Shown here: one piece after another, positions 1-64,000 of the stretch
Layout: each line of letters starts with the position of its first letter
Numbering within the stretch: the first letter of the stretch is position 1
NCBI GenBank assembly: GCA_020633295.1
Contig: JACKDW010000001.1
Span: 1,341,828 to 1,405,827, forward strand
Direction: 5' to 3'
DNA from: Myxococcales bacterium
GTDB lineage: Bacteria > Myxococcota_A > Polyangia > Nannocystales > Nannocystaceae
Length of the DNA: 64,000 bases
Notes under the pieces: generated by a model
Databases searched by the model: none
Told to the model about the DNA's origin: nothing
What the model saw: only the letters and a program-made list of their open reading frames with translations
Program-made: the position numbers and the translations under genes

Positions 1-40
1 GGCCCGCCGCGCGTGGGCCTTTGCTACGCTGACCGAGCGC

Positions 41-3000
41 GTGGGTCGTTCGTTGCACATGCAGCCACACCTCGAGATCCCGGGTATCGAGCTCGATCGG
101 TCCGTCGGCCAGGGCGCCGCGAGCCTCGTGTTCCGGGGCCGGTGCGCGCGCGCGGGCGCGGACAAGGTCGTCGCGGTCAAGCTGTTCACGCCGGCCCACC
201 ACGACTCGGCCGAGGCGCTGCGCCGACGTGTGATCCGCGAGGCCGCGCTGCTCGCCAGCCTCGACCACCCCGGGCTCGCCGAGATCTATGAGGTCGGCGA
301 GCACGAGGGGCGCCCCTACATCGTGATGGAGTTCATCGAGGGCCGCTCGCTCGCGTCCACGCTGGCGACGCGCGACGGCCCGCTCCCGACCCCGCGCGTG
401 CTCTCGGTCGCGCACGCCGTCGCCGAGGTGCTCGATCACGTCTGGCGCCGCGGGCTGGTCCACCGCGACCTGAAGCCGTCCAACATCCTGATCGACTCGA
501 GCGGGACCGTGAAGGTGATCGACTTCGGCTTCGCGGAGCTCTGGTCGCGGGACCCGGGGGACTGGTCAGCGGACGCGGGCAATCAGCGACCTGTCGGCAC
601 GTTCACGTACAGCGCGCCCGAGCAGACCGGGATCCTGCGCCGACCGGTCGACGGCCGCGCCGATCTGTACGCGCTCGGGGCGGTGCTGTACGAGTGCGCG
701 ACGGGGCGGCCGCCCTTCGTCGCCGACGACGTCGGCAGCCTCTTGCACATGCACGCGGCCGTGCGCCCTCGTGACCCCCGCGAGCGCAACCCGGCCGTCT
801 CGTCGGGGCTCGCGGCGATCATCGCCCGGCTCCTGCGCAAGGATCCTGAGGAGCGCTACCAGTCGGCCTCGGCGCTGCTCGCCGACCTCGCGCGCGTTGA
901 CGTCATCTCGGGCCAGCTCGACGCGCTGCCGAGCGGCGGCGCCGTCGACGACGCGTCGCCGGCCGAGCTCGTGGAGGAGCGCGTCGATCCGCCGCTCGGC
1001 GTGCTGTCAGCGCCCTCGGGCGACGGCATGAGCCCGCTGCTGAGGGCCCGGGAGCCGGAGCTGCGCGAGCTGCTCTCGCGCTGGCGGCGGACGATGGCGG
1101 GCCGTGGTTGCTTCGTGCTGATCGAGGGCTCCCCCGGCGCGGGCGGCCAGCCGCTGTGCGCGGGGCTGCGAGAGCGCGCGAGCGCGTCGGAGCGCGCGAT
1201 CGTGCTGCGCGGGCGCTGCGACGAGGAGCTCCACCTCGCCTTCGGCCCCTTCGCGCAGGCGCTCGTCAATTTCATGAGCGACGCGGCGGGCGGGCGCGCG
1301 TCGATCCTCGCGCGCCGCGGCCTGATCCGCGCCGCAGCCGGGGAGCGCCGCGCCGCGCTGGCCCGCCTGACCCCGCGGCTCGCCGGGCTCCTGGGCGTGC
1401 CGGCGACGAGCGTCGCGGCCCGCGAAGGGCTCACGGCCGAGCAGGTCGCGGCGGTCGTGCGGGTGCTGTGCGAGCTGGCCAAGTCGGGGAGCCCGGTGCT
1501 GCTGGTGCTCGAGGACGGGCAGTGGATCGACGAGTCGAGCCGCGAGGTGCTGACGGCGCTGCGACGGCGCTTGGAGGGTCCCGGCGCGCCGGCTTTGATG
1601 GTCGTGTGCACCACCCGCGACCGCGAGCGCGGCGACGCGCGGACCGGCGACGCGCGGACCGACGACGCGCGGGCCGACGACGCGGCGGACGAGGACGGCG
1701 ACGAGGTCGTGCGCCTGCGCCCGCTGCTGCGCTCGGCGGCGCGACGCGTGATCTCGGACTGCCTCGGCGGGCGCCCGGTCGACGCGGCGCTCGTGCGCGC
1801 CGTGCTGGCGCGCAGCGGCGAGCAGCCCGAGACCATCGTCGAGTGCGTGCGGACGATGCTCTCCGCCGGGATCCTGCGGCCGGCGTGGGGGGCGTGGGAG
1901 TTCGAGAGCGATCGCCTGCGCGAGCTCGGGCTGCCCGGCGACATGGCGTCGCTGGTGCTCCACCGGCTCGCCGACGTCGACGCCGGCGATCGCGACGTGC
2001 TGCGCTGGTCGGCGGTGCTCGGCGCCCGGTTCTCGCTCGCGCACCTGCCGTCGATCATCGAGCGCGACAGCGACGCGGTGGTGCGCGCGGTCGAGAACGG
2101 CACGCGCGCGGGCGTGATCGAGCGCGTGCACGGCGACGAGTACGGCTTCGTGCACCCGAGCATCCGCGCGGCGCTGCTCGGCGAGCTCTCGGGGACGCAG
2201 CGCCGCGCGTGCCACCTGCGGATCGCCGCGGCGCTCGACGCCATCCCGACGCTGACGGCCGCGCAGCTGTTCGGGCGCGCGCGCCACTACGCCGAGGCGC
2301 TCGACCACGAGACGGCGCGTCGCGTGTACGAGACCAACCGCAGCGCCGGCGCGCTCGCGCTGCGCACCCACGCCCCCGAGCACGCCTATCAATTCCTCGC
2401 CGCGGCGCTGCAGGCCCGCATGGTCGGCGGCCTCGGCGAGGACCTCGACCTCTACGAGACGCTCGGCGAGGTCTGCCTCCGGACGGCGCGCTACCGCCAG
2501 GCCGAGGCGCACCTGCGGCACCTGCTCGAGCGGCGCGACGAGCCGGCCGCGCGCGCGAGCGTGTGCGCGACGCTCGCGAGCGTGCACGCGGCCGCGCCCG
2601 ATGTCTCGTCCGCGCGCGCCAGTATCAAGCGCGGGCTCGAGGAGCTCGACCCGCCCCAGGCGACGCCCGACGGTCCGGGGCTCACCGGCGCGGTCGCGCG
2701 GCTGCGACGGTCGGTCGTGCGCGCGGCCGCCTGCGCGCGCGCGCGCGACGGGGATCAGCGCCGCGCGCTCGCGGCCGACGTCGCGCTGCGGCGCTGGGCG
2801 GCGGGTTTCGAGCTGGCGGAGCCAACCACGAGCGCGCGCTCGAGCACGTCCGCGCGGCGTTCGGCTCGGCGCGGCGGCTGCCGCGGGGCCCGCGCACGCG
2901 CGCCTCGACATCACCGGCGCGCAGGTCTGGGCCGCGCACGGCTACTTCGGGCGCGCGGACGAGCTGTGCGCGCGCGCCGAGGCGGAGGCCGAGCGGCTCG

Positions 3001-5392
3001 ACGACCCGGCGCTGCAGGGCGAGAGCCTGGTCGCGCGCGGCGTGCTGCTCGAGCACGCCGGCGACAGCGTGGGCGCCGCGAGCGTGCTCGACCGCGCGCT
3101 CGCGGACCACGGCGCGCGGCTCGACCCGTGGAACGCGACGCGCGCGCGGCTCGTGCTCGGTGGAGCCTCGTCCTTCGAGGACATGTCCGTGAAGCCATCT
3201 CGGTCCTCGAGCGCTCGAGCCGGCGCAGCGGCGCGGGCCTGCGCGCGCGCCCGAGGCCGCCGCCGCGCGCGGGCGCGGCGAGCGTGCTCAGGGCCTGCGA
3301 GGCGCTGCTCGGGCGCGGCGCGGAGAGCCGCCAGCGCTTCGAGCAGGCCCAGGAGCGGCTCGCCGACCACGACGTCGGGCGGCTGACGCGGGCGCTGCAC
3401 TCGCTCGCGCGCAACCTGGTGTTCGTCGAGGAGGGCGCGCTCACGGGCGCGCTCGAGCTCGAGTCGACGCTGTCGCGGTCGCTCGAGAGCGCGGCGCTCG
3501 GGGTCTCGAGCACGCCGCTCCTGCTGCGGCCGATGTGGCTGCTGCGGGCGCGCCAGCGGCTCGCGATGCTCGAGACCTCGCTCGATCGCGCGGGCGGCCG
3601 CACGGGCGGGCAGGAGCGCGATCGCATGCGCGCCGAGCTCGACGACGCGCTCGCGGACCTCGCGACCAACGCGCGCGAGCAGCCGGCGCTCGGCTGCCAC
3701 CTGCGCGTGCTGGAGGCCGCGCGCGCGCGCCTGGATCACGCCGAGGGTCGCGACGCGCGCGACCTCCAGCGCGCCCTCGAGATGCTCGGGCGGGCGCAGA
3801 GCGCCGCGTTCTCGGTCGACAGCCCGTGGGCGCTGTACGAGGTGCACCGCGAGCGCGCGCGCCTGCTGGCGACCATGGGGCACGGCGCGGCGGCGCGGCG
3901 CGAGGCGAACGCCGCGCTGCAGCTCGCGCTCGAGCAGGGCTGGGCGCCGCGCGCGAGGCGAGTCCGCGCCGAGTTCGAGCTCGTGGATCCGGCCCCGCGC
4001 GTGCTCGGGGGCTCGCGGGACTTCGAGACCGGCGAGGCCGCGGTGCCCACGCCCGGCCGGCTGCTCCGTCGCGGCGCGGCCGGGGGCAGCGCGCTCGATC
4101 GCTGCTTCGACTCGCTGCTCGAGGTCAGCCGCACCGCGGTCGCGCGCGGCGACGCGGAGCTGCGAGAGCAGGCGCGGCACGTGCTCGACGCGCTCATCTC
4201 GGCGATGGGGGCCGAGCGCGCGCTGCTGTTCGTGCACGAGGAGGGGCGCGACGAGCCGCGCGAGGGCGAGCCCGGCGAGCTCGGTCAGCTCCGGCGCATC
4301 GCGGGACGCGACAGCCGCGGGCGCGACCTCGAGGTCGGCGAGCGCTACAGCACGACGCTCGTCGAGCACGTCGTGGCCACGCGCGCGGTCCGGGTGATCG
4401 GCGGGACCGACGAGACCGAGCGCGCGCCGTCCGAGAGCGTCGAGTCCCTCGAGCTCAAGAGCGTCGTCGGGGCGCCGCTGCTCGTGCAGGACCGCCTCAT
4501 CGGCGTGGTGTACCTCGACAACCGCCTCGTCCGCGGGCTGTTCGGCCCGGAGGATCTTCGCCTGCTCGTCGCCATGTGCAACCACATCGCGATCGCGCTC
4601 GAGAGCTCGCGGCTGACCCGCTACATGCGGATCACGCGGGACCAGGCGCTCGAGGCGAGCAGGCTCAAGAGCGCCTTCCTGACGCACATGAGCCACGAGC
4701 TGCGGACGCCGCTCAACGCGGTCATCGGCTACAGCGAGATCCTCGCGGAGGACCTGGCGACGCGGGCCCCCGACGCGCTGCCGGATCTGACGCGCATCGG
4801 CGACGCGGGCAAGCACCTGCTCGAGCTGATCAGCGACGTCCTCGACCTCGCCAAGCTCGAGTCCGGCAAGCTCGAGCTGCATCGCGCCCGCTTCGAAATC
4901 GGCCCGCTCGTGGAGGAGGCGGTCGACTCGGTCAAGGGCGAGCTCGCGCGCAACGACAACGACCTGCAGGTGAGCTGCCCGCCCGGCATCGGCGAGCTGT
5001 GCTCCGACCGCCAGAGCGTGCTCCGAGTGCTGCGCGCGGTGCTCGGCAACGCCGCCAAGTTCACGCACCGCGGCGTCATCGAGCTCGACGTCCGCTGGCA
5101 CGCGCGCCACGACGGCAAGCACCTCGCGTGCGAGATCCGCGACTCCGGCATCGGCATGGCGCCCGATGACGTCGAGCGGCTGTTCACCGAGTTCTCGCAG
5201 GCGGACATGTCGACGACGCGCGAGTACGGCGGCGCGGGCCTCGGCCTCGCGATCAGCCAGCGGCTGTGCAAGCTGCTCGGCGGCTCGATCCACGTCGAGA
5301 GCCAGGAGGGCCGCGGCTCGACCTTCACGATCGTGCTGCCGGACAGCGAGCCGGAGCGAGCGGAGCGCGGGCTCTCGCCCGCGACGAGCTGA
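41..5392 (+). CDS. Multidomain signalling protein: N-terminal Ser/Thr protein kinase, AAA/NTPase, TPR-like helical region, GAF domain, C-terminal histidine kinase (HisKA + HATPase_c)
   Basis: Kinase motifs HRDLKPSNIL, DFG and SAPE near the N-terminus; Walker-like GSPGAGG; GAF-like region (VGAPLLVQDRLIGVVYLDN); C-terminal HELRTPLNAVIGYSEIL and GLGLAISQRLCKLLGG HATPase motifs. The reading frame is locally disrupted around 2826-3175, where real-looking peptide runs through the +1 and +2 frames before returning. Confidence 0.7.
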   Translation: MGRSLHMQPHLEIPGIELDRSVGQGAASLVFRGRCARAGADKVVAVKLFTPAHHDSAEALRRRVIREAALLASLDHPGLAEIYEVGEHEGRPYIVMEFIEGRSLASTLATRDGPLPTPRVLSVAHAVAEVLDHVWRRGLVHRDLKPSNILIDSSGTVKVIDFGFAELWSRDPGDWSADAGNQRPVGTFTYSAPEQTGILRRPVDGRADLYALGAVLYECATGRPPFVADDVGSLLHMHAAVRPRDPRERNPAVSSGLAAIIARLLRKDPEERYQSASALLADLARVDVISGQLDALPSGGAVDDASPAELVEERVDPPLGVLSAPSGDGMSPLLRAREPELRELLSRWRRTMAGRGCFVLIEGSPGAGGQPLCAGLRERASASERAIVLRGRCDEELHLAFGPFAQALVNFMSDAAGGRASILARRGLIRAAAGERRAALARLTPRLAGLLGVPATSVAAREGLTAEQVAAVVRVLCELAKSGSPVLLVLEDGQWIDESSREVLTALRRRLEGPGAPALMVVCTTRDRERGDARTGDARTDDARADDAADEDGDEVVRLRPLLRSAARRVISDCLGGRPVDAALVRAVLARSGEQPETIVECVRTMLSAGILRPAWGAWEFESDRLRELGLPGDMASLVLHRLADVDAGDRDVLRWSAVLGARFSLAHLPSIIERDSDAVVRAVENGTRAGVIERVHGDEYGFVHPSIRAALLGELSGTQRRACHLRIAAALDAIPTLTAAQLFGRARHYAEALDHETARRVYETNRSAGALALRTHAPEHAYQFLAAALQARMVGGLGEDLDLYETLGEVCLRTARYRQAEAHLRHLLERRDEPAARASVCATLASVHAAAPDVSSARASIKRGLEELDPPQATPDGPGLTGAVARLRRSVVRAAACARARDGDQRRALAADVALRRWAAGFELAEPTTSARSSTSARRSARRGGCRGARARAPRHHRRAGLGRARLLRARGRAVRARRGGGRAARRPGAAGREPGRARRAARARRRQRGRRERARPRARGPRRAARPVERDARAARARWSLVLRGHVREAISVLERSSRRSGAGLRARPRPPPRAGAASVLRACEALLGRGAESRQRFEQAQERLADHDVGRLTRALHSLARNLVFVEEGALTGALELESTLSRSLESAALGVSSTPLLLRPMWLLRARQRLAMLETSLDRAGGRTGGQERDRMRAELDDALADLATNAREQPALGCHLRVLEAARARLDHAEGRDARDLQRALEMLGRAQSAAFSVDSPWALYEVHRERARLLATMGHGAAARREANAALQLALEQGWAPRARRVRAEFELVDPAPRVLGGSRDFETGEAAVPTPGRLLRRGAAGGSALDRCFDSLLEVSRTAVARGDAELREQARHVLDALISAMGAERALLFVHEEGRDEPREGEPGELGQLRRIAGRDSRGRDLEVGERYSTTLVEHVVATRAVRVIGGTDETERAPSESVESLELKSVVGAPLLVQDRLIGVVYLDNRLVRGLFGPEDLRLLVAMCNHIAIALESSRLTRYMRITRDQALEASRLKSAFLTHMSHELRTPLNAVIGYSEILAEDLATRAPDALPDLTRIGDAGKHLLELISDVLDLAKLESGKLELHRARFEIGPLVEEAVDSVKGELARNDNDLQVSCPPGIGELCSDRQSVLRVLRAVLGNAAKFTHRGVIELDVRWHARHDGKHLACEIRDSGIGMAPDDVERLFTEFSQADMSTTREYGGAGLGLAISQRLCKLLGGSIHVESQEGRGSTFTIVLPDSEPERAERGLSPATS

Positions 5393-5516
5393 CCGCGGTC
5401 ACGGGCGGAGCGGCGGTCGAGGGCGGCGGGGGCTGTCGGCGCGCTGCGGGGGCCCTCCCCGTCCTCGCGCGTGACGGTCGCCTCGCGGCGAGGGCGTCGC
5501 GGGCGCGACGACGGAT

Positions 5517-5612
5517 GACATGACTATTAAGACATGTACACCGCGGGCCGCTGGTCTGGCGCTCGCGCGGCGCCCCGGCCCTGCGCATGTGACATGTGCC
5601 TGTACACATGAC
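5517..5612. promoter_or_regulatory. Cluster of five ACATG motifs including ACATGACTATTAAGACATGT (direct repeat ACATG-N9-ACATG) in an AT-richer intergenic island
   Basis: Read directly: tgACATGactattaagACATGtacacc ... gcgCATGtgACATGtgcctgtacACATGac. The same 20-nt motif recurs at 40073 and 50413. Confidence 0.35.
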
Positions 5613-5758
5613 CCATTAGACACCCATATGATCTCGCGCTCCCGCGCGGTTCTGCGCGCACGTTTTCGCGCCGCGCGATAGCGCCACTGAGCGCGCAGAA
5701 CCGCGCCGCGGCGCGGCTGCGGGCGTGAATTTAACGAAATTATTCTTACAGATACTTG

Positions 5759-5782
5759 GATACTGATTTGAAGTTCAGTATC
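5759..5782. promoter_or_regulatory. Putative LexA/SOS operator: perfect palindrome GATACTGA-N8-TCAGTATC about 25 nt upstream of imuA
   Basis: 8-bp inverted repeat with 8-nt spacer. Contains GTTCAG, which is part of the reported Myxococcus LexA box, and a TACTG-N10-CAGTA core resembling the gammaproteobacterial SOS box. Positioned immediately upstream of the imuA-imuB-dnaE2 cassette, a classic LexA regulon. Confidence 0.5.
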
Positions 5783-5804
5783 CTTAACAGGTCGGGGGGA
5801 TGGG

Positions 5805-6623
5805 GTGATGGGTGGGCTCAAAACGCGCGCCAACGCGCATATTCACGCACTCTGGGCGAATTCGTCGCAGGAGGAACAGGCCCGCGAAGACGCGGAGCGA
5901 CGCTCCGAGCGGGCGACAAAACAAACACCTGTCAGCCTCGCCGTCGCCGAGGATCTGACTCGAGATCGGGACGATGCGCATGCACGCGCGCCGGGTGAGC
6001 CGGAGCGCGCGCGCGAGGGGCTCGGGGCGCTCTGTCGACCCGGCAAGCTCCTCGAGCTCTCGGGCGACGGCGACGCGGCGCTGCTGACCACCGCCGCCGC
6101 CATCGTCCGCGAGGCCCAGCGCGAGCGCGAGACCACCGCGTGGGTGCAGCCCACGGGCGGCCCGCTGTTCCCGCCCGACCTCGCCGAGGCGGGCGTCGAC
6201 CTCGAGTCGCTGATCGTCGTCCACGTGCCCCGCCCCGCCCCGAGCGGGCGACCCAAGAGCGCCGCGCTCGAGCTGGCGCGCGCCGCCGAGCTCCTGCTGC
6301 GCTCGGGCGCGTTCGGCCTCGTCGTGCTCGACCTGTGCGAGGCGCCGCCGCCTCGCAGCAGCCGCCGCGGCGCCACCTGGCAGGCGCGCCTGCTCGCGCT
6401 CGCGCGGCAGCACCACAGCCGCCTCGTCATCCTGACCCAAAAGCCCGATCACCATGACTCCGCCGGACCGCTCGTCAACCTCCGCGTCGCGCCCCGCCGC
6501 GTGCTCCGGGCCAGCCCTCGCGGGCTCGGCTTCGAAGTCATCCCGCGTGTCCTCAAGGACAAGTCGGGTGACGCGCCGGCGCTCTCGCCCGACGCGCGCC
6601 GCGGCCCCTGGGGTCTCACCTGA
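5805..6623 (+). CDS. imuA: ImuA (RecA-fold SOS mutagenesis protein, SulA/ImuA family)
   Basis: Protein similarity to ImuA (LLELSGDGDAALLTTAAAIVREAQRERETTAWVQP); first gene of an imuA-imuB-dnaE2 arrangement; alternative ATG at 5808. Confidence 0.75.
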   Translation: MMGGLKTRANAHIHALWANSSQEEQAREDAERRSERATKQTPVSLAVAEDLTRDRDDAHARAPGEPERAREGLGALCRPGKLLELSGDGDAALLTTAAAIVREAQRERETTAWVQPTGGPLFPPDLAEAGVDLESLIVVHVPRPAPSGRPKSAALELARAAELLLRSGAFGLVVLDLCEAPPPRSSRRGATWQARLLALARQHHSRLVILTQKPDHHDSAGPLVNLRVAPRRVLRASPRGLGFEVIPRVLKDKSGDAPALSPDARRGPWGLT

Positions 6624-6672
6624 GCGCGCCGGGCCGCCGTCGCTGCCGCTGACGCCGACCCGCGATCGGACC

Positions 6673-8346
6673 ATGACGACCCCTCGGGCCTCGCCTGCGC
6701 GCGTGGCCTGCCTCGCGCTGCCCTCCCTGCCGCTGCAGCTCGCGCTGCGCGAGCGGCCGGCGTGGCGCGACCAGCCCGTGGTGGTGGTCGACAAGGAGGG
6801 CCCCCAGGGCGTGGTGCTGTGGGCCAACGCGCTCGCGCGCGCGGCCCGGATCACCCGCGGCACGCGGTACGCCGCCGCCTGCAGGGCTCGTCCCGGCGCT
6901 GCGCGCCGAGGTCGCGCGCGGGCGCCCGCGCTCGAGGAGGCCGGCGCGGCGCTGCTCGCCGCGCTGCAGCGCTGCTCGCCGCGCGTCGAGGCCTACGCCC
7001 TGAGCGCCCAGGATCTTCTGGCTCGACCCCTCCGGCCTCGAGCGGCTGTTCGGAGATCTCGAGCGCTGGGGCCTCGCGGTCGTCGCGGCCGTCGCCGAGT
7101 TTCGGAGCCCGACGCGACCGTCGTCATCGGCTTCACGCGCTTCGCCACCCTCGCGCTCGCGCGCCTGCGCGCGGCGCGACGCGCCTGCGCCCGTCTTGAT
7201 GCTCCAAGAGCCAGCCGAGGAGCGCGCGGCGCTGGACCGCGTGCCGCTCGCCGCGCTGCCCCGCGAGGACTTCCCGCCGCGCCTGCGCGAGAGACGCTCG
7301 CGCCCCTGGGCGTGCGCACGCTCGGCGACTTCCTCGCCCTGCCCGCGCCGGCGCTGCGGCTCCGGTTCGGGCGCGCCGCCGCCGAGCTGCACGCGCGCGC
7401 GCGCGGGCAGACCTTGGACCCGCTCACGCCGGCGGCGCTGCAGGAGCCCCTCGAGGTCAGCCGCGTCGTCGATCCGCCCGACGACCACCACGAGCGCCTG
7501 CTGTTCATCCTCAAGGAGGCGCTCGCCGAGCTGCTCGGCAAGCTCGACGCGGGCGGCGCGAGCGAGCGCGACGCCCTGCGCGCGCTGACCGTCGAATTCG
7601 AGTTCGACATGTCCATTGAGACATCCGATCTCGAGGACAGGCCCCAGGCCGCGGGCGACCCCGGGCGCCTCGAGCTGCGCCCGGGCGCGCCCACCCGCGA
7701 CCTGATGCAGCTCGTCGACCTGCTGCGCCTGCGGCTCGGCGAGCAGGCCACCCGCGGCGGCCTCCCGGCGCCTGTGCGCGCGCTGACCGTCACGGGCGAG
7801 CCCGAGCGCCTGCGCGACGCCCAGGTCGCGCTGCTCCCGGGGCAGCGCCCGCGTCGTGATCCCGAGGCCGTCGCCGCCGCGCTCGCGCGCCTGCGCGCCG
7901 CCTTCGGCGAGCAGGCGGTGACGCGCGCGCGCCTGCGCGACGCGATCCTCCCCGAGGCGAGCTTCACCTGGGAGCAGACGCTGCGCCCGAACGCGCGCCC
8001 CGCCCCGCCCGCGGATCCTTGGCCAGCCAACGATCACGATCCGCTGCAGCGCGCGCCGCTGCTGCGCCGGGTGTTCCCGCGTCCGCTGCCCCTGCCCGCG
8101 CCGCCCGACGGCGCGGCGCCCTGGCGCGTCCCGGAGCGCCCGCCGTTCGACATGTCCAACAAGACGTTTGAGCCGAGGATGACGACCGTGCGCCGCTTGC
8201 ACGGCCCGTTCCGCGTCAGCGGCGGCTGGTGGGCGCGGACCGTCGAGCGCGACTACTACTACGCCGAGACCGCCCGCGGCGCGCTGATGTGGATCTTCTA
8301 CGACCGCCCGCGCGACCGCTGGTTCTGGCACGGCCTGGTCGACTGA
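6673..8346 (+). CDS. imuB: ImuB (Y-family polymerase-like, catalytically inactive mutasome subunit); local frame switches at about 7010-7290
   Basis: N-terminus MTTPRASPARVACLALPSLPLQLALRERP is typical for ImuB. Y-family-like motifs LDPSGLERLFGDLERWGLAVVAAVAEF and LMLQEPAEERAALDRVPLAALP sit in the +1 frame, while ATVVIGFTRFATLALARL and ETLAPLGVRTLGDFLALPAPALRLRFG sit in the main frame, giving four apparent alternating frameshifts. The ORF-track frame stays open from 6454. Confidence 0.7.
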   Translation: MTTPRASPARVACLALPSLPLQLALRERPAWRDQPVVVVDKEGPQGVVLWANALARAARITRGTRYAAACRARPGAARRGRARAPALEEAGAALLAALQRCSPRVEAYALSAQDLLARPLRPRAAVRRSRALGPRGRRGRRRVSEPDATVVIGFTRFATLALARLRAARRACARLDAPRASRGARGAGPRAARRAAPRGLPAAPARETLAPLGVRTLGDFLALPAPALRLRFGRAAAELHARARGQTLDPLTPAALQEPLEVSRVVDPPDDHHERLLFILKEALAELLGKLDAGGASERDALRALTVEFEFDMSIETSDLEDRPQAAGDPGRLELRPGAPTRDLMQLVDLLRLRLGEQATRGGLPAPVRALTVTGEPERLRDAQVALLPGQRPRRDPEAVAAALARLRAAFGEQAVTRARLRDAILPEASFTWEQTLRPNARPAPPADPWPANDHDPLQRAPLLRRVFPRPLPLPAPPDGAAPWRVPERPPFDMSNKTFEPRMTTVRRLHGPFRVSGGWWARTVERDYYYAETARGALMWIFYDRPRDRWFWHGLVD

Positions 8347-8347
8347 T

Positions 8348-8431
8348 CGCGACCTCCTCCGCGACCTCCTCCGCGACCTCCTCCGCGACCTCCTCCGCGA
8401 CCTCCTCCGCGACCTCCTCCGCGACCTCCTT
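8348..8431. repeat. Tandem repeat, 12-nt unit CGCGACCTCCTC x7 in the imuB-dnaE2 intergenic spacer
   Basis: Seven perfect or near-perfect copies read directly, starting 2 nt after the imuB stop and ending 33 nt before the dnaE2 start. Confidence 0.8.
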
Positions 8432-8463
8432 CTTCTCGCCCTCCACCCCCTCACCGGATCGCC

Positions 8464-11739
<3,276 letters not shown>

Positions 11740-11810
11740 GCCCACGGTCACGCGCCCGCGCGACGTCGCGCGGCTTGACGCGCTCCCAGCGGGGCGCGAC
11801 AGTCCTCGCG

Positions 11811-13811
11811 ATGCGAACGTCCTGGGCGCCCCGCTCCCGCTCCCCGCTCCCTCGACCGCGCCGCGCGCCCGCGCTCGCGCTCGCGCTCACGCTCGCGGCC
11901 CCGCTGCCGGGCTGCAAGAAGTCCACGCCGCCCCCCGAGACCCCGCTCTACATCGAGGAGGCGCCGGATCCCGACGACCGCGTCAACGCCGCGCTCGCGT
12001 TCCGCGGCGTGCGCGTGTTCGACGGAGAACAAGTCCTCGAGGACATGACCGTGCTCGTCGGCGAGACCGGCCTCATCCTCGACATCGCGACCAGCAAGCA
12101 GATCGGCGTGCCCGACGGCGTCGAGCTGATCGAGGGCGTCGGCTACACGCTGCTGCCCGGGCTGATCGACGCGCACACCCACACGATGGGCCGCGAGTCG
12201 CTGCGCCAGGCGGCCGTGTTCGGCGTCACGACCGAGCTCGACATGTTCGCCGACCCGAACTGGGTCGCCGGCGCGCGCGAGCGCGAGCAGGCCGGCAAGA
12301 GCCCCGACCTCGCCGACCTGCGCTCGGCCGGCGTGCTCGCGACCGCGCCCGGCGGCCACGGGACCGAGTACGGCGTCGACATCCCGACCATCTCGTCGCC
12401 GGGCGAGGCCGAGGCCTTCGTCGCCGCGCGCGTCGCCGAGGGCGCCGACTACATCAAGATCGTCTACGACGACGGCGCGGCGCTGGGACTCGAGTTCCCG
12501 ACGATCGACGCAGACACGCTCAAGGCGCTGATCGACGCCGCGCACGCCCAGCGCCGCCTCGCGATCGTCCACATCGGCTCGCAGGAGGGCGCGATCGCGG
12601 CGCTCGAGGCCGGCGCCGACGGCCTCGCGCACATCTTCTTCGACACCCCGCCGTCCCCGGAGCTCCTCGCCGCCGCGACCCGGCGCGAGGGCGGCCCCGC
12701 GTTCGTCACCGACACGCTCGCGGTCTGTCACGCGCTGCGCGGCCCGGAGCTCGGCGCGGCTCTGGCCGCCGACGCGCGCCTGCGGCCGCTGCTCGCCCCC
12801 GTCGAGCTGCGCACGCTCAGCGCCGCGGCGCAGGTCACCGACGCGACCCGATCACGGCTTCACTGCGAGCACGCCGCCGCGGCCGTCAAGGCGCTGCACG
12901 AGGCCGGCGCCCCGGTGCTCGCGAGCACCGACGTGCCCAACGGCGGCATGCTCCACGGGCTCTCGCTCCACGGCGAGCTCGAGCTGCTCGTACAGGCAGG
13001 TCTGAGCCCGACCGACGCGCTCGCGGCCGCGACCTCGCGCCCCGCCAAGGCGTTCGGCCTCGCGGACCGCGGCCGGATCGCGCCGGGGCTGCGCGCCGAC
13101 CTGCTGCTCGTCGAGGGCGACCCGACCCGCGACATCACGGCGACGCGCGACATCGTCGCGGTCTACAAGCAGGGCCGCGCGATCGACCGCGCCGCCTACC
13201 AGGTCAAGATCATGCAGCTGCACGCGGCCGCCAAGCGCCAGCGAAACGCCCCGCCGCCCCCCGGCGCCGGCCCTGGCCTCATCAGCGACTTCGACGACGG
13301 CGCGCTCACGACCGCCTTCGGCGCTGGATGGCAGCCGTCGACCGACGCGCTGCGCGGCGGCGCCTCGACGGTCGAGCTCACGGTCTCGCGCAAGGGCGCC
13401 CGCAGCAAGCACGCGCTCGACATCACCGGCACGATCGACGCGGGCCTCGGCGCGCTCGCCTGGGCCGGCGCGATGTTCTCGCCCGGGCCCAAGCCGATGC
13501 AGCCCGCCAACCTCTCGGGGCGCACCCACGTCAGCTTCTGGGCGCGCGGCGACGCCGGGGCGATCGTCGTCATGGCCTTCGCCACCCAGCTCGGCCCCGT
13601 GCCAGCCCGCGTCGAGGTCCCGCTCGAGGGCGGCGGCTCGCAGTGGAAGCGCTACACCGTCTCCTTCGAACAGCTCGGGATCGAGCCCTACGATCTGCTC
13701 GGGCTGTACTTCGGCGCGCCCGCCAAGCCCGGGCCGTTCACCCTGCGCATCGACGACGTCCGCCTCGAGCCCGCGGTCGAGGAGACCGCGCCCGCCAGCG
13801 CGCCGGAGTAA
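11811..13811 (+). CDS. Secreted/lipoprotein amidohydrolase-family protein with C-terminal beta-rich domain
   Basis: Signal peptide with lipobox ([12 protein letters not shown]); metal-dependent hydrolase motif GLIDAHTHT; about 200-aa C-terminal extension. The ORF-track entry 10125..13811 is a read-through extension of the same frame. Confidence 0.8.
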
Positions 13812-14022
13812 CGCGAGGCGACGGGCGAGCCCCGCACACGAAGTCCACAGCGCTCGAACGAGCCCGGAGCGCGCCCCGGATCGAGCAGCTCCCGACGTCG
13901 ACGAGAACGCTCGCGCGCCCCCAGGCGCGCGGAGGGGGGCCCGGTAAAGCTTTCGCGCCGCGCGGGCGCGTCGCGCGACCGCGCAGGTTGACGCGGGCGC
14001 CGCCGTGGGCCTTGATCGTCGC

Positions 14023-15181
14023 CATGCTCCCCCGCGCCCGAACGCTCCGCACGCTCTCCGCTCACCTCGCCCTGTTCACCGCCACCTGCGCCGGGACGAT
14101 CGCGTGCGACGCGATGCTCGGCGGCTCCGGGAACGTCAACACCAACGTCCAGGGTGTCAGCAAGGACAGCCTCGTCGGCGCGGTCAAGGGCGCCGCCTGC
14201 CCCGAGCTCGTCAGCGGCGCGAACGCGCTGCAGGGCAAGTTCACCGCCGACGCCAAGGCGAACGCGACGATCGGCGCGTTCATCCAGGCCTCCAAGGACT
14301 TCGAGGCCGCCGCGAACCAAGCCAACATCGAGCTGTCCAACACGTGCAAGAAGATGGGCGCCGACCTCGGCGTCCCGGCCGATCAGATGAAGCCCGCTGA
14401 CGGCCCCGGGGGCGCGAGCAAGGGCGCGTGCGCGGCGGTCTCCGCCAAGATCCAGTCGATCCTCTCGGGCGGCGTGCAGATCAAGGTCGACGCCCAGCCC
14501 CCGCGCTGCCAGGTCAACGCCAACGCGCAGGCCCAGTGCGAGGGTCACTGCGGCGCCAAGCTGACGCCCGCCGAGATCGTCGCCAAGTGTGAGCCCGGCA
14601 AGATCTCCGGGACATGTCAGGGCACCTGCTCTGGCCGCTGCGAGGGCACCTGCAACGGCAAGTGCGAGGGCCAGTGCACCGCCAAGGACGCCCAGGGCAA
14701 CTGCACGGGCGAGTGCAGCGGCACCTGCACCGGGCAGTGCAGCGCGACCTGCCACGCCAAGTGCGAGGGCGAGTGGCAGGCGCCGCGCTGCGAGGGCGAG
14801 TTCAAGGGCCCCAAGGCCGAGGTCGACTGCCGCGCGAGCTGCAAGGCGAGCGCCGAGTTCAAGGCGCAGTGCACCAAGCCCAGCCTGAACATTCAGACAT
14901 CTGGGAACGCCGCGGCGCTCGCCAAGCTCTCCGCGACGCTCAAGGCCAACCTCCCCGCGCTGCTCGCCGTGCAGTTCAAGCTCGCGAAGCAGATGGCCGG
15001 CGACGTAAAGACGCTCGCGCGGCTCTCGGGCGAGCTCAAGGGCGAGCTCAAGGGCGCGGGCGGCAAGGCGATCGCGTGCGTCACCGGGGCCGCGACCGCG
15101 ATCGTGAGCGCGTCCGCCAGCGTCAAGGTCTCGGTCGAGGCCAGCGCGAGCGTCAGCGGCAAGGTCGGCGCCAAGGTCTAG
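14023..15181 (+). CDS. Secreted cysteine-rich repeat protein (hypothetical)
   Basis: Signal peptide MLPRARTLRTLSAHLALFTATCAG; run of CxxxC repeats (GTCQGTCSGRCEGTCNGKCEGQCT...CTGECSGTCTGQCSATCHAKCEGEW). Start coordinate may be off by one. Confidence 0.6.
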
Positions 15182-15262
15182 GGCCGTCGCCCGCCCGCGG
15201 GAGCGCGCGCGAGGCCAGCGCGAGCGTCCGCGGCACGGTCGGCGGTATACAACACAGAACAT

Positions 15263-15288
15263 CGCGCGCCCGCGCAGGTGGGCGCGCG
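15263..15288. terminator. GC-rich hairpin (9-bp stem CGCGCGCCC / GGGCGCGCG, 8-nt loop) between convergent genes
   Basis: Read directly; it lies between the stop of the Cys-rich gene (15181) and the stop of the halogenase gene (15320, minus strand). Confidence 0.4.
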
Positions 15289-15319
15289 AGGTCGTCTACA
15301 CGCGCGAGCGCGACGCAGG

Positions 15320-16765
15320 TCAGCTCGCCGGGTCGTCGCCCGCGGACCGCTCAGCGCCCGCGGACCGCTCGGCGCCCGCGAGCTCCTCCGCCTCGTCCAT
15401 GATCGCGCCGAACACCGCCTCCGCGTCGTAGCCGCAGGTCGCGGTGTCGTAGCTCGTGTTCTTGACCACGAGCTTCTTGTAGCGCTCGTAGGTCTTCGGC
15501 TTCTGCAGCAGCTCGATGAACTCCAGGTACTTCTTGTGGTTGGCGAAGAAGTCGCCCGCGAGCAGGTAGTGCCCGGCCGCGAGCGCGTCCTTGTGCTCCT
15601 CGTGCAGCAGGTTCGCCGCGCCGCCCGCCTGCGCGAAGTTGATGGAGACGGGGTTGTAGAACAGGTGGATCGCGCGGTCGACGAGCTTGTACGCGCCGTT
15701 AATCTCGGCGTACGCGGCGTCGATCGCCGCGCGCCCGGCCTCCGCGCCCTCGCGGAGCTGCACGCCGACCGCCCCGGCGACGAGCTGCGCGCTCTTGATC
15801 GAGAGGTACACGCCGCTGGCGAGGATCGGATCGATGAACGCCGCCGCGTCGCCGACGATCGCGTAGCGGTCGCCGTACTTGCTCTCGGAGTAGTACGAGT
15901 AGTTGCCGTTGAACGCGAGCGGCATCGCGACGCGCGCGTCCTTGATGACCCTGGCGACGAAGGGCGACGACAGGAGCTCCTGCCGGTACAGCGCCTCCTG
16001 CCAGTCCTCGACGCCCTGCTCCTGGAGCTTCGCCTTCTGCTCGCGGATGTAGCCGTGGTTGAGCACGCAGCCGATGCTGATGCGCCCGCGCGCGACCGGG
16101 ATCACCCAGATCCAGCCCTTCTTCTCGCCGCCGAGGTAGACGATCTGCAGGAGCCCCTCGTCGATGCCGCCGGCCATGTCCGCGCCGAGCCAGTGGGTCG
16201 AGAGCGCCGCGCGATCGAGGTCGCGGTGCGGCCGCTTCGTCCGCAGGCGCCCGGCGAGGAAGGTGTCGCGCCCGGTCGCGTCGACGAAGAAGCGCGCCTC
16301 GTGCTCGCGCGCGACGCCCTCGTCGTCGACCGAGCGCACGAGCACGCCGCCGCCCTCGCGCTCGAGCTCGACCTCCGTGACCTTGGTCCGCTGGCGCACC
16401 GCGACGCCGAGCCGGCTCGAGTTCTCGAGCAGCACGTTGTCGAACTCGGCGCGGCGGACGTGGAACGAGAGCGCCTCCGGGCCCTTGATCACATGACCAA
16501 AGCACCATGTCGTTTGAGACCGGCCGTCGACGTCGACGAAGCGGACGCCGGGCTTGCGCACGAAGCGGCGCTCGAGCCGCTCCATCACGCCGAGCTCGCG
16601 CAGGATCGGGTAGCAGAACGGCAGCAGCGACTCGCCGACGTGCTCGCGGGGGAACTGCGCCTTCTCCAGCAGGGTCACCTTGTGGCCCGCCTTCGCGAGG
16701 TAGGAGGCGGTGGTAGACCCGGCGGGGCCGCCCCCGGCGATGACGACGTCGACTTGCTCTCTCAT
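15320..16765 (-). CDS. Flavin-dependent halogenase (tryptophan halogenase family)
   Basis: GGGPAGS dinucleotide-binding motif and the diagnostic WxWxIP motif (GWIWVIPV); C-terminal AGAERSAGAERSAG tandem repeat. Confidence 0.8.
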   Translation of the reverse strand: MREQVDVVIAGGGPAGSTTASYLAKAGHKVTLLEKAQFPREHVGESLLPFCYPILRELGVMERLERRFVRKPGVRFVDVDGRSQTTWCFGHVIKGPEALSFHVRRAEFDNVLLENSSRLGVAVRQRTKVTEVELEREGGGVLVRSVDDEGVAREHEARFFVDATGRDTFLAGRLRTKRPHRDLDRAALSTHWLGADMAGGIDEGLLQIVYLGGEKKGWIWVIPVARGRISIGCVLNHGYIREQKAKLQEQGVEDWQEALYRQELLSSPFVARVIKDARVAMPLAFNGNYSYYSESKYGDRYAIVGDAAAFIDPILASGVYLSIKSAQLVAGAVGVQLREGAEAGRAAIDAAYAEINGAYKLVDRAIHLFYNPVSINFAQAGGAANLLHEEHKDALAAGHYLLAGDFFANHKKYLEFIELLQKPKTYERYKKLVVKNTSYDTATCGYDAEAVFGAIMDEAEELAGAERSAGAERSAGDDPAS

Positions 16766-17178
16766 ATCCGCTCCTCGCGGCGCGCGACGCTACCCGTGCG
16801 CGAGACCAGTCTAGAGTGTCCTAATATTTATGTACATTTGTTAATGTCGCGACAGCGCGCGCGCGCGCGGGCCGTCGCGGCGCGCGAGGCGATCGAGCCC
16901 GCGCGTCGCGGCCGCCTCGCGCCGCGGTCGCTCACGCGCGCCAGTTCACGGGCGCGCCGTCGCGCCGCCAGCGTTCGCCCTCGAGGCCGCACGCGCGGCA
17001 GCGCAGGCGCTCGAGGCCAGGCAGCGGCGAGCACGCCCGCGCCGTCACCGTCACGCCCTCGATCCAGACGTCACGCGCGCGCGCAGCGCGGGCAGCTCAG
17101 CGCGCCGTCGCGGCGCGCGTCGGCGGGCGGCTCGCCCGCGCTCACTCGCCCGCCCCTCGCTGCGGAACGGGTCGTCGC

Positions 17179-17319
17179 TCACCCGCGCGAGCGGCCCTGA
17201 CGGCGCGCCGCCTCGGTCAGCACGTAGACGATCTGCGCGTTGACGCTGCGCAGCTCGTCGGCGGCCCAGCGCTCCAGCGCCGCGTGCAGCCGCGGGTCGA
17301 GCCGAAGGAAAACGTTTCT
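17179..17319 (-). pseudogene. Ribbon-helix-helix (Arc/CopG-type) small DNA-binding protein, apparently frameshifted after codon 7
   Basis: ATG-initiated MTQKKRF, then the RHH fold continues in the +1 frame: [47 protein letters not shown] run (GTTTTCC) sits at the switch; removing one T gives a clean 46-aa RHH protein. Confidence 0.4.
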
Positions 17320-17427
17320 TTTGGGTCATGTTGAAGACCTCGCGTGCGCGCCGACGCGCGCGGCGGCGGGCGGACGCGCCGCGCGACCGCGAGCGCGCCC
17401 GCGGCGGCGGCGAGCCGGCGCCGCACG

Positions 17428-18312
17428 TCAGTAGACCGTGCCCGTGTTGATCACCGGCTGCGCCTCGTGGTCCGCGACGAGCGCGACGAGCAGGTTGTTG
17501 ACCATCATCGCCTTGCGGTCGTTGTCGAGCTCGACGACGCCGTACTCGCTGAGCTGCTCGATGCCCATCTTGACCATCCCGACGGCGCCCTCGACGATCT
17601 CGCGGCGCGCGGCGACGATCGCCTGGGCCTGCTGACGCCGCAGCATCGCCTGGGCGATCTCGGTCGCGTACGCGAGGTGGGAGAGCCGCGCCTCGATCAC
17701 CTCGACGCCCGCGACCTCGAGGCGCTCCTGGATCTCGTCGCGCAGCGCCTTGCTGACGACGTCCGTGTCGCCGCGCAGCGACACCTCGTCGTCGTGGGGA
17801 TCGTAGGGGTACTGCGTCGCCACGTGGCGGATCGCGGTCTCCGTCTGGATCGCGACGAAGCCGGTGTACTTGTCGACGTCGAACAGCGCGCGCGCCGAGT
17901 CGGTCACGCGCCACACGACGACCGTCGCGATCTCGATCGGGTTGCCGCGCGCGTCGTTGACCTTGAGCGTGTCGCTGTTGAAGTTGCGCACGCGCAGGCT
18001 GACGGTCTGCCGCGCGGCGAAGGGGTTGGCCCAGAAGAAGCCGGCGGTTCGCACGGAGCCGATGTAGCGACCGAAGAACACCAGGACCTTGGCCTCGTTC
18101 GGCTGGACGATGAAGAACCCGCCGGTGAGGAACAGGCTCCCGATGAGCACGGCCACGGGCGTGATGATGGCGAAGGGGTCCGGATGGTTGACATCCATCG
18201 CCATCGCGTTGGTCACGAGGAGGTAGATGCCTCCCCCCAGGAGCGCCAAAAACCCCAACAGGGCGAGAAACCCGTTGATCGACAGCGCCTTGGATTCACG
18301 GATCGACTGCAT
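17428..18312 (-). CDS. SPFH/band-7 (stomatin/prohibitin-like) membrane protein
   Basis: N-terminal TM helix; SPFH-domain similarity ([30 protein letters not shown] ... VVWRVTD). Confidence 0.85.
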
Positions 18313-18441
18313 GAAGGCAGGATGACCTCAAAGTGATATCATTTTGACATTGAAACTCCGGCAATTTATGCGGATCACGCGCGAATCCGAGCCAGGGCGT
18401 CGATCGCCAGGTCGCCGCGGCGCGGCTACGATGGACGCCCG

Positions 18442-18732
18442 GTGCCACCCAACGCGCCACCCAACGCGCCACCCAACGCGCCACCCAACGGTCCTCCCAA
18501 CGCTCCCGAGCGCCCCGACGACGGCGCCGCCGTGCTGCTGTGGCTGCCGCTGGGCATGTTCTTGGTGTTCGGGCTCGCGTTCGCGGGCTGGCTGCTCACG
18601 CGTCCCGCCGCCCCCGAGCAGCTCGAGGGGCTCGAGCCGCTCCCGCCGCTGTCGACGACGCCGCGCGCTCCGGCCACGAGACGCGCGCCCGCGCAGCCTG
18701 TCCCGAAGTCGGCGCCGGCCCGCGAGCCGTGA
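18442..18732 (+). CDS. Possible small membrane protein with N-terminal (PPNA)n repeat (low confidence)
   Basis: GTG start; 12-nt tandem repeat CCAACGCGCCAC x4 at 18444-18491; predicted TM helix AAVLLWLPLGMFLVFGLAFAGWLLT. Could be non-coding. Confidence 0.3.
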   Translation: MPPNAPPNAPPNAPPNGPPNAPERPDDGAAVLLWLPLGMFLVFGLAFAGWLLTRPAAPEQLEGLEPLPPLSTTPRAPATRRAPAQPVPKSAPAREP

Positions 18733-18743
18733 GCGCCCACGTC

Positions 18744-19227
18744 AGCCCGCGAGGCGCTTGTGCATCTCCACGCACTCGAGCACGTCGCCGCTGCGCAGCG
18801 CGTGGGAGCACCGGCGCCGCTCGACGTAGCCGCGCGCGGCGTAGAACGGCGCCGCGTTGAGCGACGCGGACAGCCGCAGCGCACGGACGCCGCGCGCGAG
18901 CGCGTCGCGCTCGACCGCCGCGAGCAGCTGACGACCGACGCCGCGCCGCGCCCACGCGGGCGCGACGTACACCGCCCGCACCTCGTCGCCCTGCCACGCC
19001 GAGAAGCCGACGATCTCGCGACCGCGCGCGGCCGCGAACATCACCTCGCCGCCGGCGAGCGCCTGCCGGTAGCGATCGGGCGTCTTGCCCTGGGTCCACG
19101 CGTCGATCTGCGCGGGCGTGTAGCTCACCGACGCGAGCCCGCGGATCGACGCGACGTGCACCGCCGCGATCCCGGGCGCGTCGTCGGCGGACGCGCGCCG
19201 GATCACGATGTCATCCGGATCGCTCAC
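18744..19227 (-). CDS. GNAT-family N-acetyltransferase
   Basis: GNAT-family motifs (RRGVGRQLL, FYAARGY). Confidence 0.8.
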
Positions 19228-20366
19228 AGCGGCAGCTCCTCGCCGGTCCGCGCGACCGCGAAGCCGCGCGACTCGAGCTCGCGTCGCGCGGGGCTCGCGG
19301 GATCGAGCGCCGGGTTCGAGTGGTTGAGGTGAACGAAGCGCACGCGCAGCCGCCCCGACGCCACGCGCGACGCGAGCAGCTCCATCGTCTCCGTCATCAG
19401 CGGGTGCCCGATCTTCGCGAGGTCGCGACCGGGCAGCTCATCCCCCGAGTAGAACGAGCCGTCGACGAGCGCGACATCGACCGCGTCGAACAGCGCGCGC
19501 GGGTCGTTGTCCGCGGGCCAGCGCGCCCACGGATCGCAGTCGGGGAGATACAGGACGCGCGCGCGCGGACCCTCGATCCGGTACGCGAGCGTGTCCGCGT
19601 ACTCATCTCGGTGGGGCACGGAGAGCGCCGTCACGTACACGTCATCGCCCAGCGCCACGCGCTCGCCCGCGGCGATCGGCGCGAGCGCGAGGTTCTCGAG
19701 CGCGACGAGCTGGGCCCACGGCGCGTGCTTCGTCAGGAACGCGCCCATCGCCGGGCTCGCGTGCACCGTCAAGCGCGACGTGTGGATCGCTTCGAAGCCG
19801 AAGAACGCGAGCCCCAGGTAGTGCCCGATGTGCGCGTGCGTCAGCAGCACGCCGTCGACCGGGTGACGATCGACGCCCCCGCGCGCGGCCCCCTGCCCGC
19901 GCGCGCCGACGTCCGCGAGCATGTCGAGCTGCGCGCGCAGATCCGGGGTCGCGTCGACGAGCAGCGTGCGCGACGGCAGCACGAGCCCGAGGCTCGCCAC
20001 GTACTCGCGCCGCGACGGCAGCTCGCGGGCCGCCTGGCACCGAGGACAGGTACAAGCCGCGTGCGGGATGCCGCCGTCCTGCGCGATCCCGAGGACGCGG
20101 ACGCGCGCGCCCGTGACCGCGGCCGAGGCCGAGGCCGATTCCGCGGCCGGCGAGGCCGAGGACGCCGACCGCGGCGCGACGTCCTGAGGCGGCCGCCCCC
20201 CGCGAGCGTCGGCGGACGCGACGTCCACCGCTGGCGACGCGCAGGCGAAGAGCGCGAGCGCGGCGAGCGAGACCAGCGCGCGCCGTTTTGCGCTGCGGGC
20301 GTGCTCGCGGGCGCCGCGGATCGCCGGTCCGCCCGGCGACACGTGAGCTCGCGCGCGCCGAGTCAC
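19224..20366 (-). CDS. PqqB-like metallo-beta-lactamase-fold protein with signal peptide
   Basis: RVLGIAQDGGIPHAACTCPRCQ resembles the PqqB N-terminal motif (LGSAAGGGxPQWNCxCxxC); HAHIGHYLG MBL motif. It overlaps the GNAT gene by 4 nt; no pqqACDE genes are seen nearby. Confidence 0.7.
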   Translation of the reverse strand: MTRRARAHVSPGGPAIRGAREHARSAKRRALVSLAALALFACASPAVDVASADARGGRPPQDVAPRSASSASPAAESASASAAVTGARVRVLGIAQDGGIPHAACTCPRCQAARELPSRREYVASLGLVLPSRTLLVDATPDLRAQLDMLADVGARGQGAARGGVDRHPVDGVLLTHAHIGHYLGLAFFGFEAIHTSRLTVHASPAMGAFLTKHAPWAQLVALENLALAPIAAGERVALGDDVYVTALSVPHRDEYADTLAYRIEGPRARVLYLPDCDPWARWPADNDPRALFDAVDVALVDGSFYSGDELPGRDLAKIGHPLMTETMELLASRVASGRLRVRFVHLNHSNPALDPASPARRELESRGFAVARTGEELPL

Positions 20367-20791
20367 GGTCCGTCACCGGACGGACGGGTGATCTTCCCGT
20401 CCTCGCGCCCGTCCGCGCGATCGAGCTCTCGCATGATCACCGTCAAGGTCTGGCGATCGATCGCCCCCTGATTCTCCATGTACATCAATAGCCCCTCGAG
20501 CAGCAGCTCGAGGCGATCGACGCGGCGATTGGCGGCCTCCAGCGCCTGCGCGACCCGCTGCAGCGTCTCGCCGTCGAGCTCGGTGTTGAGCTGCAGCGTG
20601 CGAATGTCACGGCGTTGCTTCCAGTCGTCGTCGAGGATGTAGTCCCAAAGCGCCACGTCGCCATCGTACCCGACCCAAACAGCCACGTGCGCCGCGCACA
20701 ACCGCACCGGCGCGGCGCTTGCCGTCGCCGCCGCGATCAGCGACGATCGCGGCGGCCCCATGACGACGCACTCGCCCGATGAACTCCGCAC
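20363..20791 (-). CDS. Hypothetical protein (true start may be internal)
   Basis: Real-looking C-terminal two-thirds (WDYILDDDWKQRRDIRTLQLNTELDGETLQRVAQALEAANRRV); overlaps the pqqB-like start by 4 nt, suggesting an operon. Confidence 0.4.
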   Translation of the reverse strand: MRSSSGECVVMGPPRSSLIAAATASAAPVRLCAAHVAVWVGYDGDVALWDYILDDDWKQRRDIRTLQLNTELDGETLQRVAQALEAANRRVDRLELLLEGLLMYMENQGAIDRQTLTVIMRELDRADGREDGKITRPSGDGP

Positions 20792-21683
20792 GCCGGAGGA
20801 GCGCTTCGCCTCGCTCCCCGACTTCCCCTGGGCCCCGCGCTACCTCGAATTCTCCGGAGAGGCGCCGTCGGGGCTGCGGCTCCACTACCTCGACGAGGGG
20901 CCGCGAGACGCCGAGCACACCTTCCTGTGTCTGCACGGGCAGCCGACCTGGTCGTTTCTGTACCGCAAGATGATCCCGGTGTTCCTCGAGGCCGGGCAGC
21001 GCGTCGTCGCGCCTGACTTCTTCGGCTTCGGCCGCTCGGACAAGCCCGGCGATCCGGAGCGCTACACCTTCGACTTTCACCGCCAGACCATCATCAGCCT
21101 GATCGCGCAGCTCGACCTGCAGAACATCACGCTCGTGTGCCAGGACTGGGGCGGCCTCATCGGCCTCACGATCCCGATGGACATCCCCGAACGCTTCGCG
21201 CGGCTGCTCGTCATGAACACGGGCCTGGCCGTGGGCGTCGACCCGGGCGAGGGCTTCCAGGCCTGGAAGGCCTACAACGCCGCGAACCCGGACCTGCCGA
21301 TCGCCAACCTCATGAAGCGCGCCGTGCCCGGGATCTCGCCCGAGGAGGCCGCCGCCTACGAAGCGCCCTTCCCCGACGTCCGCTACAAGGCCGGCGTCCA
21401 GCGCTTCCCCGAGATCGTCCCGGTGACGCCCGACATGCCTGGCGCCGCGCTGTCGCGGCGCGCCGCCGAGTGGTTCTCGACCAAGTGGAACGGCCCGACG
21501 TTCATGGCCGTCGGCGAGCTCGATCCTGTCCTCGGCCCGCCCTCCATGAAGGCGCTGCGCGCCGTCATCCGCGGCTGCCCCGAGCCGATGATGCTCCCGA
21601 ACGCCGGTCACTTCGTGCAGGAAGCCGGCGAGCCCGTCGCCCGCGCCGCGCTCGAGGCCTTCGCGGCCCACCCCGCGCGCTGA
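20760..21683 (+). CDS. dhaA: Haloalkane dehalogenase (alpha/beta-hydrolase, HLD family)
   Basis: HGQPTWSFLYRKMIP, FFGFGRSDKP, QDWGG nucleophile elbow, and the overall length and order of dehalogenase motifs. Confidence 0.85.
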   Translation: MTTHSPDELRTPEERFASLPDFPWAPRYLEFSGEAPSGLRLHYLDEGPRDAEHTFLCLHGQPTWSFLYRKMIPVFLEAGQRVVAPDFFGFGRSDKPGDPERYTFDFHRQTIISLIAQLDLQNITLVCQDWGGLIGLTIPMDIPERFARLLVMNTGLAVGVDPGEGFQAWKAYNAANPDLPIANLMKRAVPGISPEEAAAYEAPFPDVRYKAGVQRFPEIVPVTPDMPGAALSRRAAEWFSTKWNGPTFMAVGELDPVLGPPSMKALRAVIRGCPEPMMLPNAGHFVQEAGEPVARAALEAFAAHPAR

Positions 21684-21782
21684 CGACCCGCTCGCCAGGA
21701 TTGCGCGCGCCTCCCCGAAGTCGCCGCGGTACAACCGTGCGCGAAAACGCGCACCCGATTTCCGCGCGTAGAGGAGGACGCA

Positions 21783-22271
21783 ATGGCCAAACCTGCGAAG
21801 GCCCCCGTGCCCGAGGGCATGCACACCATCACCCCGCACCTGTGGTTCAACGGCGAAGCCGCAGCGGCGCTCGATCTGTACCAGCGCGCGTTCGGGGCCG
21901 AGGTCGTCGGCGATGTCGCCAAGGGACCCGACGGCAAGAGCGTCATGCACGCGATGCTGCGCTTCGGCACCTCACACGTCATGATCGCCGACGCGTGGCC
22001 CGGGAACTGGGAGCGCGGCCCCACGGACGCCGCGACCGCCGGCCTCTGGGTCTACGTCAACGACTGCGACGCGCTGTTTCGCCGCGCCGCGGCGGCGGGC
22101 TGCGAGGTCACGATGCCCGTCGCCGACATGTTCTGGGGCGACCGAATGGGCAAGCTCAAGGACCCCTACGGGCACACCTGGGCGATCGCGACCCACAAGG
22201 AGGTCCTGACCCCGGAGGAGATCCACGAGCGCGAGCAGGCCTGGCTGCGCTCGATGCAGGGCGGCGGCTGA
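21783..22271 (+). CDS. VOC/glyoxalase-family protein (PhnB-like)
   Basis: HLWFNGEAAAALDLYQRAFGAEV and DPYGHTWAIATHKE are typical of PhnB/glyoxalase-fold proteins. Confidence 0.8.
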   Translation: MAKPAKAPVPEGMHTITPHLWFNGEAAAALDLYQRAFGAEVVGDVAKGPDGKSVMHAMLRFGTSHVMIADAWPGNWERGPTDAATAGLWVYVNDCDALFRRAAAAGCEVTMPVADMFWGDRMGKLKDPYGHTWAIATHKEVLTPEEIHEREQAWLRSMQGGG

Positions 22272-22367
22272 GCGCCGCCCGGCGATGACCACGAGCGAGC
22301 GCGGCGCCCCGCGACTGCGGCGCGCCGCGCCGGTTCACGCCGTCGCGTTCAACGCATGACCATTCGG

Positions 22368-52491: not shown

Positions 52492-53907
52492 TCACGGCGC
52501 GTCCCCCAGAACGCGGACCGACTGCGCCGAGCGCAGCGCGCCCTCGGGATCCCAGCGCTCACGCACGGCGCTCCAGGCCGCGAGCCGCGGCTCCATGGCC
52601 GCGAAGTGCTCGGGCCGCGTGAACATGTCCTTGGCCAAGTAGATGCGCCCGCCCTCGCGGATCACCAGCTCGTTGAGCCGGTCCACGAGGCGCTGCGTGT
52701 CGTCGGTGATCGGGAAGTCGAGCGCCAGCGAGGTGCCGGCCATCGGGAACGAGAGCATGCCCTCGCCCTCGGGCCCGCAGTCCTTCATGATCGCCAGGTA
52801 GGGGACGCCGCCCTCGCGCGCCATGACCTCGAGGAGCCGGCGCACCGCGCTCACGCCGGCGGCGTTCGGGAGCACGCACTGGTACTGCGTGAAGCCGCGC
52901 GGCCCGTAGAGTCGGTTCCACCGGCGGAAGGTGTCGAGCGGGTAGAAGAAGTCCTCGAAGTGGCGCAGGCCGTGGCGCTTGTGCCGAGGGACGTGCTTGC
53001 GCACCAGCAGGCTGTAGAACAGCCCCACCGACCATCGCTGCCGCAGCGCGGCGGGCATCGAGAACGGCACGGTGACGCGACGCTTGAAGCGGACCGGGCG
53101 CCCGCCCGCCTCCTCGGCCGTCGCCCAGCGCCCGTAGTCGAGGATGCCGCGGCCGAGCTGCTCGCCGCGCGCGAGCCCGTCGACGATGCCGACCTGGTAC
53201 GGCCACTCGACGCTCGTCTCCTTGAGCCGCGCGATGAACTCGTCGAGGTCATCGACGCGCCGGCTCTCGGACCAGATCCACGGCGACGCGACGCGCCGCA
53301 TCGTGAACTCGACCTCGAGGATGTGCCCGGTGAGCCCCATGCCGCCGAAGGTCGCGAGCAGCAGGTCCGGGTGCTGGTCGCGCGAGACCTCGAGCACGCG
53401 CCCGTCCGCGACGCGCATCCGGAGCGCGCGCACGTGCTGGCTCGCGAAGCAGCCCGCGCGATGGTGCCCCTTGCCGTGCACGTCGGCGGCGACCATCCCG
53501 CCGAGCGTCACGAATTGCGTGCCCGGCGTGACCGGCGTGAACCAGCGACGCGGGATCATCAGGCGGTTGAGCTCGAGCAGCGAGAGCCCGGCCTCGGCCC
53601 GCAGCGCGCCGGTCTCGGGATCGAAATCGAGCACGCGATCGGCGAGCCGCGTGCCGAGCACGATCGGCTCGGACGACGGCGGCAGCGAGGAGTCGCCGTA
53701 GGAGCGCCCCAGCCCGCGCGAGAGCACCGCGCCCGCGCTCGCGCGCTCGATCCGCTCGCTGAGTCGTTCGCGTCCACGCGCGGGCACGTTGCCCCACCCG
53801 CTGAGCGTGGTCACGGGGACAGGCTCAGGCGCGCGTGCGTCGTGCGCGACGGGGCGCGACGGGCCGGACGACGCGGACGGAGCGCTTGCGATCTCGGTCA
53901 TGCTCAC
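52492..53907 (-). CDS. FAD-linked oxidase (DprE1/decaprenylphosphoryl-ribose oxidase-like, FAD_binding_4)
   Basis: FAD-binding pattern (VLSRGLGRSYGDSSL ... TLGGMVAADVHGKGHH); paired with the SDR gene as in DprE1/DprE2 epimerase systems. Confidence 0.8.
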   Translation of the reverse strand: MSMTEIASAPSASSGPSRPVAHDARAPEPVPVTTLSGWGNVPARGRERLSERIERASAGAVLSRGLGRSYGDSSLPPSSEPIVLGTRLADRVLDFDPETGALRAEAGLSLLELNRLMIPRRWFTPVTPGTQFVTLGGMVAADVHGKGHHRAGCFASQHVRALRMRVADGRVLEVSRDQHPDLLLATFGGMGLTGHILEVEFTMRRVASPWIWSESRRVDDLDEFIARLKETSVEWPYQVGIVDGLARGEQLGRGILDYGRWATAEEAGGRPVRFKRRVTVPFSMPAALRQRWSVGLFYSLLVRKHVPRHKRHGLRHFEDFFYPLDTFRRWNRLYGPRGFTQYQCVLPNAAGVSAVRRLLEVMAREGGVPYLAIMKDCGPEGEGMLSFPMAGTSLALDFPITDDTQRLVDRLNELVIREGGRIYLAKDMFTRPEHFAAMEPRLAAWSAVRERWDPEGALRSAQSVRVLGDAP

Positions 53908-54023
53908 GGATGCGAGGAGCTCGCGCGGCGAGTGTAGCCGCAGCGCGGCCGCGTGCCCAGCGGCGCCGCGCCGCGCCGGCGCGCTCGCGAAGGGGGTGTA
54001 TCCTGCGAATCACGACCTCCCCC

Positions 54024-54656
54024 ATGGGCACGACAGGCGACATGACCAACGGACCCGCGAGAGCCCCACGCGTGCTCGTCGTGAGCGGCTCACGCCACCT
54101 CGAGAGCAACCTCCACGAGCTCGTGCGGATCGCGACCGAAGCCGCGCGCGCGGCCGGGGCCGAGCTCCAGACGCTCGCGCTGCACGAGCTCGACCTCCCG
54201 GTGATGCACTACAACGACCGGTCGCAGCGCGAGCTCCCGAGCGTGCGGCGCGTCCACGAGTCAGCGCGCTGGGCCGACGGCTTCATCCTCGCCACGCCCG
54301 AGTACCACGGCAACATGAGCGGCTGCCTCAAGAACTGGTTTGACTTCCTGTACGGCGAGCTCGCCGGCAAGTTCGCGGGCGTGATCGCCTGCACCGGCGG
54401 CGGCGGCGGGGACATGTCGATCACGTCCGTCAAGAACTCGTTCAACTGGTGCCACGGCTTCACGCTGCCGTTCCACGCGGCCGCGCGCAGCAGCGACTTC
54501 AAGGACGGCGCGCTCGTCAACCACAAGGTGCTCGACCGGGTGCAGCGCGTCGCCCACGACGTGGTCCGCTACGCGCCGCTGATCCGCAGCGCGTTCGACC
54601 AGGCCCGCCAGGACGGCGAGGGCGTGCGCTCGGGCGTCGCTGGCATGCACTCCTGA
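54024..54656 (+). CDS. NAD(P)H-dependent FMN reductase (flavodoxin-like fold)
   Basis: RVLVVSGSRHLESN ... TPEYHGNMSGCLKNWFD typical of SsuE/ArsH-like FMN reductases. Confidence 0.8.
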   Translation: MGTTGDMTNGPARAPRVLVVSGSRHLESNLHELVRIATEAARAAGAELQTLALHELDLPVMHYNDRSQRELPSVRRVHESARWADGFILATPEYHGNMSGCLKNWFDFLYGELAGKFAGVIACTGGGGGDMSITSVKNSFNWCHGFTLPFHAAARSSDFKDGALVNHKVLDRVQRVAHDVVRYAPLIRSAFDQARQDGEGVRSGVAGMHS

Positions 54657-54729
54657 GCGTCGACGCCCGCCGCCAGCACGCGCGACGCGGCGACCCGCCG
54701 TGGGCGAGTCGCCGCGAGCGTCATCGGGC

Positions 54730-55699
54730 TCAGGCCGGCTTGGTCCAGAACACGACGTCCGGCTCCGTGTAGTACAGCGTCTTGAGCTCGGTCTCGTCGC
54801 AGATCGGGATCTTGTAGCCGCCGCAGTCGATCTCCTCCGTGAGCCAGTCCGTGCGCAGCTTCTTGCCGCTGCAGACCATGCCGTCCGTGTCCCAGACGCC
54901 CTCGCTGTCCATGGGGAAGCCAGGACCCCAGCTGTTGACGCCCATCGAGTCCATGACGCGCAGCGGCGTGCCCGGGATCGTCAGCGAGTCGGCGTTGCCG
55001 CACGGCGACAGCATCGTCATGTAGATGCCGGCCTGGTACGCCTTGGGCCCGTGCTCCCAGGGCGAGACCCCCATCATGTCGACGGTCTTGCCGATGGAGC
55101 CGCTCGTGCACGCGAGGTACACGATGTCCGACACGTCGAACATCTTGCCGTCCTTGTCGAAGTCGACGTTGTCGAGCACGACCGACCAGAAGGTGCCAGG
55201 CTGGTCCGGATCCTCGTCGCAGGTCGGCATCTTGTCGGGCCCGGACGCGAGGTCGTTGAAGCGATACAGGTACTCGCTGCCGTTGTGGTTCATCTCCGCG
55301 ATGGTCAGCTGCACGCTGTCGCCGTCGAGCTGCATCTTCCAGATCGAGTCCAGGAACTGCCAGCCGTTGTGGATGACGCCCTTGTCGTCGCGGCAGAACA
55401 GCTCGCCTTCCTCCGCCCAGACGTGAACGCAGTCGGCCTCGATCTCCCCGAACGAGAGGCGAACGCTGGTGAGCTCGGTGTGGTTGTACTCCTTGAACAG
55501 GCCGTTGATCGCCGAGAACAGCTTGGCGCCCTGCTTGTTGGTGTTGAACTTGATGCCGCCGCCGTCGCGGTTCTCGACGTTCTCGACCGACTCGTGACCG
55601 TCGTCGTCGATGTAGTCCAAGTCCTCCGAATCCGCGTCACAGGCACACAGCGCGAGCCCCGTGGCCAGCAGCACCGACTTGTTGAAGAAGCTGTTCATC
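54730..55699 (-). CDS. Secreted lipoprotein, hypothetical (myxobacterial type)
   Basis: Start MNSFFNKSVLLATGLALCAC lipobox; conserved Cys pairs. Confidence 0.65.
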
Positions 55700-56180
55700 G
55701 TTCGTCCTCCACCCGCGTCTCCGCGTATAAATGTCTCGTCCCGCGTGCTCCGGGGCCTGCGTAGCCGGGGGGGCTCGGGCCGGGGAGCCGGGGGTGTGGC
55801 GCGGTCTCCTCGCGCCACCGTCTCCACTTGGGCAGTGATTCCCGAGCGGTCAACAATTGCGCCCGTTCGAAAAAAAGTTCGAAACGGCGAGAAACCGGGG
55901 ATCGATTCCTCGATCGCGTGGTCTCAGCCCCACGGCTCGCGGGCCGGGGGCGAGCGCGCGCGGAGGCGCGCACGAGCCCGCGAGCCCGTACAGGTCGGGC
56001 CGACAGCTCGTCGCCGCCGGTCGCGTGACCGCTCGTCGCAGGGTGTAGGTGCTCTGGAAGTGTTCGCTCCCGCGGAATCAATTGCTTCCCCCGCGAGATT
56101 TCTTGCGCGCGCGTCGACGCAATTGCTGGGCGCGCTCGGGTCACTGCCCCCTTGGTGCCGGCCCCCGGCACGGTGAACGC

Positions 56181-59100
56181 ATGGAACCCGCGCAGCTGAT
56201 CCAGCATGATCACGACGAGCCCGTGATCGACCCGAAGGACAACCTCGACGCGGCGTCGCTCGCCGACGCGCGCACGATCCTGCGCGAGCGCGAAGATGAT
56301 CGCGCGCGCTCGTCGGGCCGCGCGGCCGAGCCGCTCGCGCTCGGCGACGATCGCGAGCGGCTCGGACTGGCGCGAACCTACACGCCGCCCCCGGCGTCGC
56401 GCGACGACGAGCTCGCGCTCAGCGATACGCGCCACTCCGACGCGCCGCTGGCGCTGCGCGACACCCAGGCGACGCAGCCCGACCGCAAGCTCGCGTTCCG
56501 CGACACCCAGGCCTCGGCCTCGCAGAATCACCTCGCGGTCAGCGACACGATCGCCTCGGACTCGGCGCACCCGGACTTCGCGAAGGCCGCGGGCACCGAG
56601 GATCCGCGGATCAAGGATCTGGTCCGCGCGCAGCTGTTCAAGCGCCGCGCCGCGCCCGTCAAGCTCGGGCGCTTCACGGTCATCGGGCGCCTCGGCGAGG
56701 GCGGCATGGGGGTCGTCTACGCGGCCTACGACGATCGCCTCGATCGCAAGATCGCGGTCAAGGTGCTGCGCGGCCGCGGGAGCGAGAGCTCGACCGGGCA
56801 CGCCCGGCTGCTGCGCGAGGCCCAGGCCATGGGCCGGCTCTCGCACCCGAACATCGTCGCGGTGCACGAGGTCGGCGAGCTGCCCGACGGCGAGGTGTTC
56901 GTCGCCATGGAGTTCGTCCGCGGCCACACGCTGCAGAGCTGGGTCGAGGCCGCGCCCCGCAGCTGGCGCGAGATCGTCGCGGTCTACCGCATGGCCGGCC
57001 GCGGGCTGCAGGCGGCCCACGACGCGCGCCTGGTCCACCGCGACTTCAAGCCCCACAACGTGCTCGTCGGCGACGACGGCGTGGTCAAGGTCCTCGACTT
57101 CGGCCTGGCGCGCGGGACAGGTTTCTCGACGCCCGCGCTCGAGGCGGCCGCGGGCGACGACGCCGGCGGGCCGCCGGCCGACTCCGTGCTCGACACGACG
57201 CTCACGCGCACCGGCGCCGTCATGGGCACGCCGGCGTACATGTCCCCCGAGCAACATGAGGGGCGCCCGGCCGGGCCCGCGTCCGACCAGTTCAGCTTCT
57301 GCGTCTCGCTGCACGAGGCGCTCTACGGTCAGCACCCCTACCGCTGCGACTCTCTGCTCGACCTGGTCGCGAGCGTGACCACGGGAGCGCTCGTCGAGCC
57401 GCCTGCGGGCGCGCGCGTGCCGGGATGGCTGCGCCGCGTGATCCTCAAGGGCCTCGCGGTCAAGCCGGAGGATCGCCACCCGTCGATGGCCGCGCTGGTC
57501 GAGGCGCTGGGACGCGATCCGGCCCGCGCGCGCCGGCGCTGGCTGTCCGTCGCGGGCGTCGCGGGGCTCGCCGCCGTCGGCAGCTTCGGCGTCGCGCGCG
57601 TGAGCGCCGACGCGATCGATACCTGTCCCGACGCGCAGATCGAGCTCGACGGGGTGTGGGACGACGCGCGCCGCGAGCAAGTCCGCGCGGCGCTGCTCGC
57701 CACCGAGCTGCCCTTCGCCGCAGAGACCTTCGACCGGATCGCGCCGCAGCTCGACGGCTACGCGGCGGCGTGGACGAGCGCGCGCGCGGACGCCTGTCAG
57801 ACGCACCTCCAGGGTCGACAGTCGGACGCGCTCTTCGACCAGCGCACAGCCTGCCTCGACCAGCGCCGCGCCGGTCTGCGTGAGCTCGTCGACGGTATGG
57901 CGAGCGTCTCCGCCGACGCGGTGATCAACCTGCCAACCGCTGTCTCGCAGCTCCCCGCCGTCGCGCGCTGCAGCGACACCGAGGCGCTGACCGCCGCGGT
58001 CGCGCCACCCGAGGACCCAGCGTTGGCGTCGGCGGTCACGGGGGCGCGTGAGGAGCTGGCGCGCGCGCGGTCACTCGGCTTGCTGGGCCGCTTCGACAAC
58101 GCGTCCGCGCTCGCCGACGCGGTGAGCGTGGGCGACGCGGCCCAGCAATACCCGCCGCTCGCGGCCGAGGCGACCCTCGAGCGCGGCCGCCTCCAGATCG
58201 AGAGCTTCCAGATCGTCCCGGCGGATCAGACCCTCGAGCGCGCGCTGCTGCTCGCGCTTGCGAGCGAGCACGACGAGGCCGCGGCCGAGGCGATCGCGCG
58301 CCGCGTGTTCGCGCTCTCGGAGAACAACGACCCACCGGCCGCGATTGCGCTGGCCCCCTTGGCGACGGCGCTCGTCGACCGGTTGGGCTCGCGCGGCGGC
58401 GATCTCCGCGCGCTCCTCCTGAACAACCTCGGCAGCGCGTACGCCTCAAACGGCGACTACGCGCACGCGCGCGAGAGCTACCTCGAGAGCGTCGAACTCA
58501 AGCGAACGCTCGGCCCGCAGCACCCCGAACTCGCGTTCACGCTGGTGAACCTCGGCGATCTGCTCGTCGATCAGCACGACTACGACGCTGCGCTCGAGCA
58601 CGACGAACGGGCGTACGCGATCATCGAGTCACGCTACGGGCCGCAGCACCCGTTCGCGGGCATGATCAGGCAACAATGTCGCGGTCGCGATGCTGCGCGC
58701 GGACTACTTCACGCGCGCGCGCGCGAGGTGACCAGCGAGCGCGCGCGCTCATCGAGGCACGCGCTCGGCGGCGACGCGCCGATCCTCAGCTACGTTTACG
58801 GGACCGAGGGCCGTCTCGCGCTCCTCGAGCGCCGATACGCCGACGCGCGCGACCACTTCGCGAAGCGCTCGCGCGCTTCGAGGCGAGCGGCGCGGGCGAC
58901 TCGATCGAGAGCGTGCTCCCACGGCACGGCTACGCTGACGCGCTCGCGGGCCTCGGGACCTCGAGCGCGCGCGGGAGGAACACGCGCGCGCGCTCGAGCT
59001 GCGGGTGAAAGCGTTCGGCGAGGACGCGAACGTCGCGGAGTCTCACGAGCGCCTCGGGGAATTTGAGTTCCGGTTCGGTGACCCTTCGCTCGCCAATGAG

Positions 59101-59637
59101 CACCTCCGCCGGAGCCTCGAGATCCGCGAGCGGGCGCTGCCCGCTGGCGACGCCCGGATCGCGATCGCCCACCACCGACTTGGACAGCTATCCCTTCAGA
59201 CAGGCGATCAAGCGTCCGCGCGGGAGCACCTCGAGCGCGCCGAGGCGCTGATCACCGCCGCGCTCCCCGAGCAGAACCCGCACGTCGTCGAGGTCATCCG
59301 CGCGCGCGGCGAGCTCGAGATGACCGAAGGTGCATATGCTGACGCGCTCGCCCGGTTTGAGCGCGCCCGCGCGCTGTACGACGCGTTCCTCGATCCAGAC
59401 GACCCGCTGCGCGCGCTCGTCGAGTTTGACATCGCGCGCGCGCTCGCGGCGCTCGGGCGCGACGACGAGGCCGAGCCGCGCGCCCGCGCGGCCTTGCAGG
59501 CGCTCGGCGAGCGCCCCGGGTACGCCCGCGAGCGTGACGACGTGCAGGCGTTCGTGCGTGGCGGCCTCAAGGACTTCGCGCGCCCCGCCGGCGCCCGTGA
59601 CCTGGCGCCGGCGGAGCCGGCCGCCCCGGCGCCCTGA
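56181..59637 (+). CDS. Ser/Thr protein kinase with C-terminal TPR-repeat region; the 3' third is split across three frames
   Basis: Kinase domain (GRLGEGGMGVVYAAYD, HRDFKPHNVLV, DFGLA, GTPAYMSPEQ). TPR-like region; after about 58650 real-looking TPR peptide runs through three frames (..LLERRYADARDHFAK / ALARFEASGAGDSIESVLPRHGYADALAGLG / DLERAREEHARALELRVKAFGEDANVAESHERL..) and ends at 59637. Confidence 0.7.
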
Positions 59638-59643
59638 CGGCCG

Positions 59644-61863
59644 CTACGCGCCCGGCGGCTGCATGCCGAGGTTGGCGACGAGGAAGCCCCAGAGGTCCGC
59701 CCACTCCTCGATCTTCTTGCTCGTCGGCTTGCCCGCGCCGTGCCCGGCGCGGGTGTCGATCCGGATCATCACGGGCGGCTCGCCGCGGTGCGCGTGCTGC
59801 AGCGCGGCCGCGAACTTGTAGCTGTGCCCCGGGACCACGCGGTCGTCGTGGTCGGCGGTGTACACGAGCGTCGCCGGGTAGCGCGTGCCCGGCTCGAGGT
59901 TGTGCAGCGGCGAGTAGGCGAGCAGCGCCTTGAACTCCTCGGCGTCGTCCGGCGAGCCGTAGTCCGAGGTCCAGGCGTGACCGATCGTGAACTTGTGGAA
60001 GCGCAGCATGTCCATGACGCCGACGCCCGGGAGCGCGGCCGCGAACAGCTCGGGGCGCTGGGTGATCGCCGCGCCGATGAGCAGGCCGCCGTTGCTGCGG
60101 CCGCCGACGGCGAGCTTCTGCGGGCTCGTGTACTTCTCGGCGACGAGGTACTCGGCCGCGGCGATGAAGTCGTCGAACACGTTCTGCTTGCGCAGCTTCA
60201 TGCCGGCCTCGTGCCACTCCGAGCCGTACTCGCCGCCGCCGCGGAGGTTGGCGACCGCGTAGACGCCCCCCATCTCCATCCACGCGAGGTTGGGGACCGA
60301 GAAGCCGGGCGTGAGCGAGATGTTGAAGCCGCCGTAGGCGTACAGGTAGGTCGGGTTCTGCCCGTTGAGCTCGAGGCCCTTCTTGGCCGTGATGAACATC
60401 GGGATCGTGGTCCCGTCCTTGCTCTTGTAGAACACCTGACGGGTCTCGTAGTCGTCCGGGTTGAACTTGAGCGCGGGCGACTTGAACACCGAGCTCTCGC
60501 CGGACTTGATGTCGTAGCGATAGACCGTGCCGGGCTCGGTGAAGCTCGTGAAGGTGTAGAAGGTCTCCTTGGCGTCCTGCTTGCCGCCGAAGCCGTAGAC
60601 GGTGCCGATGCCCGGGAACTCGACCTCGCGCTCGAGCGCGCCCTTGAGGCTGAAGACCTTGACCTGGCTCCGTACGTCCTTGAGGTAGCGCGCGAACAGC
60701 TTGCCGCCGACGTAGCTCGCGCCGTGCAGCGTCTCGGGGGCCTGCGGGATGATCGTCTTCCAGTCCGCAGGGTCAGGTCGCTTGAGGTCGATCTCGATCA
60801 CGCGCCCGCGCGGCGCGTCCTTGTCGGTGCGGAACAGCAGCTTGCTGCCCTGGTTGCCGACGAAGGAGTACTCGGCGTCGAACTGGTTGAGCAGCTCGAC
60901 GAATTGCCCCTTGGTCGGCCCGGCCTTGAGGTCCAGGACGAACACGCCGTTCTTCTTCGACGTGCCCTCCCACACGCGGCTGACGAGGTAGCGCCCGTCC
61001 TCCGTGACGCTCGAGCCGAAGCCCCAGCGCGGCTGGTCGGGGCGCTCGTAGATCTTGACGTCGTCGGCCTGCGGGGCGCCGAGCGCGTGGTAGTAGATCA
61101 TGTGGTTGTAGTTGGCGCCCTCGAAGGTCTCGCCCTCCTTGGGCGCGGCGAAGCGGGCGTAGAAGAAGCCCTTGCCGTCCTTGGTCCACGAGATCTCGGA
61201 GAACTTCGACCACTGGATGTGGTCGGGCAGGTCCTTGCCGGTCTTGATGTCGCGGACCTTGAACTCCTCCCAGTCGGAGCCCGCGCGCTTGATCCCGTAG
61301 GCCACGAGCTTGCCCTTGGGGCCAGGCGTGAAGGATCCGAGCGCGACGGTGCCGTCCTCGGAGAGCGTGTTGGGGTCGAGGAAGACCTTGGCCTCGGCGT
61401 CGAGCGACGGGGTGACGTAGATGACGTTTTGGTTCTGCAGCCCGTCGTTGCGCGAGTAGAAGTAGTGCTTGCCCTCGCGCATGGGCAGGCCGAAACGCTC
61501 GTAGTTCCACAGCTCGGTCAGGCGCGCGCGGATCGGCGCGCGCGCGGCGATGGTCTCGAGGTAGCCGAAGGTCACCGCGTTCTCGGCCTCGACCCAGGCG
61601 CGCGTCTCGGGGGCGTCGAGGTCCTCGAGCCAGCGATAGGGGTCGGCGACGCGCGTGCCGTGGAGCTCCTCGGCCGTGTCGGCGCGGCGCGTCGCCGGGT
61701 AGCTGTACGGCGACGGCGCCGCCGCAGGCGCGCCCGCGTCTCCTTCAGCCGACGGCGCGCGGTCAGCCGGCGTCTCGCTGGCGGACGGGCGACACGCGAC
61801 GACGAAGGCGACGGACAGGAGGGCGGGGAGCAGGACGCTGCGAATCGTGGGCATGGTGCACAA
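59644..61863 (-). CDS. Prolyl oligopeptidase (S9A family) with signal peptide
   Basis: N-terminal beta-propeller region (DPYRWLEDLDAPETRAWVEAEN) and C-terminal catalytic domain (GGSNGGLL, GHGAGKP). Confidence 0.85.
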   Translation of the reverse strand: MCTMPTIRSVLLPALLSVAFVVACRPSASETPADRAPSAEGDAGAPAAAPSPYSYPATRRADTAEELHGTRVADPYRWLEDLDAPETRAWVEAENAVTFGYLETIAARAPIRARLTELWNYERFGLPMREGKHYFYSRNDGLQNQNVIYVTPSLDAEAKVFLDPNTLSEDGTVALGSFTPGPKGKLVAYGIKRAGSDWEEFKVRDIKTGKDLPDHIQWSKFSEISWTKDGKGFFYARFAAPKEGETFEGANYNHMIYYHALGAPQADDVKIYERPDQPRWGFGSSVTEDGRYLVSRVWEGTSKKNGVFVLDLKAGPTKGQFVELLNQFDAEYSFVGNQGSKLLFRTDKDAPRGRVIEIDLKRPDPADWKTIIPQAPETLHGASYVGGKLFARYLKDVRSQVKVFSLKGALEREVEFPGIGTVYGFGGKQDAKETFYTFTSFTEPGTVYRYDIKSGESSVFKSPALKFNPDDYETRQVFYKSKDGTTIPMFITAKKGLELNGQNPTYLYAYGGFNISLTPGFSVPNLAWMEMGGVYAVANLRGGGEYGSEWHEAGMKLRKQNVFDDFIAAAEYLVAEKYTSPQKLAVGGRSNGGLLIGAAITQRPELFAAALPGVGVMDMLRFHKFTIGHAWTSDYGSPDDAEEFKALLAYSPLHNLEPGTRYPATLVYTADHDDRVVPGHSYKFAAALQHAHRGEPPVMIRIDTRAGHGAGKPTSKKIEEWADLWGFLVANLGMQPPGA

Positions 61864-61960
61864 ACCTCGGCGCGCGGGCCCCGGGCGGCGGCGCGCTCCC
61901 CGAGTTCTATCAGGTTGCCCGCGAGCTCGCCGCGCTGACGTCCGCGGCCGATCGGTCTGT

Positions 61961-62908
61961 TCAAGCCAGGGTCTCGAGCTCGAGCGGCGCGTCGCGCAGC
62001 CGCGCCGAGAACACCGGCGGGAGCTCGGCGAGCAGCGCGCGCGCCGAGATCGCGGGGGCCGTCGCGGGCCACAGCCCCACCGATCGCGCCAGCGCGGCGA
62101 CGGTGCGTTCGGGCGTCGCCCCGCCCTCCCGCAGCGCGCTGAGATCGGGCGCGCCGTGGCGCTTGCTCAGCTTCTGTCCGTCGGGCCCGAAGATCAGCGG
62201 GACGTGGGCGTAGCGCGGCGGCGGGTGGCCGAGCGCGCGCAGCAGGTGCACCTGGCGGGGCGTGCAGTGCAGGAGGTCGTCGCCGCGCACCACGTCGGTG
62301 ATCTGCATGGCCGCGTCGTCGACGACGACCGCGAGCTGGTAGGCCCAGGCGCCGTCGCTGCGCCGCAGGACGAAGTCGCCGACGTCGCGCGCGATGTCGT
62401 CACGGGCGGCGTCCGGGCCGTGCACGAGATCATCGACGGAGACGCGCCCCGGGGGCGCGCGCCAGCGCAGCGCGGTCGGGCGCCCGGCCGCGACAGGTCC
62501 CGAGCGACAGGTCCCAGGGTAGATGACCTCCCCGCCAGGCGAGAAGCGAGCGCGCGTTCGCAGCTCGCGGCGGGAGCACGAGCACGCGTAGGTGCTGAGC
62601 CCCGCGATCGCGCGCTCGTAGTGCGAGAGGCGCTCGGACTGCCGGTACGGCCCGAACGGCCCGCCGACGTCGGGTCCCTCGTCCCAGTCGAGCCCCATCC
62701 ACGCGAGGTCGCGATAGACGCGCTCCTCGAGCTCGGGGCGCGAGCGCGTCGGATCGTTGTCCTCGATCCGCAGCACGAAGCGCCCGCCCTGCTGGCGCGT
62801 GTACAACCAGGCGAGCAGCGCGGTGCGTGCGTTGCCGAGATGTAGGCGGCCGGTCGGGCTGGGCGCGTAGCGCCCGCGGTGCGGCGCGGCGGCGGACGGC
62901 GTCGACAT
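61961..62908 (-). CDS. gluQ: Glutamyl-Q tRNA(Asp) synthetase (GluQ-RS)
   Basis: RYAPSPTGRLHLGNARTALLAWL (HIGH-like) ... KLSKRHGA (KMSKS-like), about 300 aa truncated GluRS paralog. Confidence 0.85.
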   Translation of the reverse strand: MSTPSAAAPHRGRYAPSPTGRLHLGNARTALLAWLYTRQQGGRFVLRIEDNDPTRSRPELEERVYRDLAWMGLDWDEGPDVGGPFGPYRQSERLSHYERAIAGLSTYACSCSRRELRTRARFSPGGEVIYPGTCRSGPVAAGRPTALRWRAPPGRVSVDDLVHGPDAARDDIARDVGDFVLRRSDGAWAYQLAVVVDDAAMQITDVVRGDDLLHCTPRQVHLLRALGHPPPRYAHVPLIFGPDGQKLSKRHGAPDLSALREGGATPERTVAALARSVGLWPATAPAISARALLAELPPVFSARLRDAPLELETLA

Positions 62909-62950
62909 GCGTCGAGGGCCCGGATACCACGCGCGCGCGCGGACGGTCGC

Positions 62951-63550
62951 CTACCAGGCGCGCGGGAGGTAGGCGGCCGGGATCGGGTTGCTCTGGTGCT
63001 CCTCGGTCCAGACGATGCTGAGGATCCACCAGCGCGCGCCGTCGTGCCGGAGCTGGATGCTGTTGATCCCGCGGACGAGCAGCTCGCCGTCCCCCTGACA
63101 GGTCCGCCCCTCGTAGCTGCTGAAGACGTGCGCGATCCCGGCGTACACCTCGGTGCGCCGAAACAGCTCACGCTCGACAAAGCTCATCAGGCCGGTCTGC
63201 GAGATCCGCTCGCGCGCGCGCGCGACGAAGCCCGCGACGTGCGTCTCAACCGTCTCGCCGGTCGGCTTGACGGCGATCAGCTTGGCGTCCTCCGTCAGCA
63301 GGCTCGCAAGTCGCGCCTCATCCGGGCCGGCGCCGGTCGTAAACGAGACGCTCTCGTAGGTCGCGCGAACGATGGCGTCGATCGAGGCCACGTCCTCGGG
63401 AGCCGCGCGAACAGCGAGGTGGTGTCTACGGGCGGCTACGGCCAGCGACGCGTCGAGATGCAGCGGCGCGTGCGGCGGACGCAGGATGGGGTTGGACTGA
63501 CCTTGGGGAGGTTCTTGATTCAACCTTTGCTCCTTCAGAGGTTCGTTCAC
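62951..63550 (-). CDS. Hypothetical protein (SnoaL/NTF2-like fold suspected)
   Basis: ORF with real-looking composition; no strong motifs. Confidence 0.45.
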   Translation of the reverse strand: MNEPLKEQRLNQEPPQGQSNPILRPPHAPLHLDASLAVAARRHHLAVRAAPEDVASIDAIVRATYESVSFTTGAGPDEARLASLLTEDAKLIAVKPTGETVETHVAGFVARARERISQTGLMSFVERELFRRTEVYAGIAHVFSSYEGRTCQGDGELLVRGINSIQLRHDGARWWILSIVWTEEHQSNPIPAAYLPRAW

Positions 63551-63822
63551 TATACACGCGGCCGGTTCACCGCGATCCCGTGGAACTCTCCGTAGCGGCC
63601 ACTACAAGGGCAATAAGAAGGCTTCGCGCGACGCGCGTTCGACCGACATATCACCGTTTCTCCCCCTCTCCGGGGGCGTGTCCGCGCGCGGGCTCGACGG
63701 CCGGAACATGCGCGATGTGTTTGCGTCAGAGATCGCTCACGGCGCCACAGCGCCGGAGACGCAGGCGACCCGCGTGATCTGGCCCGTGGTAATCACGGGG
63801 CTCCCGAGTATCCTCGGGCCCG

Positions 63823-64000: not shown

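Follow-up and report, generated by a model that had tools for sequence, protein, structure and literature searches.

An ACATGT palindrome in the intergenic DNA of Nannocystaceae-like myxobacteria, a probable operator of a dimeric regulator

What kind of element is the 20-nt motif that recurs, almost unchanged, between the genes of a Nannocystaceae chromosome? The window, i.e. the whole stretch of 64,000 nucleotides analysed here (about 72% GC), holds it upstream of the imuA-imuB-dnaE2 operon and beside genes for lipoproteins. An earlier note on this DNA described it as a direct repeat of ACATG that might be read either by a dimeric transcription factor or by an alternative sigma factor. The Nannocystaceae possess very large genomes and rich secretomes, and almost no transcription-factor regulons are known in them. 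Comparison of the sites across genomes indicates that the motif is most likely a newly recognised family-wide operator, an element of a familiar type in a lineage that has received little study.

Copies of the element in the window

The gene map of the window was built from third-position GC content and Pfam matches. The sites and their possible target genes are as follows.

5518-5537, box 1, ACATGACTATTAAGACATGT, one mismatch (A6) to the family palindrome
5592-5625, degenerate array of three hexamers, ACATGT-N8-ACATGA-N8-ACACCC, comprising overlapping boxes at 5592-5611 and 5606-5625
5808-11739, plus strand, imuA-imuB-dnaE2 operon, possible target of box 1 and of the 5592-5625 array
38564-39559, minus strand, ADYC-domain lipoprotein gene, possible distant target of box 2
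40073-40092, box 2, ACATGACTTTTAAGACATGT, one mismatch (A6) to the family palindrome
45580-45599, weak candidate, ACATGTCCATAAATGCATCT, four mismatches to the family consensus, with a minus-strand gene on one side and a trypsin-like protease gene on the other
50412-50431, box 3, ACATGTCTATTTAGACATAT, one mismatch (A19) to the family palindrome
50471-51646, plus strand, DUF6923 lipoprotein gene, best-placed possible target of box 3

The recurrence of a near-identical 20-nt motif, as first described, is real, with three near-identical copies in the window and none in shuffled sequence. The sequences reported earlier all exist, and their positions were a few bases off: box 1, for example, had been placed at 5523-5545, and the variant given as 50413-50436 is a genuine copy whose exact position is 50412-50431. 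The further ACATG motifs that had been noticed near imuA are likewise present and form the second, degenerate site at 5592-5625. A looser copy, reported at about 45568-45590, is placed here at 45580-45599, and its membership is doubtful because two equally poor matches fall within the coding sequence of imuB.

The frequency of the motif in the window is above expectation. A degenerate pattern allowing up to three mismatches identifies only boxes 1 to 3 in the window and nothing in 100 dinucleotide-preserving shuffles, and the family consensus with up to four mismatches also has no match in shuffles, so that chance is excluded. The simpler pattern ACATG-N10-CATGT, with at most one mismatch, has eight matches in the window against 0.27 expected.

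All three strong sites are intergenic, and they are alike over 20 bp only, their flanking DNA being unrelated. Box 1 lies 126 nt after the stop codon (5392) of a giant Ser/Thr-kinase/histidine-kinase gene and 271 nt before the ATG of imuA (5808); the array at 5592-5625, in the same intergenic region, overlaps a sigma-70-like promoter match, TACACA-18-TATGAT (5603-5632). Box 2 is located in an intergenic region of about 520 bp with lower GC content, 24 nt from the stop codon of the STAND kinase-FGE gene and 514 nt from the ADYC lipoprotein gene downstream of it, and is followed by a run of T on the plus strand. Box 3 sits between divergent genes: the DUF6923 lipoprotein gene has its ATG 40 nt beyond the box, and on the other side the minus-strand gene has its longest-ORF start 28 nt away. 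The ATG contained in boxes 1 and 2 also opens small ORFs; their third-position GC is low, and on inspection by eye they were considered non-coding. A shared block seen near three sites, CGTTTTCGCG, was dropped, as it is also found elsewhere.

Three large Ser/Thr-kinase fusion genes are encountered within the 64 kb: at 1-5392 (kinase-AAA-GAF-histidine kinase), 40116-44306 (kinase-STAND-FGE) and 56049-59066 (kinase-TPR). Box 1 follows closely on the 3' end of one of these genes and box 2 on that of another, and the site of a related locus, L019, also abuts a kinase gene.

Distribution of the palindrome and its neighbouring genes

An exact scan with ACATGWCTWTTWAGACATGT, covering one genome per species for 185,579 species, returned 26 loci, to which the window's own boxes 1 and 2 do not belong. 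Twenty-one of these are found in 11 assemblies of Nannocystaceae, Polyangia or Myxococcales (referred to below as Nannocystaceae-like myxobacteria), including N. punicea, N. pusilla, N. sp. RBIL2 (4 sites) and Co_bin.371 (4 sites). Three are from Rhodobacteraceae, where they occupy the gtaR-luxI promoter, and the remaining two are from very AT-rich genomes, in line with chance. Every myxobacterial locus in the scan is a perfect palindrome, ACATGTCT-WWWW-AGACATGT. With its flanks, the consensus is R-ACATGTCT-WWWW-AGACATGT-Y, containing two ACATGT hexamers 14 bp apart, and the flanking preference is itself symmetric (R at -1 and Y at +1 in 30 of 40 half-sites). The element is thus an inverted repeat and not, as had been proposed, a direct repeat of ACATG, which it resembles because the ACATGT hexamer is self-complementary.

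The sequence is conserved across genera whose GC content ranges from 60 to 75%, with one to four perfect copies per genome. None of the 20 myxobacterial sites that could be judged is clearly within a gene, although for two of them (L007 and L011) there is overlap with a roughly called ORF. Where the adjacent genes are arranged in tandem, the site is closer to the upstream stop than to the downstream start in 11 of 14 cases; many sites are 150-600 nt from the next start, the full range running from about 0 to more than 600 nt, and two (L019 and L032) lie between convergent genes. A second, weaker site overlapping the first by one hexamer, at an offset of 14 bp, is present in L013, L014, L023, L029 and L032, and L026 possesses a second palindrome 32 bp away; the array at 5592-5625 of the window repeats the overlapping arrangement. 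No promoter hexamers were seen at a fixed distance from the box.

A metagenome scan gave mostly gtaR promoters and AT-rich chance matches, with a single high-GC site, and a collection of viral contigs gave one match. A literature search by motif sequence matched only papers on p53. Two metagenome contigs of 58-60% GC (L036:1506 and L050:7674) carry a palindrome with 18-bp arms, GGAGTTTGACATGTCTTATAAGACATGTCAAACTCC, around the same core.

In function, the genes that adjoin the sites are mixed, with secreted lipoproteins containing Thr/Ser/Asp-rich linkers as a recurring type. For example, Cys-rich repeat proteins with DUF4215 are found beside the sites of L013, L025 and L027 and a P-domain lipoprotein beside that of L024, while the window contributes the ADYC and DUF6923 lipoproteins. 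The earlier remark that several flanked genes encode secreted lipoproteins therefore holds as a tendency across related loci. Among four promoters of DUF6923 homologues, one (L059) has a related site, TCATGTCCCAAGAGACATAT, 157 nt upstream.

Conservation at orthologous promoters, which had been named as a test of the motif, is partial in the case of imuA. By its ImuA homologues the window belongs to Nannocystaceae-like Myxococcota. The nearest assembled relative of the window, with 69% ImuA identity, is L001 (Co_bin.371), which possesses a box, ACATGTTGATAGAAACATGT (L001:6945-6964), about 200 nt upstream of imuA. This box aligns with 5592-5611 of the window and is orthologous to it, although most of the surrounding spacer has diverged. 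Four more distant Nannocystaceae imuA promoters (L004, L005, L057 and L058) have no ACATGT box. A different palindrome of the form CTG-N10-CAG, TACTGATTTGAAGTTCAGTA, is located at 5761-5780, 28 nt before the imuA ATG of the window, and its core, CTGA-N8-TTCAGT, is invariant in all six Nannocystaceae imuA promoters. This palindrome probably serves the family as its LexA/SOS box. The ACATGT box is accordingly to be regarded as a separate, lineage-specific input, and in the lineage of the window it would add to the operon of the error-prone polymerase a second input apart from SOS.

The imuA leader also contains a GC-rich inverted repeat of 25 nt (5635-5659/5691-5715), 88% complementary and with 31 nt between its arms, which lies between the distal box array and the SOS-type box.

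Operator and alternative readings of the palindrome

The motif probably serves as the operator of a dimeric helix-turn-helix regulator with sequence specificity. This regulator would be encoded elsewhere in the genome and be common to the Nannocystaceae-like myxobacteria as a conserved protein. The operator reading is supported by the family-wide conservation, the intergenic placement, the orthologous imuA site, the tandem sites and the match to the GtaR and PadR operators described below, all of which agree with the dimeric transcription factor operator suggested at the outset. The operator would be a palindrome of 20-22 bp in which each monomer reads one CATG half-site, the CATG cores being 10 bp apart. 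Overlapping or nearby sites (hexamers with a period of 14 bp, pairs 32 or 88 bp apart) would allow cooperative binding. Box 3 and the 5592-5625 array may act in repression by promoter occlusion, as GtaR does at gtaRI, whereas boxes 1 and 2, which are far upstream, may be auxiliary or looping sites. Several observations weigh against an operator: many sites are poorly placed for a classical one, being nearer to the upstream stop, 150-600 nt from the next gene or between convergent genes; no candidate regulator gene is found in the window or among 87 ORFs around 20 related sites; and the neighbours are mixed, with sites in one of four DUF6923 promoters and two of six imuA promoters.

The position of many sites just past stop codons, and of two between convergent genes, raises the alternative of a nucleic-acid hairpin in place of a protein operator, the palindrome serving as a terminator, as a stabiliser of mRNA 3' ends or as a REP-like element. 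Unrelated sequence extends the palindrome by 8 extra pairs in L032, 6 in L012 and 5 in L021; the L032 hairpin folds at -30 kcal/mol, and the T-run after box 2 is of the kind such a reading would favour. These extensions, together with the sites between convergent genes, are left unexplained by the operator model. The core RNA hairpins of boxes 2 and 3 are nevertheless weak, their folding energies being -4.6 to -6.5 kcal/mol and their z-scores -1.5 to -2.6, most sites are without a T-run, and a terminator scan detected no terminator-like feature at boxes 1 to 3. Among 21 imperfect sites, arm deviations amount to 31 broken pairs, 8 G-T pairs and only 4 compensated pairs; the CATG cores persist while the complementarity of the arms breaks, and the same A-A mismatch recurs at independent sites. 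What is conserved from genus to genus is therefore the sequence and not a structure alone, selection acting on the bases themselves and not on their pairing, and the broken pairing and the unrelated flanks speak against both a hairpin and a mobile element. REP and other short palindromic intergenic repeats resemble the motif in their shortness, in their place between genes and in frequently lying close to gene 3' ends, but the present motif differs from them in its low copy number, its conservation of sequence across genera, its unpaired variants and its unrelated flanks. Taken as a whole the hairpin reading is improbable. The end of a mobile element or a MITE was likewise rejected, on account of the unrelated flanks and the single match in viral contigs; the broken pairing, the low copy number and that single match favour recognition of the sequence by a protein.

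The remaining alternatives concern promoters and the SOS response. Two conserved blocks at a fixed spacing, in AT-rich intergenic DNA, might be taken for a -35/-10-like pair of ACATG blocks recognised by an alternative sigma factor, as had also been proposed. The element is, however, a perfect palindrome in the relatives and so has no inherent direction. Neither its orientation to downstream genes nor its distance from them (about 0 to more than 600 nt) is constant, some copies are flanked by convergent genes, and in Rhodobacteraceae the identical 20-mer lies across an ordinary TTGAC-type promoter in the manner of an operator. An asymmetric element at a fixed distance and orientation is not what is found, and this proposal can be considered highly improbable. 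Rather less improbable, yet still unlikely, is a sigma-54 reading, in which the box would be the upstream activator sequence of an enhancer-binding protein, bound by a dimer or a hexamer-forming activator acting remotely on the sigma-54 promoters of genes for lipoproteins. The only two matches to TGGCAC-N5-TTGCW in the window (at most one mismatch), at 39599-39614 and 50456-50471, both on the minus strand, are in intergenic regions that hold a box, many sites are 150-600 nt upstream of the next gene, and the two palindromes of L026 are 32 bp apart, a spacing also known for NtrC sites. Such matches number at least two in 11 of 100 shuffles, however; the box is downstream of the start site predicted from the match at 50456-50471, nearly 500 nt separate box and promoter at site 2, and no sigma-54-like match is found near the boxes of other loci or upstream of imuA. 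The presence of the motif upstream of imuA in both the window and L001, together with the xTGT-N8-ACAx geometry of the E. coli LexA box, could indicate that it is the SOS (LexA) box of this lineage, controlling the imuA-imuB-dnaE2 mutagenesis operon. In Beta- and Gammaproteobacteria the LexA SOS box is CTGT-N8-ACAG. The motif is like the LexA box and the Vibrio fischeri lux box, which are bound by dimers, in being a palindrome of 20 bp with a TGT-N8-ACA core, but it has A before TGT, where these known boxes need C. It is absent from four of the six imuA promoters, the CTG-N10-CAG box at 5761-5780 stands apart from it as the conserved element of all six, and among the genes beside more than 20 other boxes none matched a recognised DNA-repair family; hardly any likelihood is left to a role as the LexA box.

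Candidate regulators and other features of the window

GtaR is a LuxR-family repressor of quorum sensing in Rhodobacteraceae, marine bacteria not related to the Nannocystaceae, and its binding site is a lux-type box. The binding motif of GtaR, derived from 24 species of Rhodobacteraceae, is RACMTGTCYWWWWRGACAKGTY, 22 bp in length (PMC11655674). The palindrome built from 20 myxobacterial sites and their flanks agrees with it: none of the 22 positions conflicts with the Nannocystaceae consensus, either at the W4 centre or in the R/Y flanks, and the window boxes deviate at one position each. A GtaR regulatory region may also hold several sites. Furthermore, an identical 20-mer, ACATGTCTTTTTAGACATGT, is found on Rhodobacteraceae gtaR-luxI promoters, at three loci of the genome scan and in six metagenome contigs, including the following.

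L016:2673-2692, identical 20-mer on a gtaR (luxR)-luxI promoter
L028:1133-1152, identical 20-mer on a gtaR (luxR)-luxI promoter
L033, L040, L041, L049, L052 and L053, identical 20-mer on gtaR (luxR)-luxI promoters

The final ATG of the palindrome doubles as the gtaR (luxR) start codon in L016 and L028, and L028 also has a TTGAC -35 hexamer, 17 nt upstream of the centre of the palindrome. This suggests that the gtaR transcript is leaderless and autorepressed. The LuxR protein encoded beside the motif in Rhodobacteraceae contains PF03472, and the names given to its homologues are LuxR-family or autoinducer-binding-domain protein. The myxobacterial sites differ from this arrangement in several respects. 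The Rhodobacteraceae box coincides in part with gtaR's own -10 region and start codon, whereas no autoinducer-binding LuxR or luxI gene stands beside any myxobacterial site, the neighbouring genes are different, and no GtaR-like protein was traced to myxobacteria. According to a 2026 preprint, no complete LuxR/LuxI system is documented in myxobacteria (PMC12919014).

The canonical operator of PadR is an ATGT-N8-ACAT repeat (PMC3506622), which the motif contains. The B. subtilis padC operator, defined by crystallography, is AACATGTAAATAGTTACATGAT, in which PadR reads CNTGNA-N6-TNCANG (PMC5728393). Its outer hexamers and their spacing are identical to those of the motif, the two share a CNTG-N10-CANG geometry with cores 10 bp apart, and the ACATGT-N8-ACATGA of padC is the arrangement present at 5592-5611 of the window. 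The inner positions preferred by PadR (A11/T18), on the other hand, are C/G in the motif (CATGTC...GACATG), the conserved CT-W4-AG centre of the motif is foreign to the PadR consensus, and there is no adjacent, autoregulated padR gene at the window or related sites, although one may lie farther off.

As this geometry is common to GtaR, PadR, LexA and lux boxes, it does not by itself fix the protein family, and it is the match over the full length of the GtaR box that favours a GerE/LuxR-type protein and places a PadR-type protein second. A LuxR/GerE-type regulator with GtaR-like specificity is thus the leading candidate, though a tentative one, and a winged-helix protein of the PadR type is a less likely second.

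The gene of the regulator was sought near the sites. A Pfam scan of about 45 ORFs of the window identified no PadR, LuxR/GerE or LexA gene, and the same is true of 87 ORFs (54 small and 33 flanking) in the 8-kb loci around 20 related sites. No recurrent regulator is present among these two sets of ORFs, which include a single MocR-type GntR protein. In particular, no cognate LuxR-family gene combining autoinducer-binding and GerE domains is found in the window or within about 4 kb of the 20 sites, and a tblastn search of the myxobacterial loci with GtaR gave no match; weak hits in L020 and L021 fall inside unrelated proteins and were discarded. A search of representative proteins with GtaR gave 746 clusters. 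Ten of these, GtaR-like and with the composition expected of high-GC genomes, were sampled, and all five that carry a name are from Rhodobacterales. With no regulator gene near the sites, the regulator must act in trans.

The GtaR-box match raises the question of whether a lux-type regulator operates in predators for whose response to the acyl-homoserine lactones of prey no mechanism is known. The box might be read by a LuxR-family protein of GtaR-like specificity. This protein could be a receptor for acyl-homoserine lactones that either came from marine Alphaproteobacteria or is held in common with them. This specific form of the proposal is unlikely; if it were true, the Nannocystaceae would possess a lux-type regulon over secreted lipoproteins and, in the lineage of the window, over imuA-imuB-dnaE2. 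It would be the first signal-responsive regulon of LuxR type in myxobacteria and a possible route by which prey signals are sensed. Whatever the protein family, the probable 20-bp operator offers a handle for the isolation of the regulator by DNA affinity and for defining a regulon that seems to be rich in lipoproteins.

Other features of the window are also of note. The ADYC-domain lipoprotein (38564-39559, minus strand) contains six tandem MNGYR pentapeptide repeats, and the sigma-54-like match at 39599-39614 on the minus strand is about 40 nt upstream of its gene. At 30528-33353, on the plus strand, a gene for a bacterial vault-protein-like product of 941 amino acids matches the domains MVP_shoulder, Vault_3 and Vault_4, and a TerB-domain gene is located just upstream of it. 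Just 3' of the vault-like gene, at 33380-33407, lies a perfect palindrome with 8-bp arms, CGAACATG-N10-CATGTTCG, which has the CATG-N10-CATG core of the motif but a GC-rich centre; a cluster of tRNA-Thr, tRNA-Gly and tRNA-Ser genes (33512-34025) begins about 105 nt further on.
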